A stretch of DNA of 64,000 nucleotides, taken from positions 62,001 through 126,000 of the forward strand of contig AP039692.1 in assembly GCA_051599415.1 (NCBI GenBank). Direction: 5' to 3'. Shown in pieces: positions 1-64,000 of the stretch; positions within the stretch are counted from its first letter, which is position 1; the number at the start of each line of letters is the position of its first letter. Source of the stretch: Savitreella phatthalungensis. Its lineage: Eukaryota. The notes under the pieces were generated by a model that was given only the letters and a program-made list of their open reading frames with translations, had not been told where the DNA came from and ran no database searches. The position numbers and the translations under genes were made by a program.

Positions 1-2
1 GG

Positions 3-635
3 GCGCTCAACCATCCATACCTGGCAGTCTGGCACGACCCTGCAGAAGAACCCGATTGCCCATCGACGTTCGACTTTGGCTTTGAGCATATAGATGACTT
101 GGGAGCTATGCGTCAAATGATATGGGACGAGGTGGTCGATTTCCGCGCTTTGGTCAGGAATCTGCCACTTCCGTCGTTGCAGCAGCAGCAGCATCAGCAT
201 CAGACATTGGCGCCAGCCGTGCCTTCGTCACAGCTACCACGACCACAAACTGCAGGAGGAGCCTTCGCCGGCAGTACAGGATCTGCTCCAGACTTTGGCA
301 GCTCGATATCTGCTCCAAGCTCTGTGGCGGAACCGCCACAAACATACAACCCGTATCGACAGCAGCAACAGTGCAGCGCGATGCATAGTACTGGATACGC
401 AGGTAATGCGAGCCAGCCAGGCTCTGCAAGTAGGGGCCCCCGATCGCAGCTGACCCGTGGAGTGGAGGCGTCGGTTGGCCGGCACAGCAGCATCGGCAAC
501 GGTGCAGAAGAGGATCAACCCATTCCCATGTCCGCGGACGAGGCAGCCGACATGCTAGCATCTCATTCGCACGAGGATGATCTGGAGGCTGTTCTGGCTG
601 GAGGCATGGATGCCCGCCGCGTTCGCGGAGCATAG
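3..635 (+). CDS. SLT2: 3' end of cell-wall-integrity MAP kinase (Slt2/Mpk1/Pmk1 type); 5' part lies outside the window
   Basis: Frame is open from base 3: ALNHPYLAVWHDPAEEPDCPSTFDFGFEHIDDLGAMRQMIWDEVVDFRALVR, the MAPK common-docking region typical of Slt2/MpkA, followed by a Q/S-rich tail. Confidence 0.85.
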   Translation, partial: ALNHPYLAVWHDPAEEPDCPSTFDFGFEHIDDLGAMRQMIWDEVVDFRALVRNLPLPSLQQQQHQHQTLAPAVPSSQLPRPQTAGGAFAGSTGSAPDFGSSISAPSSVAEPPQTYNPYRQQQQCSAMHSTGYAGNASQPGSASRGPRSQLTRGVEASVGRHSSIGNGAEEDQPIPMSADEAADMLASHSHEDDLEAVLAGGMDARRVRGA

Positions 636-683
636 TTCGACAGGTCTCGGACCAAGACCTGATGATAGGATAGACGTATTTAA

Positions 684-1253
684 TCAACGCCTGGCCCGTA
701 CCGTGCCAGGTTGCCACGGTTCAGGTGTCCAGTCTCCCTTTTCATCCTTGGTGCCGGGAGGTTGCAACCGTCCACCGGCCTCTTCTTCCACCGTGGACGT
801 CTCCAGCTGCGTCGGGGTCTTCCTATCGGCCTCAGCCTGCGTGCTTGTTTCCCGAGCAGGCTGATCAAGCTGTTTCGCAGCTGGTTGACTCTCAAGCGCG
901 ATCAGTCGATCGCGCTCCGCTTCCCACTTGTCACTGAGCTCTTGTGCGCGTACCCGAGCGTGTTGAATGCGCGCTACTTCAGCTAAGAGCTCTTCTTCGG
1001 TTGGAGCTTTGTCACGCGTGTAGCGCAACCAGCCCATGAAGCCTGGTGTGACAGCATTGTCCGTGTATCCACCATCGTTGACGTACTTCACAGTCCGACG
1101 CATACGTGACGGGGTCAGCGGATTGTACGACTCCCAATAGGTATTGCCTTCCAGATCATAACCCCTGAAAAAGCGACGCCGCCAGGGTAAGTTCCATGAT
1201 CTGTAAGCGTAGTAAGCACGCGCAACTAATCCTGGCGTGTATGCCTGCTTCAT
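684..1253 (-). CDS. NDUFA12/NDUFAF2-family complex I assembly factor
   Basis: LPWRRRFFRGYDLEGNTYWE, GWLRYTRDKAPTEEEL and C-terminal W.PEPW.P motifs. Confidence 0.8.
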   Translation of the reverse strand: MKQAYTPGLVARAYYAYRSWNLPWRRRFFRGYDLEGNTYWESYNPLTPSRMRRTVKYVNDGGYTDNAVTPGFMGWLRYTRDKAPTEEELLAEVARIQHARVRAQELSDKWEAERDRLIALESQPAAKQLDQPARETSTQAEADRKTPTQLETSTVEEEAGGRLQPPGTKDEKGDWTPEPWQPGTVRARR

Positions 1254-1477
1254 CGAAGTATCGAGTCGTGACGTACGTGCACTACTCGGTTCGACCTTAA
1301 TTTATTTCACGCTGACAGAAATTTGACGAATCATGTGTAGCAGTTGACGAGTGCATGCAGCGAGAGTTCATTCGTACATGGAAAGGGCAGTTCGTACGTA
1401 TGAAATGTGGACTAGATTAAAAGCTTCAGCGTGCCGCAGGAAGAGGAGGACGACGAGGAGAACTTGCCAGCCCATGC

Positions 1478-3394
1478 TTATGATGCACTTTGCTGTGCTC
1501 TTGCTGCCTGAGCGATAGTGGCCATACGTTGTGCAAGATCCGGGTATTTGCGTTCCAGCTCGAGCTGTGTGCGAGTGGCCTCAGCATACGACAGAGCATT
1601 GACAATCTCGGGCTCAGTTCGTGCGACCTGAGCGGATTTCTCGAAGTACTGCAAAGCGTCCCGAGCCTTGCCTTGTGTTAGGAGGAATTGCGAAAGGGTT
1701 GCGAGCGCAACGTCGCTCTCGTCGTCCAACATCAAGGCACGTCTGCACAGCTCTTCCGCCTGAGCGATATCTTTCTTCCATTGGAAGACCGCCAGGGCTT
1801 TATTGATGAGCGGCATGACATTCTGTTGCCGCAGATTGTCTGCAAGTGAAGCTGTGGACATTGATGCTGATAGCGAATCGGAAGTATTGGTTTGAGTTCC
1901 GCCGCGCTCAAGCGCGATTGCTTGGTCGAACTTGTCAATGGCCTCTTCAAACTTGCCCTGGTCGAGCAACAACTCTCCGTAGTAGTTGAACACTTCTGCG
2001 CTATTCGGGAATCGCGAAATACATCTGCGGAATGTCGACATGGATGCCGAAATAGACCCTAACTTGTACTGAGCCACACCAAGCTGGATGTGCGAGAAAA
2101 CAAAGGATGGATCGAGCTCGATACTTTTCTGATAGTCTTTGGCGGCGGCTGAGAACTCCTGCACGATGAAGTTGCATTGTCCTCTGTGGTAATAAATGTC
2201 CGGATCTTCCGCATTGATCTCAATGGCAGTACCGAAATCTCGGAGAGTCGCATCCCTGTCATTTAGCTCCATATGCATGCTCGCACGCTTGACATACGAG
2301 TTTGTCATTTGAGGGCTGAGCTCGATTGACCGGTCAATCTCCCGGAGGGCAGACTCGACATCTGCACGAACGAATTTGAATGTTGCGCTCGTATTGAGTG
2401 CAAGAGCCTCGAGTTCTGAGCTGCTGAAAGCCTTGCCTTCTGTGACTGCCAGATGTTCGACTGCCTGCTTGTATTGGCGGCGCGCTATCGCATCGAGGGC
2501 TCGCTTCAAGTGAACATCGCCTTTGCTTTCATCAGTCGAGGTGATCACAGGGGGAGTTCGCGGGCGGAAAGCATCAAGATAGGCTGAGACGAAGGAGTGT
2601 GATGGCATCCTCGAAGATCGGTCTTTCAGCATTTCCTGCGCCTTTGCCTCGGCAATCTTCTTCAGGAGACGCTCAATGCCGTTAGTTGCGCTCACCGTTT
2701 CGAAGTTGTCCAGGATAGATGAGGCTGTGAGGTCGAGCAAGGCATCCTGGAGCCGCCCGACGTTCTCGTATGCATTCGCTCGCCTATTTAGTGCTTTAAC
2801 GTAGCTTGGATCGAGTTCTAGCGCGCGCGTCGTGTCGCGAATGACGCTCTCGTGGTCCTGCTTCGCAGCATGACAGGCCGCTCTATTGGAAAAATAGACT
2901 GGATCTGAGGGATAGACATCGATCGCTTTCGTGTAATATGCAATAGCGGTGGCGTGATCCTTCTTTGCGTACGCCGAATTACCGATCTTCTTGAGGCTGT
3001 CGGCGTGTGCTTTCTTCTCTGCACTTGTCGCTTTTGACAGATCTGGCGAGTTTGCCGTATTTGAAGGGGTCTCGTCCGACAGACTAGCGCTTGGAGGTGA
3101 AGGCTTTTTAGACTTCTTCTTCTTCTTCTTGCTTCCGGCTACCCCAGGCGAGCCGGAGGCCGACGGAGAAGCAGGCTCTTCTGAATCTGACGTCGATGTA
3201 GCGATCGACGTCTTCTCGCCAGCGATCGATCCGCCGCGAGCCCGAGGCTTTCTGCGGTTGTAGTAGTAAACAGAGCCTCCCGCGACAGTAACGACAAGCA
3301 CACCAGCAACTGTATAAACAACAGCTTTGTTCTCGGAAGTCCAGTTCGAGATCCGATCCCAGAGCGTTGGGCTCGTCACAACATCCTCAGCCAT
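1478..3394 (-). CDS. TOM70: Mitochondrial import receptor Tom70
   Basis: N-terminal TM anchor (AVVYTVAGVLVVTVAGGSVYYY), K-rich linker, many TPR repeats (PVYFSNRAAC, YVKALNRRANAYE, DIYYHRGQ). Confidence 0.95.
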   Translation of the reverse strand: MAEDVVTSPTLWDRISNWTSENKAVVYTVAGVLVVTVAGGSVYYYNRRKPRARGGSIAGEKTSIATSTSDSEEPASPSASGSPGVAGSKKKKKKSKKPSPPSASLSDETPSNTANSPDLSKATSAEKKAHADSLKKIGNSAYAKKDHATAIAYYTKAIDVYPSDPVYFSNRAACHAAKQDHESVIRDTTRALELDPSYVKALNRRANAYENVGRLQDALLDLTASSILDNFETVSATNGIERLLKKIAEAKAQEMLKDRSSRMPSHSFVSAYLDAFRPRTPPVITSTDESKGDVHLKRALDAIARRQYKQAVEHLAVTEGKAFSSSELEALALNTSATFKFVRADVESALREIDRSIELSPQMTNSYVKRASMHMELNDRDATLRDFGTAIEINAEDPDIYYHRGQCNFIVQEFSAAAKDYQKSIELDPSFVFSHIQLGVAQYKLGSISASMSTFRRCISRFPNSAEVFNYYGELLLDQGKFEEAIDKFDQAIALERGGTQTNTSDSLSASMSTASLADNLRQQNVMPLINKALAVFQWKKDIAQAEELCRRALMLDDESDVALATLSQFLLTQGKARDALQYFEKSAQVARTEPEIVNALSYAEATRTQLELERKYPDLAQRMATIAQAARAQQSAS

Positions 3395-3805
3395 GTCGAT
3401 GGCAGGACCAACAGGATTGGCTTATCTTCTATGCGTCTTGTAAGTCTATTTGTGCTCCTCGATGTTGCCGTCATTCATTCTTCGTACGTACGCTCTGGGG
3501 TTGGATGAAACTTTTTTTTTTTCCGTCGTTCATTTGGCACAGCAGCTGCTTATGCTGAAAGCTCTTACGACAGCGACCAGAATATTGCAGTTGGTCTGTA
3601 GCTAAGAAAAGGCTAAGACACGCATCAGAATCAGAGCTCTGGACAACGAAAGATCAGATCGAGAGCTCAACATGCACTGTAGTCACGGACGACAGTGATA
3701 GAGAGAGAACGTGATGTATAAGAGACAGCAGACCATTTGTCAGGACATGAGGCATGAGAGATTCGTACAATAGTCATTAATGTCAAACGGCAGATGTAGC
3801 CATCA

Positions 3806-4765
3806 TCACGCGTAGAGTGTTTGTGCGGAGATATGTTGTTGAGCCTCATCGGTAAGCAATTCTCCCGGTTCGTTGAATAATCTGCTCCTCTCCACAGCTT
3901 TTGTGACGATGTTGACGTCCAGTCTGATACCCTTCTGATCCAGAAGCGTCAGAACATTTCTAATTCGAGCAATCTCTTCGCGGACAGCGTGTGGTATTTC
4001 GGCGTTAGTGTTGCTGTAGATCGCTTCGCTGGCTTCCTGTGTAGTATTATTATGCGTGTTTGCAGAGCTATGTGACAGAGACGTGTCTGTCCTCATTGAA
4101 ATGAAGCAGTATCCATTCGTGCCGATGACGAGGTCGACGTCGCCAAGCTGTGCAGTCGATTGCTTTGCTCTGACCACATTCCCCGGGGATATCTTGACAA
4201 ATTGACCGTTTCGTAGCTTACCGTACTTGAGTGAGCGCGTGTGAAGGGAGACTGAACCATCGTTGAAGTAGGCTTGCACTTCTGCCAGGACAAGATCACC
4301 TTCTTGAAAGAATGTTCGCATCTGCAGCTCATCGGTGCCGGTCTTCCTACGCTGGATGCCTCCTGGCAGATTGATGCTTGCCAGCTGCAAAGTGGCATCA
4401 GTTCTGGCACCAATGTCGACTTTCCATTTCCTCAAGCCCACCTCGCGCACAATGCCAACGACCAGGTCGCCGATTTCTGGATTGAAGCGTGCCTTTATCG
4501 GCTGTACGCTGAGCAGCTTGTTGACACGGACGATTGAGCCAAGAACGCTTGCACGAACATCAGGTTCCTCACCATTTGCGTATGTACCATGACCTCGCAT
4601 GAACTGTTGGTCGCGTGTGATCGTCTCGCCTGGGACTGCCATCTTGACAGCGCCCTGCTGCACATCATCGGCAGTCAGATCCTCTCCATCTTTCAAGTCT
4701 GCAGTCGACTCGTGTGCCTCTCGTAAATCGAAACGTTCGGGCGCTCTGATTCGCAAAGCTACCAT
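3806..4765 (-). CDS. RRP4: Exosome cap subunit Rrp4 (S1/KH)
   Basis: PGETIT..QFMRGHGTY, PEIGDLVVG, INLPGGIQRRK, SLHTRSLKYGKLRNG; likely start is the ATG at 4765 (MVALRI). Confidence 0.93.
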   Translation of the reverse strand: MVALRIRAPERFDLREAHESTADLKDGEDLTADDVQQGAVKMAVPGETITRDQQFMRGHGTYANGEEPDVRASVLGSIVRVNKLLSVQPIKARFNPEIGDLVVGIVREVGLRKWKVDIGARTDATLQLASINLPGGIQRRKTGTDELQMRTFFQEGDLVLAEVQAYFNDGSVSLHTRSLKYGKLRNGQFVKISPGNVVRAKQSTAQLGDVDLVIGTNGYCFISMRTDTSLSHSSANTHNNTTQEASEAIYSNTNAEIPHAVREEIARIRNVLTLLDQKGIRLDVNIVTKAVERSRLFNEPGELLTDEAQQHISAQTLYA

Positions 4766-5180
4766 GCTGATTTGCCCCGAGTGAAGACAAACGAGCGATC
4801 TTCTTGCGGCCTCCAGGCGACTCGATCGATGGACCGTAGATGCCCGCAGTGCGCGAAAATATGTACAGAGTCGATGTGTACCTACGTATACTGTTTCTCC
4901 AAGTGCTGCATCTGGCGACAAAAAATCCTCAATTACAATGCATGTGTCAAACGCACTTGACCTGTGCCATCTGGTGCAAGTTTGTTCGAGCGCATGGTGA
5001 CCGGGCACCGATGCAAGCCCAGCTCGGGGCATACGGGAACGACAAGAAGCAAGCTCTAGGACAGGATTCGATACGAGCAGTGCGTCCTCCCCCGACGCGC
5101 CGAATGAGCTCAACTGGGCATTCACAGCCGTAATTAAGCGTTCGTAAACGTCATCGACCCGCTGCTCGTCCTCCTTTGTC

Positions 5181-5747
5181 ATGCCGCCAAGGACGGCCGC
5201 ACCATCGGTGCCGCTTCCGAAGTCCTACCGTCGCAAGTATATGAAACTCATGTCGAGGTTCGTTTCCTCGCAACGCAGCGTTGAGACTGTTGCGGAGACG
5301 CTGGAGCGATCCCAGGAGACCGCGCTTAGGCTCGAAGCTGAGCTAAACTATTTACTGGACACGTTGTATGAGCTCGACGCCCGCAAGTATGATGAGGTAC
5401 TAGAACTTTCGAAGCTTGATAAGATCATTCAGCGAGATGCTTCGATGGCCGAAGTCGACGGGGCATCTCTGAAAGATCTTGAGACGCCGGCCTATTTCTC
5501 CGACCTGCCATGGAATCTCGATCGCGATGCGATGACCGGCTCCTTTTTGGAGGACTCGAAACTGTTCGCTGCCATGCAGGCTGCTTCTGATGGGAGCTCG
5601 CGTCCATCAGATGCGATTGCGACCACTCAAGCAAGTGCAACTGCTTCTTCTGCCACTCCTGTCGCAACTACAAGCACAAGAAAGCGCGATCGCAATGGCT
5701 CTCCTGCGATCGAGATCGATCACAGCAGCAAGAAAAGACGGTCGTGA
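5181..5747 (+). CDS. INO80 complex subunit Iec3-like
   Basis: KSYRRKYMKL...coiled coil...LLDTLYELD matches the IEC3 family N-terminus; basic C-terminal NLS. Confidence 0.65.
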   Translation: MPPRTAAPSVPLPKSYRRKYMKLMSRFVSSQRSVETVAETLERSQETALRLEAELNYLLDTLYELDARKYDEVLELSKLDKIIQRDASMAEVDGASLKDLETPAYFSDLPWNLDRDAMTGSFLEDSKLFAAMQAASDGSSRPSDAIATTQASATASSATPVATTSTRKRDRNGSPAIEIDHSSKKRRS

Positions 5748-6904
5748 ATGTCTTCCTCGCTTTTTGGCAGGTCTACTGATTGGCGCTACAGTTTGTCGGA
5801 CTTTTATGCTTATTGCTCTTATGCTTTGTGCAGACCAATTGCGGCGCAACTATTGGGAAGAGCCTGTCAGTGCTCGCCACACGATTCAAGCTATACGATC
5901 TCGATGCACTCTCGGCTTTGCCACTTGAAGAATAAAGCCGATACCGAAGTTGCTGCAACCCAACTGAACATGCTAATTTGATGGTGTGCAACTGCAGATT
6001 GTCGTAGACATGCCTCAGAAAGTATGATTCATGACACGGATCAGGATCAGCTTCACAATGACATCAGACTGAAGCGCGTTGCTGCTACTGCAATCTCGGC
6101 GCGACTGCTTCTGCTCTACCGAAGTCGTCAAAAACACGTCAAAATCTCGCCCAATTCGTCGCACAGTCTGCTTTCAAGTGTACATATGCTGCTCTCTGAG
6201 TACAAATCACCTTCGCTGACGCTTTGAGGGAACCATTATCAATTTCCAGCTCGTGCATGATCCTCCACCAGCAACTCCTCCTGAAATTGGACCGACTGAA
6301 TCTTGCCTGAATGACCGGAGGTGCTCTTACCTGATTCAATATAGACAGGTCAATGATTGTTACGCTGTACGGAAATCAACCGAAAGAGCCGCTGATAAGA
6401 TCAAGACAGCTCCTCCAATTTGCTGAATGGTGAGGACGTTGATCAATGATGGTTGAATGAGAGTGAATCTGAGCAAAGTCAGAAGTTTTGCAAACATCCT
6501 TGAATCTCTTCCAGTCGTCTTCAGATACAAATTTAAAGAGCGTGGAGAATAGATGAGTGCAAGCATTAATGCACCAAATCAGATCAAATCAGGATTCGGA
6601 TTTTCTGGGCTATTGTGAAGCCATAAGCCTCTTATCAATCAATCGTACTTTCAATTGTATCCAGAGACGCCCACACGCAAGCACACGCGCACTCGTATCC
6701 TCACCTCTACTCAACTCTGAACTCAATAACGCCCTCTACGCAAGCGCTCGCTGTTTGCACAGACATCGCTTTGTTCAGACGCACGGTTCAGTATTCGGTC
6801 TACAAATAGCCCGGGTCTTCTCTCGGACGCTCACAAGAGGTCTGGGGCTATCACGATTACCGACTTCGGCCACGAGAGCATTTACTGAAAGTACAAAGTC
6901 AATC

Positions 6905-8323
6905 ATGGAGATCATCTTTCAGGGTCAATCAATGCGACTGAACGAAGGCGAGTCATTTCATGTCTATCGCGCTTCCCCTCCGGAACGGCGTAACAGAGTG
7001 GTCGGTGATCCCACTGCATGGATATTTGATAACACCACGCTTTCAGCCGTCCATGCTACCATCAACCTCGTTGATCAGGACTTTGTCATCTTCGACGAGC
7101 ATTCTCGTCACGGTGGAGAAGTCATTCACCGTGCAAACGGCAAGGTTGAGCGCATCACTACAAGTTCAGGCGTCACACTCAAAGACGGCGATATTTTGAA
7201 GCTCGGGAGCGATCACGTTTGGCAACGCAATCAAAAGCTGAAGGCTGTCACTGGTGTCGTTACAATTCGAGCAGCGAACTCCGACATGCTTTCCTCGTCT
7301 ACTCGGCCAGGCTGGAACGGCGGGCTGTCTGAAGACGCTGCAGTTCGCTTCACGTACGGACTCACCGGGAGCGACGCCGGTGATCAGTACGAATCAACCG
7401 AGACTAAACCAAGCGGCAGAAAACCCACTGAAGATGCTGAATCATACATTGCCACGCCCAGCGGCAGCGAGATCAGTGACGAGAACCAGGAGTTGCAGGA
7501 GTCAACGGACAATTCCCAATCCCCAACTCAAAGACTCAACTCAAGTAAGGCTGCTATCGACAAAAAAGCTGCGACGAAAATCAGTTCAGCAGAACCCGGT
7601 TTTGCAGTGAACATATCAAAGTGTCAAGACAGCCACAGGAAGTCACAGACTCAGCCGGGCTATGGCGTCGATACTACTGACGATGTACCGAACGCCAAGG
7701 CCTCCGTCGTGCAATCTGCTCCACATATTAGCGCAAACGCCTCTACTCAACATGAAACGCCTACATCCGCAAAGCTTGATGGGATCTATAAGACCAACGA
7801 CAACGGAGACATCATCAGCACCATTCACACTGAAGCTGATGTTATCAACTCGCGGTTCGATCATATTGAAGACGAATTAGAAGGAATGGCAATCGCGCTC
7901 TCTGATCTGACAAAGATCTTTCACGGCTTCGGCGCCGATCAAACATGTTTCCATGAGGGCTTTTCCGAGGCTATCGATAGTCTTGGTGAAGAGCTCTGTA
8001 ACATGCAGGAACAATGGCACGAGCGAGTCCATGCAGGCGGACTCGAACAAAAGCTTGCTCGGGCTGAATCAGAGCGCGACGCTGCCCGAAAAATGTTGGA
8101 CCGACTGGCTTTGTCGATGCCGACAAAGCGCTCGCTCGACGAGACAACAGCATGTGAAGCAGCTTATGTATCACAAGAGCCGCAGCGCAAAGTTCAAAAG
8201 ACCGGACAATCCATTCCGACCGGTAAATCTCTTTCCTGGCGCCAAGCCGCCACTTTGTTCACAGGTGGTTTCTTGGTCGGCACTTCCGCAATCATTGGTG
8301 GATTGGCGACTTATGGAGCTTAG
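6905..8323 (+). CDS. FHA-domain, coiled-coil, tail-anchored membrane protein
   Basis: FHA-like IFDNTTLSAVHA..FDEHSRHG..LKDGDILKLG; coiled coil; C-terminal TM (LFTGGFLVGTSAIIGGLATY); start taken at ATG 6905. Confidence 0.7.
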   Translation: MEIIFQGQSMRLNEGESFHVYRASPPERRNRVVGDPTAWIFDNTTLSAVHATINLVDQDFVIFDEHSRHGGEVIHRANGKVERITTSSGVTLKDGDILKLGSDHVWQRNQKLKAVTGVVTIRAANSDMLSSSTRPGWNGGLSEDAAVRFTYGLTGSDAGDQYESTETKPSGRKPTEDAESYIATPSGSEISDENQELQESTDNSQSPTQRLNSSKAAIDKKAATKISSAEPGFAVNISKCQDSHRKSQTQPGYGVDTTDDVPNAKASVVQSAPHISANASTQHETPTSAKLDGIYKTNDNGDIISTIHTEADVINSRFDHIEDELEGMAIALSDLTKIFHGFGADQTCFHEGFSEAIDSLGEELCNMQEQWHERVHAGGLEQKLARAESERDAARKMLDRLALSMPTKRSLDETTACEAAYVSQEPQRKVQKTGQSIPTGKSLSWRQAATLFTGGFLVGTSAIIGGLATYGA

Positions 8324-8762
8324 TCAATCATAGCCATTCGTTCTCCCTTTGAATCAGTTGAAGGCTCATCGTAACCAATGCTTCGGTCGACTCACTTGCT
8401 GAGAAGAGGCGCTCGTGCATCCTTTGCGTTCTACGGTTCACGTCTTCATATGATTTCAATCAATATATTCATTCGATCATGTACGTTGGCTGTATCATCG
8501 ATACTAGCTAGCGTGAAATGCACGCCATTTCACGATCTGGATATCCAGGCATCTCCAGCGGTTTTTCCAAGACAGCCGGAAAGTGTCCGGCTATCAACGA
8601 CGCGCAATAAGCACACCTGGGAAATTGCATGGTGCAGCAGATTTAAGTACATCACGCCTTGTCGAGCTGCCCTTGCTCCCAGACGTTCGTATCCATACTG
8701 GCCTATCGATCTGCGAAGAATGATTTGACAACAGACAAGTCTCACGGCCACCCGTTGTAGTC

Positions 8763-10172
8763 ATGAACAACGCGCCGCCCGCGTTTGTTGACAGTCTTCT
8801 GGAGAAATGCTTATCGGCGCTCTTGTTGTCACTCGGCTATTCGTCTGCTGAGCCCGAAGCGCTCCGCATTCTCCGCAAACTCTGGCTCGACCGTCTGCAT
8901 GTCCTTATTGAGCGCTGTCTTACATTTGCTAAGACATCTCGTCGCAATCGACCAACAATCGATGACACCGAACTAGCATGCCTTATGGAAGGCGTGTCAT
9001 TCAATGACGCCTTGATGGCGGAATTGGCGCGCTATGACGATCAGGAAACCGCTCGAAGCATTGTGCACGCAGTGTCTGAAGTTGCAACGATGGCAGAAAA
9101 GGTTGCGCCCGGTTTCGAGAATCACATGGATCGTCGCTTACATAACGCGCTAGTGGGACCGGAGCTACAGGGCAAAGCCATGGGGGTGCCGGAATATATG
9201 GAACGAGGTATGGTGTTGCCAGCTCTCCCTCCTCTATACGCGCACAAAGCATCTGCTCTCGTGAAGACACGCAATGATCTCCCGCTTTCGACACGAGAGA
9301 GGCTTACGACCGTTTCAGTGCAGGTCAGCGAGGCCTTGGCACGACTCGATCGGGTTGCGAAAGAGTCGCGTAAAACGATCAGCCGAGAGCAAAAACGCCG
9401 GAAGCGTGAAGCAAGGGAAGCAGAGGCCGCTTCAAAACAACGACGTTCGCCAAGCACCTTAGAAGACAAAGCTGGGCCAGTTTCTAACTGGACTGAGCAT
9501 GTGACGAAAAATCCCGAGCGCGATATGAAGGGCGAACCTGAGAGTCAGCATGCCGAAGTGAAGTTTGAGCCTGAGATCGACAATGGTGGGACCGAGATCG
9601 AGGACGTCTCGATGAGATCGCCAGATCGTCCTGCTCAGAGTCCATCCAGGAGCGAGTCTTCTGATGATATGCCATTAGCGCAGCGGCCGAGTCTGATCGT
9701 AAAGCTCAAGCTTTCCGGTCCAGTCAAGTCATCTTTCCTAGATCCGGATTCTCGCGACGCAGGAGTGACTGATTTGCTGGCAAGCGGTCAGCAAGTCGAA
9801 GACGAAGGCAATGACCCTGACGAAGAAGACGATGATGAGGGAGCCCCTGAAGTCGGAGCATTGACGCGTCGCAGCTCCGTCGCAGATGCTGAAGACGACG
9901 ACGAGCCAGACAATGATGGAAAGCCAGTTGACGATGATGAAGATAATGAAGAAGAAGAGGAGGAAGAAATCTCGGCATCACTAAGGGAACCCGAGGAGTC
10001 TGTGCGTGCACGCGAAACTCGTCTCATACAGCAGGAGAAGGATCGGCGAAAGCGGTCGAGAGTGCTCAAACGCGCATTGCGGGAGATGGGATATCTCCCC
10101 AAGCAATCAGAGAAAGTGGACGAGCCGCCATCAGATGCGCTACAGAAACAGGCGAGTGTTTTCGTCAAGTGA
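8763..10172 (+). CDS. TAF8: TFIID subunit Taf8-like (bromodomain-associated histone fold)
   Basis: ALLLSLGYSSAEPEAL..FAKTSRRNRPTIDD histone fold, then LPALPPLYAHK; long acidic C-terminal region. Confidence 0.7.
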   Translation: MNNAPPAFVDSLLEKCLSALLLSLGYSSAEPEALRILRKLWLDRLHVLIERCLTFAKTSRRNRPTIDDTELACLMEGVSFNDALMAELARYDDQETARSIVHAVSEVATMAEKVAPGFENHMDRRLHNALVGPELQGKAMGVPEYMERGMVLPALPPLYAHKASALVKTRNDLPLSTRERLTTVSVQVSEALARLDRVAKESRKTISREQKRRKREAREAEAASKQRRSPSTLEDKAGPVSNWTEHVTKNPERDMKGEPESQHAEVKFEPEIDNGGTEIEDVSMRSPDRPAQSPSRSESSDDMPLAQRPSLIVKLKLSGPVKSSFLDPDSRDAGVTDLLASGQQVEDEGNDPDEEDDDEGAPEVGALTRRSSVADAEDDDEPDNDGKPVDDDEDNEEEEEEEISASLREPEESVRARETRLIQQEKDRRKRSRVLKRALREMGYLPKQSEKVDEPPSDALQKQASVFVK

Positions 10173-10221
10173 GCACGCCGCCACGTCTATACGAGACCTT
10201 CAGCTATCATTGACTGCTGCT

Positions 10222-10809
10222 ATGTCTTTCACTAGTAGAGCAAGCACAATCATCGCCCCAAAAGCTGGCGATCCTGTTGCTTGGGTCTACGACCAGATGT
10301 CTTCTGCCAAAGGCTACGCAAAGAGCGTACTACTATCCAACGTAACGGCCAAGTGTGACATCAAGCAAGTCTCAATGATGACTTTGCGGGAATTTGTCGC
10401 ACAGGACTCTCTTGGAAAGAACCCCGGCCAAACGATGGCGCTCCTGAAAACGGCCAAACTAGTCAATCTTCTCGAAGATCAAACGGAGCATACTGTGATG
10501 CATTTAAATATCATCGAAACCTTCTCCTGGTTCGGAGGGACTCGAGAGATTGTGGTCGCAGGTCAAGTCTTCTTGCATGCGCGTGCTCGCTTACACCTAG
10601 AGCGGCGGGAAACCGTGTCCAACGCTCCTGCTGCTGTCTATACCTGGAAGCTCCGGAGCTTTCGGGCGCAAGGTCTGCTAGTCTGCATCGATGAGGTCGT
10701 CGAGGGTCGGACGGCTTCGATTTATAGGAAGGTGACGGAAAACACCGCCCGCGCTCGTCACAAAGATGCTGTTGATCGTTATGCAGGTTGGCTGGGAGAG
10801 ACAGAATGA
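10222..10809 (+). CDS. Hypothetical protein, tandem paralog A (195 aa)
   Basis: ATG at 10222; shares MSFTS start and WK(L/V)R.F..I.E..EG.T..I.R..TE..AR..H with the next gene. Confidence 0.7.
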   Translation: MSFTSRASTIIAPKAGDPVAWVYDQMSSAKGYAKSVLLSNVTAKCDIKQVSMMTLREFVAQDSLGKNPGQTMALLKTAKLVNLLEDQTEHTVMHLNIIETFSWFGGTREIVVAGQVFLHARARLHLERRETVSNAPAAVYTWKLRSFRAQGLLVCIDEVVEGRTASIYRKVTENTARARHKDAVDRYAGWLGETE

Positions 10810-11060
10810 CACAGCCAAGCCAAATTTGTGGTGGGGCTCCTCCTTGCGACACTTTAATTCGATATATGTGCGGCTGATGCTCTCAACACAAACGTTAGAG
10901 CAATTGATTAATCCATTGAAATTGATTGTGATCAATTTGGATCGCGCTTCTTGAGGCCTTCATGTCGCGATGAGGCCGTCGAAGCTATTCCTCTCATGAA
11001 CGGACTTGACGAGCCTGAGCTCTTGTGACTGTCAGAAAGCGCTCGACAGCCTTTTGCACC

Positions 11061-11654
11061 ATGTCATTTACAAGTGTGAATGCGGTCACAGTGTTAGTGA
11101 AAGGTGCCACGGACCAGGATGCCTTAACAACTGCATTCGATCGAATGTCCACACGCGAAGGCTTCGAGACATGTACCTTGCTGGGCGATATCTCCGTGGC
11201 CTGCACTGTCAAGAGCATCAGTCGCAGCAACCTGCGCGACTTTGTGGCAGATCCTGTGGACGGTGTTCCATCTAGGTTGCCAACATTAGTTGCAGCCCTA
11301 GACGTCGAGCTTGCAGACTCGGAGTGTGACGTAATGGAATTTGAATTGACGGAACGCGTAACCTATCTCGGTCTGACACGGGACATACCCGTGCGTGGAA
11401 GTCTGCTCATTTGGCCTGAAGGGAAGATACATTTTGAACGGCGCAGTGCAAGCGACGGCCTCGTCCGGACTTGGAAAGTACGACAATTTGTACAGGGCCC
11501 TCGAACGGATCGAGTCGTAGACGCTGACGAAGTGAACATTATTGAGTCGTTAGAAGGACAGACTACATGGATTTTGCGCTATTTTACAGAGCTGGAAGCA
11601 CGAAGGTCTCATAAGCAGTTGATGTCACGGTTGGAAGAGTTTCTCTCGACTTGA
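11061..11654 (+). CDS. Hypothetical protein, tandem paralog B (197 aa)
   Basis: ATG at 11061; aligns by eye with the 10222-10809 product. Confidence 0.7.
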   Translation: MSFTSVNAVTVLVKGATDQDALTTAFDRMSTREGFETCTLLGDISVACTVKSISRSNLRDFVADPVDGVPSRLPTLVAALDVELADSECDVMEFELTERVTYLGLTRDIPVRGSLLIWPEGKIHFERRSASDGLVRTWKVRQFVQGPRTDRVVDADEVNIIESLEGQTTWILRYFTELEARRSHKQLMSRLEEFLST

Positions 11655-11670
11655 CATCAAGACGGGGCTA

Positions 11671-12254
11671 TCAGGAGTTGAGCTTCTGAACGGCTTTGGC
11701 CTGCAGATATTCCGACAGCTTGACGATACCATTCGCTGTCACAGGCCGATAGGCTTCTCGCATAGGGGTGAAAGTACCATCGACGATCCGCGCGCCGGTC
11801 ACACGGACGGTGCCGATAATGTCCTCAGGGTAAGGAATTCGGCCGTATGGCGGCGGATTCTTATCGTCGCCAATGTGTAGGTGGCCCTCGCCCATAGCAG
11901 CCGCCATAGCTTCTAATACAGGATCCCGATGTGCTTCCGAGGCTACAAATTCCGACAACCAAGAGACAAACTCCGGATTCACTCGGAATGTTCCCGGTGA
12001 TAGATTGATGTCGTTCCCAGCAGCATTGAGAGGGGCGATACCGATTACACCATGAGATCGAGGTTCAGCCGTGCTGACGAAGCTGCACGTAGCTTTGGTT
12101 TTGTCGTCCGATAGGGCTTGAATATGCTTGACGGTTAGTCGATCGTGGACCATGAACGCGCGGTTAGACATACAATATGAGGATATGCTTTGGACTGCAA
12201 TCCTCGAAAGAGAAGCTTCGTCAATCGAGAGGTGCGCGATCGGTGACACAGCAT
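11671..12254 (-). CDS. Conserved fungal protein, probably mitochondrial; join(12174-12254, 11671-12126)
   Basis: 47-nt intron 12127-12173 (GTATGT..ACTAAC..AAG) joins an R/S/L-rich presequence (MLCHRSRTSRLTKLLFRGL) to the conserved core HIGDDKNPPPYGRIPYPEDIIGTV. Confidence 0.75.
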
Positions 12255-12458
12255 ACCGCCCGAGTCAGCTCTAAGCAATCACCTCAAGCGGCTGTTGGGC
12301 CATTAATAAAAATCCTAGCAGCCGTAAATGACGTTCATGATCACGATGATAAATCAGATTGCACAGATTTCCGTGGGGGACCGGAATAGCTGGAAAATCT
12401 ATGGATGATTGTGCTAGCTGTTGGAAAACCTTGTCTACCACGGTGCGGCAACCGGATT

Positions 12459-13211
12459 TCACAGAATAGCATTGACGAGACTTGCACCAACGGCAAAACC
12501 AGCTCCTGTTACAGCGGCATTGCCGAGCTGACCTCCAATCCGATTCAATTTTCCGGTTTTCTTGTTCTCGACGACGGTGATTGACTGCTGACCTGGACCT
12601 TGTGCAGGGGCATACTGTACTGGACGGTAGTCCTGTGGGTTGAATCCCTGCTGACCCATCGGTGCCGGCGGATATTGCTGTGCTTGTGCGAGTGGCACTT
12701 GCTCGAGTGGCGATCTGCCTTGGTCGCTCGTCTTGCGGACGTAATTGCTCGGGAACAGTCCTTCTTTACCATTGATGTCCTTCTTGCCACGCCACCAGTC
12801 GGCATTCATGAATTCCATGACAATTAAGCGGTCGCCTGTTCGGAAGTCGAGGTCACCGGGATCGCCAGAATTATAATCGTACAACGCTTCTGCCTGCGCA
12901 ATGCCTACCGGTAATGGTACTGGGATAGGCTCCGGCGTTGGCGTCGAATGGACTACTGCGGTCTGACCAGCTGCAGGAGACGGTACACCGGGTACGCGGC
13001 GCTTCGCTTCGCTTGTATTCGAGCTGCTTGCGACGTTCAGCTGACCAATATCGGGTAAGGCGTCCAGCTTTGGTTGACCTCGGAACCTGCGCGGGATTCT
13101 TTTTGTGATTTCATCATAGTCTCCATCTGTGATGACGCCGACATCAACAAGATAACCGAGATCTGTGTAAATGTTTCCAATGATGCGATTGACGTACGCC
13201 TGATCAGTCAT
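12459..13211 (-). CDS. SH3-domain protein, Pin3/Lsb1 (Csh3) family
   Basis: AEALYDY..DLDF..GD..WWRG..GLFPSNYV SH3; C-terminal GGQLGNAAVTGAGFAVGASLVNAIL; start ATG 13211. Confidence 0.85.
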   Translation of the reverse strand: MTDQAYVNRIIGNIYTDLGYLVDVGVITDGDYDEITKRIPRRFRGQPKLDALPDIGQLNVASSSNTSEAKRRVPGVPSPAAGQTAVVHSTPTPEPIPVPLPVGIAQAEALYDYNSGDPGDLDFRTGDRLIVMEFMNADWWRGKKDINGKEGLFPSNYVRKTSDQGRSPLEQVPLAQAQQYPPAPMGQQGFNPQDYRPVQYAPAQGPGQQSITVVENKKTGKLNRIGGQLGNAAVTGAGFAVGASLVNAIL

Positions 13212-14277
13212 TGCTAACGGCGCTGATTGTGCTGAGAGACCTGGGCTGATAATAGTTTTTGTGGTGCTGTTCGGTCTACTCCTGTCGCGAATACCCAAAA
13301 GGGGGAACCTGCCGAGGCAGACCAATCGAGATCAGTAGTCGTAAGGGAGAGTAAGGTCTTCGACTCGTGTATCGAGCAGTGGGGGCGATGATGCGGAGGA
13401 TGCGCCGCAGATGAGAACGTTTTCGGGATGAGCTTGCTAATGAGGTCAGTAGGCGGTGAAGGAGCGTCGATTCAAGGTGGGCGTCTTGCGGGGGATGATG
13501 CTATTATTAGGTTCTTCATCACCAACTTACTGACCTTCATTCAATGATTGAATATGACTGTACGTGGCTTTGGCTATTTGTCTAATTTGAGTCAAATGCA
13601 CGTGTACATGAATTTATGGATTTGATGGATATTGATTCAACCGATTGATGGATTTTTGATTCAATTTGTATGCAAGTCATACATGGGGCTGTTTGCACAG
13701 GATTCAATCCATCTGACTGTATTGTGTCTTTCATCTAGCTGGACCAAATGAGATCCATAATTTGATTTTGAAATTGACTAGCTGTCAAATTGCAGGGGTA
13801 CATACATACATAGCTAGGTACATATATAGGATACTCATCTATGCAATCGGATGCTAGATCTAAATCCAGCTCTATAGTGTTGCTATAGCAGCAAGTCCAT
13901 TGGAATTAGAGCACGTGAATCTAGCTAGCCTCATTCAGTCGATTGGGTCTGATGTCGATGTATGGGATGCATATGATGCATGATGAATACATCCATCTAT
14001 CCAGCCGGCACATGCACATTCACAGGCACAGATCAAATTCACGTACGCCTACTTTGTCACTCTAGCACTTTGTCCACTCACTACTCACTCCTCTTATCTG
14101 GGTCACAAAGCTCGAGCTCCAATCTTCTGGGCTTTCGATCCTAAAGCAGTCCGAAGCAGCTTGGGAATATATAGAACACGTCTCTGAGTCTTACAAAGAT
14201 TCGAGATTCGTGCGTCGACCGCTACTACAACAGCTCGAAGCACTTTTCATCTATCGAGGTCATTCAAGGTAAATCTC

Positions 14278-15366
14278 ATGCCGAACAAGAGCTCTTCGTC
14301 CAAGGCCAAGCCGAAAGTTGCAGATGGACCGACAGTCGCCAAATCTGGCTCCACGAGCTCCCTTCTGGACCCGTCGCAGGTCCTCAAAGCTTCTCGTGCT
14401 CTTTTGAAACATATCGGTGATGCCGCCCCAAGTAAGGTTGATCACAAAGATCTACTCGCCGACGAGGAATCTATGCCCGTTGTCTTCCTCTCGATCACAA
14501 CCAAGAAGATGATTGTCGACAAACGACGATTGAAACCAGCTAGAGTTCCGTTGCCTCATGCATTCGCTCCAGAAGATGCAACTGTATGCATGTTTGTCAA
14601 GGATCCACAACGAAAGTACAAGGACTTTGTGGCAGCGGCTGGTCTTGAGAACAAAGTCACACGCGTCGTCGGCATCGAGAAACTGAAAGGTAAGCACAAG
14701 TCGTTCGAGGCTCGCCGTCAGCTTTTGCGCGGGAACGACGTGTTCGTCGCAGACGCTGCTGTTGCTCACCTCCTCCCACAGCTTCTCGGCAAGACCTTCT
14801 ATGGCAAGAAGCAATTACCGATCCCTATTGATGTTCCCACAGATCTCACAAAAGTGGACAATCTTCGAATTGAGCTGGACAAGGCACTGCATGCTACCTA
14901 TCTCCACCTGGCCCCGGGCACATGCACAACGATCAAGGTCGCACATGCTGGTCAAGAGCCTAAGCATGTTCAGGCAAATATAATGGCGGTCGCCGCACAC
15001 GTCATTGAACGTTTTGTGCCTCAAAAGTGGGCAGGCATCCGCGCGCTCCACATAAAGACAGCTGACAGCGTCGCCTTGCCAATCTATCAGGCAGAGGCGG
15101 TCTACGATCCTGCTATCGATCACGTCATCACGCAAGACGAAGTCGATCAGCAGAAGAAGCTCAAGGAGGAAAAGAGAGCGCAGACGCCGAGTGAAAAGCG
15201 TAAGCGCGTAGACGGCATCGAATTAGTCGATGTTCGAGAGGTGGCACCCAAGAAGAGCAAGTCAAACAACGCTCCTGTCGCGGAGGAGCCTAGGCAAGCA
15301 CGCGCGGCTAAAGGTGCGACGCAAAGATCGGCTACTAGAAGCAAGGCTAAGAAGATGGTCGCATAA
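14278..15366 (+). CDS. Ribosomal L1-domain ribosome-biogenesis protein (Cic1/Utp30/RSL1D1)
   Basis: VCMFVKDPQR, LKGKHKSFEARRQL, LPQLLGKTFY, LHIKTADSVALPIY. Confidence 0.9.
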   Translation: MPNKSSSSKAKPKVADGPTVAKSGSTSSLLDPSQVLKASRALLKHIGDAAPSKVDHKDLLADEESMPVVFLSITTKKMIVDKRRLKPARVPLPHAFAPEDATVCMFVKDPQRKYKDFVAAAGLENKVTRVVGIEKLKGKHKSFEARRQLLRGNDVFVADAAVAHLLPQLLGKTFYGKKQLPIPIDVPTDLTKVDNLRIELDKALHATYLHLAPGTCTTIKVAHAGQEPKHVQANIMAVAAHVIERFVPQKWAGIRALHIKTADSVALPIYQAEAVYDPAIDHVITQDEVDQQKKLKEEKRAQTPSEKRKRVDGIELVDVREVAPKKSKSNNAPVAEEPRQARAAKGATQRSATRSKAKKMVA

Positions 15367-15469
15367 GATTCCTCAGTCTAGAGCTCCATCAGTAGAGCTC
15401 TCACAATCTTTACGCGGAAGGTACCCCAGACGTTTTGCTAATGTTAAGCCCCGCATATATGTAAATGCT

Positions 15470-18132
15470 ATGATGTCAATTTTCAGGACACGTCTTCTTT
15501 TGCTATATTGGTGTGTGTCCACTCTCGCAACCATATTGATAGAAAGTGCGTGTCCAGCTCGTGGCCGACATTCTCGCTGGAACGCTTCGTACGCTTCGGC
15601 CTGCTCGCCGGCAAGAGCCTGCTCAAGAACTCGGCATTGTCCCGAGTGATGGCTCAACCGCCTGCGCTGGCTCGTGATGAGCGACCGTACGAGTTACACC
15701 GTGGCAGGCATATTTTGGCAACCGAAGTGCCCGAGGACGCCCCAGAGCTTGTCGTTCGCTGGCACTTTGCCACAGATGTACCGAAGCGCAGGCAGTATGC
15801 CGACAAGCCAAGCGCAGCTACTACCAGTAAGCCCAAATTGCCAACCCAATTCACCCCGTTCTCGGCTGCAGATTCACGTGCGATTGAGGACGCATACCTG
15901 ACGAGTAAGACAGCGGCCGACGATGAACATCTGCCAAGAATACCTGTGAATGAGGATCACTTGTTTGAAGTCAACATTCCAGATCGGGAGCTTGGGGCCA
16001 TCTACTGGCAAGGCCCAGTCTATGAGATTCGTCGCGGCACCTGGCACTTTGCTGATGGTTCTAGCCTAAAACCTTGTGACGAAGTCCTTGCGACCCAGGT
16101 CGAGGATGGCTATCTTAAAATCAAGCCATATCGAACGGGCAATGAAATGACCAGAGTCAGCCAAGACGCCCAGAAGGCCTTCAGCTCGGGTGATCAACTG
16201 GCAGATGTGTCAAAGGACAGTAGATTGGTTGCATCATCTGAAGTCAAGGCGACAGGAGCAGACCTCGCCCGCAGGAAGTCCTTGATCGAGGGCAAGACTG
16301 GGATAGATCAACCGAAAGATCACATGCGGCCGTTGTTTGGCGCATATGCTGGCAAGTATGTACTCTACACCAGTCCTTCAACGGCATGGCTGCTGTCTAA
16401 CGATTTGTATGGCAAAATCTCCTCGTCTTTCTTTCAAAGTATCACAAGAGGAGTGCACATGGGAGGTCAGAAGCTGAAGCGCGGTTTTTCGGATGCCGAG
16501 CAGAGAAAGGCCGCTGCAGCCGCCGCGCAAGCTGCAGAAGAAGCGCAGCAGAAGAAGGAAGAGCAACAGGAACCGCTTACGGAGAGCCTTGAGCAGGCTA
16601 GCTCTGCCAAGGAAGCAGATGCCGGCACTGGCAAGCCATCTGCAGTATCTGGTGAATACGAGCAAGGAGATGACCCTGATCGGAAGATTACGCACTTGAT
16701 TCTTTGCTGCCATGGCATTGGGCAGAAGCTTGGTGAGCGGATGGAAAGCGTCAATTTTGTGCACGACATCAACGTCCTACGGAGAAGCATCAAGAAGAGC
16801 TTCAAGCATTCGCGAGACTTGCAGGCGCTGGCAAGCGACAAGAACAATTGCGGTGTTCAAGTGCTACCAGTGCAGTGGCGACAGGCGATCAAATTTGGAA
16901 TGGCTAGAGATTATGCTGAAGACGAGCAGGATATCAGCAATACAACTGAACATGAAGAGGTTCCTACATTGCAGGATATCACCGTGGAAGGGGTTCAAAC
17001 GATCCGTAACATCGTTTCCGATGTGCTACTTGACATCTTGCTATATTACCAGCCAGCGTACAGAGAGCAGATTGTTCGGGCGGTGTCAGGCGAAATGAAT
17101 CGCATCTACCGACTGTTCAAGTCATATCATCCAGATTTCAACGGCAAGATATCGATCTTGGGCCACTCTTTGGGTTCGGCCATCGCTTTTGACATCCTCT
17201 GTCGACAGCCAGTCGATGAAGGCATGCACAAAATTCCAAAGGAGGTTCATATGGTCGAGAAGAGATTGGCCTTGGATTTTCCAGTGGAAAACTTCTATGC
17301 AGTCGGCAGCCCCATCGGACTCTTCCAGATGTTGCGCGGCAAGACTATCGCAGGCCGGGAACTGCTGCGAGAAGCGCCGCAGGAAGGCACGCCTTTCTCT
17401 CCGCTCGGTCCGATTCACGACCCATTGGAGACAGCGTCTTACAGCGCGTACGCTCAGGCCGCCCACGAGGCCGGTCATGTTCCTTCATCATATCCAAAAT
17501 GCAGAAACATGTACAACATCTTCCACCCGTCAGACCCAGTCTCGTACCGTATCGAACCTCTGGTCTCGAAGCATGCGGCAAAACTCAAGCCATATCCTCT
17601 ACCGTACACAAAAGCGGGCTTCCGACAACAGCTCGTCGGGCTGTCCAGCATCCCTCAAAGGGCGTACGAAGGGGCGAGCTCGTATTGGTCAGCAATTAGG
17701 TCATCTGTGACGAACTCTATTGTCTCAAGGTCGCTTGGCTATGGCGGTATGGACGACAAGTCCTCTGTTCCGCAGCAGCAAAATCAGTCTTCCCAAACAC
17801 AGCAGCTCAATATAGCAGTCCCTGGAACGTCGGCCGGTCAGGAGACATTGTACGCAGCTTTCGAGCGCACTTATGGCGCCAGCTCGCCCTCTCGCCCGGC
17901 ACAGGCCGACTCGAGTCGTGATCCGAAGGCCAGCGCATCTGGTGATGCAAAGTTACGAGCTTTGAATCGGACAGGGCGAATCGATTTCGCTATACAGGAG
18001 GATGTCTTTGGCTCTTCATACGTGTCGGCAATCTCTGCACATCTTCAGTACTGGTCTGACCTCGATTTGGCGTACTTCATTCTGTCGTATCTTAGTGTCG
18101 AGCCGGAGCAACGACGTCCTGATCGACACTGA
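15470..18132 (+). CDS. DDHD-domain phospholipase A1 (Ddl1-like)
   Basis: HLILCCHGIGQ, GHSLGS lipase motif, NIFHPSDPVSYRIEPL, GRIDF..SAHLQYW. Possible first exon 15470-15510 with a 47-nt intron 15511-15557 (GTGTGT..CAG); first unspliced ATG is 15649. Confidence 0.9.
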
Positions 18133-19288
18133 AGGCTTCCTTGACGGGACCGCCGCCAAGACACATGTCACCAGCATAAAGCGCTAAATGCTGACCAGGG
18201 GTGACAGCGAATTGAGGCGCAGAAAAACGAATGTCGACTTTGTCTCCGCGGACGGAGACACGACAGGCCACCGCAACCTCTTCACGATGCGGATCCGACT
18301 GGGCACGTGGGAGCATGTTACCTCGATGCCGTACTTGGCAAAGAAGCTCCCCTTCCCTAAGCTCTCCAGACCAATGGAACTGCTCGACAGTGCAACGATC
18401 GAACCACAGCATAGGATGCTGTCTTCCTCTGACGAGTGTGATGACGGCGGGCTCAATATGTTTACCTATCGTCTTGCGCGCCACATACCATTTGCCCTTC
18501 GTCAGCATGTTGCCTTGAGGTAGTTGCAAACCCGAGGCCTCCCCGATGGTCGTCGCCCAGATACCGCGATGGTCGGATGTCAGTTTGTTGCCGTTCTCGT
18601 CAGTGTAAATTACCGGGCCCGGTTCGAGGTAGTTGGACAAGAAGCTGCTGAATCTCCGGGTATCGGGCTCAACGAAGCATAGACCTTGAGACTCGCGTCT
18701 GCGAGAGACCTTGCTAGGCAGATCTAACTCACGAGCCATAGCGCGCACTTCGTCTTTCGTGTGTTCTGCAAGCGGGAAAATCATCTTGGCCATTGCAGAC
18801 GGTATGACGGTCGACAGGAAAAAGCTTTGATCCTTGTGACGATCCTTTGGCCGGCAGAGTCGACCGTGTCGTACATCAGCATAGTGGCCAGTGGCCAGCC
18901 ACCAGGGCCGTTGTTCTTCACGCTTGGTCAAAATCGACACGAGCGCTCCACATTTCACATAGCGATTGCAGGCGACATCCGGATTTGGCGTCCCGCCAGC
19001 TTTATAGACGTCGAGTGCCGGGGCAAAGACTTTATGCCAATACTCCCGGGACAGATCCACGAGTTCGCAAGGGATATCGAGCTGGGAACAAACAGCTCGA
19101 ACGTCGCGATAGTCCCGCTCGCTGGTGCATGCTGTTCCTGCCTCCTGCTCACGCCAATTACGCATGAAGACACCTCTGATGTCACTATAGCCAGCACGCA
19201 CGAGCAATCCGGCAGAAACTGACGAGTCGATCCCGCCCGACATGGCGACATAGATGCGATCCGTTTTGGCCAAAGCTCTTCCAAACAT
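18092..19288 (-). CDS. SLM3: Mitochondrial tRNA 2-thiouridylase MnmA/Mtu1
   Basis: VAMSGGIDSSV, TPNPDVACNR, ATGHYA, KDQSFFL, ESQGLCFV, AVTPGQ..CLGGG. Confidence 0.93.
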   Translation of the reverse strand: MFGRALAKTDRIYVAMSGGIDSSVSAGLLVRAGYSDIRGVFMRNWREQEAGTACTSERDYRDVRAVCSQLDIPCELVDLSREYWHKVFAPALDVYKAGGTPNPDVACNRYVKCGALVSILTKREEQRPWWLATGHYADVRHGRLCRPKDRHKDQSFFLSTVIPSAMAKMIFPLAEHTKDEVRAMARELDLPSKVSRRRESQGLCFVEPDTRRFSSFLSNYLEPGPVIYTDENGNKLTSDHRGIWATTIGEASGLQLPQGNMLTKGKWYVARKTIGKHIEPAVITLVRGRQHPMLWFDRCTVEQFHWSGELREGELLCQVRHRGNMLPRAQSDPHREEVAVACRVSVRGDKVDIRFSAPQFAVTPGQHLALYAGDMCLGGGPVKEAFSVDQDVVAPARH

Positions 19289-19725
19289 CCGGATATATCC
19301 TCAGACGTGCATGTGACTATCCATTCTACCTGGGGTGGCCATCGTCGCATGAGCTTCCACGCGTTAATCCTGTCGACTCCATCGACAGCATGGCCTCAAA
19401 TTGCGTACATTCTCTCAAGCATCAGCTGGCAGCGTATCGAACGACGGGAGTCCTTCTGGTGTATGGACGACCGGGTAAAGGATTATTTATCTGGAAGGCA
19501 TCCACTGCCCGGCTGTGATTTCCCTACATGCATGGCGCAGCGCGACGTCATACACGCACACCTGCCAGAATTCGATTGAAGCATAACAACGGCAAAGGGA
19601 ATGATCAACACAACATCAAAGACAAGCCTAAAAGATCGATTCTTCGAAAGTCGAATCCGACTGCTCTACTTGATTCTCATAGGACCGAGAGTGACGAACG
19701 CGCTTCATTACAAGCTGTTTGCATC

Positions 19726-20283
19726 ATGTCTTTTGACCGTGATTTGCGACGCAAAGAGCAGGCGAAGTACGATGAGCGTTTCGATTCCATGTGCGAGGAA
19801 GCGCGCGCTTGGCTACAAGAAGTGCTCGGGCGATCAGTCGAGGGAGATCTGATCGATTCGCTACGCGATGGATCGATCCTCTGCGAGGTATGCAACGTCA
19901 TCATTCCCGGATCAGTCCGTGGACGAAAGAGTGGCATGCCGTTCGTGCAGATGGAGAACATCGGGATGTTTCTCTCATTTGCACGGGACAAGCTGGGAAT
20001 CCCTGCACATGACATGTTCCAGACCGTAGACCTATACGAGCGGAAGAATACTTACCAGGTCATTCAGTGTATCCATACACTTTCACGATATGCTCAGACA
20101 AAGGCTGGACTCGAGGTGCGTGGGCTCGGTCCGAAGATGAGCACATCCAATTCACGTGACTTCACGAAAGAACAACTGGCTGAAGCTCGCAACACAGTGA
20201 ATACATTCCAATATGGCAAGCACACAGGCTCTACCAATGTCCTGCGCTCTTCTCGGAGAGATCCAGCAGGAAATATCTATTGA
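19726..20283 (+). CDS. Calponin/transgelin (Scp1/Stg1) actin-binding protein
   Basis: CH domain (LRDGSILCE, MPFVQMENI, FQTVDLYERKN) plus calponin repeat FQYG; ATG 19726. Confidence 0.88.
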   Translation: MSFDRDLRRKEQAKYDERFDSMCEEARAWLQEVLGRSVEGDLIDSLRDGSILCEVCNVIIPGSVRGRKSGMPFVQMENIGMFLSFARDKLGIPAHDMFQTVDLYERKNTYQVIQCIHTLSRYAQTKAGLEVRGLGPKMSTSNSRDFTKEQLAEARNTVNTFQYGKHTGSTNVLRSSRRDPAGNIY

Positions 20284-20538
20284 GCTCGCTGAAGAAAATC
20301 CGTCATCTTGTTCTCTTTCTTCGGAAGCGGAGGACGGGACCTGCGCAAGCGAGAGACTGGTTCGGCGTACACCGTAGGCGGTGTCATGCGTGGTGGCGAC
20401 CATTCGCGAGCACAGACCCGTGGGGGATGATTGCCAAAGAGCTCCTCTTCTAGATCATCCACATCGTCGTCGAGAGTGCTGATCATGTTGTTCCCGACCT
20501 GCTCTCGTAGCGTTGTCTCCAGTGCCTCAAACTCGCCA
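20277..20538 (-). CDS. Putative alternative last exon of the SRAP-Tad3 gene
   Basis: 45-nt intron 20539-20583 (GTACGT donor, GCTGAC branch, TAG acceptor) removes two in-frame stops and joins an open frame ending KKENKMTDFLQRAQ*. Confidence 0.55.
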
Positions 20539-20573
20539 CTACCGGTCAGCACAGACTCAGTTCGTCAGAATTG

Positions 20574-22526
20574 TCAAACGTACTCATCAGGTTCGAGCGA
20601 TTCGGCTCTCGTCTCCATCCAGCCGCCAAATACGGCGAAACGATGGTTCAACTCTTTGCGATAATGGATGCCGTACGAACTGGCGAATCCGCCACGCTCG
20701 GACGCCTTCGCGAAGAAGACTCGCTCTGCGCGCGCATGTAGAAGAGCCATACAGCACATGGTGCATGGTTCATGCGATATAAAGATCGTCAGGCCAGTGC
20801 ACAAGTACTGCGCAGCCGTCTCAGGCTGTTCGATGCGTCGTACAACCTCGTTCGCGGCAACCGCTCCCACAAGCTCCATTACAGCATGCTTGAGAGGGTG
20901 GCCTGAGCTTGATCTGGCATCCTTTGCGCGCGCAAGTTCTTCTCCAGTTTCAGCATTCCATGCGATGGCGGCCACGGGTAGGTCGCCGTCAGTGGTTTCC
21001 TGTGCAGCGAAACTGAGACATTGCTCCATGACAGCCTGACACCTTTCCAGGTCAGCTCGAGTCATGTTGACACGTCTTGTTGCAGGGACTCGCCAATTTA
21101 AGGGCCATCGTTCTTTCCAAGCATCGAATTGCTTCTGGCTCAGAGCCGGAAACCTGGAAACTTCAACCTCTTCGAGCTTAGCCTCGGGTACGCCATGATC
21201 GTCAAGCGCCTGTCGCAGTTCGTGCTCGGTCATCTCATCTGCTTTGCAAAGCAGAATTTGCACCAGCCCATCAGGATCATTACGTCGCGACCTGACTTCC
21301 CCGTCCTCGACCTTCACTCGTTTGGCGTCTTCTATCGGCCTCATGCGCTTGAGATGGTTCAGATCTCTCGACCTGAGCTTTTTAGCGATGAAGTCGACAA
21401 TCTTACCTGTCTCCGCCTTTCGCAACGTCAACGTTCGCACGACCAGGCCTTCAAATGGTCTCGTCTCGAGATGAGACGGAATGAAGTCGAACGGCAACTC
21501 GTTCTCGGGGACAAGGTCCTCCTTTGCCGGTCCTTTCGCGTGATGGGGATGGAGATGTTTCTCTGGCATCGGAGCGTTATTCTCAGTTGTCTCTTTGCGG
21601 TCGGTCTCATCATCGGTAGGCTGGTCTATCTCGTCTTCATGCTTCGCCACGGGACTTCTGGACCTGGCAAAGTAGTTTGCGATGTTATCCTTATTCTCTT
21701 TGGAGTCGATTGGCACAATGAAGCTCGGCGAGTCGTTGCCGACTTTCCCAACGTCCTTCTTGACAGCATAGCTCTCAAGCTTTGAAGGATCGAATGGCCG
21801 GAGCATTGCGGCGCACTCGTCATCCCATGTCTGCCCATCTAGCCATTTGGCGATCAATTGAGCATCGCACTTCTCCTCGAACATCAGAGGCATTCTATCG
21901 TGCAGCCAACCCATCCCCTCAGCTGCTGCAGTTGTGATTATTGTAAATGTCCACAGGGGTGGACTGTCTTCAGGCAGAGTTTCATAGCGAACACTGTCAT
22001 AAAGTCCACCCAAAAGCATCATCCCTCCATCTTTCCGTCTTGTAAAGAACGGCAACCTCTCCCGACCTCGTTTTTGCCACTCGTAATATCCTTGAACGGG
22101 AACGATGCATCTCTTTCGCTCCTTCATGGTGTTCCACATGCTCCTGCCACCTTCGATGAGGGAGTCGTCGCGACAGTTGATTGTCTTAAGCTGCGATGCG
22201 CTCTCGGGTGGGCGCTTGGTCCAGAACGGCACAAGCCCCCATTTCATCGACTGCAGGACTCGCGTGGGTCGGGCTGTATCCGTGTCCTCGGTGTTAGTAC
22301 CACGCGTGACGGTAGAGGACTCTGCTGTTTTGCCATCAGTGCGCTCGCTTGCGTCTGACGGACCATGCACAGATCGGTAGACGGCCTGATAGGTCTGAGG
22401 AGCAGCATTGTATGTGGGTCTGCGTGGAGTGTCAGAGTCGCGCACATCATCGACCCCAAGTCCTCCACTCTCCAGCTGCTGAGCTATGTATGCAGACTCA
22501 AATGACTGGGCAAACCTGCCACACAT
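20574..22526 (-). CDS. SRAP/HMCES abasic-site processing domain fused in frame to tRNA adenosine deaminase subunit Tad3 (650 aa)
   Basis: N-terminal MCGRF, MKWGLVPFW, INCRDDS, RCIVPVQGYYEW, WLHDRMP (SRAP); then PFDFIPSHLETR, HLKRMR, HPLKHAVM, HEPCTMCCMALLHAR, LNHRF (Tad3); no stop between the two. Confidence 0.88.
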   Translation of the reverse strand: MCGRFAQSFESAYIAQQLESGGLGVDDVRDSDTPRRPTYNAAPQTYQAVYRSVHGPSDASERTDGKTAESSTVTRGTNTEDTDTARPTRVLQSMKWGLVPFWTKRPPESASQLKTINCRDDSLIEGGRSMWNTMKERKRCIVPVQGYYEWQKRGRERLPFFTRRKDGGMMLLGGLYDSVRYETLPEDSPPLWTFTIITTAAAEGMGWLHDRMPLMFEEKCDAQLIAKWLDGQTWDDECAAMLRPFDPSKLESYAVKKDVGKVGNDSPSFIVPIDSKENKDNIANYFARSRSPVAKHEDEIDQPTDDETDRKETTENNAPMPEKHLHPHHAKGPAKEDLVPENELPFDFIPSHLETRPFEGLVVRTLTLRKAETGKIVDFIAKKLRSRDLNHLKRMRPIEDAKRVKVEDGEVRSRRNDPDGLVQILLCKADEMTEHELRQALDDHGVPEAKLEEVEVSRFPALSQKQFDAWKERWPLNWRVPATRRVNMTRADLERCQAVMEQCLSFAAQETTDGDLPVAAIAWNAETGEELARAKDARSSSGHPLKHAVMELVGAVAANEVVRRIEQPETAAQYLCTGLTIFISHEPCTMCCMALLHARAERVFFAKASERGGFASSYGIHYRKELNHRFAVFGGWMETRAESLEPDEYV

Positions 22527-22812
22527 AGCCGTGCGCCGACGTCCAATGTGCTCATATGCTGTTCCTTGAGTGACGCTGATACGTAATTTAACAAACCGTA
22601 TTGGCTTCACGTTGAACTGGTCTCCGATGTTATGCACGATCGTTTGAGGGAACACACAATACTGTGATCGCTTGACCACATCGATCCGCCTCATAGCATC
22701 TGCAGGAATAGCAGAACACACAAAATACATGGACGTCGGAAATGGCTCGCAACCCATGCGAAAAAAAGGTTAGGGTCAGGGTTACGATCTCTAGTGAATG
22801 ACGAGGGTATAG

Positions 22813-25800
22813 CTACCAGTACGAGCCGCTACCGTATCTGTGCTCGAGTGAGGAAACCACGGGCACATTAATAGGCTGGAAGGCGGCTCGGTACCTGTCA
22901 CCTGAAGATGAGCGGTCTGCAATGATGGCTTGAACACCGCCTGCTCGTGGCGGCAGCGGTAGATCCTGTTGCGTATGCATCTGTTGGTAAGGTTGATGAG
23001 TCGGTTCTTGTGTAGCGGGAATCTTACGAGACATCTGTGGTCCGCGAGAGCGCGATCGCGAGCGCATTCTTTGCTGGTTCGAATGCTTTCGAAGTCGCTC
23101 TTCCTCAACTTGGCACTCCAAAGCACCGACTGCAGAAGATTGTTGGTAGTAACCTGGATTATACCTAAGCGGCAGTTGCTGTCCTCGATAGTAACGAACG
23201 GGCTCACGAGCGACAGCTTCGGAATAGTGGCTTGAGACATCGGATGGGAACCTGTTGTGCATCGCGGACCAGTCCGGCGTACTGCTGAAAGGCTCATCGT
23301 GTGACAGGATGGCCATGTGACTGGCTGGCGAGGCGTCTTGCTCTGGCCACGCAATTTTGTGCTTTAGCTGCGACTCGCTTCGAGATCGCGAAGGTGATTT
23401 TTTATCGCTTGGCCTCTCAGTCGCTCGTCCGCAGTCGCCTGCAGCTCCCGCAGGCCTGAACTGGCTGATATCGTACTCTTGCCGAGTCGCGTACTTCATC
23501 GGCATACTGACCTGGGCATGGTCGAGCACAGCCTGGGATGAAAGCTCGGCCGTCGAGTTAACAGCCTGTACTATTGATGATTCTACTGGGCGACCGAGAG
23601 CGCGCCCGCCTGCGCTTTTGGTCTGGGTAGGGTCAATAGTCAACTCGTGAAACTGATGTAGCCCGATCGGGTCGATGCATTGATTCGGCCCTTTGTGCTG
23701 TTGCTGCTGACCTGCAGCAGTCTCTGCTGTGACAGCCTCGAACAGCTGCATAGCTTTGTGATCGTCACGACATTCGAGCGTCTGCACATGCTGTAGCATA
23801 GGAAAGAGTTCGGACGTGTCGACTGATACAGGTCGCCTCTCGGCTGCCTTGGGAGGAAGTGGCGGAACATCCGATAAACTGCTCGAGTCAGACTGCGAAG
23901 ATGAGCTCGACGATTGGATCCGTGGCACAGAAGTCCTGGTCACAGTGGGAGGCATAGCGTTTCTAGACCGTGCAGCTGGTGCTGGCACTGGCACTGACGC
24001 TGGTACCGACACAGCTGTGGCAGATTGGACTGGCATCGTGGCACTGAGTGCAGTCATCGCATGAGCCACTGTGGCGAGCATAGCGGGATAAGCTTCGCCA
24101 GGAATTTGCGTCGGAGGCTGCTCAATCGTTGCGGGCATCGACTTCTGCGCATCCTCTGATGGCGAGGGGATGTCAGCTCTCTCAGTACCGTTACCCTTGC
24201 GACGTCTGTCCTTCATCAGAGAACCCAAACGCTTCATGAGCGATGGTCTGCGGACATTCTGACCGTGAGTTCCATCGTGCTTATCATCTGTGGCGCAACC
24301 GCTCATGATTGCGCTGTGCGACGATTCTAAGGATCTGTTTTCGGGCTCGACAATGGTAGGTTTCCGCGAGAGTTCCACAGGAGCTTCTGAGAGCTTCTCG
24401 AATGAGGGAGCTCGGGCGAGATGTTGCTCGATCTTTTGCTGTGCATCATAGCGCCGTGTCCACATCATGGCCGCGCGCAGCTCAGGACGAATCGTGCCTG
24501 GATCAACGCCGGGGTCAGCATGTTTTAAGGATTGTGCAGATTTGGCGCCCGTGCTGGTCGAGCTGCAGCTGGCGTCCACTTTGGACCTCCCAAGCTTGCG
24601 AATCTTGCGCTCTGCGTCGGCAAGATTGATCACGTCAGCAGGAACATCTGTCAACAACGGCGCATCATGTTTATTGCGCCTCTTCTCTGCACGCGGCGCC
24701 TCAGGCATGACTTCCTCCACTATTAGCCATGATGATGACTCGCGGAGCTCGAGCACAACGCATCGGCCAAACATGCCCTTGATCGCCTGACTTGTCTCGT
24801 ATGTTAGGGAGGATAACCAGGCCAAGCGAAGTGATTTGTCGATTTCGATAAGACGCAGATCAACGAGCAGAGAATCGTCCGCAGAAGACATACTGTCGCC
24901 GCTTTTCACACTGCCAGAACACGATGGGACGCGCATTTGCAGGGGCAAGAAATCTTGTTTGATACGCCGATCAGCATCCTCGGGAAAGCCCGCGTGTGAA
25001 AAGTTGCCCCAATCGACAGTGACGGGACGCTTGTGGCCACGCTTGGGTTTCGCAGCGGTGACTGGCCCCGAATCGTCGAAACCAAGTTGTCTGAAGCGCA
25101 TCCACTCATCCCCCGCTTGGTTCAAGTGACTGAGGAATTGGTCTTCATCTGGATTGCCAAGCATGTCTTGCATAACTTTGATCGTCCGCAGGCATTCGTC
25201 AGAGAGATTGTAGGCAGCCTCTTGACTGCACGAAAATCCTTCAAGTACAGGATACTGATGACGTCGTTTGTGACCGGCCGCCCGCTTCACGAGAGAAAGC
25301 GGGGAGCGTGAGAGAGCATTTGAACTGAGAACGAGCTTGACTGTCTCGTTCGCAATTGGAGCTTGAGGGGGATATGCCGTAGCCTCAAGTAGTGACTCGA
25401 GCGCCCGCGCTAAGCCCAGCTTGCTGTTTGCCTTCTGCTCTCGAAGATACCCGAAGAAGACGTGCTTCATGGCTTGACTCTGCGCCGCGTATGTCTGATA
25501 TCCAACCATGAATCCTGCGCCGGATGTCACAGGCTCGCTGGGGAAGAACCACAGGGAAATGGACCGCACGAGTTCATCCGCATCGTGGCCGTTGTACTTG
25601 GTATGCGCGCAAACGCCTGAAATGAGATCCAGCAAAGCAAAGAAACAAGAACAATGAGGCTGTTCCATGATGAGAGTCTTCCAAACATCTGTGAACATCT
25701 GATCAGTTGTCTCGCGCGGCGCATCGTCTTCGAAGCGCTGCCAGATACGGTACTTCTGGACGTCGATTAGTCCATTCGGCACTCTGGAGAAGATCCAGCG

Positions 25801-26157
25801 AAGCATGCCAACTAGCACATGTGCGTCGACGAGCTTAACCTCAGCTTGGAGATTGTCGACGAGGATCAGCTGCCTCTGTTCGTTGCAGACAGTCGAAAAG
25901 ACGCGCTTGTGGAACGTGCGCGCAGCGCGAATATCTTCAACTTCCGGTCGAAACGGTGTCATGACATTGCGCTCGTCAAGCGCACGATCTTTGAGCTCAG
26001 AGATGACGGCAAGCACGACTGACTCACAATCAGAAAGCGAGATTCGCTGTAGCAGCCAGGGGTCTTGTTCGGGTAATGCCAACGGTGCTTTGATCTGCTT
26101 ATTCTGGCCTTTCAAAGGCGCAGAAGCATTGCTTTTCTTCGCCTTCCGCTTCCACAT
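22813..26157 (-). CDS. Msb1/Mug8-like morphogenesis protein (RhoGAP-like DUF1708 N-terminus)
   Basis: ELKDRALD..PFRP..ARTF..LRWIFSRVPNG; W..F...GF motifs; long low-complexity C-terminus. Confidence 0.7.
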   Translation of the reverse strand: MWKRKAKKSNASAPLKGQNKQIKAPLALPEQDPWLLQRISLSDCESVVLAVISELKDRALDERNVMTPFRPEVEDIRAARTFHKRVFSTVCNEQRQLILVDNLQAEVKLVDAHVLVGMLRWIFSRVPNGLIDVQKYRIWQRFEDDAPRETTDQMFTDVWKTLIMEQPHCSCFFALLDLISGVCAHTKYNGHDADELVRSISLWFFPSEPVTSGAGFMVGYQTYAAQSQAMKHVFFGYLREQKANSKLGLARALESLLEATAYPPQAPIANETVKLVLSSNALSRSPLSLVKRAAGHKRRHQYPVLEGFSCSQEAAYNLSDECLRTIKVMQDMLGNPDEDQFLSHLNQAGDEWMRFRQLGFDDSGPVTAAKPKRGHKRPVTVDWGNFSHAGFPEDADRRIKQDFLPLQMRVPSCSGSVKSGDSMSSADDSLLVDLRLIEIDKSLRLAWLSSLTYETSQAIKGMFGRCVVLELRESSSWLIVEEVMPEAPRAEKRRNKHDAPLLTDVPADVINLADAERKIRKLGRSKVDASCSSTSTGAKSAQSLKHADPGVDPGTIRPELRAAMMWTRRYDAQQKIEQHLARAPSFEKLSEAPVELSRKPTIVEPENRSLESSHSAIMSGCATDDKHDGTHGQNVRRPSLMKRLGSLMKDRRRKGNGTERADIPSPSEDAQKSMPATIEQPPTQIPGEAYPAMLATVAHAMTALSATMPVQSATAVSVPASVPVPAPAARSRNAMPPTVTRTSVPRIQSSSSSSQSDSSSLSDVPPLPPKAAERRPVSVDTSELFPMLQHVQTLECRDDHKAMQLFEAVTAETAAGQQQQHKGPNQCIDPIGLHQFHELTIDPTQTKSAGGRALGRPVESSIVQAVNSTAELSSQAVLDHAQVSMPMKYATRQEYDISQFRPAGAAGDCGRATERPSDKKSPSRSRSESQLKHKIAWPEQDASPASHMAILSHDEPFSSTPDWSAMHNRFPSDVSSHYSEAVAREPVRYYRGQQLPLRYNPGYYQQSSAVGALECQVEEERLRKHSNQQRMRSRSRSRGPQMSRKIPATQEPTHQPYQQMHTQQDLPLPPRAGGVQAIIADRSSSGDRYRAAFQPINVPVVSSLEHRYGSGSYW

Positions 26158-26903
26158 TGTGGGGGCTGTATACGATGCTGTCCTGGGATATACTCACGTC
26201 TCAATGTTGTGGGCCATGGAAGAAGATTATACGCATCAAACGTTGATGATCAGGCGATGTGCTTCTGAATCAAGGCGTTCCCTGCCACAATGCGTGCCAA
26301 GGACCCTAATTTCGTACGGAGCGCATGGACTTCCAGGTGAGCGAGTTGGAGTTAAACTCGTCACATCGGGTCTGTGCGTGGCAGATCCCAGGCGTGTATT
26401 GAATAGAGACTGTGCGTCAGTTGCTAGATCACCGCAGACAGTCATTAGGCAGACTATCGTTCAGCTCAGATATCTGTTCTTGTTAAAATCAGCCAGTTTG
26501 AAGCAAGACTAGGTCATGTGCACAGAGCGCATCACCTGGTCCTCCCAACTGCTCATGTAGATAACGCAGTGTAGTTTTGCTCCTCATGGCTGAACGATTT
26601 TCTGTCTCTTGGCTGGCCAGAGAAACTGAGCACTGACTTCGAAAGCCCTCCGTGCGGATAGTCCGCTGCCGAAGGAGAGATCGATTTCGACCACGGTCTG
26701 ACGCGTCAAAGCGCCACGTCTGCTGCTATCGTATAATGATACGGACATCTCGTTCAGCGCAGCAAACAGGCATTGGCACAGCAATCTATGATTGCTTTAG
26801 CATTCGCGAGAGTGACTTATTGGTGATGTGCCCTGGCCACACGTCCAGTATATTCAGAACTCGCTTACCCTGCAGCCATGGATGTATGCACACATATGAG
26901 CAT

Positions 26904-26917
26904 GTTTTCTAGAAAAC
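26904..26917 (+). promoter_or_regulatory. Possible heat-shock element upstream of HSP10
   Basis: Palindrome GTTTTCTAGAAAAC containing TTCnnGAA about 110 nt upstream of the HSP10 ATG; only two nGAAn units. Confidence 0.35.
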
Positions 26918-27028
26918 GCTGTCGACTGCAACATTCAAATATTTTTCAAGATTACGAGTTCGTCACTCAATTGTTGGATACAGCTGTCAAGTAGACTTTT
27001 ACAACTTAGGAACCTCAGCGCAGCAAGT

Positions 27029-27403
27029 ATGGTAAGTCGACGAACTGATCTCGGTAGTTCGTAAGATCAATGAACTGACCCATAGTCCACTGCCATCAAG
27101 TCGGCCAAGGCCATTCAGCCATTGCTGAACCGCATCTTGGTACAGCGCACAAAGGCTGAGGTAAAGACAGCCACCGGAATTTTTCTGCCGGAGAAGGCCC
27201 AATCGAAGCTGAATGAGGGAACTGTGCTCGCCGTCGGCCCAGGCGGCGTCGACGATGTCACCGGCAAGGTCGTGAAGACGAGCTTGACTGTTGGACAGCG
27301 TGTGCTTCTGCCCCAATTTGGCGGAACGCCCGTTCAAGTTGGAGAGGAGGAGCTGACCCTTTTCAAGGAGTCGGAGATCCTCGCCATTATCAACGAGCAA
27401 TGA
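27029..27403 (+). CDS. HSP10: Mitochondrial co-chaperonin Hsp10; join(27029-27031, 27086-27403)
   Basis: ATG|GTAAGT intron 27032-27085 (CTGAC..TAG); IQPLLNRILV, KTATGIFLPE, VLAVGPG, LFKESEILA. Confidence 0.95.
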
Positions 27404-27553
27404 AAGTCAGTCAGTCTTGATCAAATTGGCGCTATAGTAGACTGCGTGTAGACAAAGCATATCCCTTCTCATCCTTCCGATCATTTACAAACGAGCACGT
27501 TGACAGCGAAGCGTGTTTCGTGATAGCATTATTCTGTTGTGAAAGTCATTACG

Positions 27554-28387
27554 CTATGCGCTGTCTTCCTCGCCGACTACATTCATGAACGACTGTTCTT
27601 CCTTCTTTGTCTGCCAGAACTCGTCATTCATGTCGTCAAACCCGATCCGAGTCCAGCCCTGCTCCCTCACAATGTAGCAGTTGATGCTGCCGCCAGAATA
27701 TGCATCTCGATGAGTAGCCGCAAGAATTGACCTCCGTGCTAATTTGATTGCCTCGTCATCCTCCAGATCGTACTTGTACGTGGCATCGAGTACGCCATAT
27801 GCAAAGGTCGCTCCTGAGCCGACGCAGAACAGGTCACCCTTGGCGCGAGTACCGTCGTTGTCGACATAGAATAGTGCGGGGCCAGTCTTGTCCCAGCCGG
27901 CAAGCATGGTGCCCATCGAGAGCCCCATACCTTTGTAACCATATACGATGTTTGCGAGGATTTTCGAGGCAGCAGCGACTGAGATTCGCTCCTTGTTCTT
28001 CAGCTCATGCAAGCGACACTGGATCCCGAGATATGTTTCCCAGTACTGACAGTCTGCAGCACCGCCTGCCATTGTGCCAAGGAGGAAAGGATTGATTTCA
28101 ATCACCTTCTTGACAGTCTGGGAGGCGATGTAGCCACCTGCACTGGCGCGAGAGTCGGTACAGACCATTACACCACCCTTGAACTTGAATGCTAGTGTTG
28201 TAGTACCATGAGCAAGTTTGATCCGACAATTAGGGTTGCTGACTTCGTCCGTCTCATTCTTCAGAAAGCTAGATGGTGCTGCGAGGGCAGGTAAGTCATA
28301 GCGAAGAGCGTCTATCGGGGTGTGCAGTGGTGCAATGTTTCTCAAACCTTCGTTCTCCCGGTCGAAACGCGACAGGATAGAATTCAT
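27554..28387 (-). CDS. PRE2: 20S proteasome beta5 subunit
   Basis: Propeptide, then [42 protein letters not shown]. Confidence 0.97.
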
Positions 28388-29144
28388 GGCGACGATAACG
28401 TCTGATTCCGCTAACCGGGACCGAAGTACTTTCTTTTCTAAAGAAAGCCTGATAATGTGGGTGAGATGGGCAGGCCTGTCGCGCTTACGTAGCGCGCTTG
28501 TTGCGTCTTTTGTGATACAGACGTGCGTACGTACACACTACCGTATTTGTGCATCAATGCAGTGAATTTCATTGATGCATACATAGTCTTAGCAACTCGA
28601 TCTGCGAAAAGGACTGAGATGCCTTACATGTAAGAACGTACTGTAGAATACTCTACAGTACTTTACATGAATTCCAATGTTTGACTCTCATTCAATAGGC
28701 CTCGAACTTCCTGACAAACGAAATCAATTTAATTGCTTTTTAATCGACCATGATTAGTATTTTGACAAATCCATGGCATACACTCTCTCACCTCATGCAC
28801 GTCTAGTAGCCTGATCTCCATAATTAATGCCATCTTCTAGCATGATATACGGTTGGATCCATCAATTGATAATTTCAAGTTAGAAAAATTCTAGCGCTGC
28901 TGGTCGATGAAGAATTTCACCGGCATACGTGCTGCTAGGTGGAAGCCAAATCTATGCAGAGTGGCTCTACCCTACAAGGAGCTAGCTAGGTATCTACTAC
29001 TCACTGCATGACATGTGAATCACTCAAGATATCATGCACGCCAAATCGCGAAGATTCTTTTGACGGTAGCTACAAACATCGGTAGATACAGACATCGGCA
29101 GTCTGACCGAAGTGCATTGACTCACGGTCTGTTGTAACTTCATC

Positions 29145-29546
29145 ATGGCTGTGCGGTCAACCCTGGGCGGTCTGACGGCGACCTTACGCTCACAAGCAGA
29201 CAACACATTTCAATTCGTGCTCTGGGCAACATTCGGTTCGGCTGCGATTCATCTCATCAACATCAAGCAGGCCTACAAGGAGCGCAATCGTATACTTGAC
29301 ACGCGAATCTCAGTCCTGCGCAATCTGATCGAACGTGTCGGCAGAGGAGATCCTCATGTTGACATTGCGAAAGAACTACGCACCGGCGAGCAACGTGGTG
29401 AGGACGACTGGGAAGCTGTCATCCAGGGAATCGAGCGCAAACTGAGCCAGCGAGAAGAACAATCTCGAAGAGTCCTTGATGAAGCAGCAGCTCCAGAATC
29501 AGTCAATATGCGTTCCTGGTGGCGAGCAAGTTTGTGGTCGACCTGA
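29145..29546 (+). CDS. Small conserved fungal membrane protein, probably mitochondrial
   Basis: FVLWATFGSAAIHLI hydrophobic segment, coiled coil, LIERVGRG..DIAKEL.TG...DWEAVI. Confidence 0.65.
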   Translation: MAVRSTLGGLTATLRSQADNTFQFVLWATFGSAAIHLINIKQAYKERNRILDTRISVLRNLIERVGRGDPHVDIAKELRTGEQRGEDDWEAVIQGIERKLSQREEQSRRVLDEAAAPESVNMRSWWRASLWST

Positions 29547-29580
29547 TAATTGCGTGCCTGACAAGTGATCCCTGGCGGTC

Positions 29581-29636
29581 GATCATCCGCAATCGGCCCA
29601 ATCGCATGGATCATCCGCAATCGGCCCAATCGCATG
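29581..29636. repeat. Perfect 2 x 28-bp tandem duplication
   Basis: GATCATCCGCAATCGGCCCAATCGCATG twice. Confidence 0.95.
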
Positions 29637-30012
29637 GCAGTCCACGGAAAGAAAAAGCATCCGGAGCCGCAGCGCGCTCACGCGAACGCAGCAATCAGGC
29701 TGGCAAGGCAGCATTGCTGTATCCTGACGCTGAACTCGATCAGAGCCGTGCAAGGCGTCGTGAGAGAACCTTTTGGCAGAGCGCGACATTGCGAAGTCGT
29801 CAGGATCGGCATTCATTGAGCGTGCACGTGCACTTGAATGACGAAGAGCATAAGAAGCAGAGCTTGTTCGCTCGGCAAATGAGCCATAGCGACGTGCCTG
29901 AGCTGCAGCATTTCCCAGATGCATGTCACAAGCCACCTTTCCTGGTCCTGGTCAGTGCCAATGCATCGGCTCGACCAAACGGTCTAACGGGAATAACGTA
30001 ATCTAGGCAACA

Positions 30013-30516
30013 TTACAGCTTTGATCTGATGTGTTCTGGTGAATGTCGCGGCTTTGACTTGATGCTGTCAAGTTTCCCTAGCCATAGCAGCTTGGCCAGT
30101 TGAGTCCGGATATCGCTGGCAAGTCTCTCACCCTCTTCCTCGTCGAGCTCCTCTGTCCGTGGTCCTCTGCCAAAGGCATTCCAGCGTGCGCCCTCGACGC
30201 GTGGAATCAAATGAAAATGAACATGCGGAACAGTTTGCGCTGCTCGTTCTCCATTGTTGCTCAAGATGTTGTAGTCGTCGGCCTGCAGAACGAGCTTTAG
30301 CGCTCGAGTGAGAGGTGGTAAGACAGCGCCAATAGCTGCCGCTGCTGCTATTGACAGGGTAGCGACTTCTTGGTGATGCGACTTCGGGATAATTAGCATG
30401 TGACCACGAGTGAGCGGCATTCTGTCGAGTATCACAAGTACGTCGGGCGTCTCTGTGACAATGACACAATCAGAACGCGATCTGACGATCTCGCAGAACG
30501 GACATACGTCAGTCAT
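30013..30516 (-). CDS. HIT-family nucleotide hydrolase (Hnt1-like)
   Basis: CPFCEI, LDRMPLTRGHMLIIPKSH, NNGERAAQTVPHVHFHLIPR; ATG 30516. Confidence 0.9.
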   Translation of the reverse strand: MTDVCPFCEIVRSRSDCVIVTETPDVLVILDRMPLTRGHMLIIPKSHHQEVATLSIAAAAAIGAVLPPLTRALKLVLQADDYNILSNNGERAAQTVPHVHFHLIPRVEGARWNAFGRGPRTEELDEEEGERLASDIRTQLAKLLWLGKLDSIKSKPRHSPEHIRSKL

Positions 30517-30699
30517 GGTGGTGACTGAAAAACACTTATGCTGAAGATAATCTCGCGAAGGGTGTTTGCATGTACGCGAAAGATGTCTTGGTGTCAACAT
30601 GTGTAGTTTATAGCTCAGTAGCCCCACAAAGTCTCGTCAGAAAGCGTTTGTGCGTTTAGGGTCAAAGCGGAAAAAGGGAAGAAAATTAGAAAAAAAAAA

Positions 30700-30789
30700 T
30701 GAGCAAGCGGGGAGTCGAACCCCGGTCTCAAGCTATCGAAGGATGAAATCCGTGGAAGGCTAGCATAATGACCGTTATACTACTTGCCC
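30700..30789 (-). tRNA. tRNA-Gly(TCC) with an 18-nt intron (30735-30752)
   Basis: Acceptor GGGCAAG/CTTGCTC+A, anticodon loop CT-TCC-A^A with intron at 37/38, T arm CGGGG-TTCGACT-CCCCG, followed by a poly-T Pol III terminator. Confidence 0.92.
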
Positions 30790-30853
30790 TGGTGAATTTT
30801 GTAAGTGTGAAAGGTTAATATAGTGATTGTCGTGCCACGATTGTCCTTGTCAA

Positions 30854-30897
30854 CATGTTCGAGTGAGATCGAGATCATGTTCGAGTGAGATCGAGAT
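30854..30897. repeat. Perfect 2 x 22-bp tandem duplication
   Basis: CATGTTCGAGTGAGATCGAGAT twice. Confidence 0.95.
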
Positions 30898-30962
30898 GTC
30901 GTCGGTGAACTGTCATCGACAGTGCTCTTTGGCCTAAGATCTTTTGATGGCACCTGGATAGG

Positions 30963-32357
30963 ATGCTGCGTCGAGACCGGCCTCCGCGAGGGCAGCGTCG
31001 GCCACAGCAGCCTCCGGTCGGCTTGTTACCTACCGCATGTCTGGAGTGGCTTCCTCAAAAGGCTCGCTTCTGCCGCTTCGAGCCAAGGGAGGGAGGATTC
31101 TGCTCGATGCACGTCGGACCGATGAAGGAGACACCTCGTGTAGAGACGAAGCAGCAGTGGTACGAAAAGGAATGCAATATTAGTAAGACGTATCACTCCT
31201 TTGATGATGATGCACGGGTCGAAGTCAATGATCGCGAGCTCGGGTGTCCTGATCCTTTGGGTTCTTCACCATTCGACCTCGTGCTCGCACGTCTCTCATC
31301 TCTCATATGGCTCGATGGGGACGAGTATTGCGGCATTGAGACGCGAATCCTCACTCTCGAGGGTGAGCCGCTTACTGCGGACGATTCCGTCGATGCGGGC
31401 CGCGAGCAGGCGGCACGTCACGAGAGACAGGGAGCCAGTATTCTTGGGCAGCTGACCTCTCGAGATGTTCTATCTTCAATTCTCGAGGCAGGCACTATCA
31501 TCGTGGAATGGGGCTGCGGCACTGCAGAGCTGTCCCACCAGCTAGCAGCTGCCTTTCTTAGGAACACGCCACGACCGGCGGATGTGACGCAGCATACGCA
31601 GAGTGACTCATTCAAACTTGCCGCATTTGTGCTAATCGATCGCGCTTCCGGTCTACGTCGGCGGGATCTGAAAATCCAACGAGAAGCAGTGGAATGGGCT
31701 ACAGGGAATCTGCCCAGCAATCTGACGCAAGCGCCTGAGCTTCGATCGCCGTCCCCGTTCAGTGTAGAGCGAGCACGCATTGACATTTCGGATCTTCGCT
31801 TCGATATTCTGCTTGGTCACACTCGTAAGAGGTTAAGCAAGCAGGACAAGGTGCCGTTGATTCATGTCAGTAAGCATTTATGTGGCGCAGCGACGGATCT
31901 CACGTTGGCTGCGCTTACACGGCGAGAGCCTGGCAGTGAAAGTCCGTCCGGGGCATTATCGATCGCGCTATGCTGTCACCATCGCTGCGAATGGACAGCT
32001 CTACCGGAATTGATGCGATCAATCTTTGCCGGCACAAAGCCCTTGATGGCCGACGGGACATGTGTGGTAATTGCAGAGAATGCTCAAGAATTCACGACTC
32101 TCGCAAGAATGTCATCCTGGGCAACGAACTCTGAAGCCGTTCCGCGGGCTGGACAACCTGATAGGAACACATCTACTACGTGCGGCAAGCTATCCTTTCA
32201 ACAGCGGCTGGTCATCGGTCGCAGGTGCAAGCGCGCGATTGATTTGGCCCGTTGTTCGTATCTGCGCATGGCAGGTACGAGCTTCACAGAGATTCAGCTT
32301 GTCAGATATTCAAGGGAGCATTGGACTCGCGAGCCTTATGCATTAGTCGCGTGGTGA
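30963..32357 (+). CDS. TRM13: tRNA position-4 2'-O-methyltransferase Trm13
   Basis: N-terminal CCCH finger (C.EWLPQKARFCRF..FCSMH), IVEWGCGTAELS, IDISDL, SKHLCGAATDLTL, IALCCHHRCEW. Confidence 0.9.
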   Translation: MLRRDRPPRGQRRPQQPPVGLLPTACLEWLPQKARFCRFEPREGGFCSMHVGPMKETPRVETKQQWYEKECNISKTYHSFDDDARVEVNDRELGCPDPLGSSPFDLVLARLSSLIWLDGDEYCGIETRILTLEGEPLTADDSVDAGREQAARHERQGASILGQLTSRDVLSSILEAGTIIVEWGCGTAELSHQLAAAFLRNTPRPADVTQHTQSDSFKLAAFVLIDRASGLRRRDLKIQREAVEWATGNLPSNLTQAPELRSPSPFSVERARIDISDLRFDILLGHTRKRLSKQDKVPLIHVSKHLCGAATDLTLAALTRREPGSESPSGALSIALCCHHRCEWTALPELMRSIFAGTKPLMADGTCVVIAENAQEFTTLARMSSWATNSEAVPRAGQPDRNTSTTCGKLSFQQRLVIGRRCKRAIDLARCSYLRMAGTSFTEIQLVRYSREHWTREPYALVAW

Positions 32358-32672
32358 CTTCGGAGACTCAAAGATAGGCTGAATATGTCCGTCAATCGTC
32401 TAGCGTACCACTACGGCGGGCGACAGTTGAGCAACAGCACGTAACAGGAGCAGCAAAAACAAGATGGCGAATCCGGTGATGTTTTCGCACGTCATTATTC
32501 GGGTACACTATAGAAGAATCACAGTGACACGTGTAGCATGAGCTTCATTCCAATCGCTCAACGATAAATTGGACCGCTCCGGGACACACTCAACTAACCC
32601 TTTATGAAGAATAGATTTATTGTCCGCCTCAAGCGGAATCTCGAGGCTCTCTCAGAATCGCCATGGATCTGC

Positions 32673-33716
32673 CTAGAAATCTCGCTGCGCAGCATCGGTC
32701 GACCGGGCAAGCGCATCCACGTCTCGCGGAGCTTGATCTGAGGGCTGTCGTGGTACAGCTGGCACGGAGTCCACTGATTGATTTGACTTCGCAGAATCCT
32801 CGGGCTTAGACATATCGTGATGAAGCTCACGTGTAGCCGCCGCCGTACTGTCGCTCACCTCTTTTCGAAATGACGGAAGCTCTTCTTTGAGAGCTGCAGA
32901 GCCACCGAGAGGCTCTTGACCAGTCGTTCGCTTGACTCTCTTCGCCACGCCATGCGCTGCTTCGGCTGCTATATCTGAAGCTTTGCGCGTGGCACCTTGC
33001 TGTTTAGCCGTTCCATCTTCTTCGACGGATTCCTCCGGTATAATTGACACAGGTTGAACGCGTTCTCCAGGTATCACTTGTTCGCGCTCGGGAGGAGGTG
33101 CATCTGCAGCCTCCCGATCTTTGTCTGGAATGACACCACCAGCTGGAATGTCCATCACGTGTCTCTCTTCAGCAGTGCCTTCCAGCGCTTTCTCTGCGGT
33201 CTCAACTGCATTGGACCGCTCCGGCTCACTCGGTCTTTCTGCTGTTGAAAGGCCAGGATGGGGATCTTCATTAGCGACGTCGCTCGCGGTCTCTTGATAT
33301 GCCTCCGGATTGCGAACCCTGTCTAGCACGCTCGCTGTCTTGCTGGGTTCCGCCGTTTCTTCAGGCATCAGCTTAATTTTCGTATCTTTCAAGCCGGAGT
33401 GCGTCCGTGCTGTTGCAGAATCGTTCGTGACTGGTTGCGTCGTACTTGTATGCTCGGGGTGCGCGGTTGGACGGCTCGATCCTGTTTGAGCCTTTACCTC
33501 TTTGTGTTCACTAGACTTTCTCGCGCGGTTCTCGCTTCCATTGCCTGTTTTGTCAAAGTCCTCTGTTTGAGTTGCTGAAGCTGAATGCGATCGCTTGTCT
33601 TCTGGGTTACTCTCGGCAAGCCCCTCGATATCTGCTGGCCCATCATCTCTGGCGAGCGCATTACTGGTCCCTTCGTCCTGTCCACGAAGCGCGCTGAGCA
33701 AAGCTGGCTTTTTCAT
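32673..33716 (-). CDS. Hypothetical hydrophilic low-complexity protein
   Basis: 347-aa ORF from ATG 33716, E/A/S/T/P-rich, no recognised domain. Confidence 0.6.
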   Translation of the reverse strand: MKKPALLSALRGQDEGTSNALARDDGPADIEGLAESNPEDKRSHSASATQTEDFDKTGNGSENRARKSSEHKEVKAQTGSSRPTAHPEHTSTTQPVTNDSATARTHSGLKDTKIKLMPEETAEPSKTASVLDRVRNPEAYQETASDVANEDPHPGLSTAERPSEPERSNAVETAEKALEGTAEERHVMDIPAGGVIPDKDREAADAPPPEREQVIPGERVQPVSIIPEESVEEDGTAKQQGATRKASDIAAEAAHGVAKRVKRTTGQEPLGGSAALKEELPSFRKEVSDSTAAATRELHHDMSKPEDSAKSNQSVDSVPAVPRQPSDQAPRDVDALARSTDAAQRDF

Positions 33717-34651
33717 GCGATTTTTGTAAACTGCAAAGGCTGAGTCAGTACACTCGATCAATGACGGGGTAGTGGCCTGAGGTGATGGAAATTGACGTAC
33801 CGCCACGAGTCTTTGCGAGTTCGACAAGATCGAACCACGGCATGTCTTCGTAGTCCATCGTAGAACGTTGCCACAACAATCAGCGATCGTTGTTCACAGT
33901 GGATTATTCTTCTGATTTCGAGACACGGTATTTGTCGAGGAGTACAATATCGCTATTGACAGTAGTTCTCCTGACGGCGCTGTCAACTAAACGTCTTACT
34001 GTTCTGCTTTCTATCTACTCAGGTCGACGTCATAGTCCATTGACCATGCATAAAACGAATCAAATTTGGCCTGGATGATTCTACAGCTGCATCTGAATAT
34101 TGTTGTTTTTGCACCAGCCTGCGGAGCCGCACTGGCGAGGTGACCTCAGGTGGGGTGACCTAGGTGACCCGACCAAGTGCAGGTGACCATAGGTGAGTTG
34201 ACCAGATGATTTCAATTGACCAAGGTCCCGCTTGCACAGATGCTCAGGCATCCGTCCGACCGCTGGACTGCCTGAGCTACTCACTGTGTTATATGTGTAT
34301 TGATAGCAATATACAACCTCTGAGACTGTTTGGTACAAAGGAGAATTCACAGCGGAACCCTGCAACGATTAGCTAGCTCTGATTAAAAGCAATTAAGGGC
34401 ATGGATGGAATTTTGCAGTTGTGTGCATTCAATCTTTCTGAACTCGTTTCACCGGTAAATTTATCAGTGGATGCGTAACTTCAGACCTAGCTAACAGCTT
34501 CGTCATGCATATCTGGCGTGGAAAGCGCGACGTGGAGTACAGGAGAGCACATTATCACCAGTGACCGCATAGTGCAACCTGAGAAATCCGACTAAGGTGC
34601 AGATATCCGTGGCTGCGTACGACTATCTGAGAGCCGACCGAATTCGATCTG

Positions 34652-36547
34652 ATGGCTTCCCAGCCGGCTCGCTCACCTGATTCTCTACGAGATCTTCAGG
34701 TTGCGAGTATCAAGCGCTTGCTTGCGTTCAATAGCACAGAATCAGACGATACACCAATATGGAAGGTGCTAGTCTTCGACAAATTGGGCAGAGATGTAAT
34801 CTCATCTGTCCTGCGCGTGAACGATCTACGAGACGCCGGCGTGACAGTACATATGCAGCTTGCAGCCGACAGACAGTCAATCGCAGATGTGCCAGCAATC
34901 TACTTTGTCGAACCAACGCAAAAGAGTATCGAGATCATTGCTCAAGATCTTCAGCGAGGTTTGTATGATGGTGCTTATCTCAACTTCTCATCTACATTAC
35001 CACGCATGCTGCTGGAAGACTTGGCAGCGCAGACAGCCCAGGCGGGTACAGCTCAATACATACAGCAGGTGTACGACCAATATCTCAACTTTATCGTCAC
35101 CGAGCCCGACCTATTTTCTCTCGGTCAGCCAGATGTCTTTCGCATGCTTAATGCCAGCGGGGTCGCAGAGTCAGCGATCGAGGATGCACTGGACAGAATC
35201 GTCAGTGGCCTTTTCTCAGTTGTCGTAACCCTGGACAACATTCCCGTGATTCGATGTCCTGGTGGCAATGCAGCAGAGATGATCGCCCGCAGACTGGACA
35301 CAAAACTGCGCGACTATGTCACGAATACACGTCAAAATTATACAACAAAGACCGCACACCATTATCAGCGACCTGTACTGATCATTCTCGATCGCATGGT
35401 TGACCTCGTCTCAATGCTCTCGCATTCTTGGACATATCAAGCGCTGGTTCATGATCTGTGCGCCTTAGACCTGAATCGTATCACGCTGCCACCGGGAGAA
35501 GACGGAAAGCGTAAGGCTTACGATGTCGATCCGACCGATTTCTTCTGGAGGGAAAATGCCAATACGGTCTTTCCTGCGGTCGCCGAACATCTGCAGGGAG
35601 AGCTTGACCGGTATACGAAGGAGAAGGCCGAGCTGACGCGGAAAACGGGCATCACTGAGATCGAGGATCTAGACCCGACTTCTGCGGCCACCACCGTGCA
35701 TCTGCAGGCAGCATTGAAAGCCTTACCCGAGATGCAGGCCCGTAAAAGCACATTGGATATGCACATGACGATCGCCACAGCTCTGCTCAAGGGTGTCCAG
35801 GATCGTCATATTGACAAATTTGTTGAAAGCGAAGAAACTATCGCTCGTTCTTCGAAGCAGCAGTTGCTCGCGGTCATCAATGATGATACTCGAAAACCAC
35901 AGGACAAGCTCCGCTTGTTCATCATCTATTTCCTCAGCACAGAAGGCGACGTGAAGAAGGCGGACCTTGTCGAATTCGAAGCAGCCCTTGAGAAGGCCGG
36001 CTGCGATCTGACCCCACTGAAAGCGATCAAGAAAGTGCGTGATCTGGCCAAGATGAGCATAGCTGCGGTCCCCGTACAACAATCTCAACCCGCCGGTGGT
36101 GCGGATCAGCTTCTCAAGGGATTCTCATCCCTGTCGTCCCGCTTCGGCGAGCGGCTTCAACAGGCAGGCATTTCAGACAATCTGAACAATTTGCTGGCAG
36201 GCGTCAAGAACTTCTTGCCTAGCTCATCCAACTTGACCATCACCCGCATCGTTGAAAGCCTGATGGATCCGGCATCGCAGCAGGGCTACACATCGAGCGC
36301 CACGCTCACAGACGACTATCTCTACTTCGATCCGCGGCAGCGTGTCTCACAGCAGCCTGCCAAGCCGCAGACGTTTGCGGAATCTATTGTTTTCATGGTG
36401 GGAGGAGGCAACTACGTTGAATACGGCAACCTATTGGACTGGCAGGAACGAAGCAAGCAGCAAGGTAGAGATCGCAGAGTCATCTACGGTGCCTCCACAA
36501 TAGTCTCTCCAGAGGAATTCCTGAATGAGCTCGCACGTACACAATAA
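34652..36547 (+). CDS. SLY1: Sec1/Munc18-family ER-Golgi protein Sly1
   Basis: WKVLVFDKLGRDVISSVLRVNDLR, DVPAIYFVEPT, RPVLIILDR, HSWTYQALVHD, FMVGGGNYVEY. Confidence 0.96.
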   Translation: MASQPARSPDSLRDLQVASIKRLLAFNSTESDDTPIWKVLVFDKLGRDVISSVLRVNDLRDAGVTVHMQLAADRQSIADVPAIYFVEPTQKSIEIIAQDLQRGLYDGAYLNFSSTLPRMLLEDLAAQTAQAGTAQYIQQVYDQYLNFIVTEPDLFSLGQPDVFRMLNASGVAESAIEDALDRIVSGLFSVVVTLDNIPVIRCPGGNAAEMIARRLDTKLRDYVTNTRQNYTTKTAHHYQRPVLIILDRMVDLVSMLSHSWTYQALVHDLCALDLNRITLPPGEDGKRKAYDVDPTDFFWRENANTVFPAVAEHLQGELDRYTKEKAELTRKTGITEIEDLDPTSAATTVHLQAALKALPEMQARKSTLDMHMTIATALLKGVQDRHIDKFVESEETIARSSKQQLLAVINDDTRKPQDKLRLFIIYFLSTEGDVKKADLVEFEAALEKAGCDLTPLKAIKKVRDLAKMSIAAVPVQQSQPAGGADQLLKGFSSLSSRFGERLQQAGISDNLNNLLAGVKNFLPSSSNLTITRIVESLMDPASQQGYTSSATLTDDYLYFDPRQRVSQQPAKPQTFAESIVFMVGGGNYVEYGNLLDWQERSKQQGRDRRVIYGASTIVSPEEFLNELARTQ

Positions 36548-37278
36548 TAATTCAGATGAGAGGAAAAGAGACTTTTAATGTAGCAATGAACCTTTCTTTC
36601 CAAGCTATATAGCTAGCTAGGTGAATTCATTTGCCAGGATCCATTTGTTTCAAAAGCCATACATGGATGGTTCACTTCATGATAAGCCTGTGACCACGTT
36701 CCGTGTTACGGACTCGCGCGGCCTATGATCCCGACAATCGAGATTGATTTTATGAGTATAAATTATCATCTGGTTTGGTCTACATATGCAGTGGATGGAG
36801 ATAACTGGGCAACCGCTGATTGGCTATTGGACCTCACAAGAAAAGAGATGGAAATTTTCCATCTTGCGTCAGAGCCAGGCAGACTAATTACTTAGACTGA
36901 CCTTTTGGTTCCCGGCTCCTAAGCAGTGAGAGTAGAGTTCGCTCAGTAGAGCTTTCTAATTTCAAAGCCAGCCGAGAAGCACTGTTCCAGGTTATACTCA
37001 CGTACGTGTACTTGATTAATTTACATTCTATCAATTGGCTTAGGTTGGCCTGACCAACACAGTGATAGATAGCCTATTTAATCCTTTTACCTCTTCCGAT
37101 GCTCAAGGAAAAAAAGTATCAGGATCCAGTCAGCGACACAGCAGTCATCAACATCTCGACAACGAGAATCAATTCGCATCTGAAGCGTAAAGCGTCTTTG
37201 CTCTGTTGGTTGAAGTCATTGTCAAAAGGTCTTTTCGATCAACAGCTTTATACACACCTGCTTCGTATCTCGTAGCGC

Positions 37279-37338
37279 ATGCTTGAGACCCGAGAGGACT
37301 ATTTGAGCGACAAGGTTTGGAAGTCGTCAGAATACTAA
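37279..37338 (+). CDS. Arginine attenuator peptide (AAP) uORF of CPA1, 19 aa
   Basis: MLETREDYLSDKVWKSSEY* matches the AAP core DY(L/I)SD(H)(L/I)W; stops 33 nt before the CPA1 ATG. Confidence 0.88.
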   Translation: MLETREDYLSDKVWKSSEY

Positions 37339-37371
37339 AGGACAAGGCGGGCATCAAGCATTCTCGCTATC

Positions 37372-38643
37372 ATGCTCAAGAACCTCATTTCTAAGAACGC
37401 GGTCGCGCGAACAAGCAACCTAGTCAAGGGCCTTGCCACTGTCGCCGACCCAAACAACGCTAATTACGTCCACCCGCGTCAGTTCGCACAGAAGCCAAAG
37501 ATCAACCGTGACCTCGCTACTTTCACGATCAAGGATGGACCTGTTTTCAAGGGCCAATCGTTCGGTGCAAAGCGTAGCATCTCTGGAGAAGCTGTCTTCA
37601 CGACATCAGTCGTCGGATACCCAGAGAGCATGACCGATCCTTCTTACACCGGTCAAATCCTCGTCTTCACCCAGCCAATGATCGGCAACTACGGTGTCCC
37701 ATCAAGCGAGGCGCGAGATCAGTTTAACTTGCTCAAATACTTCGAGTCCGGCAAGATCCAGTGTGCTGGTGTGATTTGCAGCGATGTCGCGCTTAAGTAC
37801 TCTCACTGGACAGCTGTCGAATCGTTGGGAGACTGGTGCACTCGTGAGGGTGTACCGGCGCTGTCTGGCGTAGATACCCGTGCCATCGTCACATATCTCC
37901 GCGAGCAGGGATCTTCCCTTGCAAAGATCAACATTGGCGAGGAGTATGACGCCGTTGAGGACGACGCCTACACTGACCCAGCCGCAATCAACCTCGTTCG
38001 CAAGGTCTCCACCAAGCACCCATACCATATTGCAGCAGGCGGAAAGCAGCACATTGCTCTTATTGACTGTGGAGTCAAGGAGAATATCTTGCGCTGTCTA
38101 GCCGGACGCGGCGCCGACGTGACTGTCTTCCCCTTCGACTACCCTGTCCAGGATGTGATTCACAAATTCGACGGTCTCTTCCTTTCAAATGGTCCCGGTG
38201 ATCCGACTCATTGCGACGCGACTGTCTACAACCTACGTCAAGTGCTTAACAAGTTCGACGGACCGATCTTCGGTATCTGCCTCGGACACCAGCTTCTCGC
38301 CCTTGCTGCAGGGGCGAAGACAATCAAGCTTAAATACGGCAACCGTGCTCACAACATTCCGTGCCTCAACACCATCACCGGGGAGTGCTCCATCACATCG
38401 CAGAACCACGGGTACGCTGTCGACGTGTCGACCTTGCCGAGTGACTGGCAGGAATCCTTCATCAACTTGAACGACCAATCGAACGAGGGCATCGTGCACA
38501 AGACACGTCCGATTGGCTCTGTCCAGTTCCACCCGGAGGCTAAGGGCGGACCATCTGACCCTGCTTACCTGTTTGACAACTTCATCAACCAGGTTGAGAA
38601 GTACGTTGAAGGACGCGCACCTGAGCCCAAGTTCTCCGCATGA
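37372..38643 (+). CDS. CPA1: Arginine-specific carbamoyl-phosphate synthase small subunit (CPA1/arg-2)
   Basis: Mitochondrial presequence; [47 protein letters not shown]. Confidence 0.97.
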
Positions 38644-39068
38644 GTTCCCTCCGCCGGATTTTCGGATTCCGACCAAGGTCGTGCCGGCCGAGCCAATCTC
38701 ACATACACTACGAGTCTAGCAGCGACCATTGATTATCAAACACATCTATGAGACGACAAACTGACAGCTGAGGGAGTAACACTAGAGCGGATGCTGTGTC
38801 GTGATATTGTGCCATCCTGTTCGTCTATCCATGGAAATTATGAACTGTATGCATCCTGAAGTCTGCTTCTTTGCAATTGTCACTGATCGCTTTTGTGTCT
38901 GGAGAATCAGAATTGCTGAAACGCGACGCGGTGCACGGGCTCGAAGATATCAGTCTGATTTGGCTCTGCTATAGTGAGTGATACGGTAGGCGCGTTCAAT
39001 ACCAGAAAAAGGTCAACAGGCAGGTGTCAAACCAAGGAACGACGAAGTATCATTGGGAAGTTCCACTC

Positions 39069-39804
39069 ATGCAATTCACGTACTTGCTGAATGGCTTGCT
39101 CGCCTTTGCTACCCTAGCGTCAGCTCGTAAGAGATCATACACTCGCCAGCACGCGAGCTTCACAAGGCTCCGTAAGATTTACTGACCGACTGATAGTCAA
39201 ATTCGACCTCGAGGCTCATAGACCTGGATTCAACAAGCAACGGTGCATCCGGGACTACGTTGCCGGCGACGTGCTTGTGGTCGTGACAGCTTGGGTGTCT
39301 GATGGCTCGAACGCTGCCAGGGACGCTGTGAGGACGGACATTGAGATCTCAGATTCTCTGGGCAATCAGTATGCTCGTCCGAGGAACGTCTGGGGAGAGT
39401 CACGCTCGGCCTTCACCGTTCACGAGGCTGCGTACGTCAAAGTGTGCTTCGACAACGTCATCAACCAGGGCTATCCTGACCATGCAGGTTCGGGCGGCGT
39501 CCAGAGACATATCGAGTTGGACGTCGACATCGGTGCAGATGCACTCGATTGGTCAGCGATTCAGAAAGCTGAAAAGCTGGGTCCTCTCGAGGCCGATCTG
39601 AGGAGGGCAGAAGGGTTGATGGGCGAGGTCGTGGCAGAAATGGAGTATTTGCGTGCACGGGAGCAGCGGTTGCGGGATACAAATGAGAGCACGAACGACA
39701 GAGTCAAAGGCTTCGCCTTCCTCTCCCTAATCGTACTCCTCGGCACAGGCGTATGGCAGGTCGTCTATCTGCGAAGATTCTTCCAGCGCAAGCACCTCAT
39801 TTAG
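39069..39804 (+). CDS. ERV25: p24 family cargo receptor Erv25/TMED10; join(39069-39126, 39197-39804)
   Basis: Signal peptide, 70-nt intron (GTAAGA..CTGAC..TAG), LKFDLEA, LRDTNESTNDRV, WQVVYLRRFFQRKHLI. Confidence 0.92.
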
Positions 39805-39928
39805 CTCTCTTTAACAGCTAAAATGCTACGTAGAGGAAGTCGCAACAGCGTGCATCTGCTTCTGCTTGACTGTGAATACAAAACTGCATCTTTCCCTCTC
39901 CCCACATACTGGGCTATCGACCTCCTTA

Positions 39929-40765
39929 TTACAATTTGCTGAATGCTGGCTTCCGCTTGGCCATCGTAGCTGTCATGGCTTCTGGCACATCTGAAGCTTG
40001 GAGTTGTGAAGCATTCCATAGCTGGGTTACTAGCAGGCCTTCGGCCACAGTGCGGTCACGCGAGTACTCCATCAGTAGCTTCGTGGCTTGCACTGCAATC
40101 GGTGACTTTGTGGCGATCAGCTTGGCCATCTGGAGCCCTGCCTCGACACATGCCGTGCGTGTAGGGTAAACGGCTGAGACGAGGCCTTGCCGAAGTGCCT
40201 CGTCTGCGCCAAATTCCCGGGCCGTGAGACATACCTCCCTTGCCCACGAGCCACTGCCGACACACTTCGGCAAGCGCTGCAGGGTACCGATGTCAGCTGC
40301 TAGACCAACATCAACCTCCTTGACTGCCCATCTTGTGTCCTGTGAACAGAGGCGGATGTCCGCTGCCGTGGCAAGGTCTACTGCAAGACCGAACGAAATA
40401 CCATTGGCGCAAAGGATGACGGGCTTGCGAGAGACGGAGAGCGAAGAGATGGCATCCTGGAAGTCGCGAATGTGTCGCTGTAGATTATGAGCCGCACGAG
40501 CTGCATCGCCAGCCTCGCTGACCATGGACACGAGAGAGTTGCCGCTCAAGTCAAGACCAGAACAGAAGGCGCGGTCGAGCGCAGAGCTGACAACGACGCA
40601 ACGCACGTCCGTATCGTCACTTGCGGTGTCCATCAGCCGTTTGAGCGACTGCCACATAGCATCATCGTATGCATTGAGCTTCCGGGGTCTATTGATGATA
40701 ACGTGAAGCACTCCTGTGGTGACATCGCGGTCGATATCATAGTTTGGCTCTGTGTACCTGGACAT
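39929..40765 (-). CDS. Peroxisomal delta3,5-delta2,4-dienoyl-CoA isomerase (ECH1-like crotonase)
   Basis: NRPRKLNA, FCSGLDL, KEVDVGLAADIGTLQRLPK, C-terminal SKL (PTS1). Confidence 0.9.
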   Translation of the reverse strand: MSRYTEPNYDIDRDVTTGVLHVIINRPRKLNAYDDAMWQSLKRLMDTASDDTDVRCVVVSSALDRAFCSGLDLSGNSLVSMVSEAGDAARAAHNLQRHIRDFQDAISSLSVSRKPVILCANGISFGLAVDLATAADIRLCSQDTRWAVKEVDVGLAADIGTLQRLPKCVGSGSWAREVCLTAREFGADEALRQGLVSAVYPTRTACVEAGLQMAKLIATKSPIAVQATKLLMEYSRDRTVAEGLLVTQLWNASQLQASDVPEAMTATMAKRKPAFSKL

Positions 40766-41449
40766 GGTGATGTTCGCGATAGGAACGGGGATCCTAAGGC
40801 AAAAAGTCAAACAATGTGGAGCACTTTAACAACCGGTACCAAAGGAGATATGGCAATACGCTTGACTTGCCCCAACAATAACTCGAATACGATCTGATCG
40901 AGAATAACCTCAAAGCTGGCCGGAAGTCAGATGGACGTACTGTCAGGCGTGTACGTGGAGAATGTAGAGGAGCGTTGCGTATAGACGGCTGATGCCGAGG
41001 CGTGTCTGTGCTGCCCTGTGCAGTAGCATATGGTTCGAGCCGAGTTTCTTGTTGCTGCTGCAGCACCTGCATCCATGCATCCAGTAATGTGGAGCTCCGC
41101 AAAAGGTCAAAATTTCAATCATGCATTCGATTCATTCATTCATGCATATGTTTATGCATTAAATATAATTTAGATCAGGCTCTATAGTCACGAAGGATTC
41201 CAATTCACGTGCACACCATCAACAAGAGCTGTGGAGGACGTCACCAGTGGGCGCCTCGAACTACACTAAGATCGAGTACAAAGACCACCATAGTCACGAA
41301 GGGACTCCATTTTGACAGTGTAATATATCGCTAGTGCTGTCGCAGCAGATCGCTTAATTGACTGCACGCTTGGCAGCGAACTGGGATCCATTGTCGCTGC
41401 CTCAATTCCTCCTGATTGCATTTCCTTCCACTCAGGCACAGTCATAAGT

Positions 41450-42604
41450 ATGTCCTTCAACCTGATTCAGGCAGCAACTACCTTGAAGCAGCAGCAGCAA
41501 CAAGTAGCCTCGAATCAGGAAGGCGAAGCGGAACCCTCGGCGCCCGAATTTGCATTCTCAATAGACTTCTCTGCCGTCGACCCGGAGACAGTCAGACGTG
41601 CTGCTGGTCAATCAGTAGACCTTCCAGAGGACCAATCCGGCGATGACTCCGACCAACTCTCAGGTGCCAACGACGGTGGAGATTCAGAGCGGAGTAACAA
41701 CGTAGCTGGCGATGAGAGTGGGCGAGATGATGCGAGCGATTCTGACTGGGCAGAGGCGTCTCGCGGCCGGTATTTCTTTGCAGAAGATCCTGCTGTCAGT
41801 GCAGCCATAACAGACTCGTCCGATCCCTCGCAGCAGGTGTGTCACAATTGCAAAGGTCGCGGACACAAGTCGCGTAATTGTCCCCATCAGATCTGCCGGA
41901 CTTGTGGAGCTCTTGACTCCCATGCAACCCAACGCTGCCCAATGACCCAGCGCTGCTACAACTGTAATCGACTTGGTCACGTCGCCGGTGACTGCTCCGA
42001 ACGTGTACGACGGCAAGGAGATTTTTGTGACAGCTGCGGTGCCAGAACTCATCTATCGTCGACCTGCCCACAAATCTGGCGCTTGTATGTGCCGCCGAAT
42101 GACGTCGAGTTCCATGTTTCTGGTGCCAAGGCGACGTGGCAAAAAGGCCTGTCACTCTACTGCTACAATTGCGCCGACTCTGGTCACTATGGCGATGACT
42201 GTCCGATTCCTCATCGTATACGTCACCTGGAACCTTCAGCATTCTGCGCAGACAATCTGCCAGATCCGTCGCTCATCAAACCGGTCTCTCACCGCCAAAC
42301 CGGACATGGACGGCGCAGACGTGACGAAGAGCGTACGAATGGTTCCGCTCATGGTCATTCTGCAGGAGGTGCCGTTCGTGGTGGCAAGCGCCCTCCAGAC
42401 ATGCCTACCGAATACGATCACCATCACTACCACGGCCGCAAAGCGACGCGCGGCTCACGCTTTGATCCGATCGAGGCACGCGACCGTTCACATAGGGCAC
42501 ATTACAAGGGTCGCCACGCCGAGGCCAGGAAGCACGAAGACTGGCCGCCTCGCCCGAATGGCCCTTCGGCCAAACGGAAGAGTGCCAGACACGGCAGGAG
42601 GTGA
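41450..42604 (+). CDS. Air1/Air2-like zinc-knuckle TRAMP subunit
   Basis: GRYF, five CCHC knuckles, CPQIWRLY linker, YCYNCADSGHYGDDC. Confidence 0.88.
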   Translation: MSFNLIQAATTLKQQQQQVASNQEGEAEPSAPEFAFSIDFSAVDPETVRRAAGQSVDLPEDQSGDDSDQLSGANDGGDSERSNNVAGDESGRDDASDSDWAEASRGRYFFAEDPAVSAAITDSSDPSQQVCHNCKGRGHKSRNCPHQICRTCGALDSHATQRCPMTQRCYNCNRLGHVAGDCSERVRRQGDFCDSCGARTHLSSTCPQIWRLYVPPNDVEFHVSGAKATWQKGLSLYCYNCADSGHYGDDCPIPHRIRHLEPSAFCADNLPDPSLIKPVSHRQTGHGRRRRDEERTNGSAHGHSAGGAVRGGKRPPDMPTEYDHHHYHGRKATRGSRFDPIEARDRSHRAHYKGRHAEARKHEDWPPRPNGPSAKRKSARHGRR

Positions 42605-42738
42605 TATCAAGCAAGGGACTCTGGAGACCACGTACACGACTGAATGCTAATGTAGGAATTCGTATGATGACGCTTGCAATGCTAATGACGTTAATGATGA
42701 AACATTGACCGATCTCCCAAAAACGGAATTGTAGGTGC

Positions 42739-43566
42739 CTATGCGCCTGGGTCTGTCGATTCGCTTTCGAGTGCCAAACGACGGCCCTCTAGTGTCCGAT
42801 AGGCCTGTCTTGCAGGGGCTCCGAGAACTCCGACGAGCTGACCACCGGCAGCGTAGTTGAGAAGTCCGACAAGTTGAGCGCGGAGAGTATCGAGCGGTGG
42901 CAAAGCAGCTACCTTGTCCAAACTAGGCCTATCGAAGGTCACGCCTGAGAAGGCACCACCGAGGACCAGCAACCTGCCATTTGTTGCGTCTGCTAGTTTG
43001 AGAATCCTTTTCAACGTTCCAGAATCGGATCCCTGTGCGTCGAGAGGCACAGTGAGCGCACAGAGCGGCCCTCCAAGAACGTTCCTGAGATCTAGCTGCT
43101 GTGCACCTGCTTCTGCATCGGGAGCATGCTTTTCTTTGAGCTCTCGCGCTAGATCTGCCGCTCCCCTTGAATTGACGCCCAATGATGTCTCTTTGGAGAC
43201 GACTTGTGCGACCCGCATAGCGTGGTCGAAAATACCACTTCGTAAGACTGTCACTTTAGACCCGGGAACCTGTTTGGCCAGAGATGCTCTCAGTGCATTC
43301 CACTCGGACTGTCGCAGATTGTTGTGCTGCGCAAATAGTAGGAGAGAATCCTTGTGGTTGTTGACCAGGTGCACGTACTTCGCATGAAGATGTGCCTTCC
43401 GAGAGCCAGGTCTTTTGTTCGGGGCATTCAAGTCTGTAGGTCGGTCAATCTGAATTACACCCGATGAAGCAGCAGCCGCAGAAGTGACTCTCGAGGCGGC
43501 GGTCGTCTGCACTGATGCGCATCGACGAGCCGTCGTGCTCAGACAGCGGACGGCGACCCGCGACAT
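42739..43566 (-). CDS. Mitochondrial ribosomal protein uL10m (MrpL11-like)
   Basis: Presequence MSRVAVRCLSTTARR, LLFAQHNNL..EW..LR, LLVLGG, LPPLDTLRAQLVGLL. Confidence 0.85.
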   Translation of the reverse strand: MSRVAVRCLSTTARRCASVQTTAASRVTSAAAASSGVIQIDRPTDLNAPNKRPGSRKAHLHAKYVHLVNNHKDSLLLFAQHNNLRQSEWNALRASLAKQVPGSKVTVLRSGIFDHAMRVAQVVSKETSLGVNSRGAADLARELKEKHAPDAEAGAQQLDLRNVLGGPLCALTVPLDAQGSDSGTLKRILKLADATNGRLLVLGGAFSGVTFDRPSLDKVAALPPLDTLRAQLVGLLNYAAGGQLVGVLGAPARQAYRTLEGRRLALESESTDPGA

Positions 43567-43816
43567 CCTCAGCTGATATGTTCCCAAATGTACACAATCG
43601 CAAGGGCTTTTCACTACGATGATCTTCCTCCGTGGCAAGCAGACTTGAGTTCTGCTCCGCCCTAGTGTCCAGGCAAGTTCATCCGAACAACGATTTTTGT
43701 GCTCGACACTTTGAGATGTGGTCACGTGATTGTTTTCAGCTTATACTCACATGTTTTCCTTCTTGGCAATTGCCTCCTCATCATGCCCTTATGCAACTCT
43801 AAATACAGAAGTGTTT

Positions 43817-45817
43817 CTACTGCTGCCTCGCCAGCGTGTCCATGTCGTCAAGGAATCCCTGCCAGTCGTCTCTGATACCTTCTGCGACTATGTAACCTTG
43901 GGAACCCAGAGCTCGACTGACTCGAGCTTTATCACCTTCGTCACCGGCCGCAAGTCCTGAGGGCTCCGTGACGTCGACATTGCCTTCTCCGAGCAGGGCG
44001 AGGTTCACCCAGCCAATGACTAACATTCCAGGAGGTCGCTGATCGCCGAGATGATCGATGACCTGCTCTGCACGAGCAATAGTAGTCGTGATGCAACGTT
44101 GGTCTCTCGAGCTGCCACGCTCGATGATCGAGACCGGCAGGTATTCAGGGTACGGCGCACCGTCACGAGTCGTCGAGACCTGACCCTCGATTGTTCGTTT
44201 AGACGTCAGGGCGGCGACAAGCTCTCCAATGCGCGCGACGCCCATCAACACAACAAGCGTTGTTGCACGCCGATATCCCGGCATCAGGGACGTCTTGCCC
44301 AGCCGACCAACGCCAGTGCACAGAACCATCTGATCGGCAACACCACGCTGAGTGACGGGAATCTGAGCAAAAAGGGGAGCAGCCAGTGCAGAGGAAACGC
44401 CTGGTACAACGATAGCCTCATATCCGTGTTTGCGGAAGAAGAGGACTTCTTCTCCACCGCGGCCGTACACGTATGGATCGCCCTGCTTGAGACGAACGAC
44501 TGTGCCACCGCGACCTTCTCGTGATCTTTCCTGTAGAAACTGCAAAGCGAGCTCTTGCAGCTCCACCTGCGCATTTTCAGCATTGCCTGGAAATTTCTTC
44601 GCAATGGTAGTGCGGGAGTTCTTCGGGATGAGAGCAAGAACAGGTGCTGGCACGAGCTTATCGGCGAGCACGAGATCTGCCGTACGGAGTGCTTGCAGAG
44701 CGGCAACGGTAAGGAGTGACGGATGACCCGGCCCGCTGCCGAGTAGCAGAACGCGCGGATTTGAGTTCGTCTGTTCGGTCGGTGCATGCAGGTCAAGTGC
44801 GTGTACAGTGGGCGGCTCTGATGGTGCGACGACTGCCGTCAAGGATTGCATCGCGATACCTTTGCTCAGATTGCTTGTTGAAGGGCTACGCGAAACAGCA
44901 GGAGAAGTCGCTAGTGAAGGCATCGCCGGAGTGGTTGTACCTGTATCAAAGTCTGTCAGTAGACGATCAATATCTGTAGGGCGCAAGCGGCCTATCGTCT
45001 TGATCGGCCAATATTCGCTGACCTGGGCCATCCACTTCATTCTCCGACTTTGTGTTTCATCCACCGATTCTGCAACATCTGGAAAGTAAGAACCGGCGAC
45101 GGCGACCGGAGAGCCGTATTGCTTGACCGGCGTGTTGATAGGTTCTGAGATGAGCTGATCGTCTTCGTCGTGCTCAGCGGCCGCCCGCGCGTCGTCCGTC
45201 ATGTCTATAATTCGTTGTCGGATGGCTGCGATGTTATCGACTGCACGACCCACATCTGCCGGCAGATGAGCAACGATCTCTCGTCGTATACGCGTTGCGA
45301 GCCGACAACCTTTGCCAAATGTGTTTACTGCCACCTGGAGTGCGTGCGCACGACTTCCATCCGCAGTCCGCCAACGGTGAGTCGCTGGAAAGGAGAGGTC
45401 AATGAGATGTGTCTGATCGACAAAATTGACGTGAATGCGGTGTTGTCTGCAGATTGTTGCAATGTGCTCGCACGATTCTGCCGTGCGGCGTTCAGCCTTT
45501 GCGCTCAGCACAGAGTCCGTCACACAGACGAGGTCTAGATTCTCAATAGAAGTCAGAGATTTGCCAATATCGTGCTCATCGAAAGCGTGCGCGTGAGCTT
45601 GAGCGGTCTCAACACGGTACTTCAGCTCGGCATCGAGAAAATCTTCTGTCCGCTTCGTTGGGTCATGTGCGACGTATACTTTGTATCCAGCCTCGATTGC
45701 TGCGAGAACGCGGGAAGCGGCCTGTCGATTCGATCCAATCACCAAACATGCGGCACCTTTTCTTGGCCGAAGCGTGACCAGCAGAGCACCTGTTGGAGAT
45801 GGCTCCACGAAGGTCAT
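43817..45817 (-). CDS. MET1: Uroporphyrinogen-III C-methyltransferase with siroheme-synthase-like N-terminus
   Basis: LLGSGPGHPSLLT, ADLVLADKLVP, KFPGNA, VVRLKQGDPYVYGRGGEE, VPGVSSALAAP, IPVTQRGVA. Confidence 0.92.
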   Translation of the reverse strand: MTFVEPSPTGALLVTLRPRKGAACLVIGSNRQAASRVLAAIEAGYKVYVAHDPTKRTEDFLDAELKYRVETAQAHAHAFDEHDIGKSLTSIENLDLVCVTDSVLSAKAERRTAESCEHIATICRQHRIHVNFVDQTHLIDLSFPATHRWRTADGSRAHALQVAVNTFGKGCRLATRIRREIVAHLPADVGRAVDNIAAIRQRIIDMTDDARAAAEHDEDDQLISEPINTPVKQYGSPVAVAGSYFPDVAESVDETQSRRMKWMAQVSEYWPIKTIGRLRPTDIDRLLTDFDTGTTTPAMPSLATSPAVSRSPSTSNLSKGIAMQSLTAVVAPSEPPTVHALDLHAPTEQTNSNPRVLLLGSGPGHPSLLTVAALQALRTADLVLADKLVPAPVLALIPKNSRTTIAKKFPGNAENAQVELQELALQFLQERSREGRGGTVVRLKQGDPYVYGRGGEEVLFFRKHGYEAIVVPGVSSALAAPLFAQIPVTQRGVADQMVLCTGVGRLGKTSLMPGYRRATTLVVLMGVARIGELVAALTSKRTIEGQVSTTRDGAPYPEYLPVSIIERGSSRDQRCITTTIARAEQVIDHLGDQRPPGMLVIGWVNLALLGEGNVDVTEPSGLAAGDEGDKARVSRALGSQGYIVAEGIRDDWQGFLDDMDTLARQQ

Positions 45818-46167
45818 GATCCTGCCTTCACAGGGATTAGGAGATTGTACGCCAGCTTGAGTTGCTGATAAGATTGTAAGTGCGTCAGAAAGCGTTTCAA
45901 GATCAATCCATCATGCATCGAAAGCTGAACTGATGTCAGTGACATGTGAGAGATTCATTATCTCTCGGCTCCGTCAAATTCACGTGTATTTAAAGTGCAA
46001 TCCACATGATGAGACGCAGCGAAGACGTGCCTAGAGTGACAAAGACATATGACAGGTGTCTGAACTATAGTTGCGAAGCTAGATGTAGAACCGCAAACGT
46101 CATATGCTGTATGACCATGGTTTCTAGCTCTGACAGTCTATGGGCGGTTGCATACTCATAGCCTCAT

Positions 46168-49100
46168 CTACCTGGTAGCCTGCTTGCGAACCCGGCCAGA
46201 GGCCGTAGGCGGGAGGGTTGCGGGTTTGGCTGGTGCAGGCTTTACGGCGACGTCGGAGATCCGTGATCCCGACTTTTTGCTCGATTTGCTCGGCGTCGAA
46301 TTCTTCAGCGGAGTGCCTTTAGCCTTAGCTGATCCCTTGGCTGCGCTCGTGGCCGCACCGGTAGTTGACGACTTGCCATTCGCCTTTGGAGTCCCAGCGC
46401 GTGAGCTTGTCGCACTGCTCTCTGCCTTCACCTTCTTAGCTTTAGGCGCTTGTACGGCGGAAGCTTCTGAAGCAGCATCATCATCGACGGCGGCACGCTT
46501 CTTGCTGTTCGGTCCCTCGACTGCGTCTTCCGGCGAAAATTCCTTGACAATCATGTTGAGCAGTGTCGCGCAGCGACGCTGGATCTCCGCTGTTGTCCTC
46601 GATTTGATAAACCAGTCGAACCTGAACATTGGCGACTCACGAATCTCCGCTCGAATAGCGTCGTAGATGTCCTCACGGTGCATTCCGAGTTCGTGGAGCT
46701 TAACAACAAGGAATCGGTCTTCTTCGTCAGAGTAGACTTTGCCTTTGTTTGTGCTGTAGTGGAGTTTGAGCTGTGTCAGGGGCGCTTTGTAAAGCTGCAC
46801 TTTCTTGCGCAACGCGGCCGCTTGTTTCTCGTGACGTCTGATGCGTTCTTCTCCAGCCTCGACCTGTGCAAGGTATTTGTCGTGCATATCCTCGTCTTGC
46901 ATGCGTCTCTCCTTGAAGAAAGCGCGGGAGTACGCTTTGACTTCCTGTTCCGTCTTTGTGCCAATCTCAGCCACGATGGCGGCAATGTCGTTTCGTCCAT
47001 GCCGTTCACAACCGCGCAAGAACGAATGAAAGTCGCGACGCTGCCAAGTACCAAAGCCTGCCGCAATATATGCTTCTTTGTCCTCCTTTTCCTGCTCTGT
47101 GAGTGGAACAGCGTCGTCGATGAGTTGCTGTTCGATGGCGGCTTCTTCTTCAGTCGTCGTCTCGTCCACCTGGACCTTGTAGCCCTGTTCCTTCTGGAAA
47201 GCGCGAGCCTCTCGCTCTTGCAACTCTGCAAGCTGAGGTGGGTAGAATTGATGATCTTGAATATGCACCTGCTTGGGTGGACGAGGAGCTTTCGGTGCAG
47301 CCTCCTTCTTTGGCGCTGCTGACGTCAAAGCACCGCGCCAGTAAGCATCCATGTTATAAGAGTCTGCTTTGCGCTCCCTCTTTGCCGGATTGATCCAGAA
47401 CTGATTCTCTTTCCGTTTTGCCAGCTCTTTGCCACCATCAAAAGCATAGCTAGCCTCGAACTTTTGCAAGTCGTCGACACCAAATCCCTCAAATTTCTTG
47501 TTCAAGGTCTGTGTCCGTTCCTCACCCGCAGCCAAAATCGCATCCAAATCGTCGGCATCGCCACCAGCCTCTCCCTCTTTGACGTCCTTTGTCCGGTCAA
47601 GAATAGTGGCGGCGCCGTGCTGGACCATGTTGAGGAGATCGTCCTTCGTCTCCTTCTGCTCGACCCGAGCGCGACCCTGCTGGATGACGAGCTGATCGAG
47701 CCTGAGCTTCTGCGCAGCACGCTCTAGGATCTTCTCCTCGACAGAGTGATCAGTCACAAAACGGTACACGTAGACTTGCTTTTTCTGACCAATTCGATGG
47801 GCGCGGTCCATAGCCTGAAGATCCGCTTGTGGATTCCAGTCTGAGTCGAAGAGTACCACGACATCTGCCGCAGTAAGGGTAATGCCGAGACCTCCAGCAC
47901 GAGTCGTGAGCAGGAACAAAAATTTGTCCGAATCGGGTTTTTGGTACTCCTCAATGGCGTTGATGCGATCTTCGTGCGATGTCTGTCCGTCGATCCGACA
48001 ATATGTGTAGCTGCGGTACCAGCAGTAGTCCTCCAGAATGTCCAGTACACGTGACATTTGACTGAAGATGAGCACGCGGGAGCCCTTCTCTTTCATTCTC
48101 GTCAGTAATTTGTCGAGTACGACGAGCTTGCCACTGTCGTTGATCAAGTTGTCGTTTGTCTCATATGGCGGTCCAGGCTCAGCACCATCGAAAAGATAAG
48201 GGTGATTACAACACTTGCGCAATTGCATGACGATGTTAAGCAGGCGTGTCTTGCCTTCGCGCTTTCCACCTGCACCATTTACCGCATCGATATCTTTCTC
48301 CAGTAGTCTTCGATACCACGTCTTTTGCATCTGTGACATGCCAATGTAGAGATTTGTCTCCTTCTTCGGCAATAGCGACTTCTCCACATCCATCTTGATT
48401 CTTCTGAGGAGGAAAGGTCGCAAGATGCGATGCAATTGCTTGATGACAACATCTTCTTGTCCTTCTTGCTGCTCGAACCAATTGTCGAATGCCTCACTCG
48501 AGCTGAACACATCGGGTAGCAGGAAGTTCAACAGAGCCCACAGCTCGTGCATGTTGTTTTGGAGAGGCGTGCCTGTGATCAGAAGACGATTGCGCGAATT
48601 GAAGAGTCGTATCACCTGGGAAAGCAGGGACTCTTCGTTTTTGATGCGATGTGCTTCGTCAATGATGATGTACTCCCAAGCGAATTTCTTCAGATGCGTC
48701 TTCTCCCGGATGACCATCTCGTAGGAAGTAATCGTCACATCCCACTCACCCTCGAGGAAGTCTTCCTGAATAAGTCTCGCACGTTCTTGCTTCTCTCCCT
48801 GTAGCAAAAGCACCTTGACCTCTGGAATCCAGTGCTCAAACTCTTTTCTCCAGTTGTGCATGGTCGACTTGGGCACGATGACGAGATGGGGCCCAGGGAT
48901 ACTCCGGACGGTACGTAGATATCCTAGGAAGGAGATGGTCTGGAGCGTTTTGCCGAGACCCATTTCGTCCGCAAGGATACCGTTGATACCATTTTCGTAC
49001 AGGGAGATGAGCCAATTGAGACCCTCGACCTGGTAATCCCGCATTGTGCCGTTGATGTAGGAAGGCGATTCCGTAAAGACTGTGGCTCTATCTGTATCCC

Positions 49101-49425
49101 GTTCTGCGCCAAGAAGCTCAGAGTCCTCCTCTTTTTCGGTCTTGCGATGACGGCCGGTCGCGCCGCCTTTCCGGCCACCGGCACCTGAAGCGGCTGACTT
49201 TGCCTGGCTCTTGACAGCCTCATCGAAAGTCTTTTTGAATTCCGCGTCTTCGCTGGCACGTAGGTCGATGAAGTGCTTGAAGAGGTCTGTTTGCCCGAGT
49301 AGGAACGCATACCGCTTGGCCGAGTCTGACGTCTTTGCATTATTGAGACGTGAGTGCTGTAGGTCCAGGTTACGACGGGATGAGATATCGCTGAAGTCCG
49401 CAGTCGATGCGACTTCGGAATCCAT
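46168..49425 (-). CDS. ISWI chromatin-remodelling ATPase
   Basis: GILADEMGLGKTLQT, DEAHRIKN, LLITGTPLQNN, QAMDRAHRIGQ, HAND-SANT-SLIDE (FRFDWFIKSRT); first ATG 49425. Confidence 0.95.
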   Translation of the reverse strand: MDSEVASTADFSDISSRRNLDLQHSRLNNAKTSDSAKRYAFLLGQTDLFKHFIDLRASEDAEFKKTFDEAVKSQAKSAASGAGGRKGGATGRHRKTEKEEDSELLGAERDTDRATVFTESPSYINGTMRDYQVEGLNWLISLYENGINGILADEMGLGKTLQTISFLGYLRTVRSIPGPHLVIVPKSTMHNWRKEFEHWIPEVKVLLLQGEKQERARLIQEDFLEGEWDVTITSYEMVIREKTHLKKFAWEYIIIDEAHRIKNEESLLSQVIRLFNSRNRLLITGTPLQNNMHELWALLNFLLPDVFSSSEAFDNWFEQQEGQEDVVIKQLHRILRPFLLRRIKMDVEKSLLPKKETNLYIGMSQMQKTWYRRLLEKDIDAVNGAGGKREGKTRLLNIVMQLRKCCNHPYLFDGAEPGPPYETNDNLINDSGKLVVLDKLLTRMKEKGSRVLIFSQMSRVLDILEDYCWYRSYTYCRIDGQTSHEDRINAIEEYQKPDSDKFLFLLTTRAGGLGITLTAADVVVLFDSDWNPQADLQAMDRAHRIGQKKQVYVYRFVTDHSVEEKILERAAQKLRLDQLVIQQGRARVEQKETKDDLLNMVQHGAATILDRTKDVKEGEAGGDADDLDAILAAGEERTQTLNKKFEGFGVDDLQKFEASYAFDGGKELAKRKENQFWINPAKRERKADSYNMDAYWRGALTSAAPKKEAAPKAPRPPKQVHIQDHQFYPPQLAELQEREARAFQKEQGYKVQVDETTTEEEAAIEQQLIDDAVPLTEQEKEDKEAYIAAGFGTWQRRDFHSFLRGCERHGRNDIAAIVAEIGTKTEQEVKAYSRAFFKERRMQDEDMHDKYLAQVEAGEERIRRHEKQAAALRKKVQLYKAPLTQLKLHYSTNKGKVYSDEEDRFLVVKLHELGMHREDIYDAIRAEIRESPMFRFDWFIKSRTTAEIQRRCATLLNMIVKEFSPEDAVEGPNSKKRAAVDDDAASEASAVQAPKAKKVKAESSATSSRAGTPKANGKSSTTGAATSAAKGSAKAKGTPLKNSTPSKSSKKSGSRISDVAVKPAPAKPATLPPTASGRVRKQATR

Positions 49426-50096
49426 GGTGGTGCAGATTACAGTTGCGGCCTTTAGAAATTGCCCAAAGTCACCTTTCAACTTCTAGTAAACGCGTGGTGC
49501 GGCGCGTCAATCTAAGATGATTGCCACTTGATCCACTGTAGACGTGCCAGGAGCTCTTCTCTGGCCTTCACTTGATGTGAGCGTCCGTCACTAATATCCT
49601 CGTCGGGCTATGATGGTGTTTGGTCAAAGAGTCTTTTGGATCCTGTCGTCCGCGAAGGACGAACGAGGGTCTCTGCTACGGATGGGTTGAACGAGAGCGC
49701 GTGCCTTCTTGTGCATCAGCGGCCCTCATTTAATTTATATTCAATCATCATTTAGCTAGCTGCATATATTAGCTCTCGACGGTTGCGTCCAATATATGCA
49801 TATGCGCTGGACGCGCGCTGACACGGAGCGGTTAAAAGGCGGCGATATGCAGGACTCGTATGCCTTACTTTGATATGTGCGAGAGGATGCGAGTCTCTAG
49901 AAGTCCAAATGACGATCCTTGGCCTGGCAAGCCCGTATGTAATGAAGCTTGAGTCTCTAGGGGGCAGCGCGCCAGCTTGAACAGCAATACAAGAGCAGAT
50001 CTAGACCGAAGTCGAATGATTGAGCATGATTCGCACATCTCGCGGGATTCGACCACCCTCGAGCTCGTCATCACTTCATTAAACATTTCATGTAGC

Positions 50097-51287
50097 CTAC
50101 ATGACCTTGCAAGCATCGTCGCTACCCAGCTGACGGACATCCTGCTCTCGAATCAGCACATTGCCAGAGACGACGGTGGACAGGTACGACATGACAAGTT
50201 CCACATTGCCCGGCGAACGACGAATGAGCTCTTCGACCACGCCGCACACGATACCGCAACCGCCGAGAGAAGCGTGTTCGGTGTGCAGCTTGCCATTTGA
50301 CTTGCCGTGTCCATTCGTGGCAATGTACAGAGCTGTCTGCCCGCAACCGCAATCATCCGGTAGTCGTCTCAAGTCCAGTGACAGTGCCACAAGCTGGTCC
50401 GCGTGCTCAAAACCCATCAGCAGGCTGGTGTCGAGCAAAGACGGAGGTCCTTGAAGCAGCTCGATGGGAAGTAGCATACTTGCAGGCGTGTCGGGTGCAG
50501 CAGTCAGGCTGAAAAACCGAGGAAGTTCATGCTGCAGCAGGATCCGCGTCAGAGCGGGCAGGACGTCTGATACTTCAGCCCGTAAGCCAGTCATGACTAG
50601 TTTGTCTCGCGTGTATATGCTCACAGGGACGCCAGAGTCACGCAGAAACTTGATCACTCTGCCTTCTTCTTCACCGTGCTGCTGCCGTTGTACATCATGA
50701 CCGTGGAACAATGCTTCCTCATCAAATTCGAAGCTGGCAAGCTCGCTCGTACTTTCCCGTCGCAGGGAACCGCCAAAGTCCTCACCATCCGACAGGTTCT
50801 GTGACTGGACTGGCGAGGCGCGGCGTGAAACAAAACTGCCAGAAAGGTCTTCAAAGACAAAGTCAGCATCCAGCAGGGCCCGACGAACTTTTCGCTCGTC
50901 CGTGCGCGCTACCAGGATGTAGTCTGAGAAGTAGGTCGTGATGAAAAGAATGGAGACTCCTGCACGTGCCAGTGGCGCTGTGAGCTGAACCAAGCGGTCC
51001 CCATCCCCAATGCCTTCTCCGTCGATCTGCATCGCGAGATAGCCCGCGGTCTCGATCGTGACGCCACCATGATCATGTCCAGCTAGACGCTCAGCACAGG
51101 GCAGAAACGTATCCTTCGCGAGTGCTTCTGGAAGAATGACTGAGACGCTCGAGGGCGTGATGCTGAGGCTGAAAAATGCTGGACATGCGTGGAGGAGTGT
51201 AAGTGTCGCATGGAGGAAATGAGGGAAGACATCTGGCGGAATATGCACTAGTGAGAGAGTTGGCTCCAGAAACGCGATCGTGGTCAT
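50097..51287 (-). CDS. CASTOR/GATS-like ACT-domain amino-acid sensor
   Basis: LSLVHIP, FFSLSITP, LTAPLARAGVSILFITTYFSDYILV, GIVCGV, MSYLSTVVSGNVLI; ATG 51287. Confidence 0.85.
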   Translation of the reverse strand: MTTIAFLEPTLSLVHIPPDVFPHFLHATLTLLHACPAFFSLSITPSSVSVILPEALAKDTFLPCAERLAGHDHGGVTIETAGYLAMQIDGEGIGDGDRLVQLTAPLARAGVSILFITTYFSDYILVARTDERKVRRALLDADFVFEDLSGSFVSRRASPVQSQNLSDGEDFGGSLRRESTSELASFEFDEEALFHGHDVQRQQHGEEEGRVIKFLRDSGVPVSIYTRDKLVMTGLRAEVSDVLPALTRILLQHELPRFFSLTAAPDTPASMLLPIELLQGPPSLLDTSLLMGFEHADQLVALSLDLRRLPDDCGCGQTALYIATNGHGKSNGKLHTEHASLGGCGIVCGVVEELIRRSPGNVELVMSYLSTVVSGNVLIREQDVRQLGSDDACKVM

Positions 51288-52222
51288 AGTCGGAGAAGCT
51301 CCTGATGCTTCACTGCTGAGGATTCGGCCACCCGTCAACTGGTAGTCAGGGCCGGTGCGAGTGCTCCTTGACTATCTAGAGTGAGCCGCTGCAGTGCTCT
51401 TATGCGAAGGCAGACCGGTCTGAGTGCTTGCGGTGAGACAAGGTTTCTGTGGTCCTGCTGTCTCACGTGGTCGAACGGTGACACACGCACGAGCAGGCTT
51501 GCCTAAACGATTACGCGAATCGGCTGCCTTTACGTGCACTCAGTCCTGGGTCGAGTGCCGAAGAGTGCGTGCACGCTACAATAGTCTGGGGTTTCTAGAA
51601 AAGCGCGTGACTTTTGCAATGGTCGTCAATATGTCCTTGTAGGGCGAAACTAGCAATGAGAAGTCCGTGCACGACGAAATTCTCTCGATCGTTGCTGTCG
51701 TGGAGGAGCTCAGTGCGCTGGAAGCGTGCAAAATGCTCCAGGTAGATGCGGCAAAGAAGACTGTATGAGTTTCCGGAATAGCCGAGGACGATGAGTAACC
51801 ATAAAACTTCCGAACCTGAGGTTCTAGAGCTTCACGGCCAAGATTCTGAGTCCTATAAGAATGGGTGCAGTGCCTGTGTAGGACTGCTGAGAACAGAGCT
51901 CTCGAAGTGATGACTGCTAGCTAGACAGGGACAAAAAGATTCGAAAGGCGGACAAACAAAGCAAAGAGCGGGAGCACTATCGTGTCGTGTGAGCTAGCCT
52001 TCAGGAAGATACAGCAGTAGCAACTGGGGCAACCAGAGGGGGCAACAGCAGCGGCGACAATCGTGAACTGGGTCGATGAATTCGGTGAGTGAGTTTCGAT
52101 AGAGAAGCAGTAGAGCCAGCGGCAGAGCAGGAGAGGAGAGGAGAGTTGAAGCTATTGTGCGAGTATCACAAGGTGGAAGAATCGGCAGGTAGATGTCGCG
52201 TAAGAGTTGTTGAACATGACGA

Positions 52223-52240
52223 GATAAGAGATAAGATTAA
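52223..52240. promoter_or_regulatory. Tandem GATA-factor sites
   Basis: GATAAGAGATAAGATTAA: two GATAAG plus one GATTAA. Confidence 0.4.
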
Positions 52241-52906
52241 AACACCACTTTCGCCCAATCAGTCTGCGTCTGGGCTCGGTTCGAATACAATTTAATGACT
52301 TGAGTCAGATATCAGGTTGTTGTTGGTTACAATTTGACACAGCTCAGCTTACTTGTAATTGTCATCAGAATCCTACCATGCCTGGAGGTCTAGTATTGCG
52401 ATATCGCCCAGAACTACATTTCACCCGGGGGTCGGCATTGATGGAATGGACTGATCTTGGTACTGACTGATAAGAGAAGAAAGAAACCTGGAAAGTCGAT
52501 CATTAAGATGATCTGATTTTATGCTGAATGATCGAATGTTGTTGCTTGGATGCAGTACAGATGAACTCACCACCATGTCCCACCACGTATATGCACTGCA
52601 GGAGATGGTAAACTCCACATGGTGCACGTGAGCAGAAACGATCGTCCAAGCTTAATCTGCATCAATATTGACTCCACAATTTAGACACAAAATTAAATTA
52701 AAGTTTAGATGCAGCTATAATTCAGTCATACGAGACAAACATGCATGCATTCACTTATAAGTCAGGCTGTATGCACGTACGCAATCTATGCATGAATTTA
52801 CATTCTCTATTGAAAATGTTCACAGCAACCTGTATGGTATGTCATCAGACTACATACAGTGCTACCTATCCTACACTACCATTCATCCTTCCATCCTGCG
52901 ATACTG

Positions 52907-54145
52907 ATGCTAAGACCATCAGTAGGAAGATCAGTCAGGTGTACGCTACTCTTGAAACCTGTAAGACCTCGATTGGTATCATGTGACAAATTACCTCAAC
53001 ACCGGTATCCTGGAAATATCCGCAATGCAACCACAGCGGCAGATGTCTGGCGTAGTATCCCACTCTTCCACAGGACGCTTGCCTCAGGTCTGATAGCTAT
53101 CGCCGCAGTTGGTCTTGGTCTCGGATTGTACCAGTACTATACGCTTCCCAAGTCACCCTATCCAGAGTCTGTCACCAAGCATCTCCGCAAGGCGCTTTAC
53201 TATGAAGGGTCGGGAAAGGATTTGAAGGCTGCCGTGACCGAATTTCTGGCCGCTTTGGAGGAGGCAACGCGTCTCGGACTCGATCAAACATCAGATGACA
53301 TGACAGGATTGAAAATCAAGATTGCCAGTGTCTATGAGGCGAGTAATAGACCTGAATCCGCCCTTCGCATCTATGCAGGACTACTTAATGAGCTTCAAGC
53401 TGCCTTACAGCCCTCTTTGCCAGTATCAGAACGCCGTCGGCTACTACGGCGTGCTCTAGGCACTGCTGTACGTGCCGGAGATATCGCCATGGGTTTGGGG
53501 AATCAGCATCAGGCAGAAAAGTGCTATGCGTGGGCCCTAGAGTCTATGCTGCTCGAATTCGGCAGAACGTCCCCGCGATCAGCCGAGACAGGCGTTGCAA
53601 CGGGAACGCGAGCGGGAGAGCGGTGGCTTGAATGGAGTGCAGAGGGGGGCATCTACGAAGCCGCAGCCAACATGTATCTTCATACCGGCCGACCAGCGCT
53701 GGCCATGCCCTTGTATCTCAAGGCGCTCGATGCGCTTGCTGGAGAGCTCGGTTCACCCGAGGCCGTCAACGCCCACTCGCTGACACTCCTTAATTCTATC
53801 GCTTCCGCTGTGTCAGAGCAAGGACGCGCAAATGAGGAACTCCAGATACGCGCTTTGCAGTGGGCGTCGAAGGCTCGGTCTGCTGCACTCACTGTGCCTG
53901 TAGCCTCGGACGACTTTGTAGGCAAAGCTGAGCTTGACCGTGCACGGTGCATCGCAGCTTTCAACCTCGCGAAGATTTCCGATGCCCTCGGACGGGACAC
54001 AGATGCCAGAGACTACTACAAGGAAGCAGCGTTCAAGGCGAAAGTACTGGTTGGCAAGGGCGACAGCGGAGTGGCTGAGGTGCTTCATCTGGCCACAGAA
54101 GCCGTCCAGCGACTCACAGCGAACCCCACAATCGAGCTAGCCTAA
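52907..54145 (+). CDS. Mitochondrial inner-membrane TPR protein, Mgr3-like
   Basis: Presequence, one TM, YPESVTKHLRKALYYE, GLDQTSDDMTGLKIKIA, TPR helices. Confidence 0.7.
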   Translation: MLRPSVGRSVRCTLLLKPVRPRLVSCDKLPQHRYPGNIRNATTAADVWRSIPLFHRTLASGLIAIAAVGLGLGLYQYYTLPKSPYPESVTKHLRKALYYEGSGKDLKAAVTEFLAALEEATRLGLDQTSDDMTGLKIKIASVYEASNRPESALRIYAGLLNELQAALQPSLPVSERRRLLRRALGTAVRAGDIAMGLGNQHQAEKCYAWALESMLLEFGRTSPRSAETGVATGTRAGERWLEWSAEGGIYEAAANMYLHTGRPALAMPLYLKALDALAGELGSPEAVNAHSLTLLNSIASAVSEQGRANEELQIRALQWASKARSAALTVPVASDDFVGKAELDRARCIAAFNLAKISDALGRDTDARDYYKEAAFKAKVLVGKGDSGVAEVLHLATEAVQRLTANPTIELA

Positions 54146-54360
54146 ATATGGCCGCTTCAGCACTCAAACCCTGTAGATTCAATGATGATCAATGATGATG
54201 TACAGTCCTACCTGTTTGTGGTTGACGCCGTGCACGATACTGCACTCCAGCAGCCACAGTCCTGTGACGCGCTCCGCGGATAATTGTTGATGCACAAAAA
54301 GTCGTCGAGGTCAAGTGAAAAAAAACAGATGTCACTTGAATGAGACAAGCGTAGAGACGC

Positions 54361-55611
54361 ATGATACCTCTATCGCGATGCCACTTCTGCCGTCGCGTCC
54401 TTCCAGGAGCTTTGCGCCTGCACACGACCTCGATGACGCCTGCGTTGTTAACAAGGGCCAGGCGACTTGCAGCTGAGCACGACCGCCTAGACAAAGCCTC
54501 ATCAGAGGCTGCAAACTTCACAGCAGAAACAGCTCGGTCGCGTAAGCGCGTTGCTGAACTTGCTCCCGTGGCCGCTGCACTCGCTCGGCACGACGACGTT
54601 ACTCGGCAGCTCGCAGAATGCAGGTCTCTCGCCTCAGACGCACCAGAAGGATCTGACGGTGGAAGCCCAGATGGCGTGGACGACGAGCTCCGGGAGCTCG
54701 CGAGGGAGGAGGTTCCTCTGCTGGAAGCGTCACTCGCCGAGAGTACCTCGGAGCTGAGACAAGCGCTGACGCCCAGACATCCTCGTGGAGATGGTCCCGC
54801 GGTTTTGGAGATCCGAGCTGGGGTGGGCGGTGGAGAAGCTGCTCTGTTTGCGAACGACTTGCTAGTCATGTACGAGCGCCTGTCGTCTGCACAGGGTTGG
54901 ACGTTCCGGACGTTCTCGACGTCTGCGCTGGAAGGCAGCGTGGCTGGGGAACATGGGATCACCGAGGCAATCGTTGCACTCGGTCGGCCAGGTCAAGGCG
55001 TTTTCGAGAAGCTTCGATTCGAAGCTGGTGTACACCGTGTCCAGCGTACTCCAGCGACAGAGCAGAAAGGCCGCGTTCACACCTCCACAGCGAGTGTCCA
55101 CGTTCTGCCTGAGCTCTCGGACGCAGAGGTCGATGCCCGCGAGGATGGCCTGCTCGAGGTGGATGAGAGCGAGGTGAAGCTGGAGGTGATGCGGTCACGT
55201 GGTGCAGGTGGCCAGCACGTCAACCGGACAGAGTCAGCCGTACGTCTGACACACCTGCCGACAGGAATCCAGGTGTCCATGCAGGACTCCCGAAGTCAGC
55301 ACGCCAACAAGCGCGCCGCCTGGCTTCTACTCCGATCGAAGATCGCAGAAGGTCGACGTGCTATGATGCATGCGGAGCAGGTCGGTGAGAAGCGTGCACA
55401 GGTGAGTGGCGGCGTGGATCGGTCTGAGAAGTGCAGGACCTACAATTACGCTCAGAATCGCGTCACCGACCACAGGGCCAACATCTCCTCCCACTCCCTT
55501 GACGCCATCATGCGTGGCGATGCTCAACTACTCGAGCTCATCGAAAGTGTGCACGCACACATGATCGAGGCAGAATTGCAGAGAGCTTTGGAGGTGGACG
55601 AGGGGCATTGA
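54361..55611 (+). CDS. MRF1: Mitochondrial peptide chain release factor 1
   Basis: LEIRAGVGGGEAALFA, FEAGVHRVQRTPATE (PxT motif), GAGGQHVNRTESAVR, RTYNY.QNRVTDHR. Confidence 0.93.
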   Translation: MIPLSRCHFCRRVLPGALRLHTTSMTPALLTRARRLAAEHDRLDKASSEAANFTAETARSRKRVAELAPVAAALARHDDVTRQLAECRSLASDAPEGSDGGSPDGVDDELRELAREEVPLLEASLAESTSELRQALTPRHPRGDGPAVLEIRAGVGGGEAALFANDLLVMYERLSSAQGWTFRTFSTSALEGSVAGEHGITEAIVALGRPGQGVFEKLRFEAGVHRVQRTPATEQKGRVHTSTASVHVLPELSDAEVDAREDGLLEVDESEVKLEVMRSRGAGGQHVNRTESAVRLTHLPTGIQVSMQDSRSQHANKRAAWLLLRSKIAEGRRAMMHAEQVGEKRAQVSGGVDRSEKCRTYNYAQNRVTDHRANISSHSLDAIMRGDAQLLELIESVHAHMIEAELQRALEVDEGH

Positions 55612-55785
55612 TGATGAACGCACGATAGACGTCCTGAGGGCAATACGGGACGGACCGGTGGGAGGCACATTTGACGTTGACACGAACGAGCACATAAACT
55701 AGATAATGAACACAATGCATTGATGACGTGAGAGGGATTCGTTTTCTAACGATGCAGCCGATTGACGACCGCCCGAATGCCCATT

Positions 55786-57370
55786 TTAGACGACAGACCA
55801 GACACGGATGAGCCCGTCGGTGTAGCCGGAGAAGAGGGTCTGGCCGTCTGCTGACCAGGCGAGCGAGGTGACCTGGGGCTCCTGCGACTTCTTGCCGACG
55901 CCGACAAAGTCGACCTTGAGCTCCTCGACAATGGTCTTGGTCTCGAGATCGAAGATCTTGATGACCGAGCCGGAGGCAGCGCAAAGCCAGTAACGGTTCG
56001 GGGAGAAGACGAGCGAGTGGATCTCTTCTCCGGCGTCGAGCGAGTAGAGGTGCTTAGCCTCGTTCAGGTCCCACAGCATCGTCGTTCCGTCTTTGCCGCC
56101 GGAAGCGCAAAGCGAGCCGTCAGGCGAGACGGTGACGACGTTGATGTAACCCTGGTGCCCGTAGTGGTTGGTGCGAAGCTTGCAGCGAGAGAGCTCCCAG
56201 ACCTGAATCGAGTTAGTAAACGCTGAGCACTAGGCAGGGAAGATTTCCTCCCGTCCAGCGCGGGCACAATCAGGGACAAATCAAAAAAGAAACGATGTCG
56301 ACTGTCCGGATCAGACTTGGCGAGTTTGGCTTCTCATGTGGGTCCTCTTGAGAGGCCATCTGAAGTAGCAAATATACGCTGAACATCAGCTCCGGCAGAA
56401 GGGGAATCATGCGCGGCGACGCAGATAAACCACATGATTGTGCAGAGGAATTCAAATTCACGAGACAAACCGTAGTGCCTTTAGGTCTGCGCGATCGACA
56501 GCGCGTCCTCCGGTCGAAAGAAGAGCGCTGAACTTGATCTCGCCATTCACAAAGGGCTGCGGTTATTTCGAAGAATATCACACTTGCACCACGATGCCGC
56601 TTCCTCCTAATCATGACTTGCGCAATGGCAAAGATAGGCAGTCGTCGTTCGTCCTGACCATTCCGTTTATGTGAATGATCATGTGTTGTGGACGAGGACT
56701 CGGCTAAAGTGTGTGCAGATGTGACGTCTCTGTCTCTTGAATGTATTTCGTCCGCTGTGGTCCTTTGTCTCCGCGACATACACATCAAGGAAACAATAGA
56801 GGGCAACTGGGCCCGCGCGAGGGAGAAAGGGATAAACAAACTTACCTTGACGACCTTGTCCCATCCAGCAGAGACGATGACAGGGTTGGCCGGGTTTGGC
56901 GAGAAGCGGACACATGAGACCCACTCGGAGTGGTTGTCCTCCTGGATGGTGAACTTGCAGTCACCGAGCGTGTTCCAGAGCTTGATGGTGCGGTCACGCG
57001 AGCCAGAGACGATCTGACGGTTGTCGGCAGAGAATGAGACTGAGAGGACGTCACCAGTGTGGCCGACGAAGCGACGAGTGGTGTTGCCAGTGTTGAGGTC
57101 CCACAGGCGAAGGGTGTGGTCCCAGGAGGCAGACAGAGCGTACTGGCCGTCGGACGAGATGACACAGTCCGAGACAAAGCCGTTGTGGCCCTTGAGCGCG
57201 CGACGAGGAACACCGTAGTTGGCCTCGTCACGGGTGATCTGCCAGACGAGGAGAGTCTTGTCGCGCGATCCAGAGACCAGGAGATCGGGGTTCTCAGCCG
57301 AGGTGGCAAGGGATGTGACCCAGTTGGAGTGGCCCTCAAGGGTACCGCGGAGGACGATAGAGTCAGACAT
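55786..57370 (-). CDS. ASC1: RACK1/Asc1/Cpc2 WD40 ribosomal protein; join(56846-57370, 55786-56202), 313 aa
   Basis: [18 protein letters not shown]..., 643-nt intron 56203-56845 (GTAAGT..TACTAAC..CAG), [11 protein letters not shown]; strong codon bias. Confidence 0.97.
56306..56395 (-). ncRNA. Box C/D snoRNA U24 (snR24) in the RACK1 intron
   Basis: C box TGATGT, guide ATATTTGCTACTT + D' CAGA, C' ATGAGA, CGCCAAG-T + D box CTGA, terminal stem CCGGA/TCCGG; same layout and host gene as yeast snR24. Confidence 0.9.
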
Positions 57371-58057
57371 GATTATCGGGATACTAATAAATGGCGAGAG
57401 AGCCTGACTTCTATTGAGGTAGTATGCCTTCGTGATTGTGCCGGTTACGGGTGAGGATTTGGCAATGAGAGATTCTCACGCTCAGCCGCACGTGTATCAT
57501 AGTACAATTCGTTATTCACCATCAATTGAACGTCAATATATAGATGCATGTCGTTTTGGAAATGATTAACGTAGTGAATTATGATTGTATTCTGACATAC
57601 TCTTGCCGATCAGATCAATGAATCACTCGCAACTTTAATTAGATTACAGATGCAGGGATCTATGGTATTCAATCAGGTAGGCATATGTCATGGTATCCAT
57701 TTGAATGCACAAATCCATAGGCGACAGGAAATTTGTGGCTCATGTGGCGCATCACTCTCAAATTTGACAGTACCGTGCACGTGAGCGTTGACGCCGATGC
57801 CAATTGTGCATCCTGACAATCTTTTAGAGTGATGGATTCCGGATGTCCAGATCGCCTTTGTGTCGAGACGCTGGAAGGGTTTCTATCCAACAGGGAAACA
57901 ACGTCAAGGTAACCATTGCTCCCATCTACAACAACGCTGAAGAGTGATCTGAGTATCGGATTCACTTTCTCACAAGCAGACGGACGATATCAGCCAGCAC
58001 GCCGACGCTGCTGAGCCCACATATAGCTTGCAGGCCTAGTCCGTCGATCGGCACAGT

Positions 58058-58477
58058 ATGAGCACGCCCATCGTGGCTCCTTTCTCACAGGCAAATCGAT
58101 CTCGCGTCGCGTCACTCTACAAGCGTTCACTCAAGCTCGCTCGCGACTGGCTCATTCACAGAGACTCATGGCGTCGCCAAGCTATGCTCATCCGCGAGCG
58201 CTTTGAGCAGAATCGCGATGTACATGACCCGCGTCTGCTGAATGACATCTTTGCAAAGACGGAAGCAGAGCTCCTCAAATACAAGCATCCTCACCCCTAT
58301 ATTGGTACGTTTCACCATTGCTCATTCGCGGCAAATCAAAAATGCGATGCACCGGTTCCTCTGACGTTAGTACTAACACCCTCTATAGTCCCCACAGCGC
58401 CTGGAGGTTCAAAGTGGGAGCGCAATATTCCACCAAAGCTTGCAGATGGCCCTGTAGAGCAACGAGAGGTCGACTGA
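58058..58477 (+). CDS. Complex I subunit NDUFB9 (LYR family); join(58058-58304, 58389-58477)
   Basis: SLYKRSLKLARDW, IRERFEQNRDV, HPHPYI^VPTAPGGSKWERN; intron GTACGT..TACTAAC..TAG. Confidence 0.9.
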   Translation: MSTPIVAPFSQANRSRVASLYKRSLKLARDWLIHRDSWRRQAMLIRERFEQNRDVHDPRLLNDIFAKTEAELLKYKHPHPYIGTFHHCSFAANQKCDAPVPLTLVLTPSIVPTAPGGSKWERNIPPKLADGPVEQREVD

Positions 58478-58558
58478 GCACTGTAATGCCCTCGACATTG
58501 TTTAGAACCCTCGATTTCCAGCATCATGTCATTAATCAGAAGATGAATCACTCTATGA

Positions 58559-60220
58559 TCAATCCTCCCTGCGCGATGCCTGGACGAAAGGATCCTCCTC
58601 ATCCTCCTCGTCCGCGCCCTGAGCCTGTGTCTTCGTGTCTCCAGCGTCGACCCTACTCTGCCCGGGCTCACCAGAGTACCGCTCGTACCAAACTCTGACG
58701 TTGCCCCTGCCAGGGTCCTCGTCGATCCCCTTGAAGACGAGCTCTCTTGTTCGATGAAGGGATTCGACGGCATCGCACCGGTCCTTCACGTTGTCGAGCA
58801 TGTCTTGGAAATTATCCTCTGCGCAAATTTCGCGGAATGCTGCCATCATTGCACGCGAGTCGGCGCGTACATTTGCCGCCGCATCAATCGTCAGAAGATT
58901 TAGCGCGTCCAGCTTCTCCATAAAATCTGCACGCGTTGCAATACGACGACATTCGTGCAACGGTAGCGACACAAGTCGGTCGCCTTCGTCGTCTCCGCCA
59001 CGTCGCTTCTCCTCTTCCACGAGAGCTTGTGCGAGCGAGAACGTGCCGGCCTGCCACTTTCCATCGTCGAGCACGTCATCGTCAAAGTCTGGGATAAGTG
59101 CGGATTGAGACAAAAGCCACGTCTTCTCCTGCCGCAGATACTGTGCACACCGCTTTTCGATGCTCGGTGCCTTTGCCACCTTTGCTAGGAAGGATAGCCT
59201 GCCACCGCATGCGTGCCAGACAAGATCGAGCTGCTCCTGCGTCGGGGCCTCTCCGTTGTGTAAGAGTGTCCTGTATCGTGCAAAAGCTGCAAGTGCGCGG
59301 TTTTTCGGTAAATCATGAACCGGAAGCAGCTCCATCCGACGAGCATTTTGCTTCATCCGCTCGAAGACCCAATACTCGTCGCTGTTGAAAATGAAGGTTG
59401 CCAAGCCGGCGCTGGCAAATGATTCCGCCCGCTGTTGCAACAACTCAAGCAGGTCGTTGCCCTCGGGATCATTCCGCAGCAAGTGCATGTTGTTGAATAT
59501 GAGCACAAGAGGACGATGGTCAGCGCCTTTGCGCGTCAGATGACGCACAGCGACCTTTTCCAGTTTGTTGAAAGCTCGTTCTATATCGAGCAATGGACCA
59601 GCATCTCGCTGGCCTTTGATGCTGAACAATCCGCCGATAAAGTCCTCGGTGAATTCGTAGTCAAGCACCTTTCCGAGCCTGATTCGAAAGACCTCGACAT
59701 CGGGATGTACATCCATGATGCTGACATTCTCGCCTTCAACAGCGTGCATCGCATTCAGCAGCATACCCTTCTTGCCGTTGCCTTTCTCGCCGATGATCAG
59801 GTAGTAACTGCCTGCTCGCTCGCCACGTACCATGGCATCAATCTCGTATTGCTCGTCCCGTAGGACAAAGTGGTGATCCAGCGCTGACGCATCGCGTGTG
59901 GTATGCCGATTATGATGAAATCGGAGTGCAGGATCTCCTGGCCCGAAGCTCTTTTCGATCTTGTGTAACACGAGCCACTTATAGTACTTGTGATATGAGT
60001 AGCCTCCGGCAGCCAAGAGAATCAAAGATGCAAGCGTAGTCAGTCCGGATTCCAATACACGCGACCCAGTGCTGTCATTGGACTTTGACGACTCGTCTTC
60101 GCGTGGGTCTTCCTGAACAGGATTGCTTGGGCCGATCGATGGAGGACCTAGTGTGATACCTCTCGCAATCGATCTACCCACGCATGGTTGTATCCTCGAG
60201 CGGAATCCAGATCGAAGCAT
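58559..60220 (-). CDS. Conserved fungal mitochondrial membrane P-loop/AAA-like ATPase
   Basis: Presequence, TM, GGYSYHKYYKWLVL, YYLIIGEKGNGK, LLDIERAFNKLEKVA, LLQQRAE; ATG 60220. Confidence 0.78.
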   Translation of the reverse strand: MLRSGFRSRIQPCVGRSIARGITLGPPSIGPSNPVQEDPREDESSKSNDSTGSRVLESGLTTLASLILLAAGGYSYHKYYKWLVLHKIEKSFGPGDPALRFHHNRHTTRDASALDHHFVLRDEQYEIDAMVRGERAGSYYLIIGEKGNGKKGMLLNAMHAVEGENVSIMDVHPDVEVFRIRLGKVLDYEFTEDFIGGLFSIKGQRDAGPLLDIERAFNKLEKVAVRHLTRKGADHRPLVLIFNNMHLLRNDPEGNDLLELLQQRAESFASAGLATFIFNSDEYWVFERMKQNARRMELLPVHDLPKNRALAAFARYRTLLHNGEAPTQEQLDLVWHACGGRLSFLAKVAKAPSIEKRCAQYLRQEKTWLLSQSALIPDFDDDVLDDGKWQAGTFSLAQALVEEEKRRGGDDEGDRLVSLPLHECRRIATRADFMEKLDALNLLTIDAAANVRADSRAMMAAFREICAEDNFQDMLDNVKDRCDAVESLHRTRELVFKGIDEDPGRGNVRVWYERYSGEPGQSRVDAGDTKTQAQGADEEDEEDPFVQASRRED

Positions 60221-60453
60221 ACCGACTGAAGCCCGGAGCGTCTGTATGATGCAAGCTTTCAGAGGCTCTGTGATGCTAATACAAAGAGCGCTTCTAAATA
60301 TAACTTCTTGGACGCTTTTTAAGCTTAATTTGAAGATGCACACTTCTTCCTGATAGCACATTTTGACGCACGTGTATTCAACCCCGACCGCCTCGTTTCA
60401 GTCGAGTGTATGATCACTATGATATTGCCTATGAGGATTACATCCTTTGAGTG

Positions 60454-61077
60454 CTAGAACGGGGATCCATGGAGAGCGTTGTCGCAATTCCAACTCGGAT
60501 GCTCGAGAAACATGACGAACCTCTCGAAGGATGCAGCAGTCGCCCACTCAACGCAAAAGGGGTCATTAGCAGGCAGATTCTTACTCTTACGAAACCCTTC
60601 GGTCGGGGACGCAGATGTATCAGCAGATAGTTGTTGCGCCTGAACAAACTCCAAGATGTTTTCGTATTGAGCGTGATCGAGATCTTGCGCTACATCACGC
60701 CTTTTCATTGCCTGAACCCTGGCGCGTGTGTCAAGCGATGAGGCATTAGTGAGTGTGCCAAATTCCTCGTCGTTGATTGACGTAGTATTAGTAGGCGAAT
60801 CTGGGGCAAGGAGCTTTCCGCCTCTGCCGGAAGAGCCTCTGCTGCTACCTGAAGAGCCACCACTGCGACTTGAGCCGCTGCTACGGCCTGAAGAGCTTCC
60901 CCTATTTGTGCGTGAACGGGTCGTGGTTTGACCAGGTTGGCGTGTTGAATGAAATCCGTGGCAATTGAAGGTACATAATCCACGTCTCGAGCGCCAGTCG
61001 TAAATTGAGCCAACAACAATGCCAGCAATAGCACTGAGCCCGAGAATTACGAACAGGATCATAAAACAACCTCTCAT
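60454..61077 (-). CDS. Small orphan secreted or membrane protein with G/S-rich tract
   Basis: N-terminal hydrophobic helix, GSSSGRSSGSSRSGG tract, KRR dibasic site, four further Cys. Confidence 0.55.
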   Translation of the reverse strand: MRGCFMILFVILGLSAIAGIVVGSIYDWRSRRGLCTFNCHGFHSTRQPGQTTTRSRTNRGSSSGRSSGSSRSGGSSGSSRGSSGRGGKLLAPDSPTNTTSINDEEFGTLTNASSLDTRARVQAMKRRDVAQDLDHAQYENILEFVQAQQLSADTSASPTEGFRKSKNLPANDPFCVEWATAASFERFVMFLEHPSWNCDNALHGSPF

Positions 61078-63825
61078 TGACTTTTGACGACGATTTGCAA
61101 TGTTCAGCGCTGGATATGTTGGTTCTTATATATCAGTGAAGCCTCTGGAAAGTACTGACGCTCATGATCAGCGTTTGGTCTTGAAGCTCGTCACCGGTGA
61201 CCGCAACATGTATCATCGCAGATATCTGCCCTCAGTGAAAGGTGGAGAAGATTTGGTTCAGGGTTCTTAGCTTGGTCTGGTTTCGAGTTTTGCAATTTGA
61301 TGGCGTACATAAACGTCATGCATCCTCGACCTCGCATCTCGTGGTGAAGCGGCGGGCCGGACTTCTGCATTAAACATTTTCATGACAGACACAGGGAGTT
61401 GTAAGCTGTCATGGACGTGCTCTGTACTGCAAGAACTCGTCTAGCGATCGCGGCAAAGCCTGTCTTGCTCTCAGCACGTACATTGACGCATAAGTAACTG
61501 TTCTGACTGGTCTTTGCAGAACTCACAGAAGTTGCTAGTCATCATCGCTCAAGCAGTGTTGTTTTTCACGACCGATGCGCGCTCAAATCATGACAAAGAC
61601 TGATACCAATCAACGCATAAACACGAACTTGTCGCGCGAGTGTGAAACGATGGCAGCTTGATATTCGTGTCATTCGACCGAATGACGAACCGCAGTTCAC
61701 GCGTATGCCCGAGATGAGCAAATGTTTGCGAGATACGGACATCCGACCCTTGTGCATTTCGATCAATGCGGAGAGACGAGACACGCAGATCGCTGTGCAA
61801 GCTTATTTGCTGCGGATACTATGTCCCAAGTTGTATCACGTGAACAGCTTGGCCCAGGTGTATCAGGGACAACGACAGGCGAACTTTGAAGGAGTGCAGT
61901 CAATTGCTGGGTCGGCAAGATTACCTTATGAGACACACGACACAATCAGCATTCTGAGCAAGCTCAGACGGTAAAGAGCAGGACCGTGGACGGAAGGATC
62001 GCGGGTCGTCATCTTTCCGGCCGTCCGTGTCGAGCTGACGGAAGACGCGAACAACGAATCATCAGGGAAACACAGGCGGGAACGCGTCTCAAGATGCGCG
62101 CGCCTTTGAAAGAAGCACAGTCAACATAACTATACGTGCTCGGTGAATGCCGCGGACTTGTCCTATTGGGTGTAAGAGCCACGCGGCTAGGCGATAGTCG
62201 AAAGACCGGACTCAATCTGGGTGGCTTCAATGGCCAATAAACGTCATTCGCCCGCGATGGAGTCTGTAAAGCAGCTCGCGGGGCCAACAGGTCACGGTCG
62301 GACTATACGGTATGGGAGAAGCTTTGCGAGGGAACTCCGAAGAGCGAGACAATAGCCCAACGGAATGGCCCATCATTTACAACCACATCACCTGCGCAAG
62401 ACGGGTAAAGTCTCCTTACGAGTGTCAGATTTTGAGGTTGACCAGAGTAAGATCGCTCGAGAGCGAAAGACGCAACAGGTGATTAGTAGTTATGTAGTTG
62501 AACTCCGGCCGACACAGAGCTGGCCAATCGAAGCGCCGAGGAAATCAGACTCATCCGCTGGTCGTCTGAGACATACACCTTTCGCGCTCAATGGGTCAAA
62601 TCAATCTGCCATGCATGATACTCGGTTTCACCTGCGCGTCAATGGCTATGAATCCACGAGCGGATCTAAGAAGTAAAATAATTATTCGGGCGAGTCTGAA
62701 GGACTGACTATGTCCAAGCAGGCCGATGGGATTGCATGTGAGGATGCAAAGCCTCGACAATTAGGATGCGGGTAATGCGCGACGCCTCATACGTCGCTCA
62801 AAGCTGATTGCAGTCGTCTGTCGAATCTGAAGATGCATATGCGGGGCGTACATAGTCATGCATCTCGATGGCAGTCACGCGGTTCCCCAGTCAAAATTCT
62901 TCGCATCGCCTAGAGGACACATACAATGCTGAGCTTGAGAATGTTCGAGTTCTAGCAAGTCTGCCGTAGGGTTCAGGCGGATGCTGCTTGTACAGCAGCT
63001 CGTACGACATTGTGTAGACAGATGGCAAGCTTCCAGAAGGTAGATCGTCAATGCACGCGAATCTGGGTCATCCCCTCATGTGGCAGCGCTGCGGATCTGC
63101 CGTGCTGTGCCGTGGACGTTGGTATGTATCACACAATTGTAACAGGATGAGCAGTCTTTCAGCAATTGCGCGTGGAAAGAGCTGGCTAGGCAAAGCTGGA
63201 ACGCGATCACGTAAGCTAGAACGCACGCGCTCTCTTGCTTAACTAGTGGATCCCACACGCCCGCAAGATAGAAACAATCCTAGGTCTGATTCTGGGTTGA
63301 TCATGGATGAAGATACAATGGCGGCTTTAACGCAATTACAAAAGCATGCACATGGGAAACAGCCTGAAATTGAATAAGCTTTATGCCTCCGAAGATCACC
63401 TTGATCCTCGGAGATTCGCGATCGATTGCAGATGATAAGAAACTTTGGGGATGGATTGTGGAGAAGAGGAATATCGATTGACCTTGTCCACTGCGGCAGA
63501 GTATGACCACTATACTGATTAGTGCGCTTACGGCGCTGGTGAACGTCGATCAGGACACGAGCCTACCACGTTTCACATCCAGCAACGAGTTCTATTTAGA
63601 GATGGCTTGACTCAGCCTGCAATTTCCAATCTGTCGTCAGACCGCAGCCCAAATAGGTAATTGATCTGGATTCTTCACTGTTTCAGAATCGGTATCTCAT
63701 GACTTGACCACTTTCAGATTGCATGTTAACTTGTGTAAGCCCAGACCTGATTCATAGCCTGCCACTGATCAGCTGAATGCACGATGGCGTTCAGGTGTTA
63801 TGAAGATGAGAGGGTGAGCTGAACT

Positions 63826-63999
63826 TTAGAAGGCCTTACGGTCAAGCTTACACTTCTTGAACAATGCATGGGTCTTCGTGAACAATGCATCGGTGTGCAT
63901 CGAGTCCAAAGCATACTCGCGTTCCCAGCGGTCTATAAGATCAAAGCTATACAGGTTATCAGGCAGCATCTTGTAGATCAGCTCACAGCTTGTGACCAC
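63826..63999 (-). CDS. Possible 3' end of a gene entering from beyond the window
   Basis: Open frame VVTSCELIYKMLPDNLYSFDLIDRWEREY...KLDRKAF*; no recognised domain. Confidence 0.3.
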   Translation of the reverse strand: MVTSCELIYKMLPDNLYSFDLIDRWEREYALDSMHTDALFTKTHALFKKCKLDRKAF

Positions 64000-64000
64000 T

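Follow-up and report, generated by a model that had tools for sequence, protein, structure and literature searches.

A candidate intron over the stop codon of an SRAP-Tad3 fusion gene and a possible second C-terminus

The locus analysed here combines an SRAP domain and a Tad3-like deaminase domain in one reading frame, and a candidate intron lies directly over the stop codon of this frame. The question is whether the gene has one C-terminus or two, that is, whether the fusion protein ends where the frame ends or could also be extended by splicing. Throughout, the window is the whole stretch of DNA that was analysed (64,000 nucleotides).

The fused gene and its unspliced end

The SRAP-Tad3 fusion is a single minus-strand ORF of 650 aa (P0004), ending EPDEYV-TGA. 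Its unspliced reading has the following features:

20577..22526, minus strand: SRAP-Tad3 fusion CDS, unspliced reading; 650 aa, stop TGA at 20574-20576
21741..22526, minus strand: SRAP domain, residues 1-262, starting with MCGR (Pfam PF02586, E 1.2e-60)
21669..21701, minus strand: first putative PIP-like motif 3' of the SRAP domain, KENKDNIANYF, residues 276-286 (from the alignment of fused proteins)
20577..21170, minus strand: Tad3/ADAT3-like pseudo-deaminase domain; contains HAV and PCTMC and has ..EPDEYV as its native end (PDB 7nz7_B; PF00383)

The SRAP domain is full-length: it starts with MCGR (Cys2) and covers positions 1-214 of the 214 of the PF02586 profile. Pfam places the deaminase domain (PF00383) at residues 496-606 of the same ORF. 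In PDB, the C-terminal 198 aa match mouse ADAT3 best (7nz7_B, E 3.2e-26) and also yeast Tad3 (E 6.6e-18); this part carries H-A-V instead of H-A-E (KHAVMEL), together with PCxxC (HEPCTMC). Nine further fused proteins, including one from Protomyces lactucae-debilis at BCR37DRAFT_378883, align end to end with SRAP-Tad3, and the block DSKENKSNIANFF at the first PIP-like motif is nearly invariant across all ten; that KENKDNIANYF would be PIP-like is our own reading of the sequence. No publication describing an SRAP-Tad3 or HMCES-ADAT3 fusion came up in a full-text literature search, and an Rfam scan of 19500-22800 gave no match at E up to 1.

The end EPDEYV had been described in the original prediction as Tad3-like, and several comparisons agree that it is the native Tad3 terminus. 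All ten fused proteins have YV as their last two residues. Residue D195 of the C-terminal 198 aa (D647 of the protein) aligns to chain residue 316 of 7nz7_B, the penultimate one, and to D348 of mouse ADAT3. According to the available part of PMC8216470, D348 is the fourth zinc ligand in mouse ADAT3 and P349 a cap; yeast Tad3 has C322, its final residue, in the role of fourth ligand (available part of PMC7713142). Among 24 deaminase loci, mostly unfused Tad3, 19 stop 18-23 residues past the position aligned to residues 633/635 of our protein, which itself has 17/15 left, and ten of these 19 are closed by [DE].[IV][CYF]A immediately before the stop. Judged by these alignments, the ..YV-stop end is selected.

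Like ADAT3/Tad3 (mouse 7NZ7, yeast 7BV5), the fusion has HAV, PCxxC, an acidic residue at mouse D348, and a chain end within three residues. Unlike them, it is fused behind an SRAP domain and its last two codons double as a candidate 5' splice site; moreover, the last residue is V in all ten fused proteins, whereas most unfused relatives have A. An AlphaFold2 model of the 650-aa protein built with a 10-row alignment was uninformative on the C-terminal cap (mean pLDDT 44.6, residues 638-650 below 50).

The candidate intron and the tail

Across the stop, the minus strand reads ...GAA CCT GAT GA / GTACGTTTGACAATTCTGACGAACTGAGTCTGTGCTGACCGGTAG / T GGC GAG..., where slashes mark the candidate splice boundaries. 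The features of the spliced reading and its surroundings are:

20539..20583, minus strand: candidate phase-2 spliceosomal intron, 45 nt; donor GTACGT at 20583-20578, branch CTGAC at 20549-20545, acceptor TAG at 20541-20539
20565..20576, minus strand: two in-frame TGA stops within the candidate intron, at 20576-20574 and 20567-20565
20277..20538, minus strand: predicted tail exon, 1 nt + 86 codons + TAG (codon score, GC phase, homologue P0015)
20418..20456, minus strand: conserved block DLEEELFGNHPPR, tail residues 28-40, 12/13 identical to P0015
20334..20372, minus strand: conserved block VYAEPVSRLRRSR, tail residues 56-68, 11/13 identical to P0015
20292..20309, minus strand: KMTDFL, PIP-like motif of the SRAP type at the end of the tail, with four residues between it and the stop; the only six-frame motif hit in the window
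19729..20283, plus strand: convergent calponin-homology gene (Pfam CH, E 1.7e-20), whose last 7 nt overlap the tail CDS
21401..21406, minus strand: donor-like GTAAGA in Tad3 N-lobe codons (T-G-K-I), phase 1; frame incompatible with the tail

A 45-nt candidate intron with canonical donor, branch and acceptor is thus seen over the Tad3 stop, as predicted, and the coordinates agree that its splicing would remove both stops and open an in-frame tail overlapping the calponin CDS by 7 nt. With the candidate intron retained, the product ends ...EPDEYV at 650 aa; with the candidate intron removed, EYV is exchanged for D plus 86 aa, giving a predicted protein of 734 aa.

The donor GTACGT conforms to GTRNGT and is the sole 6/6 donor in the CDS, as well as the sole GTNNGT in phase 2. 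Six nucleotides (CGGTAG) lead from CTGAC to the end of the TAG acceptor, the same layout as in the Cpn10 intron and other candidates of the window; a second CTGAC lies inside the candidate intron at 20568-20564. Candidates of the type GTACGT..CTRAY..YAG (38-90 nt) occur six times in the window, compared with 1.1 +/- 0.8 times in Markov-1 simulations, and the other GTACGT-type candidates likewise have CTGAC 4-7 nt before YAG. A survey of 39 ORFs with 200 codons or more gave 62 bare GT..AG pairs that span a stop and open at least 60 more codons; the full donor/branch/acceptor grammar is present in one of them, the SRAP-Tad3 candidate. The other probable introns in the window are 54-86 nt long, against 45 nt here (a further 45-nt candidate, 11877-11921, is unconfirmed); the 54-nt intron at 27032-27085, directly after the ATG of the Cpn10 gene, is backed by Pfam, with the Cpn10 profile covered from 2 to 93 of 93 on 27086-27400. 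As a counterpoint, a constraint on the protein to keep Y-V may be the sole reason for the donor.

The tail reads GEFEAL...KKENKMTDFLQRAQ up to its stop and looks disordered and contains stretches that are acidic, Pro/Arg-rich or basic. Per codon it scores a log-likelihood of 0.149, while 115 coding windows have a mean of 0.139 (sd 0.093) and wrong-frame ORFs of 80-200 codons a mean of -0.139, none of the 137 reaching the value of the tail. Among ORFs outside long ORFs, the stop-to-stop ORF of the tail ranks fourth of 36. The GC content at codon positions 1/2/3 is 0.66/0.44/0.59 in the tail and 0.60/0.45/0.58 in the SRAP-Tad3 gene; three control rows of this comparison (big1, big2 and mnmA-like) were out of frame and were left aside. 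The agreement of codon usage and GC pattern with the real genes of the window argues that the tail is coding and not a chance frame. On the other side, a coding tail, with its stop TAG at 20279-20277 and the calponin-homology stop TGA at 20281-20283, forces the 7-nt overlap of two convergent CDSs and a longer one of their mRNAs.

Coding conservation of the tail, on which the original prediction had been made to depend, was found, as P0015 shares two near-identical blocks with it. This 99-aa ORF was the only match in a phmmer search of the tail against 1.84e9 representative proteins (E 7.7e-4 library-wide, pairwise E 5e-13, 29/57 identical). The two have in common DLE.ELFGNHPPR and VYAEPVS.LRR.R, and P0015 ends ..NFFKPS before its stop. 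P0005, which belongs to the two fused homologues nearest to SRAP-Tad3, and P0015 each lie on one Logan contig with a length of 10,037 nt. A tail homologue was found for one of the nine fused relatives only. The first residues of P0015 (..SD..FICS), read back into DNA, are compatible with CTGAC, a pyrimidine tract and CAG. In a collection of 5.8e9, 2,353 candidates with lengths of 175-2,000 aa were screened for proteins above 175 aa that contain the tail, and none was found, which is weak evidence; a near-length search with a two-sequence profile, covering ORFs of 47 aa or more, returned P0015 alone among 47 candidates. The Protomyces gene model and the source genome's own 650-aa entry both terminate at YV.

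A third product had also been proposed, in which a donor at 21406 is joined to the same acceptor. The sequence cag/GTAAGA is present at this position; as a donor it is in phase 1, whereas the acceptor fits phase 2. Translation across the junction would run out of frame and stop after 18 residues instead of entering the tail, and we reject this product. An SRAP-plus-tail isoform skipping Tad3 was considered and rejected as well, since there is no phase-2 donor above 5/6 upstream of residue 573, and none in the SRAP-Tad3 linker.

The SRAP-type end of the tail

The pattern [ILMV][TQ][SDNE]F[FL]x{0,12} followed by a stop has one six-frame hit in the 64-kb window, which is the end of the tail, and ten in 57 metagenome loci (270,387 nt), where eight hits close unfused SRAP genes (L001, L021, L027, L030, L031, L032, L047 and L048) and two lie elsewhere; the pattern was defined after the tails had been seen, and its rarity is therefore a post-hoc statistic. 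Like the tail, unfused eukaryotic SRAP/HMCES proteins have a disordered stretch and, within a few residues of the stop, a hydrophobic-x-x-aromatic-hydrophobic motif: the unfused ends KITSFFSSKE (L001), SITDFFTRKALS (L031) and TMQSFFPLSK (L047) compare with KMTDFLQRAQ in the fusion. In several fungal unfused SRAP loci the motif is carried by its own small last exon, as predicted for the fusion tail; in L021 and L031 this exon lies behind an intron of ~60 nt. Unlike HMCES and unfused SRAP proteins, the fusion has its tail split from the SRAP body by the whole of Tad3 and a stop, and reachable only by splicing.

The tail differs from a canonical PIP-box in that it lacks the glutamine at position 1 (E-N-K-M-T-D-F-L has E there), and PCNA binding is putative. 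Unfused fungal SRAP tails also lack Q at position 1, and Q is found within the motif only in L047/L048. The C-terminal region of HMCES has PIP motifs required for its replication function (available part of PMC9067407), and the PIP-box of Xenopus HMCES includes W321-L322 (accessible portion of bioRxiv 10.1101/2021.07.29.454365).

The claim that KMTDFL is PIP-box-like holds insofar as the motif is of the SRAP type, while the proposed echo of KENKDNIANYF is weak: it extends over 19 residues (PIDSKENK..NFF) with a blastp E of about 1, and neither tail had a significant blastp match in the full-length fused proteins. In tblastn of the tail and P0015 against the 57 metagenome loci, matches were weak, the best being P0015 against L001 just behind the SRAP domain (E 0.2). 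The terminal motif is common to the tail and the C-termini of unfused SRAP proteins; similarity over the whole tail is not significant, and the link between them therefore rests on this motif and the general layout.

Readings of the locus

Since the tail is coding-like, conserved and has an SRAP-type end, the best reading is that Tad3 was inserted inside an SRAP gene and that the tail is the original SRAP C-terminus, as had been suggested; the coding signature, the conservation in P0015 and the terminal motif support this in part. Retention of the intron would then yield the native Tad3 end and splicing the SRAP PIP-like tail, a reading to which we give an even chance. An SRAP gene, encoding an abasic-site sensor of the HMCES/YedK type, would have taken up the complete coding sequence of Tad3/ADAT3, an essential tRNA-editing subunit, behind the SRAP body and ahead of its own last exon, with the native Tad3 C-terminus and stop kept. 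The last two Tad3 codons, TAC GTT (Y-V), with the preceding G would make the 5' splice site, and the resulting G/GTACGT is a perfect one. If the intron is retained, the stop after ..EPDEYV would leave a free, short acidic C-terminus capping the zinc site, as in ADAT3/Tad3. If the intron is removed, both stops would be gone and 87 residues would be added, ending with KMTDFL like unfused eukaryotic SRAP proteins, and the PIP-like tail would serve a PCNA/replication-fork function, as in HMCES. We expect both mRNAs to be made, so that one gene would provide a Tad3-competent form and an SRAP-tail form. We infer the splicing, the coexistence of both forms and the role of each. More tentatively, the switch may be regulated, with retention giving the form that edits tRNA A34, and with splicing losing the zinc-capping end, restoring a PCNA-binding tail and sending the polypeptide to replication forks; the invariant Y-V would then be a clade-wide dual constraint on protein and splice site.

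Two alternatives are, in our estimate, about equally unlikely. According to one, splicing is constitutive, the 734-aa SRAP-Tad3-tail protein is the sole product, and the YV-stop is an artefact of gene callers that ignore the intron. The perfect donor, branch and acceptor and the coding-like, conserved tail would fit this, and Y-V could be explained as a GTAYGT donor read as codons. However, a splice site does not demand a stop right after YV, yet all ten fused proteins have it; an equivalent stop with a similarly acidic end is found in 19 of the 24 deaminase loci, most of which are unfused Tad3; in the mouse and yeast structures the zinc site incorporates the terminus, as far as the available parts of their descriptions go; and the Protomyces model, from an annotated genome, terminates at YV.

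The other alternative makes the tail a stranded former last exon of SRAP that is no longer expressed as protein, so that every product ends at YV and the intron signals are leftover or chance. Database proteins do all stop at YV, none longer than 175 aa contains the tail, the tail is found beside one of nine relatives only, and it is awkward that the tail CDS overlaps that of the calponin gene. Nevertheless, the tail has stayed open in two lineages with just 56% identity between their main proteins, and in both it retains near-identical blocks and a terminal FF/FL motif; in codon usage and GC phase it is entirely like a gene, and the splice grammar is intact.

It is improbable that the tail is a separate small gene, translated alone from the ATG at NNM-ISTL (69 aa), with the 99-aa P0015 as its counterpart in the relative. 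An ATG lies upstream in both ORFs, and P0015 is a stand-alone protein call, but the ATGs do not align (M18 of the tail faces a gap or L in P0015), the promoter would need to sit within Tad3 codons, the motif at the end is that of SRAP proteins, and frame and phase fit the candidate intron exactly.

Rare readthrough of both stops, which would reach the tail unspliced because the length of 45 nt is divisible by three and the frame is continuous except for the two UGA codons, each before C, is the least credible reading, as it multiplies two small probabilities, makes the full splice grammar a coincidence, and has the contexts UGA-CAA and UGA-CGA, not the UGA-CUA reportedly found in a study of fungal UGA readthrough. 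C-terminal extensions by UGA readthrough are known in fungi (available part of PMC4207609).

The insertion of Tad3 into an SRAP gene with a candidate intron over the stop, if confirmed, would be a clear case of a gene fusion resolving a conflict over its C-terminus, between Tad3, which needs a free end at the zinc site, and SRAP, which needs a terminal PIP-like motif. It would also mean that current gene models of the clade miss a conserved exon and, if true, connect the shielding of abasic sites at replication forks with tRNA wobble editing in a directly testable way. A paper on peroxisomes from 2012 is said to have described cryptic peroxisomal targeting in fungi by alternative C-termini. 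In fungi, alternative C-termini arise by 3' alternative splicing or readthrough in cryptic peroxisomal targeting and in SKI7/HBS1 (available parts of PMC3597508 and PMC4207609). As presented there, these cases resemble SRAP-Tad3 in that one gene gives two proteins differing in a short C-terminal motif, chosen around the stop; in the peroxisomal cases a tripeptide signal is present or absent, whereas the candidate SRAP-Tad3 switch would be between the two ancestral ends of a fusion.

The SRAP-Tad3 fusion gene and the candidate intron over its stop

The fusion gene, the candidate intron over its stop and the neighbouring features are as follows.

22526-20577, minus strand: SRAP-Tad3 fusion ORF (P0004), 650 aa, a single ORF
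P0004 residues 1-262, minus strand: full SRAP domain that begins with MCGR (PF02586, E 1.2e-60)
P0004 residues 496-606, minus strand: deaminase match (PF00383)
20583-20539, minus strand: 45-nt intron candidate, phase 2, reading GA/GTACGTTTGACAATTCTGACGAACTGAGTCTGTGCTGACCGGTAG/TGGC across the P0004 end
Stop TAG 20279-20277, minus strand: tail ORF (P0001), 86 codons in the frame of P0004, open behind the intron candidate
19729-20283, plus strand: convergent calponin-homology CDS (Pfam CH, E 1.7e-20)

The C-terminal part of P0004 contains KHAVMEL and HEPCTMC and matches mouse ADAT3 (7nz7_B, E 3.2e-26) and yeast Tad3 (7bv5_C, E 6.6e-18); by its sequence, it is a Tad3/ADAT3-type pseudo-deaminase. 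The fusion is conserved, as nine other proteins (P0005-P0013, one of them from Protomyces lactucae-debilis) align across both domains with 49-58% identity. A full-text literature search found no publication on an SRAP-Tad3 or HMCES-ADAT3 fusion, and Rfam yielded nothing in the SRAP-Tad3/tail region. Nearby, a 402-codon ORF (18092-19300, minus strand) carries the motif SGGIDSSV and, judged by that motif, may be a tRNA 2-thiouridylase (MnmA/Slm3-like).

The original prediction described an intron spanning the Tad3 stop and opening a further reading frame, and all elements of this observation proved correct when the sequence was re-read. P0004 ends in SLEPDEYV followed by TGA, both in-frame TGA codons lie inside the 45-nt candidate, and the tail stop falls 7 nt within the convergent CDS. 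The candidate has two CTGAC branch-like motifs (20564-20568 and 20545-20549, minus strand), the first of which includes the second in-frame TGA.

We scanned 39 ORFs, each 200 codons or longer, at their ends for stop-spanning GT..AG pairs of 38-120 nt opening at least 60 further codons. There were 62 such pairs, and a bare GT..AG with an open frame is worthless as evidence in the window. Only one of the 62, the 45-nt candidate, combined a GTRNGT donor, a CTRAY branch and a YAG acceptor. Over the whole window, GTACGT..CTRAY..YAG (38-90 nt) was observed six times vs. 1.1 ± 0.8 in 30 Markov-1 simulations, and GTA[ACT]GT-type candidates ten times vs. 3.8 ± 1.8 (Markov-1); the loose GTNNGT type was not enriched there (30 observed vs. 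34.5 simulated). Position 20583 is the only donor in the whole CDS that has a 6/6 match and is in phase with the tail. At 45 nt, the candidate is at the short end of those in the window, and it fits the local intron grammar because it shares the layout of CTGAC followed by YAG 4-7 nt on with other candidates, including the Pfam-backed Cpn10 intron.

27032-27085, plus strand: 54-nt intron of the Cpn10/Hsp10 gene, GTAAGT..CTGACCCATAG, immediately after the ATG, Pfam-backed
58040-58474, plus strand: LYR-family (Complex1_LYR) gene, split by a candidate intron
58305-58370, plus strand: that candidate intron, 66 nt, GTACGT..CTGACGTTAG
39490-39801, plus strand: exon coding for just an EMP24/GOLD domain's C-terminal half (profile 89-182 of 182)

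The exon downstream of the 54-nt intron (27086-27400, plus strand) covers positions 2-93 of 93 of the Cpn10 profile without a start of its own, and the EMP24/GOLD exon starts where candidate intron 39432-39487 has its acceptor.

Two possible C-termini

Retention of the 45-nt intron would yield SRAP-Tad3 with its native zinc-capping end, while splicing would replace EYV by D and 86 residues, restoring an SRAP tail. The tail has one acidic and one basic Pro/Arg-rich stretch, of which the latter may, at a guess, be an NLS, and a terminal motif resembling the PCNA-interacting (PIP) motif.

All ten fused proteins end in Y-V, the four preceding residues varying; since a splice site does not require a stop right after YV, termination there is under selection. 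Among 24 deaminase loci read to the stop, 19 terminate 18-23 residues past the position that matches query 633/635; from there, the query itself has 17/15 residues to go. The ends are [DE].[IV][CYF]A in ten and PG[IV]EV in seven; five loci (L034, L039, L042, L050, and L051) end differently, and some of these are probably not Tad3. D647 of P0004 aligns to the last residue but one in the mouse ADAT3 chain. According to the structural literature, this residue in mouse, D348, is the fourth zinc ligand, the carboxylate of the terminal P349 capping the site (PMC8216470), and in yeast Tad3 the fourth ligand is the last residue, C322 (PMC7713142). The AF2 model (mean pLDDT 44.6) is too poor to show a C-terminal cap. 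We conclude that the YV-stop end is real too. All fused proteins have V at the last position, vs. A in most unfused ones, and each of the residues that precede Y (V, T, A, or E) has a codon ending in G; the final V and the possible preceding G would fit a clade-wide G/GTAYGT donor laid over the Tad3 end.

That both the intron-retained and the spliced forms are made and used has, in our estimate, about an even chance. Constitutive splicing, by which EYV would be lost from every product, is unlikely.

Coding character and conservation of the tail

Using codon log-likelihoods trained on those other ORFs in the window that have 300 codons or more, with their five other frames as the null, we obtained 0.149 per codon for the tail. 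Coding windows of 86 codons have a mean of 0.139 (sd 0.093, n = 115), and wrong-frame ORFs of 80-200 codons a mean of -0.139, with 0 of 137 attaining the tail score. Among 36 ORFs in this size range that lie mostly outside long ORFs, the tail is fourth and the Cpn10 exon first. GC1/2/3 values are 0.66/0.44/0.59 in the tail vs. 0.60/0.45/0.58 in the fusion gene, with the same pattern in the calponin gene, three out-of-frame control rows being left out of this comparison. It is doubtful that a sequence of such composition is a stranded relic exon that is not expressed.

When 1.84 billion cluster representatives were searched by phmmer with the 86-residue tail, the only match at E ≤ 0.001 was the 99-aa predicted protein P0015 (E 7.7e-4 for the whole library). 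In pairwise comparison, 29/57 residues are identical (E 5e-13), and the common blocks are DLE.ELFGNHPPR and VYAEPVS.LRR.R; P0015 ends in KKTSKNFFKPS. P0015 and P0005, a 768-aa fused SRAP-Tad3 protein 56% identical to P0004, each occur on a single Logan contig, 10,037 nt in length, and appear to be neighbours. Among ORFs of at least 47 aa, no counterpart of the tail turned up for the remaining eight fused relatives, and a protein collection search did not find the tail in any protein longer than 175 aa. The tail could also be a separate small ORF, but its ATG does not align with that of P0015, making this improbable; readthrough of both UGA codons into the tail is very improbable.

Probable origin of the tail and proposed further products

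The scan of JGI/ENA metagenome contigs yielded 57 loci with unfused SRAP or unfused deaminase/Tad3 genes, none of which had the fusion. Read to their stops, SRAP loci have long disordered tails, e.g., ..AKGTAKITSFFSSKE (L001), ..SSITDFFTRKALS (L031), and ..TMQSFFPLSK (L047). A six-frame scan for [ILMV][TQ][SDNE]F[FL] with a stop 0-12 residues behind it, a motif framed after these tails had been seen, gave 10 matches in the loci (270,387 nt). Of these, eight terminate unfused SRAP genes and lie on the strand of the gene (L001, L021, L027, L030, L031, L032, L047, and L048), representing about four independent lineages, as L021, L027, L030, and L031 are alike and L047 and L048 near-identical; the remaining two are located elsewhere in the loci. 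In the 64-kb window, the one match is KMTDFLQRAQ at the tail end. The terminal motif is specific, although the number given for its rarity is post hoc.

In L021 and L031, the motif is on a last exon of ~20 aa behind a ~60-nt intron, and hence unfused fungal SRAP genes feature a small "PIP exon" at their end. The introns before this exon are:

5052-5111 of L021 (approximate): intron before the last exon, unfused fungal SRAP gene
3408-3462 of L031 (approximate): intron before the last exon, unfused fungal SRAP gene

In these genes, the last exon reads KQKGGQT.SITDFF.RKALS before the stop. In published work on the SRAP-type protein HMCES, its replication function needs the C-terminal region with PIP motifs (PMC9067407), and the Xenopus PIP-box is disrupted by W321-L322 changes (bioRxiv 10.1101/2021.07.29.454365). 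Together, the motif, the terminal exons and the HMCES results support the boldest proposal of the original prediction, by which the tail represents the C-terminus of the SRAP gene itself and Tad3 lies within that gene. The suggested echo of the internal PIDSKENKSNIANFF in KKENK-MTDFL of the tail is weak (E about 1).

The interpretation as alternative C-termini stands in part: the intron candidate and the tail held, and the third product as suggested, lacking the deaminase, was rejected. Its donor at 21406 (cag/GTAAGA) is present but in phase 1, so that joining it to the phase-2 acceptor misses the tail frame and yields 18 residues of unrelated sequence before a stop. No usable phase-2 donor was found in the SRAP-Tad3 linker, and therefore an SRAP-plus-tail form without Tad3 is unsupported.

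Among fungal precedents for alternative C-termini, a paper of 2012 reportedly described cryptic peroxisomal targeting. Others are SKI7/HBS1 (PMC3597508) and readthrough extensions (PMC4207609). The arrangement proposed here would bring together elements of known kinds, namely a terminal SRAP PIP exon, zinc capping by Tad3 and 3' alternative splicing as in fungi.

What the first reader, a model, noticed from the sequence alone, without database searches (positions are those of the whole stretch)
20574..22526. SRAP/HMCES abasic-site protector fused in frame to the Tad3 tRNA-deaminase subunit
Seen: one stop-free 650-codon frame. The first ~320 aa are an SRAP domain with the catalytic set intact (Cys2 in MCGRF, Glu in YYEW, His in WLHDRMP). 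The remainder is a full Tad3: N-domain PFDFIPSHLETR, pseudo-catalytic HAV in place of HAE, PCxxC, and a typical ...DEYV* end. An internal ATG at 21569 (MPEKH...) sits where a stand-alone Tad3 would begin. Established: HMCES/YedK crosslinks to AP sites in ssDNA through Cys2. Tad2/Tad3 makes I34 in tRNA, trypanosome ADAT2/3 can deaminate ssDNA, and Tad2/3 performs mRNA A-to-I editing in some filamentous ascomycetes. These two proteins are normally separate genes, and I know of no described fusion. Inference: either a deaminase complex carries its own AP-site shield, coupling deamination to protection of the resulting lesion, or two genes share one frame with Tad3 made from an internal promoter.
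Basis: partly seen in the sequence, partly recalled or inferred. Interest (0 to 1): 0.85.

Follow-up and report, generated by a model that had tools for sequence, protein, structure and literature searches.

The report
SRAP–Tad3 fusion gene, conserved in Taphrinales-like yeasts
One fungal gene joins a DNA abasic-site shield (SRAP/HMCES type) to the non-catalytic Tad3 subunit of the essential tRNA wobble-inosine deaminase; about ten diverged relatives keep the same join, but it is unknown whether the two activities work together.

Summary
On the minus strand, 22526..20574 is one stop-free 650-codon frame. Residues 1-262 match the whole SRAP model (E 1e-60). The C-terminal half is closest to solved ADAT3/Tad3. 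It is not an assembly or annotation accident. Nine other proteins at 49-58% identity have the same architecture, including Protomyces lactucae-debilis ORY83870.1. Their linkers vary from 41 to 83 residues and none has a stop. The catalytic Cys2/Glu/His of SRAP and the H..PCxxC zinc site of Tad3, with V/I in place of the catalytic Glu, are kept in all that cover them. The linker is the proximal part of the ancestral SRAP tail. The internal Met320 sits in an SRAP-tail motif, ENNAP[ML]P, not at a Tad3 start. Most likely it is one bifunctional polypeptide, and the fusion is locked in because Tad3 is essential. Functional coupling of deamination with AP-site shielding is not shown. No paper describing the fusion was found. 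One contig from a second run splices out a canonical 45-nt intron that spans the stop codon. This hints at a longer C-terminal isoform.

The parts
20574..22526 (-). Whole SRAP-Tad3 coding frame: 650 codons plus the TGA stop at 20574-20576
   Evidence: Translation; ORF list; both Pfam domains on one chain
21741..22526 (-). SRAP domain, residues 1-262. Cys2 is at 22521-22523, Glu149 at 22080-22082 and His209 at 21900-21902.
   Evidence: PF02586 E 1.2e-60 over the full model. Aligns with HMCES and YedK across the GxYEW and HxRxP motifs, and the N-terminus is identical to YedK's MCGRFAQS. Residues are invariant in homologues.
21492..21740 (-). Linker, residues 263-345, derived from the proximal SRAP tail. 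It holds a PIP-like KENKDNIANYF (21669-21701), ENNAPMP with Met320 (21564-21584) and an HPxH[AP]K-like patch.
   Evidence: The same motifs occur in stand-alone fungal SRAP tails. Length varies from 41 to 83 residues between homologues with no stop. It has the highest codon-usage score of the gene, 0.399 per codon.
21087..21491 (-). Tad3 N-terminal domain (tRNA-binding in ADAT3/Tad3), about residues 346-480, starting at LPFDFIPSHLETR
   Evidence: phmmer match to yeast Tad3 chain 7bv5_C residues 35-310. End-to-end alignment with S. japonicus Tad3.
20577..21086 (-). Tad3 pseudo-catalytic CDA domain, residues 481-650. H-A-V is at 20880-20888 and P-C-T-M-C at 20754-20768. The C-terminus is ...LEPDEYV.
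   Evidence: PF00383 at residues 496-606. Best solved relatives are mouse ADAT3 7nz7_B at 9e-27 and yeast Tad3. H547, C588 and C591 are invariant, and position 549 is V or I, never E.
20539..20583 (-). Candidate 45-nt intron (GTACGT...GCTGAC..GGTAG). Its donor lies inside codon 648, and it contains the last two codons and the stop.
   Evidence: A contig of run X2 skips exactly these 45 bases. Sequence read. It is one of 6 strict intron-pattern matches in the window.
20277..20538 (-). Coding-like stretch joined in frame by that splice: 86 further codons plus a stop. It could be an alternative C-terminal extension or a small separate gene starting at ATG 20486.
   Evidence: Frame read. The codon-usage score is 0.286 in the spliced frame against -0.47 and -0.32 in the other two frames. 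No Pfam match, no homologue and no Atlas hit.

Best explanation
This is a genuine gene fusion that a fungal lineage has kept, probably Taphrinales or near relatives. It is translated as one polypeptide of about 73 kDa.

The N-terminal SRAP domain keeps the free Cys2 plus the Glu and His. [quoted passage not shown] The C-terminal part is a complete Tad3: an N-terminal tRNA-binding domain plus a zinc-binding, catalytically dead CDA domain. It should pair with Tad2 to make inosine-34 in tRNA.

The two are tethered by a 41-83-residue segment, presumably flexible, that is the proximal half of the old SRAP tail. The order SRAP then Tad3 leaves both functionally required ends free: the SRAP N-terminal Cys and the Tad3 C-terminal zinc cap.

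Once TAD3 lost its own start and promoter, its essentiality would keep the frame open. Conservation of the join therefore does not by itself prove that the two activities cooperate. I take the two modules to work largely independently but to be co-expressed and co-localised.

Shown: the architecture, its conservation and the intact key residues. Inferred: a single product, both activities, and independence of the modules.
For: There is one open frame with both Pfam domains. Among the 120 best of 959 hits, 10 proteins including the query carry PF02586 plus PF00383, and the other 110 carry SRAP only. The alignment of the 10 has 57% mean column identity.

SRAP is the best-conserved segment, with mean pairwise identity 65.6%. 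The linker has 52.4%, Tad3-N 43.4% and Tad3-CDA 60.5%. E149, H209, H547, C588, C591, Y649 and V650 are present in 10 of 10. Cys2 is present in 8 of 10; the other two rows lack the N-terminus, and P0121, the 640-aa cluster mate of one of them, starts M-C-G-R. Linker lengths are 41-83 residues and all are in frame.

An eleventh copy, P0127, is a truncated gene model that starts inside SRAP and runs through the linker into Tad3.

The C-half searched against 1.84 billion representatives gave the fused cluster first. The nearest named stand-alone protein was S. japonicus Tad3 at only 35% identity, so no close stand-alone Tad3 was found.

The 8 fused SRAP domains fall on one side of a branch (SH-aLRT 99) against 50 stand-alone ones, which is consistent with one origin (quick tree with long-branch warnings).

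Contigs from two runs are colinear through the linker with no indel. They come from the same sample as the window, so they are not independent.

There are 28 other ATGs between ATG 22526 and ATG 21569, so scanning ribosomes could not reach Met320.

Tad2 and Tad3 are both essential (PMC11087585 and PMC4615748, passages seen). The ADAT3 C-terminus caps its zinc site through a near-terminal Asp (PMC8216470). That Asp aligns with the D of LEPD here.
Against: No RNA or protein data exist here, so a single 73-kDa product is inferred from frame conservation only (one search listed no RNA holder).

Met320 is kept in 9 of 10 homologues, which would also fit an internal start.

The whole genome is not held. 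I could not show that this is the only TAD3 or the only SRAP gene, nor find TAD2.

A contig of run X2 removes the stop codon by a canonical 45-nt splice, so the true C-terminus of the main product in this organism is uncertain.

The AlphaFold model was too poor to say anything about contacts between the domains.

Conservation of the SRAP active site argues against the domain being a mere passenger. It therefore leaves room for real coupling, which my reading plays down.
Confidence: 0.8

Rival explanations
1. Functional coupling. The SRAP module brings the Tad2/Tad3 deaminase to single-stranded DNA, or shields abasic sites that arise after deamination and glycosylase action. The fusion would then be a deaminase with a built-in lesion protector.
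For: HMCES protects against damage started by a deaminase (AID plus UNG) in mammals (PMC9067407, passages seen). ADAT2/3-type enzymes have been reported to deaminate DNA (abstract of PMC10354150 in the listing). In Fusarium the Tad3 N-domain is where an accessory protein, Ame1, docks to change substrate choice (PMC11087585), and SRAP is attached just upstream of that domain. The SRAP catalytic residues are fully conserved in the fused proteins.
Against: Tad3 is the inactive subunit, and A-to-I on tRNA creates no abasic site. No evidence of DNA editing in this lineage was available. Tad2/3 subunits carry other extra N-terminal domains in related fungi, so accretion looks promiscuous: a dead kinase-like domain on S. 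pombe Tad2 (PMC8217354 abstract) and an A_deaminase domain on Saitoella Tad3 models. SRAP and Tad3 homologues are not neighbours in any of 57 metagenome loci (0 of 57).
Confidence: 0.1
2. There are two products from one frame. Besides or instead of the full-length protein, an internal transcription start gives a Tad3-only protein beginning at Met320.
For: Met320 is present in 9 of 10 homologues and lies 24 residues before the Tad3 LPF motif. FgTAD2 and FgTAD3 in Fusarium use alternative transcription starts (PMC11087585).
Against: The Met is part of the ENNAP[ML]P motif of SRAP tails. It is Leu in stand-alone SRAPs and in fused P0003. It has C at -3. If Tad3 had its own start, nothing would keep a linker of 41-83 variable residues free of stops and frameshifts in 10 of 10 lineages. 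Leaky scanning is excluded by 28 intervening ATGs.
Confidence: 0.12
3. The main product in this organism is longer. Splicing of the 45-nt intron at 20539-20583 removes E-Y-V-stop and adds 87 residues ending in a PIP-like KENKMTDFL. This would restore a C-terminal PCNA-type box that the SRAP tail lost in the fusion.
For: The contig of run X2 skips exactly these 45 bases. Their ends on the gene strand are GTACGT...CTGAC...TAG. The joined frame stays open for 86 codons with a coding-like codon score of 0.286, against 0.249 +/- 0.116 for in-frame 86-codon pieces of the window's long genes and about -0.35 to -0.42 off frame. Stand-alone fungal SRAPs end in a [ST]Q[RK]ITxFF box that the fused proteins lack.
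Against: The kind of run X2 is only guessed ('DNA?'), so the skip is not proven to be RNA splicing. All 10 homologues, P0127 and S. japonicus Tad3 end at the same Val followed directly by a stop, which speaks for the unspliced C-terminus. The 86-residue stretch has no Pfam match, no homologue and no Atlas hit. An open frame scores somewhat positive anyway: the upstream 77 codons score 0.115. The splice could instead be a 5'-UTR intron of a small downstream gene.
Confidence: 0.25
4. It is an artefact: a misassembly, or a lost stop in a pseudogene or merged gene model.
For: None beyond the general frequency of merged gene models. The only checks of the sequence itself come from the same sample.
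Against: The same contiguous frame occurs in 9 other proteins from separate records at 49-58% identity, plus a truncated eleventh. Both halves show strong residue conservation. The codon-usage score is coding-like throughout, and highest in the linker.
Confidence: 0.02

Closest known systems
HMCES / YedK (SRAP family, PF02586)
   Same: It matches the full SRAP model. Cys comes directly after the initiator Met. The Glu and His motifs align with those of HMCES and YedK. [quoted passage not shown]
   Different: The distal tail, with the terminal [ST]Q[RK]ITxFF box of stand-alone fungal SRAPs, is replaced by a whole Tad3 protein. No cross-linking was tested here.
Tad3 / ADAT3, the non-catalytic subunit of the tRNA A34 deaminase
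   Same: It has an N-terminal domain plus a CDA domain with H..PCxxC and V in place of the catalytic Glu. An acidic residue near the C-terminus aligns with the zinc-capping Asp of mouse ADAT3. The nearest named stand-alone relative is S. japonicus Tad3.
   Different: It carries about 345 extra N-terminal residues, an active-looking DNA-repair domain plus a linker. Stand-alone Tad3 proteins in the hit list are about 280-400 residues long.
Accessory domains and partners on fungal Tad2/Tad3
   Same: They show that the Tad2/3 enzyme tolerates or exploits added modules. Examples are the S. pombe Tad2 N-terminal kinase-like domain, Fusarium Ame1 docking on Tad3-N, and gene models joining Tad3 to an A_deaminase domain in Saitoella or to a SET domain in Cryptotrichosporon (PMC8217354 abstract; PMC11087585).
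   Different: Here the added module is a DNA-lesion sensor with all catalytic residues intact. It is not a dead domain or an RNA-targeting partner. I did not check whether the Saitoella and Cryptotrichosporon models are true fusions.

Membership tests
SRAP (PF02586; HMCES/YedK) | Full-length match to the family model above its curated cut-off | tested here: met
   205.2 bits against a cut-off of 27.1; residues 1-262 cover model positions 1-214 of 214
SRAP (PF02586; HMCES/YedK) | Catalytic Cys directly after the initiator Met, giving a free N-terminal Cys after Met removal | tested here: met
   M-C-G-R-F at 22526. Cys2 is present in 8 of 10 aligned homologues; the other 2 lack the N-terminus, and P0121 restores it for one of them. 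An in-frame upstream ATG exists at 22757 and its use is untested.
SRAP (PF02586; HMCES/YedK) | Conserved Glu and His of the active site | tested here: met
   GYYEWQ aligns with GFYEWQ of HMCES. LHDRMP aligns with IHHRMP of HMCES and IHDRRP of YedK. Both residues are invariant in 10 of 10. That these are the catalytic residues is recalled from the literature.
SRAP (PF02586; HMCES/YedK) | Covalent cross-link to abasic sites in ssDNA | not testable with these tools
   Needs biochemistry
Tad3 / ADAT3 | CDA-fold domain with zinc ligands H ... PCxxC | tested here: met
   PF00383 at residues 496-606, 40.9 bits against a cut-off of 25. H547, C588 and C591 are present in 10 of 10.
Tad3 / ADAT3 | Catalytic Glu of the HAE motif replaced (pseudo-catalytic) | tested here: met
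   Position 549 is V in 3 and I in 7 of 10, never E. The V replacement is described as typical of Tad3 in PMC11087585.
Tad3 / ADAT3 | Tad3-type N-terminal domain ahead of the CDA domain | tested here: met
   phmmer aligns residues 369-633 with yeast Tad3 7bv5_C residues 35-310. S. japonicus Tad3 aligns from its residue 4 to its end.
Tad3 / ADAT3 | Nearest named relatives are Tad3/ADAT3, not Tad2 or TadA | tested here: met
   PDB order: ADAT3 9e-27, Tad3 4e-20, TadA-type 4e-8 and weaker. The named top hits are Tad3/ADAT3 annotations.
Tad3 / ADAT3 | Heterodimer with Tad2 and I34 formation | not testable with these tools
   There is no Tad2 in the window and no genome is held
Tad3 / ADAT3 | It is the organism's only TAD3 (orthologue rather than extra paralogue) | tested here: inconclusive
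   No close stand-alone Tad3 was found in two database searches. The genomes of the fusion-bearing species could not be searched.

The most novel reading that the evidence does not exclude
The join is functional. In one version the SRAP module places the Tad2/Tad3 deaminase on single-stranded DNA, or guards lesions that follow its action there. In the other, suicide cross-linking of SRAP to abasic sites removes the essential Tad3 from the pool. Heavy AP-site load would then lower tRNA inosine-34 and stall translation and the cell cycle, giving a direct wire from DNA damage to decoding. The title of Tsutsumi et al. [quoted passage not shown] An alternative spliced C-terminus with a PIP-like box could add replication-fork targeting.
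Probability: 0.1. Interest if true: 0.85.

Novelty: new variant of a known kind. Interest (0 to 1): 0.55.

Why it matters
Conserved fusions are classic pointers to functional links. HMCES is already tied to deaminase-triggered abasic sites in mammals. A natural, lineage-wide fusion of an intact SRAP domain to a subunit of a deaminase complex is therefore a ready-made test case. It can be used to ask whether a tRNA-editing enzyme and a DNA-lesion shield ever cooperate, or whether an essential gene can simply become trapped behind a repair gene.

It also defines conserved short motifs in fungal SRAP tails: KENKxNIANFF, ENNAP[ML]P and a terminal QRITxFF-like box. These are candidates for partner binding.

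If the two modules turn out to be independent, the case is still a clean example of a fusion whose domain order is dictated by one partner needing a free N-terminus and the other a free C-terminus.

Tried and rejected
- **Own genome.** A search for second TAD3, SRAP or TAD2 copies was not possible because no genome is held.
- **RNA evidence.** No RNA holder was listed. This says nothing about expression.
- **Read laying.** X1 and X2 are from the sample that may be the window's source, so their agreement is not independent. X3 and X5 gave only 151-226-nt pieces on the Tad3 part, plus one unlike 40-nt piece. These are too little for any claim about strains or habitat.
- **JGI metagenome contigs.** The scan returned 57 loci, all 47% identity or less in the best segment. 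None carries both halves (0 of 57 by my tblastn), so no orthologous DNA was obtained to test whether the 3' intron or the extension is conserved.
- **The 86-residue extension.** It has no Pfam family, no homologue at E 0.1 or better (a word-based search of limited reach) and no Atlas hit.
- **AlphaFold2 on the 10-sequence alignment.** Mean pLDDT was 44.8 and residues 1-335 were all below 50. This is unusable, so no fold search or domain-contact reading was attempted.
- **Earlier findings of this scan.** Nothing came up by sequence, place or words.
- **Names for the unnamed homologues.** None was found. Placing the organism in or near Taphrinales rests only on the single named fused homologue.
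- **Aravind et al. 2013.** 'Deaminase' and 'fusion' do not occur in the main text. The held supplement is a 1,510-character stub, so its architecture lists were not seen.
Full report
**What is there.** The finding's coordinates hold, but the frame is on the minus strand. Window 22526 down to 20577 reads as 650 codons from M-C-G-R-F to ...D-E-Y-V, and TGA follows at 20576-20574. Pfam places a complete SRAP domain at residues 1-262 (PF02586, E 1.2e-60, model positions 1-214 of 214). It places a cytidine/deoxycytidylate-deaminase zinc-binding region at residues 496-606 (PF00383, E 2e-10).

Against solved structures the N-half is nearest to SRAP proteins: 2f20, human HMCES 5ko9/6oe7 and E. coli YedK. 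The first eight residues are identical to YedK's. The GYYEWQ and LHDRMP motifs align with the corresponding motifs of HMCES and YedK.

The C-half, taken from Met320, is nearest to mouse ADAT3 (7nz7_B, 9e-27) and yeast Tad3 (7bv5_C, 4e-20, chain residues 35-310). TadA-type enzymes score much lower.

The surroundings are ordinary fungal nuclear genes. The neighbours are an Msb1/Mug8-domain gene upstream, a calponin-homology gene converging downstream and an MnmA/MTU1-type tRNA thiouridylase beyond it. The rest of the window holds exosome, proteasome, ISWI, Sec1 and TRM13 genes among others. There is no Tad2.

**Is it real.** A search of the 5.8-billion-protein collection with the whole protein gave 959 hits among 7,999 scored candidates. 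Among the 120 best listed, ten including the query carry both Pfam domains and cover about the whole query. The other 110 are stand-alone fungal SRAP proteins of about 360-520 residues. Only one fused protein has a name: Protomyces lactucae-debilis ORY83870.1, a 'hypothetical protein' of 609 residues, from Taphrinales.

The ten align colinearly at 49-79% pairwise identity, and 49-58% to the window protein. Glu149, His209, His547, Cys588, Cys591 and the terminal Tyr-Val are present in 10 of 10. Cys2 is present in 8 of 10. The other two rows are N-terminally truncated calls, and the 640-residue cluster mate of one of them (P0121) starts M-C-G-R. Position 549 is Val in 3 and Ile in 7, never Glu.

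The stretch between the NFF motif and the Tad3 LPF motif ranges from 41 to 83 residues. It is in frame without a stop in all ten. So many length changes, all multiples of three, are what selection for read-through predicts.

An eleventh copy is P0127, filed under Persea americana and presumably a fungal contaminant. It is a truncated model that begins inside the SRAP domain and continues through the linker into Tad3.

Codon usage is coding-like along the whole frame and highest in the linker, at 0.399 per codon. In-frame 86-codon pieces of the window's long genes score 0.249 +/- 0.116. Contigs from two runs agree with the window through the linker, with no indel. They come from the sample that may be the window's own source, so this only excludes a gross assembly slip.

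**Anatomy of the join.** I aligned three fused proteins with seven stand-alone fungal SRAPs. The stand-alone proteins have three tail features:
- a KENKxNIANFF motif just after the domain. This looks PIP-like to me. HMCES is described as having three PIP motifs in its C-terminal region (PMC9067407, passage seen);
- in 3 of the 7, an ENNAPLP-type motif, followed by a KRxHP-like patch;
- at the very end, a [ST]Q[RK]ITxFF box.

The fused proteins keep the first two features and an HPxH[AP]K-like patch. They then run straight into the Tad3 N-terminus and lack the terminal box.

It is Leu in the stand-alone proteins and in fused P0003. S. japonicus Tad3, the closest named stand-alone Tad3 (35% identity), begins about 15-18 residues further downstream in the alignment. 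Met320 has C at -3 and is preceded by 28 other ATGs after the first one. Only an internal transcription start could make a Tad3-only protein.

**Is it the lineage's Tad3.** A full HMMER pass of the C-half over 1.84 billion representatives gave 2,837 hits at E 0.001 or better. The top hits were:
- the fused cluster;
- P0127;
- S. japonicus Tad3 (35% identity);
- an unnamed 280-residue protein (40% identity);
- Saitoella models (36% identity);
- chytrid and other early-diverging fungal Tad3/ADAT3.

The word-based search likewise found no close stand-alone form. This fits the fused gene being the only TAD3 of these species. I could not search their genomes, so it is not shown.

The SRAP parts of 8 fused proteins sit on one side of a branch (SH-aLRT 99) against 50 stand-alone proteins. 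This is a quick tree with long-branch warnings, and two truncated rows were left out. It is consistent with a single origin, but it mainly reflects taxonomy.

In 57 more distant metagenome loci, SRAP and Tad3 homologues never lie together (0 of 57).

**How it most likely works.** Tad2 and Tad3 are both essential. Tad3's CDA domain binds Tad2 and its N-domain binds tRNA (PMC11087585 and PMC4615748, passages seen). In mouse ADAT3 the next-to-last residue, an Asp, coordinates the zinc, and the last residue caps the site (PMC8216470). That Asp aligns with the D of LEPD here.

SRAP needs its Cys at the very N-terminus; this is established knowledge, with the N-terminal processing discussed in PMC3765255. 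SRAP-then-Tad3 is therefore the one order that leaves both critical ends free.

My best reading (0.8) is a single bifunctional polypeptide. An AP-site cross-linking head and a Tad3 body that pairs with Tad2 are joined by a tail-derived tether, presumably flexible. Once TAD3 depended on the SRAP start codon, any frameshift in the linker would be lethal. That explains the conservation of the join without requiring cooperation. The high conservation of SRAP (mean pairwise identity 65.6%, the best of the four segments) shows that the head is still used.

**Rivals.** Real coupling is attractive for three reasons:
- HMCES guards abasic sites that follow AID and UNG action;
- ADAT2/3 enzymes have been reported to act on DNA (abstract in the listing);
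- the Tad3 N-domain is a docking site that can redirect the enzyme, as Ame1 does in Fusarium.

Against it, nothing here tests coupling. Tad3 is the dead subunit. Tad2/3 subunits in related fungi carry other unrelated add-ons. I give it about 0.1.

An additional Tad3-only product from an internal start gets about 0.12. An artefact gets about 0.02.

**An unexpected extra.** The contig of run X2 is colinear with the window over 20584-22900 and 20400-20538 but skips 20539-20583. X2 is from the same sample, and its library kind is not on record. On the gene strand the 45 skipped bases are GTACGT...GCTGAC..GGTAG, a textbook short fungal intron. It is one of six strict matches to that pattern in the window.

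The donor sits inside codon 648. Splicing would therefore delete E-Y-V and the stop, and continue in frame for 86 more codons to a stop at 20279-20277. The added stretch ends with a PIP-like KENKMTDFL.

That frame has a coding-like codon score of 0.286, against -0.47 and -0.32 in the other two frames. However, it has no Pfam match, no homologue and no Atlas hit. All homologues also end at the same Val-stop.

I rate a real alternative C-terminal isoform at about 0.25. A 5'-UTR intron of a small downstream gene, or a minor splice, are the alternatives. This needs RNA data.

**Novelty and weight.** Five full-text searches found no paper on such a fusion:
- SRAP + Tad3;
- HMCES + ADAT3;
- SRAP + deaminase + domain architectures;
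- DUF159 + deaminase;
- SOS response-associated peptidase + adenosine deaminase + fusion.

The founding SRAP paper does not mention deaminases in its main text, and its architecture supplement could not be seen. The protein is already in public databases as an unnamed hypothetical.

I class this as a new variant of known kinds: a new, conserved architecture made of two well-known families. It has moderate interest as it stands and high interest if the modules prove to be coupled.

Noticed in passing
window 20539-20583 (-) and 20277-20538 (-): One contig of run X2 splices out a canonical 45-nt intron that contains the gene's last two codons and its stop. The splice joins in frame to 86 coding-like codons that end in a PIP-like KENKMTDFL. 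The kind of run X2 is not on record.
   Followed up: partly
window 22527-22757 (-): The frame stays open 77 codons upstream of M-C-G-R-F, with in-frame ATGs at 22757, 22730 and 22694. If these were used they would bury the catalytic Cys2. There is no Pfam match, the codon score is lower (0.115), and homologues start at MCGR. The upstream Msb1-like gene ends only 56 nt before ATG 22757.
   Followed up: partly
P0130, P0276, P0277 (Saitoella coloradoensis and S. complicata): Three gene models from two Saitoella species join an adenosine-deaminase-type domain (PF00962) to a Tad3 whose N-terminal motif closely resembles that of the fused clade. It could be another Tad3 N-terminal fusion in Taphrinomycotina or a merged model.
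   Followed up: no
P0203 (Cryptotrichosporon argae KAL7420180.1): A 643-residue model annotated tad3 carries a SET domain ahead of the deaminase domain. It may be another add-on or a merged model.
   Followed up: no
window 18092-19288 (-) and 30963-32357 (+): Two other tRNA-modification genes lie near the fusion gene: an MnmA/MTU1-type 2-thiouridylase (PF03054, two genes downstream) and TRM13 (about 8 kb away). This is probably coincidence.
   Followed up: no
alignment A3, tails of stand-alone fungal SRAP proteins: Fungal SRAP tails share short conserved motifs: KENKxNIANFF right after the domain, ENNAPLP in some, and a terminal [ST]Q[RK]ITxFF box. These look like partner-binding (PCNA-type) motifs. 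I did not find them discussed in the passages I read.
   Followed up: partly
window 20649-20874 and 20797-21074: Short contigs (151-226 nt, at most one difference each) from run X5 (phyllosphere metagenome) and run X3 (labelled organism B) match the Tad3 part. This is too little to name a habitat.
   Followed up: no
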